Source: Macrostomum hystrix (taxonomy: Eukaryota > Animalia > Platyhelminthes). From it: a stretch of DNA of 64,000 nucleotides. The position numbers were made by a program, and so were the translations under genes. The DNA is taken from positions 9,982,001 to 10,046,000 of the forward strand of contig CATNEN010000007.1 in NCBI GenBank assembly GCA_950097015.1. Direction: 5' to 3'. The notes under the pieces were generated by a model, which was given only the letters and a program-made list of their open reading frames with translations, searched no databases and had not been told where the DNA came from. Below are positions 1 through 64,000 of this stretch, piece after piece (the stretch's first letter is position 1; every line of letters begins with the position of its first letter).

Positions 1-283
1 GACGATTGGAGGGCTTGGGGTGGCGAGATCGGAATGATGAGGAATGGAAACTGGGCTGGACATAGTTGCGGAGCCAGGGAGCGACTTGTCGGTGGTCCGG
101 TGAGCGAGAGTGTCATTGCGGGAGAGCTGGTGATATTGTAAAACTAGAGCAGTCGTAGAATTGTACTGCGCAATGGTGGAGTAGTGGTAGAGAGGATGAA
201 CGAGAAAGGGAAGAGGGAGAGGGAAGATTTGGAGATTTGAGATTTATCGATTGTGAGAGAGATTAAGAGATTGTGGGAGAAGG

Positions 284-474
284 GGAGAGTGGGAGAGTGG
301 GAGAGTGGGAGAGTGGGAGAGTGGGAGAGTGGGAGAGTGGGAGAGTGGGAGAGCGGGAGAGTGGGAGAGTGGGAGAGTGGGAGAGTGGGAGAGTGGGAGA
401 GTGGGAGAGTGGGAGAGTGGGAGGGTGGGAGAGTGGGAGAATGGGAGAGTGGGAGAGTGGGAGAGTGGGAGAGT
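284..474. repeat. 8-bp tandem repeat (GGGAGAGT)n
   Basis: Direct reading, about 24 copies. Confidence 0.97.
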
Positions 475-795
475 GAATAGAAGGGGTAGAAAGGAATATT
501 TTGTTGGGGAGTAATGTTTTGGGATCAAATGTTCAGCTTGTCAGTCAAGGCGCAGGCCTGCCCATTCGATCAAGCCGTGTCAGGGTCAGCCGCCGCAAGT
601 CATTTCGACATGGTGGACATGCCGGCCGCAGTCGGGCAGCCAGAGCCTTAGGAAAGCTGCAGAAGGCGCGGATTTCATGACAGGCCTCAGAAACCCTCGG
701 ATTTGACACAGGGTCAGTTTCTCCAGCCCGCTTGTTCTTGCGCACTTTGCGGGCATCCGCGCAGAACATTTTGCCGGCGAAAGCCAGTTGGCAAG

Positions 796-1303
796 GTAAG
801 GCAAAATTTGTGGGAATTGAAGGCGGGACAAGCTGGGATATTCGGCCGGCTTCACAGCAACCTCCGACACCGCGTGGCGGTGGGCGAAATGGAGTGAATT
901 TGCGGGGGATAATCAGAGGGGCGGTGGCTGGGATCCGCCAGTGTGGAAAGAGTTTTGCGGCCTCGGCCTTCTTGTCAGCCGCAGCAGCTGGCGGAGGCGG
1001 AAAGGAGGCCGCAGATAGTTGCCGGGCCCGCACTGTCAGCAGGCTGCTGGGTGGAGCCGAAGTCGCCATTGCGGCCTAATGAGCAGATATCAATCGCCAG
1101 GGATTAGCCCCGCCCGCCTCCGCCCAGTGCTCCCACCCTCCGTGCCTCCGCGCAGACGAGCTTGGCGGGCGCTGCCACCAGGAGGAAGAGACGGGAAAAT
1201 GATTTTCGAGTGGCGGGGCGAGCCTGCAACTTTTGTTGGGCCTCCAATGAATTCCTTTTTAGCGCTCAGCCGAGTTTTCTCCTCTCCTCATCCCCTACTC
1301 CAG
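796..1303 (+). other. probable 5-prime UTR intron of neurexin
   Basis: Strong donor AAG|GTAAGG at 796. Long polypyrimidine tract ending CTCCAG| at 1303, 320 nt upstream of the ATG. Confidence 0.5.
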
Positions 1304-1623
1304 ATGAGTCCAGATGGGCCGCAAAACATGGGGACAAAATTGAAGTAATTCACTGCGAAATCAGGCAGGCTGTATGGAGTGAATTCGGCAGGCAAATTTG
1401 GGCCAAGTCTCGCTTGCTGAATCTAGAGGGATTTGCAGTCGGCACGGCAGCCAATGGCACCGCTCGGCAAGTCCCTGGCCAGACTGGCCACACCCCACAT
1501 CCCATATTGGGATCAACAGAGACGCCAGGTGACCCGCGAAACGGCAGCACACTCGGAGCTTCCGGCAGCCAGCAGCGCGAAATCTTTTGAAAAAAGCTGT
1601 TTGCAATCCAACTTCATCAGATA

Positions 1624-2401
1624 ATGCCGCTGCTGCCGCTGCTGCTGTTGCTCGCGTCACCATGGCAACAATCGGGCCTCTGCCTAGCTACCGATCAAGC
1701 GGCCTTCACAGCCACCATGACTGGCAACGCCTCCTACCTGGAGCTGCCCGCCTGGCGGCCGTGCATCAACGCGAGCCTCTCGCTGGAGTTCCGAGCTTCG
1801 AAGTCCTCCGGCTTGCTGCTGTACACCGAGCTGGGGCCCGGCCTCTTCCTCAACCTCAACTTATTCGAGGGCCGCCTCCAGCTGTCGCTCAATCTGGAGT
1901 CCAACGCATCGCAGGCCATAGGGCCGCTGGTTGCAGAGGCCGGGCGCGACCTCCACCTGCCGGCGACCGGGTTTCAACGGGTCGCAGTCTCTGTCAGCTC
2001 CGGCCGGGTTGCCTTCCGGCTGGGCAACCGGACCCAGACGCTGACGCTGCACAATCCGGCGGCGCAGGCGACGTCAGGGGCGGCGGCTCCTGGCGGCCCG
2101 GTGTTTCTAGGCGGCCTGCCGAGCAATCTCAACCACGACGGGTCCAGCCGAGCCTTCATCGGCGTGGTGTTCCAGGCCAGGTTCGCAGGCAGCGTGCGCA
2201 ATGTGCTGTACACCGACTGCGCCACCGGGCGGCTTAGTGCGCCAGGCATCCTGCGTCGCCAGAACAGCCACCTGCGCCGACTGCCGCCAACTTGCGATGA
2301 GGCCACCGGCTGCCTGAACGGCGGCCTCTGCCTCGTGGGCGACGACAACAAGCCGTTCTGCTTCTGCCCAGATGCCTACGTTGGACCGCGATGCGAGAGG
2401 C
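1624..2401 (+). CDS. Nrx-1: alpha-neurexin coding exon 1: signal peptide, LNS1, EGF1
   Basis: MPLLPLLLLLASP signal peptide. Laminin-G motifs (SLEFRASKSSGLLLY, VFLGGLP) and EGF CLNGGLC...CFC...YVGPRCE. Donor C|GTGAGT at 2402, phase 1. Confidence 0.92.
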
Positions 2402-3595
2402 GTGAGTTTTAGTTCCTGTTTTCTGATTGGCTGGAAGGCACTATTTGTGATAAATGGGACGTGGCACTCCGTCATTGGCTTGCCAGGGGACGAGATTCTG
2501 TCTGACGTGGCGCTATCCTATTGGCTGGTTGAAAAACTGGCTTTTTAGTATAACTTTTTAAAGTTCTACTTGAACTTTCCCTTTTTTTTGAGTAGGTTCT
2601 TGAGTAGGTTCTTGAGAAGGTTCTTGAGAAGGTTCTACTTTATTCCGGGTGTTTCTGTGCCTCAAACTAGCTCCAGCCCGTCCCGCTTGTTATTAGCGCG
2701 GCCCTGGGGCAGTCGGAAGCCCCTGAAAACACCGTGCAATTATTCTTCCTTCCTTCCCAGTCGGCTCCAGCAGTGAGAGAAAATGGGCCAGCAGAGAAAG
2801 AAGGCGGAGAAGATGATGAGATTGACCGGCGCGCTGGCCCCCTCGCTGCTGGCAGGGCCAGGGAGGAGGTGTTGCGTGACACCGGCTGATTTGAGCCCTC
2901 GGAATGGGCTGGGCGGTGGGAGGGCCGGCCGCGTGATGAGGCAGGAAGCTGGGCCCGGGGCCGGACCGAGGACGCTATGATTTTCGAAGCCAGGCAGAAA
3001 AGGAGAAGGAGAAAGTGGGTAGAGGGAAAAGTGTGGAAATCACTCTCGGAGCAGATGAGGGCCGGCCCGGCGCGTTCCCTCATTCTCACACTTAATTTTC
3101 GCCGACACTGCAACTGGGTGGCTGCCAGCATCTCCCAGACCCGCAGTTTCCGCGCCTCCCCTCGCCCGCATCGATTCCGCCCGGGCAATCGCGCGGGGGC
3201 CTTTGAGCCCCGTCTTTTCTCTTTTTTCCTCCTGCGGCTGCTCCGCCCGCTGCCGCCGCTTCCATTCGGAGAGTATCGAACTCGGCCGATCAATGAATTC
3301 CCCAGCAGCTTCAGCAGCCGCTGCCGTCTTCTTTCTTCCGCTTCTGAGGAGGCGAATTGGGGATTCTTTGGCAGAAGGAGGTCACGCGACCCGAGGGGGC
3401 ACTAAATGTAATGGGATATCGGCTGCTGCTGCCCTGGCCTGGAGGGGGTCAGAATGATTTCTGTCTTCACAGGTGATGCCGCAAGGACTTTGGAATGGTG
3501 AATAGAGCCGCGGACCTTCAGCTAACAGCTGAAAGCGAAACGTCATCCGCACACCCGAACACTATTGCAGTCCCTTAAACTGTTTTGTGTTCACG

Positions 3596-3624
3596 GCAGC
3601 AGCAGCAGCAGCAGCAGCAGCAGC
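3596..3624. repeat. (CAG)n microsatellite
   Basis: About 9 uninterrupted triplets in neurexin intron 1. Confidence 0.9.
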
Positions 3625-4569
3625 GGGTTCCACAACAATTTGTGCGCGACGTAAACGCATCTCGCGTCTTCCTCCCCTTCCCACTCTAAACATCCCACTT
3701 TCTCTCCTCCGCTGCTGCTGATTTGAAAAGCCGAGATCCCTTCTGTAAATCTCCCGGCAGCATTCCGCACTCGGCATCCCCGGCAGGGTGGCTGCGGACG
3801 GTCCGGCAGGACTTCTAGTGGGGATTTCGCCGCAATCCCATCTCCTCCCCCCGCAGCACCGGGGGCTTTCCCTGTTTGGGATCTGGCCTCCGCTGCTGAA
3901 AGCCTTGCCCAGTCCGCAATCCCAAGTCTTTGGAGGGGATAAATCTCCCACTGTGGCTGCCTGATGCGCACCTTGGAGATTCCGTGTTCCCCCTGGTCAC
4001 CGGATCGGGCTCGGACCGAACACGCATTGCTCAGAGCCGAGCGAGCCGCCCGTTCATCAACCACCCCGCCGACACCGCCGGCCCCGAGCAGATGCAGCAG
4101 CCGCAGTGTCTCGAACTCTTTAGCCAAATTGACCGATCGTCTCCCAGACTGGGTTGCCGATTCTCTGCGGGTGGCGCCTTGCTTTGAGCACACTCCCTGA
4201 GAACTGCTCAGAGCGGTGTCGGCTCAGTAGCGGGCCCTCCTGAGAGCCCCGCCAGCTGCAGTTTAATGAAGCGGCTCACGCGGACTCGCTTCACCCCAGC
4301 CGTGGGCCATCATTACCGGAGTCGCGTCCGGGATCGCCCAGCGTGATTTCTCCCGCTTGAAAGCGCCCGCCCTGGGAAAGCCGGCAGCAGTGCTTGTCGC
4401 CTCGCCCCACTCCCCAAATCTCTAGAATTCTCCCCATCTTTGTCTTCTTCTTTACTCTCTTTCTTGCGCTCTTCGTTGACCTCTTAATGAGTCGTCTCTC
4501 TGCAACTCATTTCTCTCCCTGCGATCACAGATTTGCGACTCTCTGAAACTATTCTTAACATTGCATCAG

Positions 4570-4926
4570 CTGTAGAACAGGGGATCTGTAGAACAGGGGA
4601 TCTGTAGAACATGGATCTGTAGAACATGGATCTGTAGAACATGGATCTGTAGAACAGGGGATCTGTAGAACAGGGGATCTGTAGAACAGGGGATCTGTAG
4701 AACAGGGGATCTGTAGAACATGGGATCTGTAGAACATGGGATCTGTAGAACAGGGGATCTGTAGAACAGGGGATCTGTAGAACAGGGGATCTGTAGAACA
4801 TGGGATCTGTAGAACAGAGGATCTGTAGAACATGGGATCTGTAGAACAGGGTATCTGTAGAACAGGGTATCTGTAGAACTGGGGATCTGTAGAACAGGGG
4901 ATCTGTAGAACAGGGGATCTGTAGAA
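4570..4926. repeat. 16-bp minisatellite (CTGTAGAACAGGGGAT)n
   Basis: Direct reading. Confidence 0.96.
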
Positions 4927-5744
4927 AAGGGGAGCTGGGGAGCCAGCAGAAGCAGGAAATGCGTCACCCCTCAAGGGGATCGCAGAGGTTGCCAGGTAGA
5001 TTGTCGCAGCAGTTTACCTTGATAAATGCAGAAAAATCGTCTTTCATGCGCCGGCCAGCCAATTAACCGCCCGCCAGTCAGCGCGCCAGTCAGCGCTGGG
5101 ATCTGGAAAGTTTGCGCAAGTCCTAGATCCCCCGCCCAGATACGCAGCGGGAGCGAGCGAGGGAATCCAAGTCGAGCTGCTGCGAGGGCCAGCGGACAGG
5201 GGTTTCCAGGAATCCACCGGAGCCGTGATTTCGTACAAAGGAAAACTCCTCCTTTCCTGGGATCGTAGATTTCCCAGCCAGCCGAGCTCACCTGGTGTCC
5301 CCAGAGACGGTTGCTGGGCGCGCGGAGGTACGCGAATGACAGGCAGCGCAGCGCTGAATTTACGATTTACGCCATCCAGAAGCCCCGCAACGAGAACGAC
5401 GACTTTGAGGGTCGGCAGTGGATTGTGGCGGCGGCCTGTGCAGGGACGCTAATGGACCGGGGGCTGGTGCAGGCTCACATTCATTTCCCAGTCGCGACAC
5501 CCCAGTCTCTCAGCTACTCCTGAATTATGCGCTCACGAAGCGTCCAAAGCACTGCTCGGCCTGCCACTGTCGCCAACTCCACAGAGTTTGCTTACTCTGT
5601 TTTGCACTTATCCCAGATAACTCGCTGTCTAGCAATGCTTTTTTCATTGTATTTTTCCCACCAACTGGGAATCCGCACTCCCCCTGATATTCTCACACCC
5701 ACCTCCGCCCCACCATGCGTCTCTTTGCCCCTCTCCCATACTAT

Positions 5745-6612
5745 TTCTCCCCTACTGTCTCTCCCCTACTGTCTCTCCCCTACTGTCTCTCCCCTACTGT
5801 CTCTCCCCTACTGTCTCTCCCCTACTGTCTCTCCCCTACTGTCTCTCCCCTACTGTCTCTCCCCTACTGTCTCTCCCCTACTGTCTCTCCCCTACTGTCT
5901 CTCCCCTACTGTCTCTCCCCTACTGTCTCTCCCCTACTGTCTCTCCCCTACTGTCTCTCCCCTACTGTCTCTCCCCTACTGTCTCTCCCCTACTGTCTCT
6001 CCCCTACTGTCTCTCCCCTACTGTCTCTCCCCTACTGTCTCTCCCCTACTGTCTCTCCCCTACTGTCTCTCCCCTACTGTCTCTCCCCTACTGTCTCTCC
6101 CCTACTGTCTCTCCCCTACTGTCTCTCCCCTACTGTCTCTCCCCTACTGTCTCTCCCCTACTGTCTCTCCCCTACTGTCTCTCCCCTACTGTCTCTCCCC
6201 TACTGTCTCTCCCCTACTGTCTCTCCCCTACTGTCTCTCCCCTACTGTCTCTCCCCTACTGTCTCTCCCCTACTGTCTCTCCCCTACTGTCTCTCCCCTA
6301 CTGTCTCTCCCCTACTGTCTCTCCCCTACTGCTCTCCCCTACTGCTCTCCGCTACTGTCTCTCCCTTGATATCTCTCCCCTACTGCTCTCCCCTACTGTC
6401 TCTCCCCTACTGTCTCTCCCCTACTGTCTCTCCCCTACTGCTCTCCCCTACTGCTCTCCCCTACTGTCTCTCCCCTACTGTCTCTCCCCTACAGCTCTCC
6501 GCTACTGTCTCTCCCTTGATATCTCTCCCCTACTACTCTCCCCTACTGTCTCTCCCCTACTGTCTCTCCCCTACTGTCTCTCCCCTATTGCTCTCCCCTA
6601 CTGCTCTCCCCC
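5745..6612. repeat. 14-bp minisatellite (CTACTGTCTCTCCC)n
   Basis: Perfect 5-prime part, degenerate 3-prime part. Confidence 0.97.
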
Positions 6613-7599
6613 AATATCTACGGTTGCCATCTGAAATGTTGCTGGTTTTGCTGTCACGCATCAGTATTCTCCCAGTCCCGCTCACTCATTCAGTCAGCAG
6701 GTTTGGGCACGCAGGGCACAGCGGGTCTTGCAATCCCATCTAAAACAAGTTGTCTCGACTGGGATCATCCGGGGTAGCCGAGGTGAGCGGCCAGTTCCTT
6801 CTCTTGAACTTTCTCCACTCCCTTCTCTTTCTTAAAACAGCTCCCACAGCTGCCTCACAAACGGCGGTCCCATTCCTACAGGACCTGGGCCCGGCCTAAA
6901 CAAATTGATCCGCCCGGCCCTTCTCCTAATCTATTAAGTGCAATGCAGACGAGCGCATTAGGAAAAGAGAAACAGAGAGACAGAGAGACAGAGAGGAGAG
7001 AAGGCGAGATGTCCCCAGGTTGCAATTTACATTTTGGTTCCTATCTAATAGTGCAAACTATGCCATGCTTGACACTGTAAAATTATAGGGCAAGTTGAAT
7101 TTGCTTTCCAAATGCTAACACAATGTCATAAAGAATGACCACAGACTCTCGTTAACGTTTTTTAAACGCTTTCGTAGATAAAGTAGAACAAAAATATGCG
7201 AATCACTCTTTGATGCCTACTGACAGTAGGCTAATGCTGCGCTGCTATTAAAAAATGTGTGGTCCGCTCGGTCTCGTGCGCGCTGTTTGCCCTGTCCGAC
7301 CGGACAAGAATGTGGAGTGGAGAGGAAATTGGTGGGGAAAAGATTCCCTACACAGGCTGGGGCTCCAGAGCTTTTTTGCGATTTCGTGACCGTTTGGAGC
7401 ATTCCGGAGCGGCCTGTCTGAGTGACCGAGCCGAGACAGCGCATGCCAACTCGCCGTAGGGCTGGCTGACGGCAAATTTCTTTAGAGACAGGCGGACCAG
7501 CACTGGGCGATAGTGCCGGCCACCCGCACTTTTACTAATTTCTGGCTCGCTAACCCCCTGGCTGGGTTTCGACCTTTTCTGCTTCCTCAGCTCCCTGAC

Positions 7600-8655
7600 C
7601 CACTCTGGACTCTCACTCTAGACTCTCACTCTAGACTCTCACTCTGGACTGACACTCTGGACTGACACTCTGGACTCCCACTCTGGACTCTCACCCTGGA
7701 CTGACACTCTGGACTGACACTCTGGACTCCCACTCTGGACTCCCACCCTGGACTCCCACTCTGGACTCTGGACCCTGGACTGACACTCTGGACTCACACT
7801 CTGGACTGACACTCTGGACTCCCACTCTGGACTCCCACTCTGGACTCTGGACCCTGGACTGACACTCTGGACTCACACTCTGGACTGACACTCTGGACTC
7901 TGGACCCTGGACTGACACTCTGGACTGACACTCTGGACTGACACTCTGGACTCCCACTCTGGACTCCCACTCTGGACTCTGGACCCTGGACTGACACTCT
8001 GGACTCACACTCTGGACTGACACTCTGGACTCTGGACCCTGGACTGACACTCTGGACTCACACTCTGGACTGACACTCTGGACTCACACTCTGGACTGAC
8101 ACTCTGGACTCCCACTCTGGACTCTGGACCCTGGACTGACACTCTGGACTGACACTCTGGACTGACACTCTGGACTCACACTCTGGACTCACACTCTGGA
8201 CTCCCACTCTGGACTCTGGACCCTGGACTCTGGACCCTGGACTGACACTCTGGACTGACACTCTGGACTCCCACTCTGGACTCCCACTCTGGACTCTGGA
8301 CCCTGGACTGACACTCTGGACTGACACTCTGGACTGACACTCTGGACTGACACTCTGGACTCCCACTCTGGACTCCCACTCTGGACTCTGGACCCTGGAC
8401 TGACACTCTGGACTCACACTCTGGACTGACACTCTGGACTGACACTCTGGACTCCCACTCTGGACTCCCACTCTGGACTCTCACCCTGGACTGACACTCT
8501 GGACTGACACTCTGGACTCTCACCCTGGACTGACACTCTGGACTCCCACTCTGGACTCTGGACCCTGGACTGACACTCTGGACTCACACTCTGGACTGAC
8601 ACTCTGGACTCTCACCTTGGACTCTCACAGTGGACTCTCACCCTGGACTCTCACA
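7600..8655. repeat. 13-bp minisatellite (CTCTGGACTGACA)n with variants
   Basis: Direct reading. Confidence 0.96.
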
Positions 8656-10066
8656 CTGAGCCATAGCTGATAGAGCTGTCAGCCCTCAGTCAGGTCAGCT
8701 GAATTCAGTTATGCTTGCTCACCAGCTCAGCCAGTTGAAAGCCATTGAATTCTTAGTTTTCCTGGAATAAAACCCCATTCATGGCGGTATGAATGGGCCA
8801 TTCAGATCTCTTCTCTTTTTTAATCTTCATTCTTGAGTCTTATCAAATTGCCTGAGGAAGACTCAATTCAAATCCCGCTGAAGATTGGGCTGGCACAGGA
8901 AGGGGGAGGGTGACTTGTGGGAAAAGGGAAACGGGGAAAAGGCACAGAGACAAGCTTGGGAGTCGAGTGAAAGGGAGGAGAAAACGCCCACTTCCGCTCC
9001 CCAATTTCTGCGCTGATCGGGCAGTGGATACCGGGGATCGGGTCCCGCTGCCAAAACATCCGCCCGCAAATTCAAAGGGGAATTCAGTCGGGCTGAATTG
9101 TTCCCAAATCCCAGACCGCAGATTGCATTCTCCCTGCCATTCTGCGCTCAACGCTAGTGCGCTAGACCCGGGTCCAGCACCGGGGGACAAGGCAGGGCTC
9201 GTTTTATGGCGGGAATTTAGATTCGGTGTCAATGAGCTCAGTCCCATCCAGATGGTCGATGAGCACTTTAGGGCCCTTAAAAATATCTGAACTCTGAACT
9301 GAACTAAACTGAACTCTGGTGAAACTGAACTATCCCGAAACTGAACTCACCCGAAACGAACTGAACTCCTCATAAACTGAATTCGCAAGAAACTGAATTC
9401 CTCAAAAACTGAAATCTCCCGAATGTACTCGTAGGTCCTAAAAACATTAACTCAACCGAAACTGAACTCAAAGTGAAGTCTTGCACAATTCCTGTCTGCT
9501 ATTGTTTTTTTCGGGCCTGTTCTTCGTTCTCATCCTCTTTCTAGCATTCAACTCCAAAGACTTCAATAACGAAGTGCCGTCCCGAATGGCCCGGCGGCCG
9601 GAGCCAGGGCGAACAGCTTGTTCAACTTTGACGGCGGCCCAGAGAAAAAAGCAGCAAAAATGAAAGCGTTTTCTGCCAACACGGCGCCTGTCCGCCAGGC
9701 CTGTCAAGCCGCTAATGACCGGACAGACTCCGAGAAATAATAAGACTTTCCTCAGGCTGCCGCTTATTGCCAGAATGGGGCGAGCCAGCCTTTGAGGATA
9801 ATCAGAACCGGAGGAGGTGGGGCCGGCGGGGAAGAAAAATGGGCCTTCAAAAAAGTTTTCTCCAAGTTGTCCGCCAGCAGAAAATGATGACTTGCGAATA
9901 CTGGGCTCGGCGGGGCTGGGGGCCGCAGCGGCGTGAATCATTTGCCTGCGAACCCGAAAATTGGCTGTGTTTATGGCCGGGCCGGCCCTCTTTGAGGACT
10001 TTGGACGCCAAGGATTGGGAAGAAAAAGGAGGCTGAGACAGAGCACACGGGAGGCAGACAGAGGCC

Positions 10067-10918
10067 GCCTACCCTCTGAGGCATGAGAGAAAGATAAGCC
10101 TGTTAGTAGCCTACCCTCTGAGGCATGAGAGAAAGATAAGCCTGTTAGTAGCCTACTCTCTGAGGCATGAGAAAGATAAGCCTGTTAGTAGCCTACTCTC
10201 TGAGGCATGAGAAAGATAAGCCTGTTAGTATCCTACTCTCTGAGGCATGAGAAAGATAAGCCTGTTAGTATCCTACTCTCTGAGGCATGAGAAAGATAAG
10301 CCTGTTAGTAGCCTACCCTCTGAGGCATGAGAGAAAGATAAGCCTGTTAGTAGCCTACCCTCTGAGGCATGAGAGAAAGATAAGCCTGTTAGTAGCCTAC
10401 TCTCTGAGGCATGAGAAAGATAAGCCTGTTAGTAGCCTACCCTCTGAGGCATGAGAAAGATAAGCCTGTTAGTAGCCTACTCTCTGAGGCATGAGAAAGA
10501 TAAGCCTGTTAGTATCCTACTCTCTGAGGCATGAGAGAAAGATAAGCCTGTTAGTAGCCTACCCTCTGAGGCATGAGAAAGATAAGCCTGTTAGTAGCCT
10601 ACTCTCTGAGGCATGAGAAAGATAAGCCTGTTATTAGCCTACTCTCTGAGGCATGAGAAAGATAAGCCTGTTATTAGCCTACTCTCTGAGGCATGAGAAA
10701 GATAAGCCTGTTAGTATCCTACTCTCTGAGGCATGAGAAAGATAAGCCTGTTAGTAGCCTACCCTCTGAGGCATGAGAAAGATAAGCCTGTTAGTAGCCT
10801 ACTCTCTGAGGCATGAGAAAGATAAGCCTGTTATTAGCCTACTCTCTGAGGCATGAGAAAGATAAGCCTGTTAGTATCCTACTCTCTGAGGCATGAGAAA
10901 GATAAGCCTGTTAGTAGC
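10067..10918. repeat. 40/42-bp minisatellite (CCTACTCTCTGAGGCATGAGAAAGATAAGCCTGTTAGTAG)n
   Basis: About 21 copies. Confidence 0.97.
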
Positions 10919-11436
10919 TTGAGACAGGCTGAGAATTGGAAGCTGAGAATAGCAAAAAAGGAGAAGCCTGTGAAAAGCAGAAAATTTAAGGTAGCAGCTT
11001 CGATGCAAACAATTAATTATGGACGTTGTTAATTTGTTCTGGTGAATGATGCCGCATTTCAAGCCTTCCGATTCAGTGCCACGAAGGAACCGCGAGACGC
11101 TGTGGCTGAAACGGTTCAGCGGGAAATGGCTCCTCATTGGCTGAACTGGCGATTGGCCGATCGCCCACGGCAAAGCAGAGAGCTAGTGGGATTTCGGCCA
11201 GGGTGAGGAGAGGAGGGGCCGGGACCGGGACCGGATTAAGAAGGCTTCCTAAAAACAGGCGAGTGTTCAGTTTTCTGCCAACTTTCCCCGCCGCAAACCT
11301 GCCGAAACACTTCCAACCATTGTGACTGGGACTTGCTGCACCACTAGCGCGGGGCAGATCCCAGAGCTTTAATTCGATCTCGGATCCCAGCAACTGGTGC
11401 TACCTGACTCACCTGCGGCACCGGGGGGCGCCAGCG

Positions 11437-11500
11437 ATGCCGCGGTCCGTTCTGAGGCTCTGCCTGCTAGCCCTGATGGCCCAAACCGCATGGCAGCTCG
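11437..11500 (+). CDS. candidate alternative first coding exon of neurexin (second signal peptide)
   Basis: ATG with G at -3, MPRSVLRLCLLALMAQTAWQL, donor CG|GTGAGC, phase 1 matching exon 2. Two ATTGG (inverted CCAAT) boxes about 300 nt upstream. Confidence 0.6.
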
Positions 11501-11619
11501 GTGAGCAGGGGGGTAGGTTTCGGCCATAGACATTCTCGAGCAAGAGGGGCTAAAAGTACAACTACTAATAGTAAAATCTTCAGCAGCAAGCAAAAGTGCA
11601 ATTCAGAAGAGAATTCCAA

Positions 11620-12749
11620 CCTTAGGTAGGTTCCATCTCCCAATCCTCAGGTAGGTTCCATCTCCCAATCCTGAGGTAGGTTCCATCTCCCAATACTCAG
11701 GTAGGTTCCATCTCCCAATCCTGAGGTAGGTTCCATCTCCCAATACTCAGGTAGGTTCCATCTCCCCAATCTTCAGGTAGGTTCCATCTCCCTAATCCTC
11801 AGGTAGGTTCCATCTCCCTAATCCTCAGGTAGGTTCCATCTCCCAATCCTCAAGTAGGTTCCATCTCCCAATCCTCAGGTAGGTTCCATCTCCCCTATCC
11901 TCAGGTAGGTTCCATCTCCCAATCCTCAGGTAGGTTCCATCTCCCAATCCTGAGGTAGGTTCCATCTCCCAATCCTCAGGTAGGTTCCATCTCCCAATCC
12001 TCAGGTAGGTTCCATCTCCCAATCCTCAGGTAGGTTCCATCTCCCAATCCTCAGGTAGGTTCAATCTCCCAATCCTCAGGTAGGTTCCATCTCCCCAATC
12101 TTCAGGTAGGTTCCATCTCCCCAATCCTCAGGTAGGTTCCATCTCCCCAATCCTCAGGTAGGTTCCATCTCCCAATCCTCAGGTAGGTTCCATCTCCCCA
12201 ATCCTCAGGTAGGTTCCATCTCCCAATCCTCAGGTAGGTTCCATCTCCCAATCCTCAAGTAGGTTCCATCTCCCCAATCCTTAGGTAGGTTCAATCTCCC
12301 AATCCTCAGGTAGGTTCCATCTCCCAATCCTCAGGTAGGTTCCATCTCCCAATCCTCAGGTAGGTTCCATCTCCCAATCCTCAGGTAGGTTCCATCTCCC
12401 AATCCTCAGGTAGGTTCCATCTCCCAATCCTCAAGTAGGTTCCATCTCCCCAATCCTTAGGTAGGTTCAATCTCCCAATCCTCAGGTAGGTTCCATCTCC
12501 CAATCCTCAAGTAGGTTCCATCTCCCCAATCCTTAGGTAGGTTCAATCTCCCAATCCTCAGGTAGGTTCCATCTCCCAATCCTCAGGTAGGTTCCATCTC
12601 CCAATCCTCAGGTAGGTTCCATCTCCCAATCCTCAGGTAGGTTCCATCTCCCAATCCTCAGGTAGGTTCCATCTCCCAATCCTCAGGTAGGTTCCATCTC
12701 CCAATCCTCAGGTAGGTTCCATCTCCCAATCCTCAGGTAGGTTCCATCT
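11620..12749. repeat. 25/26-bp minisatellite (GTAGGTTCCATCTCCCAATCCTCAG)n
   Basis: About 45 copies. Confidence 0.97.
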
Positions 12750-14349
12750 GGAATCGTCAGGTTGGAACTACAGTTATCTTGTGTGTATGTGGTATAAAGA
12801 ATTCCTTCAGTTCATTAAGTCTCTTAGCAACAAAAGGCTGCTTAATCTGCGCGTCAACCCCGGCCGACCAGCCAGTCCCAGTAGAAGGATCATATCCCCC
12901 CAGTCCGTATCCCCGGCACGAGATAAAAATACCCCAGCGCAGCCCCAGACCGCGAACAAGCTAATCGTTTTACGGCTGGGCCCTGGTGTGTCCTTTTCCC
13001 CGCTTCTCCCGGAGCCGCCCCTTCCGCGACCAGCGGGCGGCACTTGACCCGCCTCGCGGAGCCCCAGAGCCCCACCCGCCCAGAAGTCCGCGCCGCCATT
13101 AGCTGCCCCATGTTTTACAGCCAAACACGGCCCGCCCAGGTATGGCAGCTGGGCTTGGCGAGCTTCTGGCCTCGGGGGGTGGGTGTTGCGGAGTCACAGC
13201 AGCTGCCGCAGATGGGCAGCCAGTAGTACACAGATGGAGCATGACAGCCAACGACTGCCTTTGTCCCCGCAGCTGAAACTGCCAGTTCGTTTCATCCACC
13301 GGTTGTTCCCGCTCCCCTGGGGATTTTCGCCCTCTTTCACTCCGTCTTCGTCGCATTGAAAGTTTAAAAAAGTTTTTTAAACGAATCACTCTCTTTGTGT
13401 GTGCGGCTTGGAGGTTAGTAGAAGGCGAAGGAGGTATGGGGACAGCGCTCCCAAACTCTGCAGTTTAATCCCGGGATTTTTCAATTTCAGTCCCGCACAG
13501 ACTGGGGGGGAAGAAGTGACAAGTGGCGCGCCTGACAGACAGCTGAGCTGGTAACAACCGACTCTCCAAACATCCCTCCCTGGGAATCCGATCCCGCCGG
13601 TTGGGAAGAATTCCTAAGCGCGGGCCGCACGCACGCATGCTAGCGTCCCGTTTCTACGCCGCCACGGCAAACACGGCCCAGAGCCACCGGCCTTTTGTGC
13701 CGGGCTGCTCAGCTGTCCGCTGGCCGGCTCACCAAGGCGCTGCGTGGGATGCGCGGCGTGGCATTCCCAACAGCCCGTATCCCACCCGGCCTGGCCCGCT
13801 GGTCCGGCCATTCTCTTTCAGGCCTTTCTAGCGAGCGTCCGTGACGCCCTGTGTGCGGAGGAAGGCAGAAAGACACTCAGTGCTGGGGTGCCATGCAAAG
13901 GGCTTTAATCAGTCGGGCGCGTGTCCGCTTGAGCAGAAAACGGCAGCTCGGATCCCGCAGCGAGGGACGAGCGGCAGCCAAGAGCCGGGGCTTTCTGCTC
14001 AATTTTCTGCTCCAACTGGGCTGGGGAAGCCGAGGCGACAGGCCAGGAGGGTTGGAGGGGCCAGAATTGGATTCTAGCTGGCCCAGCTCCGAGGTGCTAA
14101 CCCAGTTTGGTCCGCGGGATTTATTCAATCACCGCGCCGCTCCCCTTGCCTCTGGAAGCCGGTGGAGTCCGCGCGGAGTCCGCCACGAAGAGTGCGGGAC
14201 GGCAGCCTCCGAATGGGCGAAAATGGCGAAAGAAGATGGGAGAGAAGAGGCCTTCCAAACTTGAGTGCTCCAGTTTGAGTCTAGTGCTCATCTGAGGACT
14301 CTAAATTCACCGAAGTCTCAGTGGCCATCCGCCCCCCTTCAATCCGCAG

Positions 14350-14502
14350 AGAAGGACGAAGTGCCGACAACCTTCAACGGCCGGGGCCACATCCAGCTGG
14401 ACATCAACGACAGGCAGCACGTCTGGGGCTTCCACGGAGCCTCCGACATGCTGCGGCTGCACTACAGGACCCGGGCTCGCAACGCCTTCCTCGTCTATGC
14501 CG
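14350..14502 (+). CDS. Nrx-1: alpha-neurexin exon 2: start of LNS2
   Basis: Acceptor CCGCAG|, reads (Q)KDEVPTTFNGRGHIQLD...LHYRTRARNAFLVYAG, donor G|GTGAGC. 153 nt, phase 1-1. Confidence 0.88.
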
Positions 14503-14678
14503 GTGAGCAGGGATCTGCGAATCCCCACGCACCCCAGCCTCCCTAATTCTCCCTGCCATCTCACTCTCGGCTTGCTTTCACTTTGACTAAATTATCCAGA
14601 CTCCATGGGACTTCCTGCTTTATTAATGTTTGTCTCACTGTAAGAAGTCTCTTCACATTGGGAAAATTCCTCTCTAAT

Positions 14679-15592
14679 TCTCCCTACCCCCTCTCCCATC
14701 CCACTCTGCCAACTCACTCTCCCATCCCACTCTCCCATCCCACTCTCCCATCCGACTCTCCCATCCCACTCTCCCATCCCACTCTGCCAACTCACTCTCC
14801 CATCCCACTCTCCCATCCCACTCTCCCATCCGACTCTCCCATCCCACTCTCCCATCCCACTCTGCCAACTCACTCTCCCATCCCACTCTCCCATCCCACT
14901 CTCCCATCCCACTCTCCCATCCCACTCTCCCATCCCACTCTCCCATCCCACTCTGCCAACTCACTCTCCCATCCCACTCTGCGAACTCACTCTCCCATCC
15001 CACTCTCCCATCCCACTCTGCCAACTCACTCTCCCATCCCACTCTCCCATCCCACTCTGCCAACTCACTCTCCCATCCCACTCTCCCATCCCACTCTCCC
15101 ATCCCACTCTCCCATCCCACTCTCCCTACCCCCTCTCCCATCCCACTCTGCCAACTCACTCTCCCATCCCACTCTCCCATCCCACTCTCCCATCCGACTC
15201 TCCCATCCCACTCTCCCATCCCACTCTCCCATCCCACTCTCCCATCCCACTCTCCCATCCCACTCTGCGAACTCACTCTCCCATCCCACTCTCCCATCCC
15301 ACTCTGCCAACTCACTCTGCCATCCCACTCTGCCAACTCACTCTCCCATCCCACTCTCCCATCCCACTCTGCCAACTCACTCTCCCATCCCACTCTGCCA
15401 ACTCACTCTGCCATCCCACTCTCCCATCCCACTCTCACATCCCACTCTCCTATCCCACTCTCCCATCCCACTCTGCCAACTCACTCTCCCATCCCACTCT
15501 CCCATCCCACTCTCCCATCCCACTCTCCCATCCCACTCTCCCATCCTACTCTCCCATCCCACTCTCCCATCCCACTCTCCCATCCCACTCTG
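14679..15592. repeat. 13-bp minisatellite (CTCTCCCATCCCA)n
   Basis: Direct reading, with CTCTGCCAACTCA variants. Confidence 0.96.
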
Positions 15593-16309
15593 CAATGCCG
15601 CTCCGATCCTACTCAGTGTCCCAGCGCGAAGAGAACTTTGTGCACTTCAAAGCATTTTTTTAGTTTTCAAATTTCGCCTCGCCTCGCATTCCTGGAAAAC
15701 TTTTCCAACACTGCCGCCCAGCTGCACCTCCCGAGAGGCCTTGAGCAGCGTGTTTCTCCCCATGTCTCTCTCCCAAACTCGCTGGCGAGCCGATGGGCAG
15801 CGATCAGGCCGGGTGGGGCAAACACAGGCACAAACACACGCGGTGCGCTATGAATAATTCCACAGCCAACAAAGCCACATTCGGCTGCCAGCTTCTTGGC
15901 CAGGCAAGGCTGCTGGCTTCGTTTTCATCAATTCTTTTTCCACTAATTTGAGAACTAAAAATGCCACCTACTCCAGTCGATCGCACAGCAAAGCAATAGA
16001 ACCACTTGTGCCGGTCTAAGGGACCGTGTTTGCCGTTCTGCTGCAGTTCACTCGCAAGCAGGTCACGGGTCCGAGAGAAACTTCTAGCGATCAATCATTC
16101 GCGCTGGGAAATTAATCGATTTGCACCTTTTGACCATTATCTGAGCTAAATGCTCAAGCCAAACTTTCATCCTTCTTACTCAGGCTGAATGTCAGATCAG
16201 TCCAATGCCGGCCCGGCCCTTACAGATTAGTGAGCAAAAGAAAAACATTAGCAACAATTTTTGGGGCTGATAATCCAGAGAAATTTTAACTCATACAGAT
16301 TAGTAATTT

Positions 16310-16880
16310 AAAGAGATTGATAATACAGAGAGATTGATAATACAGAGAGATTGATAAAACAGAGAGATTGATAAAACAGAGAGATTGATAAAACAGAGAG
16401 ATTGATAAAACAGAGAGATTGATAATACAGAGAGATTGATAATACAGAGAGATTGATAAAACAGAGAGATTGATAATACAGAGAGATTGATAATACAGAG
16501 AGATTGATAATACAGAGAGATTGATAATACAGAGAGATTGATAATACAGAGAGATTGATAATACTCTCTGTCAATAGAGGGGTTGACAATCCACAAATAT
16601 TTATAATTTAGAGAAATTGATAATCCACAGAGGTTGATAATCCAGAGAGATTGATAATCCTCTGGATTATCTAGATTGATTATACGGATTGAATGATAAT
16701 CCAGGTTGAATGATTAAATGAAATGATTATTTAATTCATTTAAATGATTATCTAGAGAGATTGATAATCCAGAGAGATTGATAATCCAGAGAGATTCATA
16801 ATCCAAAGAGATTGATAATCCAGAGGGATTGATAATCCAGAGAGATTCATAATCCAGAGAGATTGATAATCCTTAGATAA
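16310..16880. repeat. 17-bp minisatellite (AGAGAGATTGATAATAC/CC)n in two blocks
   Basis: Blocks at about 16310-16565 and 16752-16880. Confidence 0.92.
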
Positions 16881-17126
16881 TCTAGGGATTGGTATCCAGA
16901 TGTAGATCAATTGAAACTTCATCAGGAAATGACGCAAGAAAGAAGATACTTAGAGGTGGAAAAGCCACCCTGCCAGTCCAGCAAATCCAGGTTGCGTGGA
17001 GCATCTTTCATCGGCTTGCAACCTCGCTGGATTAATTAGGAAGCCAACTCCCCCATTCCGAGACCACAGATGTGGTGCTGAAATCCCATCCTGTTAAAAA
17101 TTCCTGCCCCCGCCCTGACACGACAG

Positions 17127-17311
17127 GCTCCAAGGACTCCGGCCAGTGGGATTTCATCGCCCTCAGCTTGCGGGAGGGCCGCCTTCGCCTGTCCATGTCT
17201 GTCGGCGGCTCCGCCAGCGCCGCTGACATTTCGCCACCGGCTGGCGGCCGGCCGGGGCAGTTCGCTGACAGCCAGTGGCACCGGCTGCAGGTGAAGCGCA
17301 GCCTGCAGAAG
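17127..17311 (+). CDS. Nrx-1: alpha-neurexin exon 3: LNS2
   Basis: Acceptor GACAG|, reads GSKDSGQWDFIALSLREGRL...FADSQWHRLQVKRSLQK, donor AAG|GTGAGG. Phase 1-0. Ends at the position equivalent to vertebrate SS2. Confidence 0.9.
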
Positions 17312-18310
17312 GTGAGGCCCCGCTGAGCACAGATACCACTGATCATACTCGTTTAATTAGCATAGTTTGAATTCGCGCCAAAGGAGCAGTAGGTATGACA
17401 AACTCAACTTCCTCTCTCATGACAAGTAGGTAGTCTACTTTAGTTGTCCATGTAGGTATTATCAGCAAATGTATTTGAAGCTTTGTATCTGAATATTTTT
17501 TGTGGGATTTTAATTTGTTATACTTTTAGCGCGCTTTTAAATTTATAAAATTTACCATGTGAAGTGTCCTATCATTTTCGGCTCTTTGGGGAAGTCAACT
17601 CGCATTTTCACAACCAATAAGAAGCGGCTTGAAGAACAACAGCAAAGATAGATATCTTCTCCAACAAGAGGAGAGAATCGAAATTTCAGAATCTGTTTGT
17701 CCAATGCAGGGCTGAAAGCTGAGCAGCCTTCGAAGCCTCAAAGCCGTGAGGCGTGGCAGGTCAGCTCAAGAGAGGAGAATCGGACTCGCCTATGGGCTCA
17801 GATCGGCTGCAGAAACTATACGCTAAAATAGAGCCACAAAGGGAGAGATAGCGCGAGAAAGCAGGCCAGAATAAAGGAAGACCCTAAATCCCCTCATTTC
17901 ATGGGCGGTGGGGATTTGCAAATATATATTTTTGCCGAGTATGAAGGCCAACTCCGGGAGGCGGGGGAGGGCGGCATTGAATAGGGGGAGATAGAGGGAG
18001 GCGGAACATTCAAGCGATTTCAGCCATGGCTGAGAAGCGGGCAGGCAAATCCAATAATCCGCGGGCTCTCTGCGCCATGAATAATGGGAGAAGGAGGGGG
18101 AGAGAACTTGTGGAGAAATCGGGCATTGGAGCTTTCTGCGGCAATGAGAATTAATGATCCCCTGGAAGGGAGCTCGCGCAAACACAGCCCACCTGAGGGT
18201 TCTCACGGCGAAGTCTCAAATGGGGTCTGGGCGAGCGCCAATTTTTTTATCTGTTCTAGTCTCAGTGAATGCCTCATCATCACGACTGTTGCACACCCTA
18301 CCACCCTCAG

Positions 18311-18334
18311 TTGGAGGCCGGGCAGCAGCTGCAG
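18311..18334 (+). CDS. candidate 24-nt neurexin microexon (LEAGQQLQ), SS2-equivalent intron
   Basis: CCCTACCACCCTCAG| ... CAG|GTAAGC, phase 0-0, no stop, TGC motifs upstream. Confidence 0.55.
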
Positions 18335-18587
18335 GTAAGCCCGAATTCCTTCGAGATGTTCTGCCAGCTTTCATTGGTAGCTCTGTGTTAATCCTGCTTG
18401 TCTGCTTGTTGCGCTGCCTAACTCACCATGGCATGGCAAAAACTAAAAAGTGCACACTTGCTGGAAATGCTCTTTTACTGGAAAAAACTAACAATCAAGC
18501 TTATGATTTCAATAGCGCTGAGCATAAGAAGTTTGTTGTAATTGACTCTTGCTGGCCTGAATTCGCCTGCTCCTGGGCTGTCTGTAG

Positions 18588-18593
18588 TCCAAG
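18588..18593 (+). CDS. candidate 6-nt neurexin microexon (SK)
   Basis: CTGTCTGTAG|TCCAAG|GTAAAT, phase 0-0, TGC motifs upstream. Confidence 0.35.
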
Positions 18594-19536
18594 GTAAATG
18601 TATAATATTCCCCATTTATTTTGTTGTCTAGCGGGCAAAAGCAAGAGGTTTCTCGTTTATGAGTGAGATACCGAGTGCTTTTGGCCCTAGACAACTAAAT
18701 GAGTGGGGAAAATGATATGTATCCCTAACTTGAAACGGGCAAACGGACGAGGTCAGAAAATGTATTGATTATTGATTCGTTCGCTCGTTTAATTATGTTT
18801 GTCTATGGTTGTGTTATAGTTCTGTGCTTTAGTTAATTTATTTGCATCGGTGCAAAGTGAAATAAATAATTTATTGCACTAGTGCAAATAAATTAAAAGC
18901 TTAAAAGCATAGACAACTGCCCGGGGCAAGTGGGGGGATACATGTGAGGGCTGTGCCCCACACTCCCGAACCTCATTGGAATTCTCTATACAGGATAGAA
19001 AATATAACTCGTCCTTCTTAGTCTATGGCTCAACACTCTATCCACCAACGAATCAGAAACAGAGAGTACAATAGACTTTATAATTTCAATGCGCGGCTGT
19101 GCCTATCAGTTTGTGACCGTCAATTAAATAATCTGATGAGACTATGTGAGTTTAGTAAAAGTGCTTTACCTGTTTCCAATTCTTAGTGTGTGTAGTTTAA
19201 GTCTAAGTGTGTAGTAGTGTACACTTTTCTTAATATTTCTAAGCTATAAGCGCTGCTCTAAGTGTATGAACTTTTAGCATTTGGTTATTATACGCTCGTA
19301 CTAGAGTATATAATATAGTATATAAATAGTATAAAAATAGTATATATTGGAGTAAAGATCTAAACATGTGCGCCTTGACGTCAGGGTTATTATATTCAGA
19401 CAATTAAGCATGTTTTGTCAAACCAATATGATATACTAATGTGCCTTACTAATAAAACTATTATCTATATTAACCGACTTCTCTCTTATCAAATCAGCAC
19501 AAATCAAACATCAAGCATCAAGCGTAATTTAGCCAA

Positions 19537-22500
19537 TCTTTCTTTCTAATATACTAAAAATGAAAATCTTGTATGTTTGTTTGCAATCGACTAGCTCCCG
19601 AACGGCTCAACCGATTTTCACAATTCCTTCGCCAAAAGATCACAAATAGGCCGGAATCGGTACACGTAATTTTATTAAGCTTAATTCCATTGGCAAGGGG
19701 ATTAAATATTCGAAAAACAGTTTTAAATAGGCTTTTCTAATGCATTCTTGTTTTCAGCTTGTGCACAGTGAGGCTCCAGTGTTAACTTTAATGATTGCAT
19801 CAGAGCCAATTTTGATAAGGCACTGATAAGAACTCAATGGAGGCTACCCAGAGGGTAGCGAAGGCAGCTAGTCTAATATACTAAAAATGAAAATCTTGCT
19901 TGCTTGCTTGTTTGCAATCGACTAGCTCCCGAACGGCTCAACCGATTTTCAAAATTCCTTCGCCAAAAGATCACAAATGGGCCGGAATCGGTACACGTAA
20001 TTTTATTAAGCTTAATTCCATTGCCAAGGGGATTAAATATTCGAAAAACAGTTTTAAATAGGCTTTTCTAATGCATTCTTGTTTTCAGCTTGTGCACAGT
20101 GAGGCCTCCAGTGCCAATTTTAATGATTGCATCAGAGCCAGTTTTGATAACGCACGCGCGTACTGATAAGAACTCACAGGGAGGCTACCCAGAGGGTAGC
20201 GAAGGCAGCTAGTCTTCTAATATACTAAAAATGAAAATCTTGTATGTTTGTATGTTTGCAATCGACTAGCTCCCGAACGGCTCAACCGATTTTCGCAATT
20301 CCTTCGCTAAAAGATCACAATTGGTCCCGAATCGGTACACGTATTTTTATTAAGCTTAATTCCATTGCCAAGGGGATTAAATATTCGAAAAACAGTTTTA
20401 AATAGGCTTTTCTAATGCATTCTTGTTTTCAGCTTGTGCTCAGTGAGGCCTCCAGTGCCAATTTTAATGATTGCATCAGAGCCAGTTTTGATAACGAACT
20501 GATAAGAACTCACAGGGAGGCTACCCAGAGGGTAGCGAAGGCAGCTAGTCTAATATACTAAAAATGAAAATCTTGCTTGCTTGTATGTTTGCAATCGACT
20601 AGCTCCCGAACGGCTTAACCGATTTTCGCAATTCCTTCGCCAAAAGATCACAAATGGGCCGGAATCGGTACACGTAATTTTATTAAGCTTAATTCCATTG
20701 GCAAGGGGATTAAATATTCGAAAAACAGTTTTAAATAGGCTTTTCTAATGCATTCTTGTTTTCAGCTTGTGCACAGTGAGGCCTCCAGTGCCAATTTTAA
20801 TGATTGCATCAGAGCCAGTTTTGATAACGCACGCGCGTACTGATAAGAACTCACAGGGAGGCTACCCAGAGGGTAGCGAAGGCAGCTAGTATATACTAAA
20901 AATGAAAATCTTGTATGTTTGCAATCGACTAGCTCCCGAACGGCTCAACCGATTTTTGCAATTCCTTCGCCAAAAGATCACAAATGGGCCCGAATCGGTA
21001 CACATATTTTTATTAAGCTCAATTCCATTGCCAAGGGGATTAAATATTCGAAAAACAGTTTTAAATAGGCTTTTCTAATGCATTCTTGTTTTTAGCTTGT
21101 GCACAGTGAGGCCTCCAGTGCCAAATTTAATGATTGCATCAGAGCCTGCAGTTTTGATAACACACGCGTACTGATAAGAACTCACAGGGAGGCTACCCAG
21201 AGGGTAGCAAAGGCAGCTAGTCTTCTATCTAATATACTAAAAATGAAAATCTTGCTTGCTTGCTTGCTTGTATGTTTGCAATCGACTAGCTCCCGAACGG
21301 CTCAACCGATTTTCACAATTCCTTCGCCAAAAGATCACAAATGGGCCGGAATCGGTACACGTATTTTTATTAAGCTTAATTCCATTGCCAAGGGGATTAA
21401 ATATTCGAAAAACTGTTTTAAATAGGCTTTTCTAATGCATTCTTGTTTTCAGCTTGTGCACAGTGAGGCCTCCAGTGCCAATTTTAATGATTGCATCAGA
21501 GCCAATTTTGATAACGCACTGATAAGAACTCAAGGTAGGCTACCCAGAGGGTAGCGAAGGGCAGCTAGTAATATACTAAAAATGAAAATCTTGCTTGCTT
21601 GCTTGTATGTTTGCAATCGACTAGCTCCCGAACGGCTTAACCGATTTTCACAATTCCTTCGCCAAAAGATCACAATTGGGCCGGAATCGGTACACGTAAT
21701 TTTATTAAGCTTAATTCCATTGCCAAGGGGATTAAATATTCGAAAAACAGTTTTAAATAGGCTTTTCTAATGCATTCTTGTTTACAGCTTGTGCACAGTG
21801 AGGCCTCCAGTGCCAATTTTAATGATTGCATCAGAGCCAGTTTTGATAACGAACTGATAAGAACTCCAGTGAGGCTACCCAGAGGGTAGCGAAGGCAGCT
21901 AGTCTAATATACTAAAAATGAAAATCTTGCTTGCTTGTTCGTAATTGATTTTCTCCCGAACGGCTCAACCAATTTTCACCATTTCTTCACCAAAAGATGC
22001 CAAATATGGGGACAACTATACACGTATTTTTATTAAGCTTAATTCCATTGCCAAGGGGATTAAATATTCGAAAAACTGTTTTAAATAGGCTTTTCTAATG
22101 CATTCTTGTTTTCAGCTTGTGCACAGTGAGGCCTCCAGTGCCAATTTTAATGATTGCATCAGAGCCAGTTTTGATAACGCACGCGCGTACTGATAAGAAC
22201 TCACAGGGAGGCTACCCAGAGGGTAGCGAAGGCAGCTAGTCTAATATACTAAAAATGAAAATCTTGTATGTTTGTATGTTTGCAATCGACTAGCTCCCGA
22301 ACGGCTCAACCGATTTTTGCAATTCCTTCGCCAAAAGATCACAAATGGGCCCGAATCGGTACACATATTTTTATTAAGCTCAATTCCATTGCCAAGGGGA
22401 TTAAATATTCGAAAAACAGTTTTAAATAGGCTTTTCTAATGCATTCTTGTTTTTAGCTTGTGCACAGTGAGGCCTCCAGTGCCAAATTTAATGATTGCAT

Positions 22501-25500
22501 CAGAGCCTGCAGTTTTGATAACACACGCGTACTGATAAGAACTCACAGGGAGGCTACCCAGAGGGTAGCAAAGGCAGCTAGTCTTCTATCTAATATACTA
22601 AAAATGAAAATCTTGCTTGCTTGCTTGCTTGTATGTTTGCAATCGACTAGCTCCCGAACGGCTCAACCGATTTTCACAATTCCTTCGCCAAAAGATCACA
22701 AATGGGCCGGAATCGGTACACGTATTTTTATTAAGCTTAATTCCATTGCCAAGGGGATTAAATATTCGAAAAACTGTTTTAAATAGGCTTTTCTAATGCA
22801 TTCTTGTTTTCAGCTTGTGCACAGTGAGGCCTCCAGTGCCAATTTTAATGATTGCATCAGAGCCAATTTTGATAACGCACTGATAAGAACTCAAGGTAGG
22901 CTACCCAGAGGGTAGCGAAGGGCAGCTAGTAATATACTAAAAATGAAAATCTTGCTTGCTTGCTTGTATGTTTGCAATCGACTAGCTCCCGAACGGCTTA
23001 ACCGATTTTCACAATTCCTTCGCCAAAAGATCACAATTGGGCCGGAATCGGTACACGTAATTTTATTAAGCTTAATTCCATTGCCAAGGGGATTAAATAT
23101 TCGAAAAACAGTTTTAAATAGGCTTTTCTAATGCATTCTTGTTTACAGCTTGTGCACAGTGAGGCCTCCAGTGCCAATTTTAATGATTGCATCAGAGCCA
23201 GTTTTGATAACGAACTGATAAGAACTCCAGTGAGGCTACCCAGAGGGTAGCGAAGGCAGCTAGTCTAATATACTAAAAATGAAAATCTTGTATGTTTGTA
23301 TGTTTGCAATCGACTAGCTCCCGAACGGCTCAACCGATTTTCGCAATTCCTTCGCTAAAAGATCACAATTGGTCCCGAATCGGTACACGTATTTTTATTA
23401 AGCTTAATTCCATTGCCAAGGGGATTAAATATTCGAAAAACAGTTTTAAATAGGCTTTTCTAATGCATTCTTGTTTTCAGCTTGTGCTCAGTGAGGCCTC
23501 CAGTGCCAATTTTAATGATTGCATCAGAGCCAGTTTTGATAACGAACTGATAAGAACTCACAGGGAGGCTACCCAGAGGGTAGCGAAGGCAGCTAGTCTA
23601 ATATACTAAAAATGAAAATCTTGCTTGCTTGTATGTTTGCAATCGACTAGCTCCCGAACGGCTTAACCGATTTTCGCAATTCCTTCGCCAAAAGATCACA
23701 AATGGGCCGGAATCGGTACACGTAATTTTATTAAGCTTAATTCCATTGGCAAGGGGATTAAATATTCGAAAAACAGTTTTAAATAGGCTTTTCTAATGCA
23801 TTCTTGTTTTCAGCTTGTGCACAGTGAGGCCTCCAGTGCCAATTTTAATGATTGCATCAGAGCCAGTTTTGATAACGCACGCGCGTACTGATAAGAACTC
23901 ACAGGGAGGCTACCCAGAGGGTAGCGAAGGCAGCTAGTCTTCTAATATACTAAAAATGAAAATCTTGTATGTTTGTATGTTTGCAATCGACTAGCTCCCG
24001 AACGGCTCAACCGATTTTTGCAATTCCTTCGCCAAAAGATCACAAATGGGCCCGAATCGGTACACATATTTTTATTAAGCTCAATTCCATTGCCAAGGGG
24101 ATTAAATATTCGAAAAACAGTTTTAAATAGGCTTTTCTAATGCATTCTTGTTTTTAGCTTGTGCACAGTGAGGCCTCCAGTGCCAAATTTAATGATTGCA
24201 TCAGAGCCTGCAGTTTTGATAACACACGCGTACTGATAAGAACTCACAGGGAGGCTACCCAGAGGGTAGCAAAGGCAGCTAGTCTTCTAATATACTAAAA
24301 ATGAAAATCTTGCTTGCTTGTATGTTTGCAATCGACTAGCTCCCAAACGGCTCAACCGATTTTCGCAATTCCTTCGCCAAAAGATCGCAAATGGGCCGGA
24401 ATCGGTACACGTAATTTTATTAAGCTTAATTCCATTGGCAAGGGGATTAAATATTCGAAAAACAGTTTTAAATAGGCTTTTCTAATGCATTCTTGTTTTC
24501 AGCTTGTGCACAGTGAGGCTCCTGTGCCAATTTTAATGATTGCATCAGAGCCAATTTTGATAAGGCACTGATAAGAACTCAAAGGAGGCTACCCAGAGGG
24601 TAGCGAAGGCAGCTAGTCTAATATACTAAAAATGAAAATCTTGCTTGCTTGCTTGTATGTTTGCAATCGACTAGCTCCCGAACGGCTTAACCGATTTTCA
24701 CAATTCCTTCGCCAAAAGATCACAATTGGGCCGGAATCGGTACACGTAATTTTATTAAGCTTAATTCCATTGCCAAGGGGATTAAATATTCGAAAAACAG
24801 TTTTAAATAGGCTTTTCTAATGCATTCTTGTTTACAGCTTGTGCACAGTGAGGCCTCCAGTGCCAATTTTAATGATTGCATCAGAGCCAGTTTTGATAAC
24901 GAACTGATAAGAACTCCAGTGAGGCTACCCAGAGGGTAGCGAAGGCAGCTAGTCTAATATACTAAAAATGAAAATCTTGCTTGCTTGTATGTTTGCAATC
25001 GACTAGCTCCCGAACGGCTTAACCGATTTTCGCAATTCCTTCGCCAAAAGATCACAAATGGGCCGGAATCGGTACACGTATTTTTATTAAGCTTAATTCC
25101 ATTGCCAAGGGGATTAATTATTCAAAAAACAGTTTTAAATAGGCTTTTCTAATGCATTCTTGTTTTCAGCTTGTGCACAGTGAGGCTCCAGTGCCAATTT
25201 TTATGATTGCATCAGAGCCAGTTTTGATAACGAACTGATAAGAACTCCAGTGAGGCTACCCAGAGGGTAGCGAAGGCAGCTAGTCTAATATACTAAAAAT
25301 GAAAATCTTGTTTGTATGTTTGTATGTTTGCAATCGACTAGCTCCCGAACGGCTCAACCGATTTTCAAAATTCTTTCACTAAAAGATCGCAAATGGGCCG
25401 GAATCGGTACACGTAATTTTATTAAGCTTAATTCCATTGGCAAGGGGATTAAATATTCGAAAAACAGTTTTAAATAGGCTTTTCTAATGCATTCTTGTTT

Positions 25501-25792
25501 TCAGCTTGTGCACAGTGAGGCCTCCAGTGCCAATTTTAATGATTGCATCAGAGCCAGTTTTGATAACGCACTGATAAGAACTCCAGTGAGGCTACCCAGA
25601 GGGTAGCGAAGGCAGCTAGTCCACTATACTAAAAATGAAATGGTTGGTTGGTTGGTTGTAATTGATTTTTTCCTGAACGGCTCAACCGATTTTCACCATT
25701 TCTTCACCAAAAGATGCTAAATATGGGGACAATTATACACGTATTTTTATTAAGCTTAACTTTATTGCTAAGAGGATTAAATATTCGAAAAA
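19537..25792 (+). mobile_element. tandem head-to-tail array of about 338-bp non-autonomous Helitrons (18 complete plus one 3-prime truncated)
   Basis: Units start (TCTA)ATATACTAAAAATG with variable first bases and carry a short GTTT/GCTT/GTAT microsatellite. Each ends with the hairpin GCTACCC-AGA-GGGTAGC, 8-9 nt, then CTAG|T. No TIRs or TSD. Confidence 0.85.
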
Positions 25793-26209
25793 CATGCTTT
25801 TTTCAAAGGTCAAACCATCTTGGCCTATTGAGAATTTCACTGACAGCCACTGAATTAGAATTGCATCGTCAAATTGCGCAACAACCCCTAGCTGATTGAA
25901 TTTGAAGCCTGCACTCTGGAGACAAATTGGAAATAAATGTACACAACCAACCGCGAGACTGAGTGTACTCTATTTTCTTACTTCATTGTACAAAGCCAGA
26001 ACTTTGAGAATTCATTTTATAAGGCTGATTTTTGCACCCACTAACCAACAGTCGGAATAGCCGATGTGTAGGCACTAGGAATAGGTTAGGCTAGGCTAGG
26101 GTTCGATTCTGCACTGCGTCAAATCATTTAGACTAATTTTCAGCCAGTAGTGATTGAAGATTATTTTAATTTATTTTTTCATTTCGTAAATAAAATATCA
26201 TAAATCATA

Positions 26210-28210
26210 GCAAACCTGAATTTGAATCATGGCAAAAATAGAGCTTGAATCATGGCTAAACCAGCGTCTGAATCATGGCTAAACCAGAGCTTGAATCATG
26301 GCTAAACTGGAGTCTGAATCATGGCTAAACCAGAGTCTGAATCATGGCTAAACCAGCGTCTGAATCATGGCTAAACCAGAGTCTGAATCATGGCTAAACC
26401 AGAGTCTGAATCATGGCTTAACCAGAGTTTGAATCATGGCTAAACCAGAGTCTGAATCATGGCTAAACCAGAGCCTGAATCATGGCTAAACCAGAGTCTG
26501 AATCATGGCTAAACCAGCGTCTGAATCATGGCTAAACCAGAGTTTGAATCATGGCTAAACCAGAGTTTGAATCATGGCTTAACCAGAGTTTGAATCATGG
26601 CTAAACCAGAGTCTGAATCATGGCTTAACCAGAATTTAAATCATGGCTAAACCAGAGTCTGAATCATGGCTTAACCAGAGTCTGAATCATGGCTAAACCA
26701 GAGTCTGAATCATGGCTAAACCAGAGTCTGAATCATGGCAAAACTGGAGTCTGAATCATGGCTAAACCATAGTCTGAATCATGGCTAAAATAGAGTCTGA
26801 ATCATGGCTAAACCAGAGTCTAAATCATGGCTAAAATAGAGTCTGAATCATGGCTAAACCAGAGTCTGAATCATGGCTAAACTAGAGTCTGAATCATGGC
26901 TAAACCAGAGTCTGAATCATGGCTAAACTAGAGTCTGAATCATGGCTAAACCAGAGTCTGAATCATGGCTAAACTAGAGTCTGAATCATGGCTAAACCAG
27001 CGTCTGAATCATGGCTAAACCAGAGTTTGAATCATGGCTAAACCAGAGTTTGAATCATGGCTTAACCAGAGTTTGAATCATGGCTAAACCAGAGTCTGAA
27101 TCATGGCTTAACCAGAATTTAAATCATGGCTAAACCAGAGTCTGAATCATGGCTTAACCAGAGTCTGAATCATGGCTAAACCAGAGTCTGAATCATGGCT
27201 AAACCAGAGTCTGAATCATGGCAAAACTGGAGTCTGAATCATGGCTAAACCATAGTCTGAAGCATGGCTAAAATAGAGTCTGAATCATGGCTAAACCAGA
27301 GTCTGAATCATGGCTAAACTAGAGTCTGAATCATGGCTAAACCAGAGTCTGAATCATGGCTAAACCAGAGTCTGAATCATGGCTAAACCAGCGTCTGAAT
27401 CATGCCTAAACCAGAGTTTGAATCATGGCTAAACCAGAGTTTCAATCATGGCTAAACCAGCGTCTGAATCATGGCTAAACCAGCGTCTGAATCATGGCTA
27501 AACCAGCGTCTGAATCATGGCTAAACCATAGTCTGAATCATGGCTAAAATAGAGTCTGAATCATGGCTAAACCAGAGTCTGAATCATGGCTAAACTAGAG
27601 TCTGAATCATGGCTAAACTAGAGTCTGAATCATGGCTAAACCAGAGTCTGAATCATGGCTAAACTAGAGTCTGAATCATGGCAAAACTGGAGTCTGAATC
27701 ATGGCTAAACCAGAGTTTCAATCATGGCTAAACCAGAGTTTCAATCATGGCTAAACCAGCGTCTGAATCATGGCTAAACCAGCGTCTGAATCATGGCTAA
27801 ACCAGAGTCTGAATCATGGCAAAACTGGAGTCTGAATCATGGCTAAACCATAGTCTGAATCATGGCTAAACCATAGTCTGAATCATGGCTAAACCAGAGT
27901 CTGAATCATGGCTAAACCAGAGTCTGAATCATGGCTAAACCAGCGTCTGAATCATGGCTAAACCAGAGTCTGAATCATGGCTAAACCAGAGTCTGAATCA
28001 TGGCTTAACCAGAGTTTGAATCATGGCTAAACAAGAGTTTCAATCATGGCTAAACCAGCGTCTGAATCATGGCTAAACCAGCGTCTGAATCATGGCTAAA
28101 CCAGAGTTTGAATCATAGCCACCCAGAGTCTGAATCATGGCAAAACGAGAGTTTGAATCATAGCCCACCAGGGTTTAAAACATGGCGAAACCTGAGTTTG
28201 AATCTTGGCT
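26210..28210. repeat. 23-bp minisatellite (GAATCATGGCTAAACCAGAGTCT)n
   Basis: About 2 kb, direct reading. Confidence 0.97.
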
Positions 28211-28231
28211 AACCTGTTTGAAAAATCAACG

Positions 28232-29917
28232 TCAACTGGGGAGTCATCATCAAAATGGGGATCATGGTGAACTGGGGGATCATGGTAAACTGGGGGATAA
28301 TTGTCGACTGGGGGATCAATGTCAACCGGGGGATCATTGTCAACTGGGGGATCATTGTCAACTGGGGGATCATTGTCAAATGGGGGATCATTGTCAACTG
28401 GGGGATCTTTGTCAACCGGCGGGATCATTGTCAACTGGGGGATCATTGTCAACTGGGGGATCATTGTCAACTGGGGGATCATTGTCAACTGGGGGATCAT
28501 CATCAACTGGGGGATCATTGTCAACTGGGGGAACATTGTCAACTGGAGGAACATTGTTAACTAGGGATCATCATCAATGGGGAGACTTCATCAACTGGGG
28601 GATCATTGTGAACTGGGGGATCTTTGTTAACTGGGGATCATTGTCAACTGGGGGATCATTCTCAACTGGGGGATCATTGTCAACTGGGGGATCATTTTCA
28701 ACTGGGGGATCATCATTAACTGGGGGATCATTGTCAACTGGGGGATCATTGTCAACTGGGGGATCATTGTCAACTGGGGGATCATTGTCAACTGGGGGAT
28801 CATTGTCAACTGGGTGATCATCATCAACTGGGGGATCATTGTTAACTGGGGGAACATTGTCAAATGGAGGAACATTGTTAACTGGGGATCATCATCAATG
28901 GGGAGACTTCATCAACTGGGGGATCATTGTGAACTGGGGGATCTTTGTTAACTGGGGGATCATTGTCAACTGGGGGATCATTGTCAAATGGGGGATCATT
29001 GTCAACTGGGGGATCATTTTCAACTGGGGGATCATCATCAACTGGGGGATCATCATCAACTGGGTGATCATTGTGAACTGGGGGATCTTTGTCAACTGGG
29101 GGATCATTGTCAACTGTGGGATCATTGTCAACTGGGGGATCATTGTCAAATGGGGGATCATTGTCAACTGGGGGTTCATTGTCAACTGGGGGTTCATTGT
29201 CAACTGGGGGTTCATTGTCAACTGGGGGATCATCATCAACTGGGGGATTATTGTCAACTGGGTGATCATCATCAACTGGGGGATCATTGTCAACTGGGGG
29301 AACATTGTCAAATGGAGGAACATTGTTAACTGGGGATCATCATCAATGGGGAGACTTCATCAACTGGGGGATCATTGTGAACTGGGGGATCTTTGTTAAC
29401 TGGAGGATCATTGTCAACTGGGGGATCATTGTCAACTGGGGGATCATTGTCAACTGGGGGATCATTTTCAACTGGGGGATCATCATCAACTGGGGGATCA
29501 TCATCAACTGGGTGATCATTGTGAACTGGGGGATCTTTGTCAACTGGGGGATCATTGTCAACTGTGGGATCATTGTCAACTGGGGGATCATTGTCAAATG
29601 GGGGATCATTGTCAACTGTGGGATCGTTGTCAACTGGGGGTTCATTGTCAACTGGGGGTTCATTGTCAACTGGGGGATCATCATCAACTGGGGGATCATC
29701 ATCAACTGGGTGATCATTGTGAACTGGGGGATCTTTGTCAACTGGGGGATCATTGTTAACTGTGGGATCATTGTCAACTGGGGGATCATTGTCAAATGGG
29801 GGATCATTGTCAACTGTGGGATCGTTGTCAACTGGGGGTTCATTGTCAACTGGGGGTTCATTGTCAACTGGGGGATCATTGTCAACTGGGGGATCATTGT
29901 CAACTGGGGGTTCATTG
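28232..29917. repeat. 18-bp minisatellite (TCAACTGGGGGATCATTG)n
   Basis: About 1.7 kb, direct reading. Confidence 0.97.
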
Positions 29918-30332
29918 TAGCTTTAAAAAGCTGTAAATTCAGCTGCTAAAAAGTATATACTAGACGAATTAAAAGTATTTCTGCTCCCCGAAGGGGGGCA
30001 AAACTTGCTAGTTACTTACTAAAACTTTGACTGATTTATTATGTATTAATTAGATATCAAACGCCGCCGCAATTGCCTTCTTCTCACGCACTAATTTCGA
30101 TGATAAGCTTCAATTGCATTGTTATAGCTCGTATTAATAAATTTCTTTATTGCTAATTGCCTGTTTAACTGTTAGCTTGCATGCTCCGCCTAACGATGCA
30201 CTTTATAGTTTTCAAGCCAGCCTGTAGTTTTTTGGCTGTCATGATGTTCGGCATTGTAAATCGATACAAAAGCTGCGAATTTTGGAGTTGAGCGTATTCA
30301 AAGACACTAATTGCCCCCCCCCCCGGACCAAG

Positions 30333-30353
30333 ACTCGAAATTCAGACCTCTCG
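30333..30353 (+). CDS. candidate 21-nt neurexin microexon (TRNSDLS)
   Basis: Branch ACTAAT, TGC, C11 tract, AAG| ... TCG|GTAAGG. Phase 0-0. Confidence 0.35.
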
Positions 30354-30969
30354 GTAAGGATTCTCCTCCGAAATTGGGAATAGCTAAACTACACAAAAAG
30401 CAGTTCAGTGGACTCCAGATGCCTAGAAAATTCTCATGGAGAGCAGAGGAGCTCTTGTGACAGCAGAAATTAACTGGCCCACAGCGAGGATTTCGTCCTG
30501 CGCGTCACTGCAGCCGGTTTCGATTTAGGAACTTCCCCAGCCGCGGCGGAGCTCGCACTGGAATTCGCGTGCTCGGGTGGTTACGCAACGCTGATTGAGC
30601 AGTCGGAGAGGAGAAGAGGCGAAGACTGAGTGGGCAATAAACTGGTCCGAGATTTGCATGCAGCGACATTCGGAGTGTGGCGGGCCTAATGGCAGAGCGC
30701 GCAGCTCTCGTTTTTAATCCACAAAAATACCCCCCACTCCAGAGTTATCCGAAAATCCAGGCAGCCGCGAGTGTGGGAGAATAATCCCCAACAAGATTCT
30801 CCTCTTCTCACTGCTCCGAGATTACAGAGAAATCTCCCAAAATGGGCCGCGCGACGATAAAAATGCGAAAAAAGTTCGCAAAGCTGGAGAAAGCGCTGGG
30901 GTGTGACATTGCATCCGATCTGCTTCACTGCAATGTCCAGCCCCCGTGCCCCAACCTCACCCCGCCCAG

Positions 30970-31128
30970 ATTACCGTGACCTTCGACGATCACGTGATAC
31001 GAAACCTAACGGTGGAGCGGGGCGGCCTGCTGAGCATCAAGACCATCTACCTGGGCGGGTTCGGCTCGCTGCTGCCAGGTCTACTCGGAAGCGAGACCGA
31101 GGACTTCTTCGTTGGCTGCATGCGCGAG
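30970..31128 (+). CDS. Nrx-1: alpha-neurexin exon 4: end of LNS2
   Basis: Acceptor CCCAG|, reads ITVTFDD...IYLGGF...FVGCMRE, donor GAG|GTGAGA. 159 nt, phase 0-0. Confidence 0.9.
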
Positions 31129-31449
31129 GTGAGACCAGTTTTGGCTGAGCTATCTGAGTCTGCTGTGCGCTTGGCAGCAATTTTTACAGAACCTGACCAG
31201 CTCTGGAAATCCCACTCCTTAAATCCCGTTTCTCAACGTCAGGCAGTGTACACTTTCACTGTGCCTTGGAGGTTGGCCCTCAAGGGCGTAAATTGCACGA
31301 CAAGCCCCCAAGCCTTCTCTCCGCGGCTGGGCCCCAAAAATGTGGCCTTGTCCAAACTGTGTGTGTCAAATGTGTCCAAACTTAGGGACATTGATGCGAG
31401 AGGCAGACGCGTGAACCGCTCTTTCACCGACCCCCCACCCCCACCCACT

Positions 31450-31936
31450 TCCCAGACTCGGGATCTGAGTCACCCAGGACCCCTCCCCAAACTCGGATCT
31501 GAGTCGCCCAGGACCCCTCCCCAAACTCGGATCTGAGCCACCCAGGACCCCCTCCCTAAATTCGGGATCTGAGCCACCCAGGACCCCCTCCCCAAACTCG
31601 GGATCCGAGCCCCCCAGGACCCACTCCCCAAACTAGGGATCCGAGCCCCCCAGGACCCACTCCCCAGACTCGGGATCTGAGCCACCCAGGACCCTCCCCA
31701 AGCTCGGGATCCGAGCCCCCTAGGACCCACTCCCCAAACTAGGGATCCGAGCCCCCTAGGACCCACTCCCCAAACTCGGGATCCGAGCCCCCCAGGACCC
31801 TCCCCAAACTCGGGATCTGAGCCACCCAGGACCCTCCCCAAACTCGGGATCCGAGCCCCCCAGGACCCACTCCCGAAACTAGGGATCCGAGCCCCCTAGG
31901 ACTCTCCCCAAACTAGGTATCCGAGCCCCCCAGGAC
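31450..31936. repeat. 35/36-bp minisatellite (GGATCCGAGCCCCCCAGGACCCACTCCCCAAACTCG-like)
   Basis: Direct reading. Confidence 0.93.
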
Positions 31937-32637
31937 AATTACCAGACATAGCATGAGACCTGAAAGTATTTCGCATACCTTTGCTATAATATTGCGGCCT
32001 TTGATTGCCCCACGAGCAGGGCTGTCATTTATTCATGGGCGAAGCTAGCAAGCATATAAGACAGGCCGGATCCAAGCTCATTCGCCGGCTCCCGACAATG
32101 CACAGCCCCCCACTCCCAGCTCCCATCTGCCCCTGTCTCCTCACAAATCGATCTGAACTTCGGACTCGGCTTGGGATCCAGAGAAAATCCAGGAATCCCC
32201 CGCTCAGCTCGTTAGCCGCCCGCATCCGCCCTTTCCTAGAAATAGGGGAGCCCCACCTAGACCGATCGATTTTCTAAGAAAACGGCCCCGCTTAACTGGT
32301 TGGCGGCGAACGGCGCTTCGCCCTCACTTTCTTCTTAAGTGGAAGACGGAAAATATCCTAGCCAAGGAGATCCCTATGCATCTGGTCTCAGTGCTGTCTC
32401 TAAATTACAGAAATTGGGAAATCAATTTTTAGGAAAGACTGAACTTTTACAGAAGAATGATGATCCGTTTAAGAATTGATCAACTTTGGCCGAAAATGCC
32501 TTACCACATACGTCTATCTGAATAGTTCAGACATCCAGACATTCGGACTGTAAGATCAAACCGTGATTGTTCGGAATTTCGAGAATTGCTGGAGATTTCG
32601 AACCGGCATGGGATCTTGGGACTTGTGTGGGATCTTA

Positions 32638-32990
32638 AGACTTGGAGGGGATCATGGGACTTGGATGGGGATCATGGGACTTGGATGGGGATCATGGGAC
32701 TTGGAGGGGATCATGGGACTTTTAGGGGATCATGGGACTTGGAGGGGATCATGGGACTTGGAGGGGATCATGGGACTTTTAAGGGATCATGGGACTTGGA
32801 GGGGATCATGGGACTTGGAGGGGATCATGGGACTTGGAGGGATCATGGGACTTGTTGGGGATAATGACACTTGGAGGGGATCATGGGACTTGTTGGGGAT
32901 AATGACACTTGGAGGGGATCATGGGACTTGTTGGGGATCATGGGACTTGGAGGGGATCACGGGACTTACAGGGTATCATGGGACTTGGTG
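32638..32990. repeat. about 20-bp minisatellite (GGGATCATGGGACTTGGAGG)n
   Basis: Direct reading. Confidence 0.93.
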
Positions 32991-33914
32991 GGAACTTTGA
33001 ACGTGGAGGGGATCCTGTATGCAGGGGAGATTGGGTCATTCCCAGAGCTGGTAAGCCTGGCAACCAGAGTTTGTTGACAGCCATGCGCTCTGAGCACTGT
33101 CCCCTGCGACTAAGGAGGTCGCGACCCGACCAGGTTCTGCAGCGAGGGTCAGCGGGCCGTGACTCAGAGGGTCTCTCAGAGATCTCTGAAGGAAAATTTC
33201 CCATAGCTTCCCTGTCTCCTGCTGAAAGCGATCCCGCGGCTCGTCCCGCCCACAGCTGTTCAGGGGGATTGTCTTCCCTTGACCCCGCCTGTCTCGGGAT
33301 GGCGAAACTCGAGAATCGATTTTCGAAGTGCAGAGGAGTCGCGAGGTGGATAGGCCTGGCCGGTGCTGAAGAGGCCTGGGCAGGACCCGAGCCCCACCTG
33401 AGCACGGCCAGTGGCCTCTTGAAAACTAGTTTGAAGCAGGTGAGAAAGTTGCGCAGTGCGGCTTCTGAAAATCTGCGTTCGGGAAGATTCGCATCCGAGT
33501 GTTGACACGACAAAGGGTCAGGACAGCTGGGGAAATGCTCTCGTCATGCTCTTTTGTAGGTTCGCGCTAGAACCTACTAAGTTTTCTTAGTAGAATCAAA
33601 GAAAAAAAACCCGAACCGCAATCATTTTCCTGGCCAGAAACCTAGCGTTCTCATTATCTTAGAAGACCTCAAGATCCCCAGTGTTACAAAATCCCCAAGT
33701 GTTATTAAGATCCCTAGGCTTGTTAAGACTCAAGATCCCAAGATTCTTAAGATCCCCAGTGTTCTAGGATTCCTCAGTGTTTCAAGATCACTTGGATTGA
33801 CACGACTCACGATCCCGCTTTCTTAATATCCCCAGTGTTCTCAAGATAAAAATATTATAAAACGGAAAAGGAATAAAAAATCCCATAAAACGGCCTCTAC
33901 TCTGACCCGCGCAG

Positions 33915-34767
33915 GCCCGGCTGCAGTCGGGCAGCGCTGATCTGGACATGCTGCGCGTGGCCCGCGACTCACAGCACGGCTTCCGGGCCGTCGGCATGCC
34001 GGCCAACGCCTTTGGAGCCTGCTCGGATCCCGACGTGCTGCAGCCAGTCCGCTTTTCTGGCTCCGGGCACCTCGCAACGTCGCGCCAACCGGCTTCGGCT
34101 GCGCTGACCTCCTTGGCCTTCAGCTTCTCCACCAGCGAGTCGGACGGCCTGCTGGCCTTCCTGGGCAGCAACGGCACAGACTTCCTGGGCTTCGAGCTGC
34201 GGGAGGGCCAGCTGCACCTCCTGCTGGACGCCGGAGCGGGCGTTCTGCACATGCGGCTCACCGGCGCCGATGTGCAGCTGAATCCCGACGGCTTCAACAG
34301 CGTCCGGTTCGGCAACGGCCAGGCAGCAGACGCTGCTAGTAGCCAGCAGGACAGCGACGAGCGCTTCGTCAGCGTCAACGGCCACCGGAGCCGCCTGCCC
34401 GCGCGGCGCCTGAGCAGCTTTCACCGGTTGGACCTCGGTGACATTCTCTACCTGGGCGGCATCCCGCAGCTTCGGCGCTTCACTGCCCCGTCGGAGCTGC
34501 ACTCGGCCGGCCTCGGTCGAGGCTTCGCCGGCCTGATGTCGAACGTCAGTCTCAACGGCGACCCTGTTGACGTTGCCTTCGCGGCGATGCAGCGACCGGC
34601 AGCGTCCGGCGTCGAGGCCGTCGTTGGATTATCGACACGCCGAACGCCTGAGCTGTGCCAGGCGGCGCCGCCACCGTGTAGGAACGGCGGCATCTGCCGG
34701 GTCAGCTGGGACCGCGTCGTGTGCGACTGCTCGGCGACGCTATTCACCGGGCCGACCTGCGAGATCA
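33915..34767 (+). CDS. Nrx-1: alpha-neurexin exon 5: LNS3 and EGF2
   Basis: Acceptor GCGCAG|, reads FSTSESDGLL, DFLGFELREGQL, LDLGDILYLGG, CRNGGICRVSWDRVVCDCSATLFTGPTCE, donor A|GTGAGT. Phase 0-1. Confidence 0.93.
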
Positions 34768-34770
34768 GTG

Positions 34771-35067
34771 AGTGACAGATTGATGGAGTCCATGCAGTGA
34801 CAGATTGATGGAGTCCAGTGACAGATTGATGGAGTCTAGTGACAGATTGATGGAGTCGAGTGACAGATTGATGGGGTCGGGTGACAGATTGATGGAGTCC
34901 AGTGACAGATTGAGGGAGTCGAGTGACATATTGATGGAGTCGGGTGACAAATTGATGGGGTCGGGTGACAAATTGATGGGGTCGAGTGACAGATTGATGG
35001 GGTCGGGTGACAAATTGATGGGGTCGGGTGACAAATTGATGGGGTCGAGTGACAGATTGATGGAGTC
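34771..35067. repeat. 21-bp minisatellite (AGTGACAGATTGATGGAGTCG)n starting within the exon 5 donor
   Basis: Direct reading. Confidence 0.94.
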
Positions 35068-36382
35068 CCAGATCCAAGTGACAGTTAGTCGAAGGGTTCC
35101 TACACAGCAGTGATAATTGTGCGTCATTGCAAGCCAGGAGCAACAGCTCATCTCTTTGCTCAGAGATAACTCTTAGAAGCAGTTTATCAGCTAATAAACA
35201 GGCAAAGCAGGCAAGCGCCCACCTGTGTGTGTGAGCAGAATGCTCAGCCTCTCAGACCCGCGAAGTGAGCAGCCAGGCAGGCAATGGCAAATCGGATTAG
35301 CTGCCTGCCCCAGCTCTGTCGCCTTCGATTGCCGTGTCTTTCATTTGTCTTCTTCAAAACTGGGCTCCGCATTGGCATGCCGCATTTGACAAATTGGGGA
35401 ATGCCATCTCTAATGAAGTGCAAACATGCCGCGCCTGCTGCCAGGCATCTATGGAATGATGATGCCCAGAGATACCAGATCCCCAATCGTGCACGAACCC
35501 GAAATCCATAATCATACCCCAGTAAATATGCGGCATAAGGCAGCCCCGCTGATCCGAGCCGACCCGACGGAGCATGGCCGATTTCAGGCCGCTGGATGGC
35601 CGAATTAGCATAGAAATAAGCCGCCAGCTGATGCCGCGCAGGTCTGGGCCCGGCCCGCCCGACAGCACTGCCGGATCTCCGAGCATTGCCAGTTTTGGTA
35701 TTACTGAAATTGCTCTGTCAGCTCAAGTTCGCTAAGCCCGCTCTCCCGCTCTCCCCACTCCTAGCCGCATAGTGTAATCACTCACTCAGCTCAACAGGCC
35801 GATGCCATCACTCTGCCGTGAGTTGTTGGCCATTCCTCTACCACCCTTGCCCTTCTCTCTCTGTTTCCATTCTGTCTGGAGAATACCAAGGAAAGGAGCC
35901 TCCTTAAGATTGGCAACGTGTCACCCAGACATTCTTGACCTTGAGAGCAGCTCAAACCATGCTTCTCTGCTTTCCAAGAGCTCGCAGAGGGCATAAATCA
36001 TCTACTTGAGCTTGCTGCTCCACTGTCGAGTCTTCTCTAAGGCAACTTTCTGCCAGAACAAAAGACTGTCGCCCGGTTCACTTCGGGTCATTTGGCAGCC
36101 CCAAGAATTCGTAAATTTCTCGTGAAGCTCGATGGCTGCTACGATCGCTAGGCCTATGAATGTTTGGACTAGGATTTAAGCCTTGGACTTATTTAGACTT
36201 ATTAGAAGCACGCAACTATCTGTTCTCTAAAATTAGAAAGTGACGTCATAGAAAGTGTTCTAAAAATAGAAACTTCTTTTGTAAGCTTGACGATGACGAT
36301 GACGAAAACTATAACTACATGCATGCAATTCTGAGACATTCAGGATTCACATACACCTGTTCCCCTGTGACACCCACCTCAG

Positions 36383-36606
36383 AGGCGCCAGTGCTCAAGT
36401 TCGACGGCTCCGGGTTGGCCCGGGTGGCGTTCGCCACTCCGCTGCGCACCCTGGCCGAAAACATCACCGTGCTGTTTCGCACCAACGCCAGCGACGGCCT
36501 GATCTTCGCCACCGCGAACACCAAGTCAGAGACGGGCGACTTTATGCAGCTGCTACTGCTCAAAGGCCGCCTCGTCTGCCGGGTCAACTTCGGAAACTGG
36601 ACAGGG
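36383..36606 (+). CDS. Nrx-1: alpha-neurexin exon 6: start of LNS4
   Basis: Acceptor CCTCAG|, reads APVLKFDGS...AENITVLFRTNASDGLIFAT...RVNFGNWTG, donor GGG|GTGAGC. Phase 1-0. Confidence 0.9.
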
Positions 36607-36672
36607 GTGAGCGGCTCCTGCAGTTCCGTTCAGAACTGGCCTGGAACCTGTGACTCGTCAGTCTCTCCTGAC

Positions 36673-36719
36673 GGGTCAGTGGGTCAGTGGGTCAGTGGGT
36701 CAGTGGGTCAGTGGGTCAG
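36673..36719. repeat. 8-bp tandem repeat (GGGTCAGT)n
   Basis: About 6 copies. Confidence 0.9.
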
Positions 36720-37218
36720 ACGCAGCCAAATTAAAATCAGTTGGTCAGGCTCCCAAAAGATCAGTCTCTGAAAGTGCTCAGACTCACCTATTCGCGCATA
36801 TTCTCATCCGAAAGTGCTCCTCATCCGGCTACCTAGCGAGTCCATTGCCAGCAGGAGTATTTCTTTTTAAATCCCACTTTCTGCTCCGATCCCATCCTGC
36901 CTGAACTCCTGCCGTCTTTACATCCGCAGCACTTTTCTCCACCGCCTCCATAATCTTGCCGTTCCCAAAGGCCAGCCCGCGAGCGGATTTCGCATTTACA
37001 TCCCAGACTTTTGCCGCCTTTCTGTAGCGCAGCCGGAAGAAACTCGCGGGCGGCAATTTTTGATCAGCCACGATTTTTGAGGATTCGGGAACTCGGGGAT
37101 TATCGATCGACTGTTTTGATTCCCTCATCGAAGCGGGCGCTGTGTTAGGCTCACTGCTTTGTTTATTTGTTAATCTTTTGAAAGCTTCGGCTAACTTTTT
37201 CCACGCATCGGATCCCAG

Positions 37219-37257
37219 AAAGCCTTCCGGAAAAGCAAGTCCGTCTTTTTAAGGTCC
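37219..37257 (+). CDS. candidate 39-nt cassette exon in LNS4 (KAFRKSKSVFLRS), near SS3
   Basis: Branch GCTAAC, TTTTTCC tract, CCCAG| ... TCC|GTGAGT. Phase 0-0, no stop. Confidence 0.4.
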
Positions 37258-37289
37258 GTGAGTGAAGCTCAGCCGATTTGTGACAGGCA

Positions 37290-37428
37290 AAACAGACAGG
37301 AACAGACAGGAAGAGACAAGAATAGTCAGAAACAGACAGGAACAGACAGAAACAGACAGGAACAGACAAGAACAAACAGGAACAGACAGGAACAGACAGG
37401 AACAGACAGAAGCAGACAGGAACAGACG
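37290..37428. repeat. 10-bp tandem repeat (AACAGACAGG)n
   Basis: Direct reading. Confidence 0.92.
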
Positions 37429-37468
37429 GGTCATGCTGAAGGCACAGCATCCGTCGCCCCTTCCGCAG

Positions 37469-37583
37469 ATGCTGCAGGCGGGAAATAGCGAGCTGGGAGA
37501 CAACCGTTGGCACAGCGTGGTCATCCTTCGGCGGGAGGCCAACCTAGAAATCGTCCTGGATGGTCAGCCGAAGTTCACCAGCA
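37469..37583 (+). CDS. Nrx-1: alpha-neurexin exon 7: LNS4
   Basis: Acceptor TTCCGCAG|, reads MLQAGNSELGDNRWHSVVILRREANLEIVLDG, donor A|GTGAGT. Phase 0-1. Confidence 0.9.
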
Positions 37584-37951
37584 GTGAGTTTTTATCCAGC
37601 TGATCTGCAAGCAATGTTTCAGTTATAGTAAATTGTATTTAAACTCATAGCTTCAACTAAAGCCAATTCTAACACAGCTAAACTCCCGCCTGCACTAACA
37701 CCTTTGTCAGGTACATGTAGCGGAATGAGAGCTTGCCATTTTTAGTGCGCTTATTACAATATTACTTGTCAGTTTAGCTTCTCAGCTGTTGCTGCTGATG
37801 CTTAGGCATGACTCTGCATTTGCGAGTGCTTAGGCCTAATAAAATAGGCTCACTAAGTTTTAGCCCCTGAATATTTGCCGATTCTTGATCATTTTGTTAT
37901 GTAATTCGTGTAATATTGATATGAACCTGCCACCCGCCTCTCATCGTGTCA

Positions 37952-38597
37952 TCCCTCACCTGTCCCAGTCAGTTGCCCCAGTTCTGGCATCGGGTCCCTC
38001 ACCTGTCCCTGTCAGTTGCCCCAATTCTGGCATCGGGTCCCTCACCTGTCCCTGTCAGTTGCCCCAGTTCTGGCATCGGGTCCCTCACCTGTCCCTGTCA
38101 GTTGCCCCAGTTCTGGCATCGGGTCCCTCACCTGTCCCTGTCAGTTGCCACAGTTCTGGCATCGGGTCCCTCACCTGTCCCAGTCAGTTGCCCCAGTTCT
38201 GGCATCGGGTCCCTCACCTGTCCCAGTCAGTTGCCCCAGTTCTGGCATCGGGTCCCTCACCTGTCCCTGTCAGTTGCCCCAGTTCTGGCATCTGGTCCCT
38301 CACCTGTCCCTGTCAGTTGCCACAGTTCTGGCATCGGGTCCCTCACCTGTCCCTGTCAGTTGCCACAGTTCTGGCATCGGGTCCCTCACCTGTCCCTGTC
38401 AGTTGCCACAGTTCTGGCATCGGGTCCCTCACCTGTCCCTGTCAGTTGCCACAGTTCTGGCATCGGGTCCCTCACCTGTCCCTGTCAGTTGCCACAGTTC
38501 TGGCATCGGGTCCCTCACCTGTCCCTGTCAGTTGCCACAGTTCTGGCATCGGGTCCCTCACCTGTCCCTGTCAGTTGCCCCAGTTCTGGCATCGGGT
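37952..38597. repeat. 43-bp minisatellite (TCCCTCACCTGTCCCTGTCAGTTGCCCCAGTTCTGGCATCGGG)n
   Basis: About 15 copies. Confidence 0.97.
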
Positions 38598-39187
38598 GTC
38601 AAAATGTATTGGTCAGCCCGATGGAAATTGAGTTGCTTCTGCCGGGCAGCTCAAATCTCCTGACCGGAGTCCGTGACCGAACTGTCTCTAAGGCCAAAAA
38701 ATCCCCATGAAGACTGGTGTCCTCGCTCGGGGATTTCTGCTGGCATTTTTTACCGGGCTTCCCCTTCTTCCTCTCAACCTCGATCTCAGGCTGAACGTGT
38801 CAGGCCAGCCAGGTGCTCACCTGAGCTCACCTAAGCCGCATGCAGGTCTCCATTTCTCCTCTCTGTCAGCCATTTTTTATCCCCTCGCCTTAAAAGCTTC
38901 TCTTGGCTCCTCTTCGCGTTGTCGTGCTGAGAAGCCGCAGTGTCCCTTCCACACATTTGCCCCGCCCCCGAGATGAAACCGGAGCAGCCGAGGCCACCGG
39001 CTACTCGGATGTTCGATGTTAATTGTGAAGCCGAATTTGCCACTCATTAGTAGTTGTTTGCGCGTTTTATTGCAGACCGAAGCCGAGGTGCGGTAATCTT
39101 TGAGTCTGAGCTGGGGTGCCAGGCAATCTCATCTAATCTCCGCCGAGCAGACCCGCTCTATTTCGCACGCACTCACGTCATTTTCAG

Positions 39188-39247
39188 GCTTAGACTCGGG
39201 AACTCGGAGCGACAGAAAGTTGCTGACTGTGACGCACATCTTCATAG
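39188..39247 (+). CDS. candidate 60-nt alternative exon resembling the start of exon 8
   Basis: CTCACGTCATTTTCAG| ... TAG|GTAACC, phase 1-1. Reads SLDSGTRSDRKLLTVTHIFIG versus exon 8 RVLSNPRDYKLLETSDISLG. Confidence 0.4.
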
Positions 39248-40002
39248 GTAACCACCCGGCCATCCACCCGCATGCCCTGCCCACCAGCTTCACAGGCCTA
39301 AAACTTTCCTCTGAGACGTGTTCCTCCTCGCCTTGAGTGGTCCCGGACCCAGCAACAACAGAGACCTGGCATTGACACTCGATTGGTGGTAAAATAAACA
39401 TACTTCGGCAATGGCTGTAGGCATTGTAGCCTTGACGCCTCGATTCGGAGAAATTTCAGATGAAGTGCCAAAGCCAGCTCTCTGGTAATTCCCTGCCCGA
39501 ACATTCGGCGCACCTGCAGACATCCTTCAATGCGTTTGAGTTCCCGCGCCTGTGGCTCCATGTGCCTCTCTTCATGACTATTTAGACTCTATCAGGCTTG
39601 TGCACCGTCTTACTACTTAGAGTACTATGGCTCTATCTATCGCGAGTTAGCTTTTTTGTGTGCTCAACTCGAATTACTCATTTCTGTTGCAGTTTTATAA
39701 ACTTCAAGTGAGTTATTTATTTCTATAGAGGCTTTCTTTGGTCTGAATACTGATCTATGCTAGCCAGCTATCTATTTTATGCGTTTCTGTTAACATTGAT
39801 TCTATACACACACAAATTTATAAGAACTTTTCTTAACCTTAATTGCTCTATTGCTGTGCATTCAAGCCCAAGTGTCCAAATAGATGCGCTTGTTTAGCAA
39901 AATAGTCCAACTTGGGTGAGTAAGAACTTGAATTTGGAGAAGTCAGAAGGTTGCAGAATCGAGGACAATTTAGCCTCAGGTCAAGTGGGAGTACTTGATT
40001 CC

Positions 40003-40101
40003 TACTAGTGATTAGAGCGTTGGCCTCTCAACCTGAAGGTTGGGAGTTCGATTCCTGACTCCACTGGACCAATCTATGTCCCTCAGCAATGCGCTTAACT
40101 C
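40003..40101 (+). mobile_element. tRNA-derived SINE head (plus strand)
   Basis: A-box-like TAGTGATTAGAGC, B-box GTTCGATTCC, then SINE-body-like GTCCCTCAGCAATGCGCTTAACTC. Confidence 0.55.
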
Positions 40102-40126
40102 TGCGCATAAGTAAATGACAAAAATT

Positions 40127-40195
40127 GTTCCAGTGGAGTCGAGAATCGAACCCCGACCTGTAAGTCATGCGTCCGACGCCCTAGACACTCGCCCC
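40127..40195 (-). mobile_element. tRNA-derived SINE head (minus strand), same family
   Basis: Reverse complement GGCGAGTGTCTAGGGCG...GGTTCGATTCTCGACTCCACTGGA shares 21 of 23 nt with the plus-strand copy. Confidence 0.55.
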
Positions 40196-40400
40196 CTACA
40201 GCTACAGCCCCCTACTTTCATTAGGCAATGTAGAATAAGTGCCAATCAGTCATTGTGTACTGGGCGGGGACAGCTGTTTGCTGTTCGCAGACAGCACTTT
40301 GGTCCAGAGTCTGGCGTCCTTCTCACAATGAGGTGGCGCTTGAAACTGACCTACTGCTTATCTGAGTCCCCGCTGATGACGCGAACCGAACAATCCGCAG

Positions 40401-40812
40401 GAGTGCTGAGCAACCCGAGGGACTACAAACTGCTGGAGACATCCGACATCAGCCTGGGCCGTCGCTTGGACGGCGCTGGCGACTCCTTGGAGGCGCGGCC
40501 CTACTTCGTCGGCAGCCTTGCCCAGTTCAGCTTCAACAATGTCCGCTACTTCGAGCGCGATGCACAGCTGGACGCTGCCACCACGCTCGAGGTGACCGCC
40601 AGAGTCGACGACAGTCCCGTGGAGGTCGTCCTGCCCTTTACGCTGCGCAGCTCCGCCGCCTACGCGGAGCTGCCGCCGCTGCGCCTGTACGATTTGTTCC
40701 GCATCCGCCTCAGCCTGCGAACCAGCCAGAGCTCCGGTCTCCTGCTGCTCAACGCTGGCCGCGGCGGGGGCCAGCTGGCCGACTTCTTCCTGCTGGAGCT
40801 GCTGGACGGCAG
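40401..40812 (+). CDS. Nrx-1: alpha-neurexin exon 8: end of LNS4, start of LNS5
   Basis: Acceptor CCGCAG|, reads FVGSLAQFSFNN...LRTSQSSGLLLLNAG...DFFLLELLDG, donor AG|GTGTGC. Phase 1-2. Confidence 0.9.
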
Positions 40813-40844
40813 GTGTGCGCTGACTGCCTTCCGCTGAGGGCTTT

Positions 40845-41227
40845 CTCACACCTGCCAACCCAATCAGACAGTCACAACTCTCACCTGCCAACCCAATCAG
40901 ACAGTCACAACTCACACCTGCCAACCCAATCAGACAGTCACAACTCACACCTGCCAACCCAATCAGACAGTCACAACTCACACCTGCCAACCCAATCAGA
41001 CAGTCACAACTCTCACCTGTCACTTTAATCAGTCACACAAATCACACCTGACACTTCAATCAGTCACACAAATCACACCTGACACTTCAATCAGTCACAC
41101 AAATCACACCTGACACTTCAATCAGTCACACAAATCACACCTGACACTTCAATCAGTCACACAAATCACACCTGACACTTCAATCAGTCACACAAATCAC
41201 ACCTGACACTTCAATCAGTCACAAATC
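40845..41227. repeat. bipartite 33-bp and 31-bp minisatellite
   Basis: (CTCACACCTGCCAACCCAATCAGACAGTCACAA)n followed by (CAAATCACACCTGACACTTCAATCAGTCACA)n. Confidence 0.95.
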
Positions 41228-41294
41228 GCATCTGTCTGTTGGGATCAGACGGTCAAGCTCGAATGCTCCATTCCCTCACCTGACTCTCATCCAG

Positions 41295-41580
41295 AATCCG
41301 GCTCGCCCTGAACGCCGGGTCGGGTCTGGCTGAGCTGAAGCTCGGCGAGTCGCTCAACGACGACCGCTGGCACGAGGTGGAGGTTCGCCGCACCGCGCTG
41401 GACAGAATCGTCTTGCGCGTCGACGGTGGGCGAACGGAGACGGCGATGCCATCGGCTGCCGGCGATAGCGAGGCCAGCCGGCGAGCCGGCCTCAATGTGG
41501 ACGTCGGGGACAGCCCGGTCTACCTGGGAGGGGCGCCGCCTAGCGAGCTGCCGGCCCTCAAGTCTGGCGTCGGGTTTCAG
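41295..41580 (+). CDS. Nrx-1: alpha-neurexin exon 9: LNS5
   Basis: Acceptor ATCCAG|, reads IRLALNAGSG...LNDDRWHEVEVRR...VYLGG...GFQ, donor CAG|GTGTGG. Phase 2-0. Confidence 0.9.
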
Positions 41581-41639
41581 GTGTGGCGACTGCGAGTGTG
41601 GCGTCCAAAACCTCTCGAAAAAAATCTGCCGACCCTCCC

Positions 41640-41791
41640 CAACCTGCTAAACCCCTTGCCAACCTGTCAAACCCCTTGCCAACCTGTCAAACCCCTTGCC
41701 AACCTGTCAAACCCCTTGCCAACCTGTCAAACCCCTTGCCAACCTGTCAAATCCCTCCCCAACCTGTCAAACCCCTCCCGAACCTGTCAAA
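41640..41791. repeat. 20-bp minisatellite (AACCTGTCAAACCCCTTGCC)n
   Basis: Direct reading. Confidence 0.93.
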
Positions 41792-42013
41792 ATGGTTGTC
41801 AAACTGTCAAACCAGACACCAAAATGTGAAATCCGAAACCGAAGTGTCTAACCCGGAAATCACATTTTAAACACGACACCCGTCTGTCAAAGCCCATCCC
41901 CAAACTGTCAAATCCCACTCTCAAAATCCATACTTAGCTCTAAAACCATATCCTCACCCGTCAACCCGCTTTCCGATGTCAAATCCCGTCTCAATTTATC
42001 CGTTGCCTCACAG

Positions 42014-42284
42014 GGCTGCTTGGGCTCCATCTACCTGTACGATGGCTCAGAATCAGACCAACCACAGCAACAGCAGCAGCAATCTCCCGAGCAGGCATTT
42101 GATGTTATTGCCCTGCGCCGAAATCGGTCCAACTTTATGTCCGACATCACCCCCTCCTGCCAGAAGCCCCTGGTCGAGTGCGGCCCACGCACCTGCCATT
42201 ACGGCGGGCAGTGCGTGCAGCAGTGGGACCGGGTGGCTTGCAACTGCGATGCCACCTCCTTCACTGGAGACTGGTGCAACCGGG
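42014..42284 (+). CDS. Nrx-1: alpha-neurexin exon 10: end of LNS5 and EGF3
   Basis: Acceptor TCACAG|, reads GCLGSI...CHYGGQCVQQWDRVACNCDATSFTGDWCN, donor G|GTAGGT. Phase 0-1. Contains a short poly-Q insert. Confidence 0.92.
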
Positions 42285-42324
42285 GTAGGTGCTGCTGCAC
42301 TGGGCATGAGGGCAGCAACTTGCG

Positions 42325-42676
42325 GGTGTGAAATCAGTCAGGTGTGAAATCAGTCAGGTGTGAAATCAGTCAGGTGTGAAACCAGTCAGGTGTGAAATCA
42401 GTCAGGTGTGAAATCAGTCAGGTGTGAAATCAGTCAGGTGTGAAATCAGTCAGGTGTGAAATCAGTCAGGTGTGAAACCAGTCAGGTGTGAAACCAGTCA
42501 GGTGTGAAATCAGTCAGGTGTGAAATCAGTCAGGTGTGAAACCAGTCAGGTGTGAAACCAGTCAGGTGTGAAATCAGTCAGGTGTGAAATCAGTCAGGTG
42601 TGAAATCAGTCAGGTGTGAAATCAGTCAGGTGTGAAATCAGTCAGGTGTGAAACCAGTCAGGTGTGAAACCAGTCA
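42325..42676. repeat. 16-bp minisatellite (GGTGTGAAATCAGTCA)n
   Basis: About 22 copies, ending at the branch point of exon 11. Confidence 0.97.
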
Positions 42677-42706
42677 CTAACCGCTCTCTCCCCGACCTCC
42701 TGCCAG

Positions 42707-42933
42707 TTGGCGACGCGACCTTCCAGTTCGGGGCGGGCGGCCGGCTGGGCCGAATCACCTTTGAGTTCCTGGACGACAGCTTCCTGCCCAGCACCAAGAG
42801 AGACGAGGTGTCCTTCGGCTTCCAGACCACCAAGGCCAGCTGCACTCTGGTGCTCATCGAGGGCAAGCAGGAGCCGAGAGACACGGCCGAATCGAAGCGG
42901 CCTCCACCGGCGGACTTTATCGTCGTCCAAGTG
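42707..42933 (+). CDS. Nrx-1: alpha-neurexin exon 11: start of LNS6
   Basis: Branch CTAAC and acceptor TGCCAG|, reads PSTKRDEVSFGFQT (cf. neurexin PSTRADRLAIGFST), donor GTG|GTGAGG. Phase 1-0. Confidence 0.9.
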
Positions 42934-43019
42934 GTGAGGAATCCAGGGACTGTACTCAGAAATGATTTCCAGTCAGCCGCGAGTTCATTCCAGCTGAACT
43001 GCTCCGCCAACCCCTGCAG

Positions 43020-43188
43020 GTAAAGAGCCAGCTGGTGGTGAGGTACTTCCTGAAGAGGCGCGTGGTCTCGCTGGAAAAGCCTCGGCTGAACATGTCGGAC
43101 GGGCGCTACCATCGGGTGCGCTTCCTGCGCGAGGAGGCGCGCGGCACCCTCTTTGTGGACGGCCTGCAGCCCGTGGTGGTGACGCCCG
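43020..43188 (+). CDS. Nrx-1: alpha-neurexin exon 12: LNS6
   Basis: Acceptor CTGCAG|, reads VKSQLVVRY...MSDGRYHRVRFLREEARGTLFVDG (cf. [22 protein letters not shown]), donor G|GTGAGT. Phase 0-1. Ends at the SS4-equivalent position. Not captured by the ORF track. Confidence 0.88.
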
Positions 43189-43204
43189 GTGAGTGAGGGC
43201 GCTC

Positions 43205-43837
43205 ATGGAATAGGAAGCTGATCCCAATGACTGATGGAATGGGAAGCTGATCCCTATGTCTGATGGAATGGGAAGCTGATCCCAATGACTGATGGAATGG
43301 GAAGCTGATCCCTATGTCTGATGGAATGGGAAGCTGATCCCTATGTCTGATGGAATGGGAAGCTGATCCCTATGTCTGATGGAATGGGAAGCTGATCCCA
43401 ATGACTGATGGAATGGGAAGCTGATCCCAATGACTGATAGAATGGGAAGCTGATCCCAATAACTGATAGCATGGGAAGCTGATCCCAATGACTGATAGAA
43501 TGGGAAGCTGATCCCAATGACTGATGGAATGGGAAGCTGATCCCAATGACTGATGGAATGGGAAGCTGATCCCAATGACTGATGGAATGGGAAGCTGATC
43601 CCAATGACTGATAGAATGGGAAGCTGATCCCTATGTCTGATGGAATGGGAAGCTGATCCCAATGACTGATGGAATGGGAAGCTGATCCCAATGACTGATG
43701 GAATGGGAAGCTGATCCCAATAACTGATGGAATGGGAAGCTGATCCCTATGTCTGATGGAATGGGAAGCTGATCCCTATGTCTGATGGAATGGGAAGCTG
43801 ATCCCAATGACTGATGGAATGGGAAGCTGATCCCAAT
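43205..43837. repeat. 29-bp minisatellite (ATGGAATGGGAAGCTGATCCCAATGACTG)n
   Basis: About 22 copies. Confidence 0.97.
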
Positions 43838-43925
43838 AATTCAGTTTGTTGGGGGGCTAACCCCATTGGCCCACGAGACAAAAGCACGTAGAAAACAAAG
43901 CCACTCGCCACTCCGCTCCTCCCAG

Positions 43926-44296
43926 CAATCGACTTCGGCACAACGTTCAACTCCCAGAAGACCATCTATGTAGGCGGCACAGCACTTGTGAACCAGCAGC
44001 GCGAGGCGGCCGTGAAAGCGGCGGCCCTGACGCTCGGCCGCAGCCGACGGTCCAGCCCGGAGGATTGGAGCCACTTCGAGGGCCACCTGGCCGGCCTAGT
44101 GTTCAACGGCATCGCCCTGAGCCGCATCGCGGCGGGAGACCTGACTGCGTCCAGCGTGGTAAAGATGAGCGCGGAGCTGTTCGGCGACGTCCGGCGGGTG
44201 GAGAAGTTTCAGCCACAGCTGGACGGCTTCCCGCCGCCGGACCCACCGGACTCCTACCTGCACCCGGAGCGCATGATGTCCACCAGCCCAGGAGAT
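43926..44296 (+). CDS. Nrx-1: alpha-neurexin exon 13: end of LNS6
   Basis: Acceptor TCCCAG|, reads TFNSQKTIYVGG...FEGHLAGLVFNG...GDVR, donor GAT|GTGAGG. Phase 1-0. Confidence 0.9.
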
Positions 44297-44399
44297 GTGA
44301 GGCAAAGCACCTTCACATTATTCCCCATTCACTTCTGCCGCATCAACCATATTCTTTTGTCGCACTCTTGAAGCCAGACACCCATCCAATACCCTCCAG

Positions 44400-44524
44400 A
44401 CCACACCAGCCGCCATCATCGACGTCCGCTGCAAGCAAACCGGCAGCGCCGTCAGGTCCGCAGTCGACTGCATCGGCGCTGGAGGCATCATCTCTCCCGG
44501 TCTATCGACCATTGCAGTAGACGA
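44400..44524 (+). CDS. Nrx-1: alpha-neurexin exon 14: stalk with cysteine loop
   Basis: Acceptor CTCCAG|, reads TTPAAIIDVRCKQTGSAVRSAVDCIGAGG, donor GA|GTGAGT. Phase 0-2 is exactly what is needed to join exon 13 to exon 15. Confidence 0.78.
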
Positions 44525-44632
44525 GTGAGTGCAGCACCCTGGCCTTAAGCGAATGGGCACTTTATTCTATATGCACTTTAAAAGTTCATCCAACGCACTT
44601 AACGCCCGCTGTGACACGCAACTCTTGACACC

Positions 44633-45113
44633 ACCCCACTCCAGACACCAACCCCACTTCAGACACGAACCCGACTCCAGACACCAACCCCACTCCAGAC
44701 ACCAACCCCACTCCAGACACCAACCCCACTTCAGACACCAACTCGACTCCAGACACCAACCTCAATCCATACACCAACCCCACTCCAGACACCAACCCCA
44801 CTTCAGACACCAACCCGACTCCAGACACCAACCTCAATCCATACACCAACCCCACTCCAGACACCAACCCCACTTCAGACACCAACCCGACTCCAGACAC
44901 CAACCTCAATCCATACACCAACCCCACTCCAGACACCAACCCCACTCCAGACACCAACCCGACTCCAGACACCAACCCCACTCCAGACACCAACCCCACT
45001 CCAGACACCAACTCCACTCCAGACACCAACCCCACTCCAGACACCAACCCCACTCCAGACACCAACCTCACTCCAGACACCAACCCCACTACAAACACCA
45101 ACCCCACTCCAGA
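44633..45113. repeat. 18-bp minisatellite (CCCCACTCCAGACACCAA)n
   Basis: Direct reading. Confidence 0.96.
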
Positions 45114-45174
45114 AACACGCGCACTCGAGAAAACCCAAAAAATCACCAGAATTTTCATACCAACAACCACGCAG

Positions 45175-45553
45175 GAATGCTCGCCATGTCACCGCCGAAC
45201 CACCTGGACCATCCGGTGGTGGCCGCCGGCCTGACTGGCCGGTCCCCACCGAGGCTCCGGCGGACAGCGATGGCACCCGTGAGACCAAAGCCGCCGGTGG
45301 CCAGCAATCTTCGGCAAAAATCGACATCTTCATCATCGTGATTGTAGCCGCCTCAGGCGCCGTGCTATTGTTCGTGTTCTTCTGCCTGATCTACCGCTGC
45401 CGTAGCAAGAACGAAGGCTCCTACCGGGTTGACGAGACCCAGAACTTCGAGGATCCGGCGTTGAAACCGCTGCGCGGCGCCGCCCACGCAAACGGCGACG
45501 TGCGAACGAAGATGGCCACCAAGAAGCGGGACATCAAAGAGTGGTACGTGTGA
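45175..45553 (+). CDS. Nrx-1: alpha-neurexin exon 15: TM and cytoplasmic tail
   Basis: Acceptor ACGCAG| (phase 2). TM IFIIVIVAASGAVLLFVFFCLIY, juxtamembrane RSKNEGSYRVDE, and PDZ-binding end KKRDIKEWYV*, diagnostic of neurexins. Confidence 0.95.
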
Positions 45554-45957
45554 CGCGGATGCCGCTCTCCCCCGACCAGCGGGCGCGCTGCTCAAGGCGA
45601 GTTGAAGTTTTTGTGGGCCAGTTTTTCAATTATCCCCTAACTGATGAATGCCTATTTTTTTATTCCGTAACTGCATGTGAGCTGCACGGGATTCAGTAGT
45701 CTAGACTTTTTGTGATAATGAGTGACCCCCAGATACAATCGCTGCAAGAACTTTCACCTTGTTTTTTTAGAATTCCGATTTACACCTGCCTTGCCCTGCT
45801 GTCAATCAACTTGCAGATCGAGACAGGTGGGGCGAAGCCGCACGCGCCGGCAGCTACGGAATCCCCGCCCAATCTGCATTTCACTCGGCTCCGCTGACTG
45901 CTTGGCCTCAGCTGCCTGGCAACAAAAAGCTCCTCACTTGGATAGATTTCTCTGGCA

Positions 45958-46597
45958 AACTAGTCCGAACTCAACTCAAACCAGCCCGAACTCAACTCAA
46001 ACCAGATCGAACTCAACTTAAACCATCCCGAATTCAACTCAAACCAGCCCGAACTCAACTCAAACCAGTCCGAACTCAACTCAAACCAGTCCGAACTCAA
46101 CTCAAACCAGATCGAACTCAACTTAAACCATCCCGAATTCAACTCAAACCAGCCCGAACTCAACTCAAACCAGTCCGAACTCAACTCAAACCAGTCCGAA
46201 CTCAACTCAAACCAGTCCGAACTCAACTCTAACCAGATCGAACTCAACTTAAACCATCCCGAACTCAACTCAAACCAGTCCGAACTCAACTCAAACCAGA
46301 TCGAACTCAACTTAAACCATCCCGAATTCAACTCAAACCAGCCCGAACTCAACTCAAACCAGTCCGAACTCAACTCAAACCAGTCCGAACTCAACTCAAA
46401 CCAGTCCGAACTCAACTCAAACCAGATCGAACTCAACTTAAACCATCCCGAATTCAACTCAAACCAGCCCGAACTCAACTCAAACCAGCCCGAACTCAAC
46501 TCAAACCAGATCGAACTCAACTTAAACCATCCCGAATTCAACTCAAACGAGCTCGAACTCAACTCAAACGAGCTCGAACTCAACTCAAACCAGCCCT
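45958..46597. repeat. 21-bp minisatellite (CCGAACTCAACTCAAACCAGT)n downstream of the neurexin stop
   Basis: About 30 copies. Confidence 0.96.
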
Positions 46598-47137
46598 AAC
46601 TCTTCTTAAACAAAATCTAACGCATGAACTCACCACCCTAACTCGATTCCCCAAGCTCCACAAAAGCATTGGATAGATCAAATTATTGTTGCTATGCGGT
46701 TGCTGCTCTACTATTGTGATCTAGCCTAAAGTTTTAGCCAGAGCTTCAAGCGAGATGATTTTCTTTCATTTCTTTCTCCCTTCCTTTCAAAAAAAGCGCA
46801 TTCGCGGACCAAAGATTGCAAGCAAATGTCCCATCAGCAGCCTGTTATTGCCACTCGCTTTCCTCACATGCGCTGTCCTGTTTGCACAGTTCTGCTTGCA
46901 AATACAATATATGTACTGTATAGCTTTTATCTAATAATGTTTTTGGCATTCCTGCAATGCAAGGGGCGGTACAGCTCCACATCGGAAATCACGGGATACC
47001 CATTTGTTCCTTGTAATGCCCCAGGTACTGTAGCTGCGGCTTGAGTGCATTTTTCTGTTCTTTCTGGCCCACATGCATCACAGTCACCCACTTAACTCTT
47101 CTCATTCTAGCCATTCTTGATCGCTCATTCAGCTCAA

Positions 47138-47700
47138 CTCCGCTCAGCCACCCCTCCTCGGAGGACCCGCACTCCTCCGCTTACTTGGAGTACACTCCCT
47201 CCTCCGCTTAGCCACCCCTCCCTCCGCTTAGCCACCCCTCCTCCGCGGACCCGCACTCATCCGCTTAGCCACCTCCCCCTCCCTCCGTTTAGCCACCCCT
47301 CCTCCGCGGACCCGCACTCATCCGCTTAGCCACCTCCCCCTCCCTCCGCTCAGCCACCCCTCCTCGGAGGACCCGCACTCCTCCGCTTAGCCACCTCCCC
47401 CCTCCCTCCGCTCAGCCACCCCTCCTCGGAGGACCCGCACTCCTCCGCTTAGCCACCTCCCCCCTCCCTCCGCTCAGCCACCCCTCCTCGGAGGACCCGC
47501 ACTCCTCCGCTTACTTGGAGTACACTCCCTCCTCCGCTTAGCCACCCATACTCCGCGGACCCGCACTCCTCCGCTTACGCCCTAGCTTCCTTGGAGTACA
47601 CTCTCTCTTCCGCTTAGCCACCCCACCCTCCGCTTAGCCACCCCTCCTCCGCTTAACCACTCCTCCTGCCCTTATTCACCCTCCTCCGCTCGCCCACCCA
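47138..47700. repeat. composite C-rich tandem repeat (CCGCTTAGCCACCCCTCCT core)
   Basis: Direct reading. Confidence 0.88.
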
Positions 47701-48698
47701 CTCCTCGCCGGCTCACCATTATTTCTTCGCTCAACAAGCCCCACCTGACTTCAGGCCGAGCCCCCTCTCATCCATATCCTTTTCTACCTTCTCCACAAAG
47801 ACTGGACGATAAGGCGCAGTTTTACTGTTTTTGTCTGCATGTCTGCCCTCATTCAACACATTTTTGCAGTCATGCTGGTTATCATTTTTGTATCAAAGCA
47901 GATGTCGTCCAGCAGCTTACCCCATCTCTAGAACTAAAGTATACATTGATTTTGACAATCCACGGAAGCACTGTCAGCAATTATCTAACTTACTTTTTTT
48001 ACACCTGTGCTCCTTGAAAACCTGGCAGTCCATTAGCAAAATTCGATAAATCTTATTGACGTGTGTAAATATAAATACAAAGACTTTTTCTTGGTCCTTC
48101 AGACTGCTAGATTCGGGAGCAGTTTAAACTTTCACTGAATATTGTATAAAACTGCAAATACCACTTCTTCATGACACTTGACTCTTGCACGAAGGTCCTG
48201 AGCTCGACTCCACGAAGAGAACGAAGAATTCGCAGTCATCGGAAATTATTCAAAAGTTTCGTGCTGCAAAAACATCTCATATGCGTCACTGCAAACACTA
48301 CTAAGCCAGTTTTGTTTCACAGAAATGTGAAACGGATTCCAAAATTACCCAGCGCGCAAGTCAGAAAGTACTTTTTGCATTCCACATCCCGGCAGATCGG
48401 TCTGAATACCTTATACTCTGATCCTCTGCCAAGCACACTCGATTACCAAATATTAAGAAGGCCATTGCCGACAAGCCTAGAACCGTCGGCCGCGACTTTC
48501 GTTTGATTAACGAGCCAATGAAAATCGGCAAAATGTGCGAGAGGTAGCGAGGCCGACCAGCCAAGCACGAATTCCACAGTGCGGTAAGTTTTGAAGATCA
48601 GCAAGCAGCGCTCACCTTTCACGTCGTGGATGTCTGAGGGAAGCGAAACTAACGGGATACTGACAATTGACTGACACAGTACACCCGATGCAAACAGG

Positions 48699-49647
48699 TC
48701 AGTATGAGCTGCCCGCAACCACCAGTGCTCAGTATGAGCTGCCCGCAACCACCAGTGCTCAGTATGAGCTGACCGCAAACACCAGTGCTCAGTATGAGCT
48801 GCCCGCAACCACCCAAACACCAGTGCTCAGTATGGAGCTGCCCGCAAACACCAGTGCTCAGTATGAGCTGACCTCAGCCACCCAACCACCGGTGCTCAGA
48901 ATGGTCACGGCTGTCCCCAACCACCGGTTCTCAGAATGGTCACAGCTGTCCCCAAACATCGGTGCTCAGAATGGTCACAGCTGTCCCCAACCACCGGTGC
49001 TCAGAATGGTCACAGCTGTCCCCAACCACCGGTGCTCAGAATGGTCACAGCTGTCCCCAAACATCGGTGCTCAGAATGGTCACAGCTGTCCCCAACCACC
49101 GGTGCTCAGAATGGTCACAGCTGTCCCCAAACATCGGTGCTCAGAATGGTCACAGCTGTCCCCAACCACCGGTGCTCAGAATGGTCACAGCTGTCCCCAA
49201 CCACCGGTGCTCAGAATGGTCACAGCTGTCCCCAAACATCGGTGCTCAGAATGGTCACAGCTGTCCCCAACCACCGGTGCTCAGAATGGTCACAGCTGTC
49301 CCCAAACATCGGTGCTCAGAATGGTCACAGCTGTCCCCAACCACCGGTGCTCAGAATGGTCACAGCTGTCCCCAAACATCGGTGCTCAGAATGGTCACAG
49401 CTGTCCCCAACCACCGGTGCTCAGAATGGTCACAGCTGTCCCCAACCACCGGTGCTCAGAATGGTCACAGCTGTCCCCAAACATCGGTGCTCAGAATGGT
49501 CACAGCTGTCCCCAACCACCGGTGCTCAGAATGGATACAGCTGTCCCCAACCACCGGTGCTCAGAATGGTCACAGCTGTCCCCAAACATCGGTGCTCAGA
49601 ATGGTCACAGCTGTCCCCAACCACCGGTGCTCAGAATGGATACAGCT
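48699..49647. repeat. bipartite 30-bp and 35-bp minisatellite (CCGGTGCTCAGAATGGTCACAGCTGTCCCCAACCA)n
   Basis: Direct reading. Confidence 0.96.
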
Positions 49648-50554
49648 GGCCTCCAATCACACATGCAAATTCAAATATAACAAAGCAAAGATTCACTTGT
49701 CCATAAAGCTTTTATAAAGGCACGGGAAATTATTTGGGTAAGAAAGAGAGATCGCATTTGGCACCCGCCGCTTCCATCCCGCTGCCACAGATTGACAGAT
49801 TGAGCAGCAGTACGCCCAGTGGCAGGCGCAGCAAGCTACAGGTAAACAGATATATTTATTCTAAAACAGGTGAACGAAAAACACCAAGCTTTAATTTGGC
49901 CTTCTAGAAAACGCCCCCGCAAAGTGATGGCGCGGTGTAAAACAGATAGTTTGATATAACAAATTGCCGATTCCATAAACAATCGTATTTAACGCGTACA
50001 TTAACTCCTACGTTGCTCGGTTTGCTGCTTAATAATAATAATAAAATGTGGAACAAGCATTGGGCGAGCATTTTGGAAGAGCTGACCAAAAAAGCTGGTC
50101 CTCGGAGACAAGGAAAGCTGAAGGCCAGAAAAATGGCTTCCGTTGTTGCTTGAAGGCCCTGCACAAAAAGCAAGAAAATAAGGTGGCAGAGAGATTTGAA
50201 AGTGTCGCTAGGCACGAAACACGCCTTAGCAACCGCATGGCAACAGCAGCTATGTAGGAGACAAACAGATCTGCAGCTTATCTGATTTGATTGGGCTCGT
50301 CATTTCATCCAGCGGATTATTCACCTCGAAATTATTTCGGGTTAAAGCCTCATTTCCCAACGAGGGAATCTGCTTGGGACTCTGAGTTCTATTAAAAAGG
50401 CCACCCAGCCCAGCAAATAATGGGAAGCATCACAGTGTGCATGTCGGAGTGAGCAGAGGGGGCAGGGCAGATTATGGGGGACAATCAGCTCAGAACAGGC
50501 ACAGTCGGAAATGGAGTGATCAAGGAAAATCCAGCAGCAGCAGCGCCAGCGATC

Positions 50555-50722
50555 TCAGTCGTCCTCGCGAACGCCGCGAGCCGGGCCCTTCTCAATCTGG
50601 TGGTCCAGCTCCTTCTTGGTCTCCTCCTCCCACTGTCTGATCTGCTCCATGGTGAGGCCGAACCACTGGTCCGTGCTGCAGAACACCTGCCTGTGGAAGT
50701 TCGTGAAGATCCGCCGCTCCAT
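50555..50722 (-). CDS. PITPNA: PITP exon 4 (terminal)
   Basis: MERRIFTNFHRQVFCSTDQWFGLTMEQIRQWEEETKKELD...EDD*. Total CDS 843 nt, 280 aa. Confidence 0.95.
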   Translation of the reverse strand: MERRIFTNFHRQVFCSTDQWFGLTMEQIRQWEEETKKELDHQIEKGPARGVREDD

Positions 50723-50757
50723 CTGCAAGGCGGCGGGACCTTGGTGAGGCACTACAA

Positions 50758-51947
50758 AGATGGGTCAGGCTAGTGAAGATGGGTCAGGCTAGTGAAGATG
50801 GGTCAGGCTAGTGAGGATGTGTCAGGCTAGTGAAGATGGGTCAGGCTAGTGAGGATGTGTCAGGCTAGTGAAGATGGGTCAGGCTAGTGAGGATGTGTCA
50901 GGCTAGTGAAGATGGGTCAGGCTAGTGAAGATGGGTCAGGCTAGTGAAGATGGGTCAGGCTAGTGAGGATGGGTCAGGCTAGTGAAGATGGGTCAGGCTA
51001 GTGAGGATGTGTCAGGCTAGTGAAGATGGGTCAGGCTAGTGAAGATGGGTCAGGCTAGTGAAGATGGGTCAGGCTAGTGAAGATGTGTCAGGCTAGTGAA
51101 GATGGGTCAGGCTAGTGAGGATGTGTCAGGCTAGTGAAGATGGGTCAGGCTAGTGAAGATGGGTCAGGCTAGTGAGGATGTGTCAGGCTAGTGAAGATGG
51201 GTCAGGCTAGTGAAGATGGGTCAGGCTAGTGAGGATGTGTCAGGCTAGTGAAGATGGGTCAGGCTAGTGAAGATGGGTCAGGCTAGTGAAGATGGGTCAG
51301 GCTAGTGAGGATGGGTCAGGCTAGTGAAGATGGGTCAGGCTAGTGAGGATGTGTCAGGCTAGTGAAGATGGGTCAGGCTAGTGAAGATGGGTCAGGCTAG
51401 TGAAGATGGGTCAGGCTAGTGAAGATGGGTCAGGCTAGTGAAGATGTGTCAGGCTAGTGAAGATGGGTCAGGCTAGTGAGGATGTGTCAGGCTAGTGAAG
51501 ATGGGTCAGGCTAGTGAAGATGGGTCAGGCTAGTGAAGATGGGTCAGGCTAGTGAGGATGGGTCAGGCTAGTGAAGATGGGTCAGGCTAGTGAAGATGGG
51601 TCAGGCTAGTGAGGATCGGTCAGGCTAGTGAGGATGGGTCAGGCTAGTGAGGATCGGTCAGGCTAGTGAAGATGGGTCAGGCTAGTGAGGATCGGTCAGG
51701 CAAGTGAGGATGGGTCAGGCTAGTGAGGATGGGTCAAGCTAATGTGAATGGTTCAGGCAAAGGTGAATGGGTCAGGCAAAGGTGAATAGGTTAGGCAAAG
51801 GTGAATGGGTCAGGCAAAGGTGAATAGGTTAGGCAAAGGTGAATGGGTCAGGCAAATGTGAATGGGTCAGGCAAAGGTGAATAGGTTAGGCAAAGGTGAA
51901 TGGGTCAGGCAAAGGTGAATGGGTCAGGCAAAGGTGAATGGGTCAGG
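50758..51947. repeat. bipartite 19-bp minisatellite filling PITP intron 3
   Basis: (GATGGGTCAGGCTAGTGAA)n grading into (GTCAGGCAAAGGTGAATGG)n. Confidence 0.97.
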
Positions 51948-52031
51948 AAAATATGGATTAAGTCGGAGGCAAATACTGGATTCCCCAAACTGCAGCAACC
52001 CCATCTTCCCAGAGCCTTGAGCAGTGCTCAC

Positions 52032-52473
52032 AGTGTGAATGAAGCTCTCAATGCGGCCCTGCAGGCCGAACCATTTGAACTCGCAGGTGACCAGCTTGTA
52101 GGCGCACATGACCGGGCCTTCGTAGCTCTGCCACCAGGGCTTGTCGGTGAGCGGCCCGCGGCCGGTCTTGGTGGATTTGTACAGCTTGGGATCGAATTCG
52201 CGTTTGTAGTCGCCTTGCGAGTACAGCTTGTCGTTGGCGATGTCAATGTACACGACCTCGCGCTTCTGCAGCAGGTTGGGCGGCAGCTGGTGCACATTCT
52301 CCTGAATGCCGGCATCCTGGGCGTGCATTGACTCGATTTTAATAAAGAAATTGTCCTTCATGTAGCCGGGGTTCTCCACCACCGTGCGGCAGTAGGGATA
52401 GGCATTCCAGGCAGTCTCCGTCATCTCCAGAGAGCCGGAGGGCGCCAGCAGGCGGATGAACTTCGGCACCTTG
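52032..52473 (-). CDS. PITPNA: PITP exon 3
   Basis: KVPKFIR...ETAWNAYPYCRT...KTGRGPL...MCAYKLVTCEFKWFGLQ. Inositol-binding residues equivalent to E86/N90/K195 are retained. Phase 2-0. Confidence 0.96.
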
Positions 52474-52518
52474 CTGGACGGAATGAATGCCGATGGCATC
52501 TTGAGCGACAATGTGACT

Positions 52519-53038
52519 ACTCACAGAATCTTCAGGGAAGGTGTGAATACAGACGGAATCTTCAGGGAAGGTGTGAATACAGACGGAATCTTCAGGGAAG
52601 GTGTGAATACTCACAGAATCTTCAGGGAAGGTGTGAATACTGACGGAATCTTCAGGGAAGGTGTGAATACTGACGGAATCTTCAGGGAAGGTGTGAATAC
52701 TGACGGAATCTTCAGGGAAGGTGCGAATGCTGACGGAATCTTCAGGGAAGGTGTGAATACTGACGGAATCTTCAGGGAAGGTGTGAATACTGACGGAATC
52801 TTCAGGGAAGGTGCGAATACTGACAGAAACTTCAGGGAAGGTGTGAATACAGACAGAAACTTCAGGGAAGGTGTGAATACAGACAGAAACTTCAGGGAAG
52901 GTGTGAATACTGACGGAATCTTCAGGGAAGGTGTGAATACTCACAGAATCTTCAGGGAAGGTGTGAATACTCACAGAATCGTCAGGGAAGGTGTGAATAC
53001 TGACAGAATCTTCAGGAAAGGTGTGAATACTGACGGAA
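52519..53038. repeat. 30-bp minisatellite (GAATCTTCAGGGAAGGTGTGAATACTGACG)n
   Basis: About 17 copies, PITP intron 2. Confidence 0.97.
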
Positions 53039-53591
53039 CCTTCATTTCTGCACTAATAGCTGATACGCACTACTAACACAAGTAGAGGCTCAATGATAGC
53101 TTCGTATGCTCGTTTATCTAAATCACGCATTTCGCTCGTGAAAGTGCACAAATCTGAAACTGCTCGAGCGCACACTGCTGCACTGCAGTGAAGGCGGGTT
53201 AAGGGTCAGTTTGCTTAGCTACATGCAGCTGTGAGCTGAGAGATACAAGAATGACAGGTAAGCGGCTAGCTCATGAGCTGCACTCAGAAATTCTACCTAG
53301 CCAGCAGACTCGGGCGAAGTCGAGTTGAGAAAGATGCCTTACCTTACCTATGCAGCAGATCCAAAGCTGCTTTGTTTAAACACAGACAGGGACAGACCAC
53401 GGGCAGAGCTGACACCCCCTCAAAGCAAGCACAAAAGAGATCTTCTTTGAGCACTCAACCTCCTCATTAAAGATAAAAAACGGTCACTGCCCAAACCTTA
53501 GCTGAATCACAATGCCAGTGGCAGGGTGTCACGGTGCTGCCATGGCTGTCTGTGTACACTAGGCAAAATGAAAGAACAACGAATGAGATAG

Positions 53592-55381
53592 CTGGAGTAC
53601 TAAAACACCATGTGGAAGTGGGTGAAGGCTGGAGTACTAAAACACCATGTGGAAGTGGGTGAAGGCTGGGTACTAAAACACCATGTGGAAGTGGGTGAAG
53701 GCTGGGTACTAAAACACCATGTGGAAGTGGGTGAAGGCTGGAGTACTAAAACACCATGTGGAAGTGGGTGAAGGCTGGGTACTAAAACACCATGTGGAAG
53801 TGGGTGAAGGCTGGGTACTAAAACACCATGTGGAAGTGGGTGAAGGCTGGGTACTAAAACACCATGTGGAAGTGGGTGAAGGCTGGGTACTAAAACACAG
53901 AGTGGAAGTGGGTGATGGCTGGAGTACTGAAACACAGAGTGGAAGTGGGTGATGGCTGGGTACTAAAACACCATGTGGAAGTGGGTGAAGGCTGGGTACT
54001 AAAACACCATGTGGAAGTGGGTGAAGGCTGGAGTACTAAAACACCATGTGGAAGTGGGTGAAGGCTGGGTACTAAAACACCATGTGGAAGTGGGTGAAGG
54101 CTGGGTACTAAAACACCATGTGGAAGTGGGTGAAGGCTGGGTACTAAAACACCATGTGGAAGTGGGTGATGGCTGGGTACTAAAACACCATGTGGAAGTG
54201 GGTGAAGGCTGGGTACTAAAACACCATGTGGAAGTGGGTGAAGGCTGGGTACTAAAACACCATGTGGAAGTGGGTGAAGGCTGGGTACTAAAACACCATG
54301 TGGAAGTGGGTGAAGGCTGGGTACTAAAACACTATGTGGAAGTGGGTGATGGCTGGGTACTAAAACACCATGTGGAAGTGGGTGATGGCTGGGTACTAAA
54401 ACACCATGTGGAAGTGGGTGAAGGCTGGGTACTAAAACACCATGTGGAAGTGGGTGAAGGCTGGGTACTAAAACACCATGTGGAAGTGGGTGAAGGCTGG
54501 GTACTAAAACACCATGTGGAAGTGGGTGAAGGCTGGGTACTAAAACACCATGTGGAAGTGGGTGATGGCTGGGTACTAAAACACCATGTGGAAGTGGGTG
54601 ATGGCTGGGTACTAAAACACCATGTGGAAGTGGGTGAAGGCTGGAGTACTAAAACACCATGTGGAAGTGGGTGAAGGCTGGGTACTAAAACACCATGTGG
54701 AAGTGGGTGAAGGCTGGGTACTAAAACACCATGTGGAAGTGGGTGAAGGCTGGAGTACTAAAACACCATGTGGAAGTGGGTGAAGGCTGGGTACTAAAAC
54801 ACCATGTGGAAGTGGGTGAAGGCTGGGTACTAAAACACCATGTGGAAGTGGGTGAAGGCTGGGTACTAAAACACCATGTGGAAGTGGGTGAAGGCTGGAG
54901 TACTGAAACACAGAGTGGAAGTGGGTGAAGGCTGGAGTACTAAAACACCATGTGGAAGTGGGTGAAGGCTGGAGTACTAAAACACCATGTGGAAGTGGGT
55001 GAAGGCTGGAGTACTAAAACACCATGTGGAAGTGGGTGAAGGCTGGAGTACTAAAACACCATGTGGAAGTGGGTGAAGGCTGGAGTACTAAAACACCATG
55101 TGGAAGTGGGTGAAGGCTGGGTACTAAAGCACCATGTGGAAGTGGGTGAAGGCTGGAGTACTGAAACACAGAGTGGAAGTGGGTGAAGGCTGGAGTACTG
55201 AAACACAGAGTGGAAGTGGGTGATGGCTGGAGTACTGAAACACAGAGTGGAAGTGGGTGATGGCTGGAGTACTGAAACACAGAGTGGAAGTGGGTGAAGG
55301 CTGGAGTACTGAAACACAGAGTGGAAGTGGGTGATGGCTGGAGTACTGAAACACAGAGTGGAAGTGGGTGAAGGCTGGAGT
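53592..55381. repeat. 36/37-bp minisatellite (GGCTGGGTACTAAAACACCATGTGGAAGTGGGTGAA)n
   Basis: About 49 copies, PITP intron 2. Confidence 0.97.
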
Positions 55382-55452
55382 GACTGAAGTTAGTGAGAGT
55401 AAGATTAACAGCCCTAGAGACATTTGCATGTGCAAGTCAACAAGGTACTCAC

Positions 55453-55668
55453 TTCTGCAGTTTGTAGATCTTGTAGGTATATTGCCCAGTCTCTCGGTTG
55501 CCAAGCAATGGCGTCTTTGGCGGCCACTTACCAGCGGAAACATCAAAGGGTTCATTGTGCACCACCACAATGCCCTCACCACCACCAGTCTCGTTTTTGG
55601 AGGCCTCGGCCACTGAGTAGAGCTGCGCGATCTGGTACTCCTCTACTGTCATTGGCAGAATCACGCGA
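55453..55668 (-). CDS. PITPNA: PITP exon 2
   Basis: [33 protein letters not shown]...[11 protein letters not shown]| ... AA|GTGAGT. Phase 2-2. Confidence 0.95.
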
Positions 55669-56412
55669 CTAGGTGGTATTGTAACAATAGTTCATTGCTT
55701 AATCAATAGACATCACAATTTAAAGGACCAGAAACCAAGTTCTACATATTCTTCTACAATCCAAAATCAATGTATGAACAAAAAATAGTTATTGTGACAA
55801 GAGCTAGAGCTGCTTTGCAACTTTGTGATTAATAGAAGAGCTTGACTTGACTTTGTGTGAGTAGCCGCCCTAGGGCTATTTCATGTCTATGGCTCAAAAT
55901 ATGGAGTCCCATTGTGATTTTGAATGGCATACAGAGCTAAAATAGTGAAAACTACAAGGTTGCAATAGTTGACAGATCAACAACTAATGGAATTATACAG
56001 ATATGGAAACAATAGTAAGAGAAAATAATAGGAAAAAGGGTAGGCCATACTAATAAAGATTAACAATGCTAGATTTAAACAAAGACAAAATTATTATCCA
56101 GTTTAGGAGAATAATTAAAAAAATCAAAGAGAAAAGGTGACATTAGAAAAAGAATAACATTTTTGCCAAAATTTAGAATTTTTCTTGACTTTCTAATTAT
56201 TCTTATTTTCCTAGATATTTGATCACCACCAGCACAGCAGGCATCATACTACTTTGTGTTTTGTGTTTTTTACTGATTCATGTATATGTATACACAGCCT
56301 TTTAGGCAATATTTTATTAGTTAATGGTGTGAATGAAAGTGAGCTGAAATTGAAAAATTACTATAACAACTATAAATTATTCACATTATTCTTTAGATAT
56401 TTGAATCTTCAA

Positions 56413-56544
56413 TCAAATAAACTAAAAATGAAAATCTTGGTTGGTTGCTTGTAATTGATTTTCTCCGAAATGGCTCGACCGATTTTCACAATGTCTTCAC
56501 CAAAAGATGCCAAATATGGGGACAATTATACACATATTTTTTAT
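56413..56544 (+). mobile_element. solo 5-prime fragment of the same Helitron family, in PITP intron 1
   Basis: ACTAAAAATGAAAATCTTGGTTGG...CCGATTTTCAC...CAAAAGATGCCAAATATGGGGACAATTATACAC matches the divergent array units at about 21903 and 25620. Confidence 0.8.
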
Positions 56545-56867
56545 GATACTAAAGTGAAGAAAATTTGTGTTGACAAAAAGGAACAGTTGTCCTTAAATAA
56601 TTATGTGTGACTGTCTCTTGGTCTTAAATGACTAGTCAATGAAACTTCCATCATTCTTCTAAATTTCCATGAAAGAAACAATGAAACACATTGATTACAA
56701 TTAAAAAATTACTGTCACTTTACACAAAAATGACTTGCGACCCACAATAATAAGCAAATGAATGTGTATAGGCAAAACAATACAACAACCAATAATTAGC
56801 TAACACAACTAAAAAATCATCATTTTACTTTAGTAAACTGCAACGTGGCAGCACAAAAATTACTTAC

Positions 56868-56884
56868 TATTCTTTAATTAGCAT
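56868..56884 (-). CDS. PITPNA: class I phosphatidylinositol transfer protein, coding exon 1
   Basis: ATG CTA ATT AAA GAA TA|GTAAGT gives MLIKE(Y), matching the PITP N-terminus. Phase 2 fits exon 2. Alpha versus beta cannot be assigned. Confidence 0.85.
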
Positions 56885-57954
56885 TTTGTCAGTTGCTGTT
56901 TCACAATTCAAGGCTCAAAGACTCAAAAAGTTGAGACTCAAAAGCTAAATTTTATTTAAAAGAACAAATATTTGACAGCAAACTAGATCAGCAATAACTT
57001 ATTTATATAAAAAATGAAACACTTATATATATTTATATAAAGTTTTACGAGGAACATACAACAGTAAAGAACAATTACAAAAAGGGTGGTACAACTTTTC
57101 GTATATTTTACCGTTCTTTAAACGAGATCTTGCATTCATAGATTCTAACGTTTTAACAAGGTAAAATACTTTTATACAAATTCTACATTTTCTAGACAAA
57201 CACAAGAATTCATTACAAATTTATTAGCAAGTAAACTAAAAACAGAAAGCGTTAATAGGCTTCTTCTTTTTATGCATTCTTTTGACTGTAAACTGGTAAA
57301 ATTGATCCAAGTCCGAATCCGGAAAAGTAGAAGTTGTGGTATTTCCTTAGTGAATGTTCTTCTAACTTATAACTAGAAAGATATTTAGCTAATTGCATGG
57401 CTTTGGTGATGTTGTATTGATAAAGTTTCTGTTATGCTTCTAATCGAAAAAGTTTTTTCCATCAGAGTCAACTAAATCGTGCGTCTTGATTGCGTTGTAT
57501 CATTGTTCAGTTACGACGCATAAGGCGTCAGTGCATTCCTATCCAGTCAAAAGGACCTATTTGTATTTTCTGCATTTGTAGGCTTCTAACTACAGTGCAT
57601 GTATACGAGCTAGATATCGCTATGCATGCAATTTACTGCAATCAGTATTTCATACCACGACTACATGAAGGGTAATGAGGTATGTGGTATTTAACATGCA
57701 GAAATAAATGTTTACGCTCAGTACATGCAAAAGCAGTGCTTTGAAGTCCATTAAAAGCTTGACGCGTCATAAGAATAAATCCCCGCGACCAGAAAGTTTC
57801 CTTAACTGCAGATAAAGAATTAACATGTACAGATTTCAAAGGAAAATAAAACTTTACTGCTCATAATGATATGTAAATTCATTTCACTGTATTGAGACGC
57901 ATCCAATACTGTACAATACCGTAAAGACGGTCCTAGCTGACCAGGCTAGGCCGA

Positions 57955-58880
57955 TCTGAGCATCTCCATCCTGGCTGTTCAAGAGCACCGCAGGAGCTGT
58001 GAATGAGCGCGGACTTGGGCCTCGGGTGGCAATTCAGCTAGGTTTACTCCCGATTCGCCGAATCCCGATTCGCCGAAATTCCTGATTCGCCGAATCCCGA
58101 TTCGCCGAAATTCCCGCTTCGCCGAATTCCCGATTTTCCGAAATTCCTAACTCTCGAATCCTGATTCGCTGAATCCTGATTCAATGCATCTTACTTTATC
58201 ATAAATTAAAATTAAACCACATAACCATTGCCCTCTTTGAGTGTTGCTCAAATATTGGAACTCTATTTCTATTGTATTGAAATTAAAAAAAAATGAACTT
58301 TAATGAAATGCAGTTTCTTCATTCATTAACTTTCTGGAACGTAGATTGAGTGAGCAAAGAAGAACATCACACACGTACTTCGGAAAAAGCAAAACTTGCT
58401 GGACATCCTTGTAGAGCCGAAAGTACATGTGTAATGAGGTACTGTAGCTCAGCAAAAATGTTCTTAGCAATTTTTTCGGCAAAGAGGGAATTCGGCGAAT
58501 CAGGAATCGGCGAATCGGGATTCGGCGAATTGGGAATTTCGGCAAATCGGGATTCGGCGAATCGGGAATCGGCGAATCGGGAATCGGCGAATCGGGAATC
58601 GGCGAATCGGGAATCGGCGAATCGGGAATCGGCGAATCGGGAATCGGCGAATCGGGATTCGGCAATTCAAGACAGTCCCGGCCACGCCTCGGGGCACCGA
58701 AGGCATTGGATTTCTGCTCTCGCCTCCGAGCGCCTCGGACACGCGTCATTCGCCCTGAATGATCGGTCCCTGCATGTGTTCTGCGTCTACGCACCCACAG
58801 CCCCTAGAACCAGCGAAGATCCGGCAGAGACAGATGCCCTGTACGAAGCTCTAGTCCACCTGCTCGACTCTATTCCTGCT
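57955..58880 (+). pseudogene. degenerate non-LTR retrotransposon AP-endonuclease fragment, interrupted by the foldback element
   Basis: Motifs ILAVQEHR, GWQF...GTEGIGFLLSP, SERL and VFCVYAPT...DALYEAL...LDSIP occur in order, with frameshifts. Confidence 0.75.
58037..58660. mobile_element. foldback/MULE-like non-autonomous element with sub-repeated inverted arms
   Basis: Left arm (CCGATTCGCCGAATC)n at 58049-58180, right arm inverted at 58487-58660, AT-rich core. Flanked by the direct repeat GGCAATTCA (58028-58036 and 58661-58669). Confidence 0.7.
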
Positions 58881-59562
58881 CTATTCCTCGCTGGCTTAGG
58901 CAAAAAACACGAGTTCGAGTTCCTCGAGACGCTGTCAGATAATAAAAGAATTACCTTTAGCACGTTCTAAGCTTGTGTATCTTTCAGTTCGAAGGGCTGT
59001 AACTGACTGCCGACTAAGGAGCTAAGATGCAACTTATCTGCTTTGTAGTTGCACCTATTGACCCGCTTTTGTCTATACAGTGATTTTCATTGAATAAACT
59101 TTCTTCTAAGATGATAAAATTCCTCGATCAGAATTCTTATCTTAAAGTTTGTTTCTTTAAGCATTTTTCTAAAAATAAGTGTTGCATAGAAAGGACGTAC
59201 AACGGTACAATACGCAAGCATGACGTGCGTTCTGGCGTTTTAATCAAGTCTGGACACTGCACGTTTCTCGGTAGGTCTATTCGGTGCAGGGCAGATTTCA
59301 GCTTTCTATACGCAACTGACTCACAGCACAGTGCATGTTGGGGCATATAATAAGATCCACATTGGGTTGGAGATATGGAGCCGCGGGTGAGAAATGTACA
59401 GAGTGCAGCCCCACCGAGTACTATAGCAGCTACAGCGTGCGGCGAGGACCTCATGCACGGTGCTGGCAGTTGTACAGCAGTTTCAAGCCTTAATTACAGA
59501 GCCCTCCATTTATCGCACACTAAAGCTGTGCTGGGTATCCGACTGCAGCGCCAAATAGCAAT

Positions 59563-61629
59563 ATGAAGATCCTTGTAGTATTTAACTCGGTTAATGATAT
59601 TGTGTTCTGCCATGCTAATCAGGCCTACCTGGTCAACCTGTTGGCCGACTTTCGAGGCTCCGTCGAGTCCGGAGATGCTTCTCTGTCCAGGCAGACATTG
59701 GACATTCTCGTGCAGCTATTCTCGCCTTTGCTGACGACGTACAACTTGATGCGAACTCAGCAGTCGGCCTATCGCCGGGTCATTCTGGCCAACAATGAAG
59801 AGCTCGTGTTTAGACGCTGCGAAGACTTTCTCATGATCGGCGTATTCGGCGCGAAGACATTCTGCCCACCAGCGAAGCAGTTAGCAAATGTGGAGCGGCA
59901 GCTTCGGTCTCTGGTCGGGCCGTACTTCGAAGTGCTCAAGCAGCATAGAGAAGGCGCCTTCAGCCTCGTCGGCAGCATGGTGTCCGGCTGGAAGACCCTG
60001 TTCACTCACGAGCTGGCGTTCACATTTTCCGCAGTGGAGCGCGTTAAGGTGGAGGGGAGCATCAAGGCCAGGGCAATCGAATCTATTGAGCGCGGCTTTC
60101 TGCGGAGGCGTCGCGACCTGAGCGGTGTGGAGCATGTGCTTATAGTGTGCGGCACCAAGCTTCTGTGCTTGTATTCCACAGAACGGACAAGCAAGCTGGT
60201 TGCACAAGATTTTCTCACCATAATATCTTTAGTTCCGGCTTTGTTCCCCAAATTCGACGTCTATGATGAGAGTCGCTACAAGGAGCCACCAGAAGTGGCG
60301 GCGTTCAACAGCTGCGCCGAGCCGACCAACAGTTCAAGCAATAGTGATGTTTCGTCAGCATTTCACTCGTGCAATGAATTGGTTCTCTCAACGCCTCACA
60401 GTGGACGGAGCTCGGGTCTGGCTACCACGCCTGACCGAATCAATGGAGCATTCGGTGCCTCCCAACGGCACTCCACATCCTCATCAGGCAGCTGCATCGA
60501 ACTGGAGCACAATGCTCACTATCCCCTTGTGCAGCAGATAGAACTAAACAAGAGTGCGCCGTCCGAATCTAAAGTGATTTTGGTGTTCCTTAGCACAACT
60601 ACATCGACATTATCCCCCTTCAAAGTGCACTTCGTACCGCTGACAGGAAACGTTGTCTTTATTGCTCTTGAGACCGTGGAGCCGCGCTCTGTAGCTCGGC
60701 TGGTGGACCGGATGCACCGGGCGGCGGACCGAGCACAAAGTCACGTGAACCAGCCAGTTTCCGATTTAGCAACTTCCCAAGCTGCCATTTGCAGTGAGCT
60801 GCACACGATCAGGCGACTCCTGGGCGAGCTGATTCGAACCCTGCGGGAGCCGCCTGGCCTGGCTGTTGGCTTCGTGCCGGCTTGCGAGCGAGCTATGCGT
60901 GACATCAGCGACCACCTGAGCAGAGTAGCGCCTGGAAGCGACGCTTTTCGCACCGTGGATCTTTACCTAAACACTGTAGAGAACTTGCTGCACAAGCTGA
61001 AGTCGTCGGTCATGAAAGGAATCTTCGAGAACCTCTTCCTGCAGTTTCCGTTTAAGATGACAGCCACTGTAAGCCAGGCTGTGCAGGACCTGGCCCTGGG
61101 TTGCCGAAAAGATCTGCAGGACTACTTGCCATTTCTTGACGTAAAGGCGCGCAGAAACCTAGCATCATCCAGTGTGCTGGCTAGTTACAGTGGTCTGGTG
61201 CACTTCGCCCTGGTGGACAGGCGCAGCGATGAAATTGTGGCCCCGACACCCGACTGGGGCCGCCAGCCGAAGGGGCTCCCGAAGCGCATCCTTGCCACCA
61301 TTGGAGCCCTGCGCGACGCTGCCCACGCAGTGAAAGCTCGCGAGCGCGACCACCCCGGAACTGGCGGATCTGTGATGGACACCGGCGGTGAGGTAGCCCG
61401 CAGAAAGGAAGTCCAGCTCTACCAGCGCGACCGGAACTACCAGTATAGCTACCTCATGCAGTGGGAGCAGGCGAATGCAGATCCCAAATTATTGGACCCC
61501 GGATTCGAGCTAGCGACTGTTCATTCGCTAGAGGTCAGTCGCGACGCTATTCAGCGACATCTGATCAGCCTGGCCGACAAGTTCCTGCCCAGCAGGGACA
61601 GTCCAGACTTCGACAATGGCCTCCTGTGA
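59563..61629 (+). CDS. HPS1: Hermansky-Pudlak syndrome 1-like protein (BLOC-3 subunit), single-exon ORF, 688 aa
   Basis: N-terminus MKILVVFNSVNDIVF resembles invertebrate HPS1. TKLLCLYS, DYLPFLDVKARRN and SGLVHFALVDRRSDEIVAP resemble HPS1 motifs (e.g. PGLVHFIYVDR...APS). AATAAA at 62030. Confidence 0.82.
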   Translation: MKILVVFNSVNDIVFCHANQAYLVNLLADFRGSVESGDASLSRQTLDILVQLFSPLLTTYNLMRTQQSAYRRVILANNEELVFRRCEDFLMIGVFGAKTFCPPAKQLANVERQLRSLVGPYFEVLKQHREGAFSLVGSMVSGWKTLFTHELAFTFSAVERVKVEGSIKARAIESIERGFLRRRRDLSGVEHVLIVCGTKLLCLYSTERTSKLVAQDFLTIISLVPALFPKFDVYDESRYKEPPEVAAFNSCAEPTNSSSNSDVSSAFHSCNELVLSTPHSGRSSGLATTPDRINGAFGASQRHSTSSSGSCIELEHNAHYPLVQQIELNKSAPSESKVILVFLSTTTSTLSPFKVHFVPLTGNVVFIALETVEPRSVARLVDRMHRAADRAQSHVNQPVSDLATSQAAICSELHTIRRLLGELIRTLREPPGLAVGFVPACERAMRDISDHLSRVAPGSDAFRTVDLYLNTVENLLHKLKSSVMKGIFENLFLQFPFKMTATVSQAVQDLALGCRKDLQDYLPFLDVKARRNLASSSVLASYSGLVHFALVDRRSDEIVAPTPDWGRQPKGLPKRILATIGALRDAAHAVKARERDHPGTGGSVMDTGGEVARRKEVQLYQRDRNYQYSYLMQWEQANADPKLLDPGFELATVHSLEVSRDAIQRHLISLADKFLPSRDSPDFDNGLL

Positions 61630-62029
61630 TAATGACCGACTTCTAGGAGCAACCAGATGAATATTCTATCGAGGCAGCCGTCGAGGACTTAGGATAGCTG
61701 AGATCATATTCAGAAACAGAACCAAATCGACACACAAGTGAAGGGAGATTACGGCTTGTGAACTGGAATTAGTCTGTAGTGAACATCTGATGGCTCATTG
61801 GGGTTATCAGATCGATTGCAAAGTTTGAAGTCTGTGCACACTGAAGAACTGGGTAAACTCTCACTGCTCCAATCGCCGTGTTTTGCTTATTTTTGCCTAC
61901 GTGTGCAACTTGTATTTTAATCAAGCGACTGCTGTTCATAAGCGAGCTACCCGTGTATCATTTATGCATGATAGATATTTCTTCTGTTCGACATGATTTT
62001 AAACCGTTTATTTTAAATATGTATATGTA

Positions 62030-62035
62030 AATAAA
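62030..62035 (+). terminator. probable poly(A) signal of HPS1-like gene
   Basis: AATAAA about 400 nt after the stop, in AT-rich context. Confidence 0.45.
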
Positions 62036-62446
62036 TGATTTCTATCAGAAATAGATTCGGCTATTCAAATCCGAACGTGTGTGAATTTCTGTTTGCATTC
62101 CAGCCAGAGCAATTAGTGTCAGGACAGTGAGCATTTGAGACCCTTTGTCTGCTCACACCAGGCATGGGCCGCCGGCTCAAATTTCACAAAATGTTTTCTT
62201 CGATTTGTGATCATAAATTGTAGAAGTGGCATCAAGTTACCGATCTTATCATGTCATGGCAGTGCAGCAATTGGGAGCTTTGCAGCTGATCAATTAATCA
62301 TATATTATGCGATATAATAGGAAGATAGAGTGAAAGAAACTGCACAACTAGCTGGTACGCTAGTAGCTATTACTGAAGGAGAGATAAACTTAACTCCATG
62401 GTACAACTAACAGTGTTTTGTGACCCTACAAAGTGATATTTGAATC

Positions 62447-62707
62447 TCACAAAAACCCCAGCTCACTCACACAAACCCTGCAGCTCACTCACACAAACCC
62501 TAGCTCACTCACACAAATCCCAGCTCACCCACACAAATCCCAGCTCACTCACACAAATCCTAGCTCACTCACACAAATCCTAGCTCACTCACACAAATCC
62601 CAGCTCACTCACACAAATCCCAGCTCACTCAGACAAACCCCAGCTCACTCACATAAATCACGATTCACAACTCTCTCACACAAATCCCAGCTCACTCACA
62701 CAAATCC
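62447..62707. repeat. 20-bp minisatellite (CAGCTCACTCACACAAATCC)n
   Basis: Direct reading. Confidence 0.94.
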
Positions 62708-64000
62708 GCACTTTTATCAAGCTCGATTGACTATCTTGCTTCTGAATATTTTACTTAGCGTTGTGAGCTCTTTCGTGGATCGATATAAAAAAATGCTTTC
62801 TTTAGCGTGAAATCCAGGGTCTTTTTACTCTTAAATGATTGATTGATCGCGCGTCGCTTCATTCGAGTGCATTGTGGTCGGCTGACCGCGAGACCGCGCT
62901 GCAGACCCTCCAGTGTGGACCCGGACAGGTGCTTTTCCCCTCCAGAAACGTATCTTTTGAGGTCAGCGCTTAGTTGACTCGCGTGAGTCACTAAAGCGAC
63001 TACTTCCATTGCTGGCGCGGGCTCTCCAATGATCTTGGCAGAAGCAAAATCAATACTAGGGCTGGCAGCCAGGCAGCACTCGGAATTTCAGGCGGAGTTA
63101 AGCTGAACAAGCTGAAATATTTCTGGAACAGGCAAGCCAGGCAAACGGCAATTCTAGCCAATTATTCATTATATCCTATAAAATCCCTTCATAATGTTGC
63201 TTGCAAGCAATCGGACACAGCTCAGCCAAGCGCTCCCTATTAAGTAAATGATACAACATATTATGTGTAGAGTCGAATGAACAGTAGACACTAATGTATA
63301 TTTATGTTTTCAGAGGAGTCTGCAGATCCCCGAGGAGTAAGAAACAGTGTACTTATTCGCATGCACATCGCATCGTCACTAATTGTGCCGCTTCAGCCTC
63401 AGAGTAACTGGAGCCTTAAAAAATATCGATTAAACCAGTTCGCTGGACCTAAGCTGAGAAGAGCCGGCCAAAAAACAGGATTTTATTGCACGCAGCGCTG
63501 ACTCAGATCAGACGCACATGAGCCTCGCCCCTGTCCCCGCACACAAACGCGCACACCCGAGCGATCCTTGAGGCTACTTCCCACCTCCTTTCATTCTCCA
63601 CTTTCCGTCCGCCTCGAGGGGCTCAAAGCCTGCACAGCCGAGCCTTTCTCTATCCTCTAGCCATAAAAATCAATATGCAGGGGGGGCGGTAAGGCCAACC
63701 TCCCCACTCCGCTTATCGAGCCCCGTTTGATCATGCGTCTGAGTGTCTCACCCCCCAAACCCTCACCCCCACCCTCACCCCCAAATTCTAACTTCGCACT
63801 CGCGTTGTCTATGGCAACGCATGGGGTGGGTTGCAGTGGGAGGATGGGGTTGGCAAATATCGGTTCCAGTCCAAGCATAAGAGGACCGCTCTTCGCCCCG
63901 CCTAAAGCCTTCGTCTCGGCAGCTTCGCGTCTCGTTAGACTATAGCGCTCTGCTTCAAAGCTAATCTACAGCTAAAAAGCTCTTTTAAATCTTCTGTTAT

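What the first reader, a model, noticed from the sequence alone, without database searches (positions are those of the whole stretch)
11130..11506. Hidden second start exon with its own signal peptide: a neurexin isoform beginning at LNS2
Seen: inside the 12-kb first intron, ATG 11437 (G at -3) opens MPRSVLRLCLLALMAQTAWQL, with a basic n-region, hydrophobic core and polar c-region. It ends after 64 nt at CG|GTGAGC in phase 1, the phase needed to join exon 2 (giving ...WQL-EKDEVPTTF). Two inverted CCAAT boxes lie at about 11136-11156. The segment is a GC-rich unique island between two minisatellites and is too short for the ORF track. Established: neurexin genes use internal promoters with private first exons to make beta (LNS6 only) and gamma (no LNS) isoforms, and LNS1-EGF1 is flexibly tethered to the LNS2-LNS6 core. 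Inference: an internal promoter makes a 1330-aa, five-LNS neurexin lacking LNS1-EGF1, a class I do not recognise among alpha/beta/gamma. Alternatively, 11471-11500 (TAG acceptor, 30 nt) could act as an SS1-type cassette exon.
Basis: partly seen in the sequence, partly recalled or inferred. Interest (0 to 1): 0.85.

Follow-up and report, generated by a model that had tools for sequence, protein, structure and literature searches.

The report
Second start exon in flatworm neurexin
A flatworm neurexin gene has a small extra start exon inside its first intron. Public RNA data show it spliced to exon 2, so the animal should also make a synaptic adhesion protein that lacks its first two domains, a form not described for neurexins.

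Summary

**What the sequence shows**
- ATG 11437 opens a 21-codon signal-peptide-like ORF. It ends at 11500 before GTGAGC, in phase 1.
- This lies in the 11,948-nt intron 1 of an alpha-type neurexin gene (exon 1 at 1624-2401, exon 2 at 14350-14502, C-terminus ...KEWYV at 45550).

**RNA evidence**
- The only public run that holds the stretch (X1) has contigs on 11249-11400 and 11415-11500.
- Their overhangs past 11500 read exactly window 14350-14379. The predicted 11500->14350 junction therefore exists in RNA.
- ATG 11437 is the first ATG of the covered exon. All three frames are closed upstream, so the exon cannot be a coding cassette.
- There is no pyrimidine-rich AG acceptor upstream. Two NF-Y-type inverted CCAAT boxes sit about 100 nt before the first covered base.

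**Conservation**
- The paralogue on contig C10 has the same arrangement. This scan found it earlier on that other DNA (s1-273993).
- Its exon resembles the N-terminus of Macrostomum lignano PAA86589.1, which runs from a signal peptide straight into LNS2.
- A schistosome annotation lists six-LNS and five-LNS isoforms that diverge at the same boundary.

**Not shown:** the transcription start, the protein, and signal-peptide function. Reviews list only alpha, beta and gamma isoforms.

Verdict: a real new variant of a known kind.

The parts
11134..11158 (+). Two inverted CCAAT boxes (ATTGG at 11136-11140 and 11152-11156), both matching the NF-Y-type context YSATTGGYY. Candidate core of an internal promoter, 97-113 nt before the first RNA-covered base.
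   Evidence: There are only 7 such sites in 64 kb on both strands, and four of them form two tight pairs.
11249..11500 (+). Alternative 5' exon, minimum extent as covered by RNA contigs (252 nt). It has a 188-nt leader without any ATG, then the coding part.
   Evidence: contigs lie on 11249-11400 and 11415-11500, with none on 10930-11248 or 11510-11625; no upstream ATG, and stops in all three frames.
11437..11500 (+). Coding part of the alternative exon: ATG plus 20 further codons (n-region with two Arg, hydrophobic core LCLLALMA, polar end) plus 1 base. It ends in phase 1.
11501..14349 (+). Intron removed from the alternative transcript (GT...AG, 2849 nt). It contains the 25-mer minisatellite at 11616-12749.
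   Evidence: overhangs at 11500 equal the start of exon 2.
14350..14502 (+). Exon 2, shared by both forms; start of LNS2 (…KDEVPTTFNGRG…). It is entered in phase 1 and left in phase 1.
1624..2401 (+). Exon 1 coding part, specific to the alpha form: its own signal peptide, LNS1 and EGF1. The donor is C|GTGAGT in phase 1.
   Evidence: (Laminin_G and EGF by Pfam).
10067..10918 (.). 40-nt minisatellite bordering the island on the 5' side.
11616..12749 (.). 25-nt minisatellite bordering the island on the 3' side.
45209..45550 (+). Last coding exon of the same gene: transmembrane segment and cytoplasmic tail ending KEWYV (PDZ-binding type). It shows that the gene is a true neurexin.
   Evidence: (Syndecan-type tail by Pfam).

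Best explanation
The stretch is an alternative first exon of an alpha-type neurexin gene of a Macrostomum-like flatworm.

Transcription starts inside intron 1, at or shortly before 11249. It is probably driven by a TATA-less promoter with two inverted CCAAT boxes at 11136-11156.

The exon (at least 11249-11500) has a leader free of AUG and then AUG 11437, which opens a 21-residue signal peptide. Its GT donor at 11501 is spliced to the ordinary acceptor of exon 2 at 14350, in phase 1.

The signal peptide is therefore followed directly by LNS2. The product would be a membrane neurexin with LNS2-LNS3-EGF2-LNS4-LNS5-EGF3-LNS6, the stalk, the transmembrane segment and the KEWYV tail, but without LNS1 and EGF1. 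It would keep the LNS2 and LNS6 ligand sites and lose whatever binds LNS1.

Shown: the exon is in RNA, the junction is exact, AUG 11437 is the first AUG, the frame fits, and a paralogue and M. lignano have the same design.

Inferred: the internal promoter, cleavage of the signal peptide, and the existence and role of the protein.
For: 1. Junction.
- X1 contigs lie on 11249-11400 and 11415-11500.
- The overhangs at 11500 read AGAAGGACGAAGTGCCGACAACCTTCAACG, which is window 14350-14379, and occurs at no other place in the window or in the paralogue loci fetched.
- Six of the 7 contigs are at least 99% like the window.

2. First-exon character.
- There is no ATG in 11200-11436, an in-frame TGA at 11323, and stops in all three frames of 11249-11436.
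- No AG with a pyrimidine-rich tract lies in 11100-11260.
- No contig lies on 10930-11248.
- A CCAAT pair sits 97-113 nt upstream.

3. Signal peptide.
- It has a net +2 n-region, an 8-residue core of mean hydropathy about 3, and small residues at -3/-1.
- Only 3% of the control ATG-started open frames in the window pass the same rule.

4. Gene identity.
- Pfam finds Laminin_G and EGF in exon 1 and in later exons.
- The tail is ...KEWYV.
- The best homologues are M. lignano proteins, followed by neurexins of many animals.

5. Conservation.
- M. lignano PAA86589.1 (P0002) begins with a signal peptide directly followed by NLREETPTTF. The alpha-type model P0153 has EGF1 before the same residues.
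- Intron 1 of the C10 paralogue in this genome holds a 76-nt ATG exon with a phase-1 GTGAGT donor. It resembles the P0002 N-terminus (p = 0.0016 against shuffles), has a CCAAT/ATTGG pair upstream, and sits between two minisatellites.

6. Other flatworms.
- Heterobilharzia americana is annotated with six-LamG (1827 aa) and five-LamG (1580 aa) isoforms. They have private N-termini and become identical within a residue or so of the same boundary.
Against: - No 5'-end data exist (CAGE, RACE or full-length reads). The promoter is inferred, and the first covered base, 11249, is only a lower bound.
- X1 is the only run, it is kept as contigs, and its kind is not on record. That it is RNA is deduced from the spliced contigs.
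- The signal peptide was judged by a home-made rule, not SignalP, and its hydrophobic core is short (8 residues).
- The window's own exon shows no sequence similarity to the C10 or M. lignano exon (p about 0.13-0.16). What is conserved is the design, not the residues.
- The third paralogue (C39) shows no convincing counterpart.
- The M. lignano and schistosome proteins are database models that were not checked against RNA here.
Confidence: 0.72

Rival explanations
1. Poison or cassette exon. The stretch is an internal exon included between exon 1 and exon 2 of the alpha transcript. Because all frames are closed, inclusion would stop the alpha reading frame after LNS1-EGF1. That would down-regulate the gene through nonsense-mediated decay or give a short secreted fragment.
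For: No 5'-end information is available. Stops occur in all three frames of 11249-11436. A minor +4-nt junction variant (11504->14350) shows some splicing noise at this donor.
Against: - No pyrimidine-rich AG acceptor lies in 11100-11260.
- No overhang is seen at the 5' end of the 11249-11400 contig, and no contigs lie further upstream.
- A poison exon has no need for a first AUG followed by a signal-peptide ORF that ends in the one phase that fits exon 2. It would also not need that design repeated in a paralogue and in M. lignano.
Confidence: 0.1
2. Same mRNA and same protein, but no internal promoter. The 5' end is made by spliced-leader trans-splicing onto an acceptor in intron 1 of the alpha pre-mRNA. 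Macrostomum is known to use spliced leaders (my own knowledge, not tested here).
For: Flatworms of this group trans-splice many mRNAs. The true 5' end of the exon was not seen.
Against: - The 11249-11400 contig is collinear with the genome to its first base and carries no foreign leader letters.
- There is no credible acceptor (pyrimidine tract plus AG) in 11100-11260.
- Paired CCAAT boxes sit at promoter distance here and before the C10 counterpart.
Confidence: 0.1
3. Real but idle transcript. The intronic island fires at a low level and happens to splice into exon 2, but the mRNA is not translated into a stable five-LNS neurexin, or its N-terminus does not work as a signal peptide.
For: Contig depths are low (about 2.6-6). 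The signal peptide was not scored with a trained predictor. The residues are not conserved between paralogues.
Against: - The leader contains no ATG, and AUG 11437 has G at -3.
- The phase is correct and exon 2 is open.
- The design recurs in a paralogue and in M. lignano. The C10 exon resembles the M. lignano N-terminus beyond shared composition.
- A five-LamG isoform is annotated in a schistosome.
Confidence: 0.08

Closest known systems
Beta-neurexin (vertebrate Nrxn1-3 beta)
   Same: It comes from an internal promoter in an intron of the alpha gene. A private first exon supplies its own signal peptide and is spliced in frame into a shared downstream exon. The transmembrane region and tail are the same as in alpha (reviews).
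   Different: Beta joins just before LNS6 and keeps one LNS domain. Here the private exon joins at exon 2 and keeps five LNS and two EGF domains. The beta exon also encodes a beta-specific stretch, whereas here only the signal peptide is private.
Gamma-neurexin (mouse Nrxn1 gamma; the short isoform reported for C. elegans and Drosophila)
   Same: It is a further internal-promoter isoform of the same gene.
   Different: Gamma has no LNS domain at all. This form lacks only LNS1-EGF1.
Alpha-like neurexin genes with four or five LNS domains in cnidarians and placozoans (Guzman et al. 2024, PMC11294457)
   Same: They have a five-LNS ectodomain.
   Different: Those are separate genes with a fixed architecture. 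Here a six-LNS gene makes the five-LNS form as an alternative product.
M. lignano PAA86589.1 (P0002) and Heterobilharzia americana CAH8450419.1 (P0032): unnamed database models
   Same: A signal peptide or private N-terminus is followed directly by the start of LNS2. Alpha-type models of the same gene or cluster have LNS1 (and, in M. lignano, EGF1) before the same residues.
   Different: They are uncharacterised predictions in other species, and P0002 belongs to a paralogue. None is named or discussed as an isoform class in the papers searched.
LNS2-LNS6 alpha-neurexin ectodomain used for crystal structures
   Same: The domain content is the same as the predicted natural product. To my knowledge, LNS1-EGF1 is flexibly attached and was left out of or unresolved in those structures. 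This was not checked in the papers here.
   Different: That is a laboratory construct, not a natural isoform.

Membership tests
Neurexin (alpha-type gene) | Ectodomain of repeated LNS (laminin G) domains interspersed with EGF domains, in the order LNS1-EGF1-LNS2-LNS3-EGF2-LNS4-LNS5-EGF3-LNS6 | tested here: met
   Pfam finds Laminin_G and EGF in exon 1. Laminin_G pieces occur in the exons at 17150, 30967, 33912 (with EGF), 36379, 40403 and 41284. The LNS6 exons did not score alone, but they align to the M. lignano orthologue P0151 at 59-84% identity along the whole chain.
Neurexin (alpha-type gene) | Single transmembrane segment and a short tail ending in a PDZ-binding motif of the type (E/K)(W/Y)YV | tested here: met
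   The last exon ends ...KKRDIKEWYV and is preceded by a hydrophobic segment. Pfam finds a Syndecan-type tail. The same ending occurs in neurexins of many phyla.
Neurexin (alpha-type gene) | Closest relatives are annotated neurexins | tested here: met
   An HMMER search of 1.84 billion representatives gave M. lignano models first (56% and 48% identity). Next came proteins named neurexin-1 or neurexin-1a-like in a barnacle, abalone, crinoid, mite and hagfish.
Internal-promoter neurexin isoform (the kind that includes beta and gamma) | Private first exon lying in an intron of the alpha gene and spliced in frame to a shared exon | tested here: met
   The exon lies in intron 1. The 11500->14350 junction is seen in RNA contigs, with phase 1 on both sides.
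Internal-promoter neurexin isoform (the kind that includes beta and gamma) | Own transcription start, independent of the alpha promoter | not testable with these tools
   Only indirect signs are available: a CCAAT pair 97-113 nt before the first covered base, no acceptor site, and no contigs further upstream. CAGE, RACE or full-length reads are needed.
Internal-promoter neurexin isoform (the kind that includes beta and gamma) | Private exon supplies a working signal peptide | tested here: inconclusive
   It passes a crude n/h/c-region and -3/-1 rule that 3% of control ORFs pass. No trained predictor and no experiment were available.
Beta-neurexin proper | Private exon joins directly before LNS6, leaving one LNS domain | tested here: not met
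   It joins at exon 2, the start of LNS2. Five LNS domains follow.
Gamma-neurexin proper | No LNS or EGF domain; only the stalk, transmembrane segment and tail | tested here: not met
   The evidence is the same as for the beta test: five LNS domains remain.

The most novel reading that the evidence does not exclude
A five-LNS, LNS2-start neurexin made from a private signal-peptide exon in intron 1 is an old isoform class that has been kept under selection. It would be shared by free-living and parasitic flatworms, and perhaps by other spiralians: an unnamed 4.2-kb transcript contig, P0024, encodes a complete 1295-aa neurexin that goes from a signal peptide straight into LNS2. It would be regulated separately from the six-LNS form, so that cells can switch LNS1-dependent ligands on or off without touching LNS2 or LNS6 binding.
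Probability: 0.45. Interest if true: 0.72.

Novelty: new variant of a known kind. Interest (0 to 1): 0.6.

Why it matters
Neurexin diversity is thought to come from two or three promoters (alpha, beta, gamma) plus splice sites. Which ligands a neuron can engage depends on which LNS domains it displays.

A natural isoform that removes only LNS1-EGF1 would add a new axis. It keeps the LNS2 sites (neurexophilin, dystroglycan) and the LNS6 sites (neuroligin and others). It drops LNS1, which in mammals is implicated in IgSF21 binding and, together with LNS5, in binding the calcium-channel subunit alpha2delta-3 (review PMC12665717).

The exon is now shown in RNA in an animal that, from what I know, can be studied by RNAi and transgenesis. 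Its design recurs in a paralogue, in M. lignano and in a schistosome annotation. The role of LNS1 could therefore be tested with exon-specific knock-down.

It also shows that very short first exons hidden in repeat-rich introns are missed by ORF-based annotation.

Tried and rejected
As the tool itself advised, I laid the part beside it.
- **The look-up of sequencing runs** returned a single run of unrecorded kind, so there is no replicate and no tissue information.
- **The search for homologous proteins** gave nothing new in three searches:
  - exon 2 within its open frame: no candidate;
  - P0153 residues 80-220: none scored, and its cluster representative falls outside the length limit;
  - P0024 residues 1-220: only itself.
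  These blanks say little, given the length filter.
- **Rfam** on 9000-15000 found nothing meaningful.
- **CpG content** does not set the island apart, because the whole region is CpG-rich.
- **The CCAAT motif** is not enriched in the window overall (7 sites against 11.9 expected). Only the pairing and the position are notable.
- **C39 paralogue:** the best candidate exon, at C39:16057267, lies in AT-rich sequence, has no charged n-region and no CCAAT pair. It is within the false-positive rate of my scan, so I rejected it.
- **Joined peptide:** Exons were searched apart, by reference.

Full report
**1. The observation**

- ATG 11437-11439 has G at -3. It opens MPRSVLRLCLLALMAQTAWQL, and the next base (G, 11500) is followed by GTGAGC.
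- The stretch lies between a 40-nt minisatellite (10067-10918) and a 25-nt minisatellite (11616-12749).
- It is single-copy in the 220-Mb, 42-contig genome.
- ATTGG occurs at 11136 and 11152.

**2. The gene around it**

- An ORF from ATG 1624 encodes a signal peptide, a laminin-G domain and an EGF domain. It ends at a C|GTGAGT donor after 2401, in phase 1.
- Exon 2 begins at 14350 behind ...ccgcag and runs to 14502. Intron 1 is therefore 11,948 nt.
- Downstream exons were mapped by aligning two M. lignano proteins to the window. They lie at about 17150, 30967, 33912, 36379, 37472, 40403, 41284, 41954, 42706, 43020, 43922, 44379 and 45209-45550.
- Exon by exon, these give Laminin_G, EGF and a Syndecan-type tail in Pfam.
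- The protein ends ...KKRDIKEWYV, the neurexin type of PDZ-binding end seen in many phyla.
- The nearest proteins in 1.84 billion representatives are Macrostomum lignano models (56% and 48% identity over the LNS3-EGF2 exon). After them come neurexins of other animals at about 30%.
- The window is therefore an alpha-type neurexin gene of a Macrostomum-like flatworm, about 75% identical in protein to its M. lignano orthologue.
- The genome has two further paralogues, on C10 and C39.

**3. RNA evidence**

- One public run holds the stretch: X1, from 2020, with 47 million letters, kept as contigs and of unrecorded kind.
I laid 10930-11780, as the tool advised.
- Contigs lie on 11249-11400 and 11415-11500. 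None lies on 10930-11248 or on 11510-11625.
- Three contigs run on past 11500 with letters unlike the intron. The main overhang equals window 14350-14379 exactly, a string found nowhere else in the window or in the paralogue loci fetched.
- The predicted GT-AG junction 11500->14350 is thus present in that run. Because its contigs are spliced, the run must be RNA or cDNA.
- The contigs that start at 11471/11472 are what a 31-mer graph produces at the branch at 11501. The 11415-11500 contig crosses 11471 unbroken, which rules out the 30-nt cassette alternative.

**4. First exon or internal exon?**

- In the covered exon there is no ATG before 11437. An in-frame TGA lies at 11323, and all three frames are closed between 11249 and 11436. 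The exon therefore cannot carry the alpha reading frame through.
- No AG with a pyrimidine-rich tract lies in 11100-11260.
- The 5'-most contig has no foreign letters at its end.
- The two ATTGG boxes both fit the NF-Y-type context YSATTGGYY. There are only seven such sites in the window on both strands, fewer than chance overall. Even so, four of them form two tight pairs, one of them 97-113 nt before the first covered base.
- Together this favours an internal promoter. It is not proof, because no 5'-end data could be had.

**5. Signal peptide**

- The 21 residues have two Arg in the n-region, an eight-residue core of mean hydropathy about 3, and small residues at -3/-1 near the end.
- By a crude rule, 3% of the 753 ATG-started frames in the window that stay open for 21 codons pass.
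- In intron 1, only 11437 (outside the 40-mer repeat) also has a phase-1 GT donor.
- SignalP was not available, and I did not send a joined peptide to any tool.

**6. Conservation**

M. lignano:
- PAA86589.1 (P0002) starts with a signal-peptide-like 24 residues followed at once by NLREETPTTFDGRG.
- The alpha-type model P0153 of the same cluster has the end of EGF1 before the same residues.

The C10 paralogue in this genome, which is the counterpart of that M. lignano gene:
- Its intron 1 (27.4 kb) contains one strong candidate: ATG at C10:1211277 (minus strand), 25 codons, then G|GTGAGT in phase 1.
- That is also where the M. lignano N-terminus gives its only match at a candidate exon in that intron. 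The two peptides are more alike than shuffles of the same composition (p = 0.0016).
- The exon again sits between two minisatellites, with a CCAAT and an ATTGG 215-250 nt upstream.
- The scan had already reported this C10 exon (s1-273993). I reached it independently.

Limits and further cases:
- The window's own exon shares the design but not the residues.
- C39 shows nothing convincing.
- The schistosome Heterobilharzia americana is annotated with isoforms of 1827 aa (six LamG) and 1580 aa (five LamG). Their private N-termini give way to identical sequence within a residue or so of the same boundary.
- An unnamed 4.2-kb transcript contig encodes a complete 1295-aa, five-LamG neurexin that goes from a signal peptide into EKVP..., the start of the exon-2 equivalent.
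- These are database models and leads, not checked against RNA here.

**7. What is known**

- A 2025 review of alpha-neurexins and other papers list two promoters per vertebrate gene, plus a gamma promoter in Nrxn1. They report alpha and gamma forms in fly and worm.
- Cnidarians and placozoans have separate alpha-like genes with four or five LNS domains.
- Searches for an LNS1-less isoform, or for flatworm neurexins, found nothing.
- The mechanism (internal promoter, private signal-peptide exon) is that of beta-neurexin. The join point and the product differ, so this is a new variant of a known kind.

**8. Verdict**

- The exon and its junction are real (about 0.95).
- It is most likely a first exon from an internal promoter that gives a five-LNS neurexin (0.72 overall).
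- The rivals are a poison cassette exon (0.10), a trans-spliced 5' end (0.10) and an untranslated by-product (0.08).

Noticed in passing
window 14350 (first base of exon 2): About half of the junction contigs in X1 read G instead of A at the first base of exon 2 (depth 5.8 against 6.1). This would change the junction codon from Glu to Gly in the short form, and from Gln to Arg in the alpha form. It may be an allele of the sampled worms or an A-to-I edit.
   Followed up: no
window 11501-11506: A minor contig (depth 2) joins 11504 to 14350. This uses a GC donor 4 nt downstream and shifts the frame. It is probably splicing noise or an assembly error.
   Followed up: no
window 2424-2480: A second tight pair of inverted NF-Y-type CCAAT boxes (TGATTGGCT and TCATTGGCT) lies 20-80 nt after the donor of exon 1. 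A single one lies at 1449, upstream of the alpha ATG. They could mark another start site, an antisense promoter or a downstream promoter element.
   Followed up: no
window 11497-11510 and 14499-14512: The donors of the alternative exon and of exon 2 share the same 12 letters, CG|GTGAGCAGGG.
   Followed up: no
G000 C10:1178700-1232000 (-) and C39:16029800-16089000 (+): There are two further neurexin paralogues in this genome. The match to exon 1 in C39 is weak (31%) and has an in-frame TAG, so that copy may have a divergent or decayed LNS1 exon.
   Followed up: partly
window 19300-26000: A long tandem array of units of roughly 0.7-1.4 kb (even 40% GC, with the same ORF-like pieces repeating) fills much of the intron after the exon at 17150.
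   Followed up: no
window 59524-61626 (+): An open frame of 701 codons without introns lies downstream of the neurexin gene. Its start codon was not located and it was not identified.
   Followed up: no
proteins P0163/P0160 versus P0032/P0161 (Heterobilharzia americana); P0024 (unnamed transcript contig): These are public models of five-LNS neurexins whose private N-termini join at the exon-2 boundary, outside Macrostomum. The schistosome models also come with two alternative C-termini (...KEWYV and ...KEC).
   Followed up: partly
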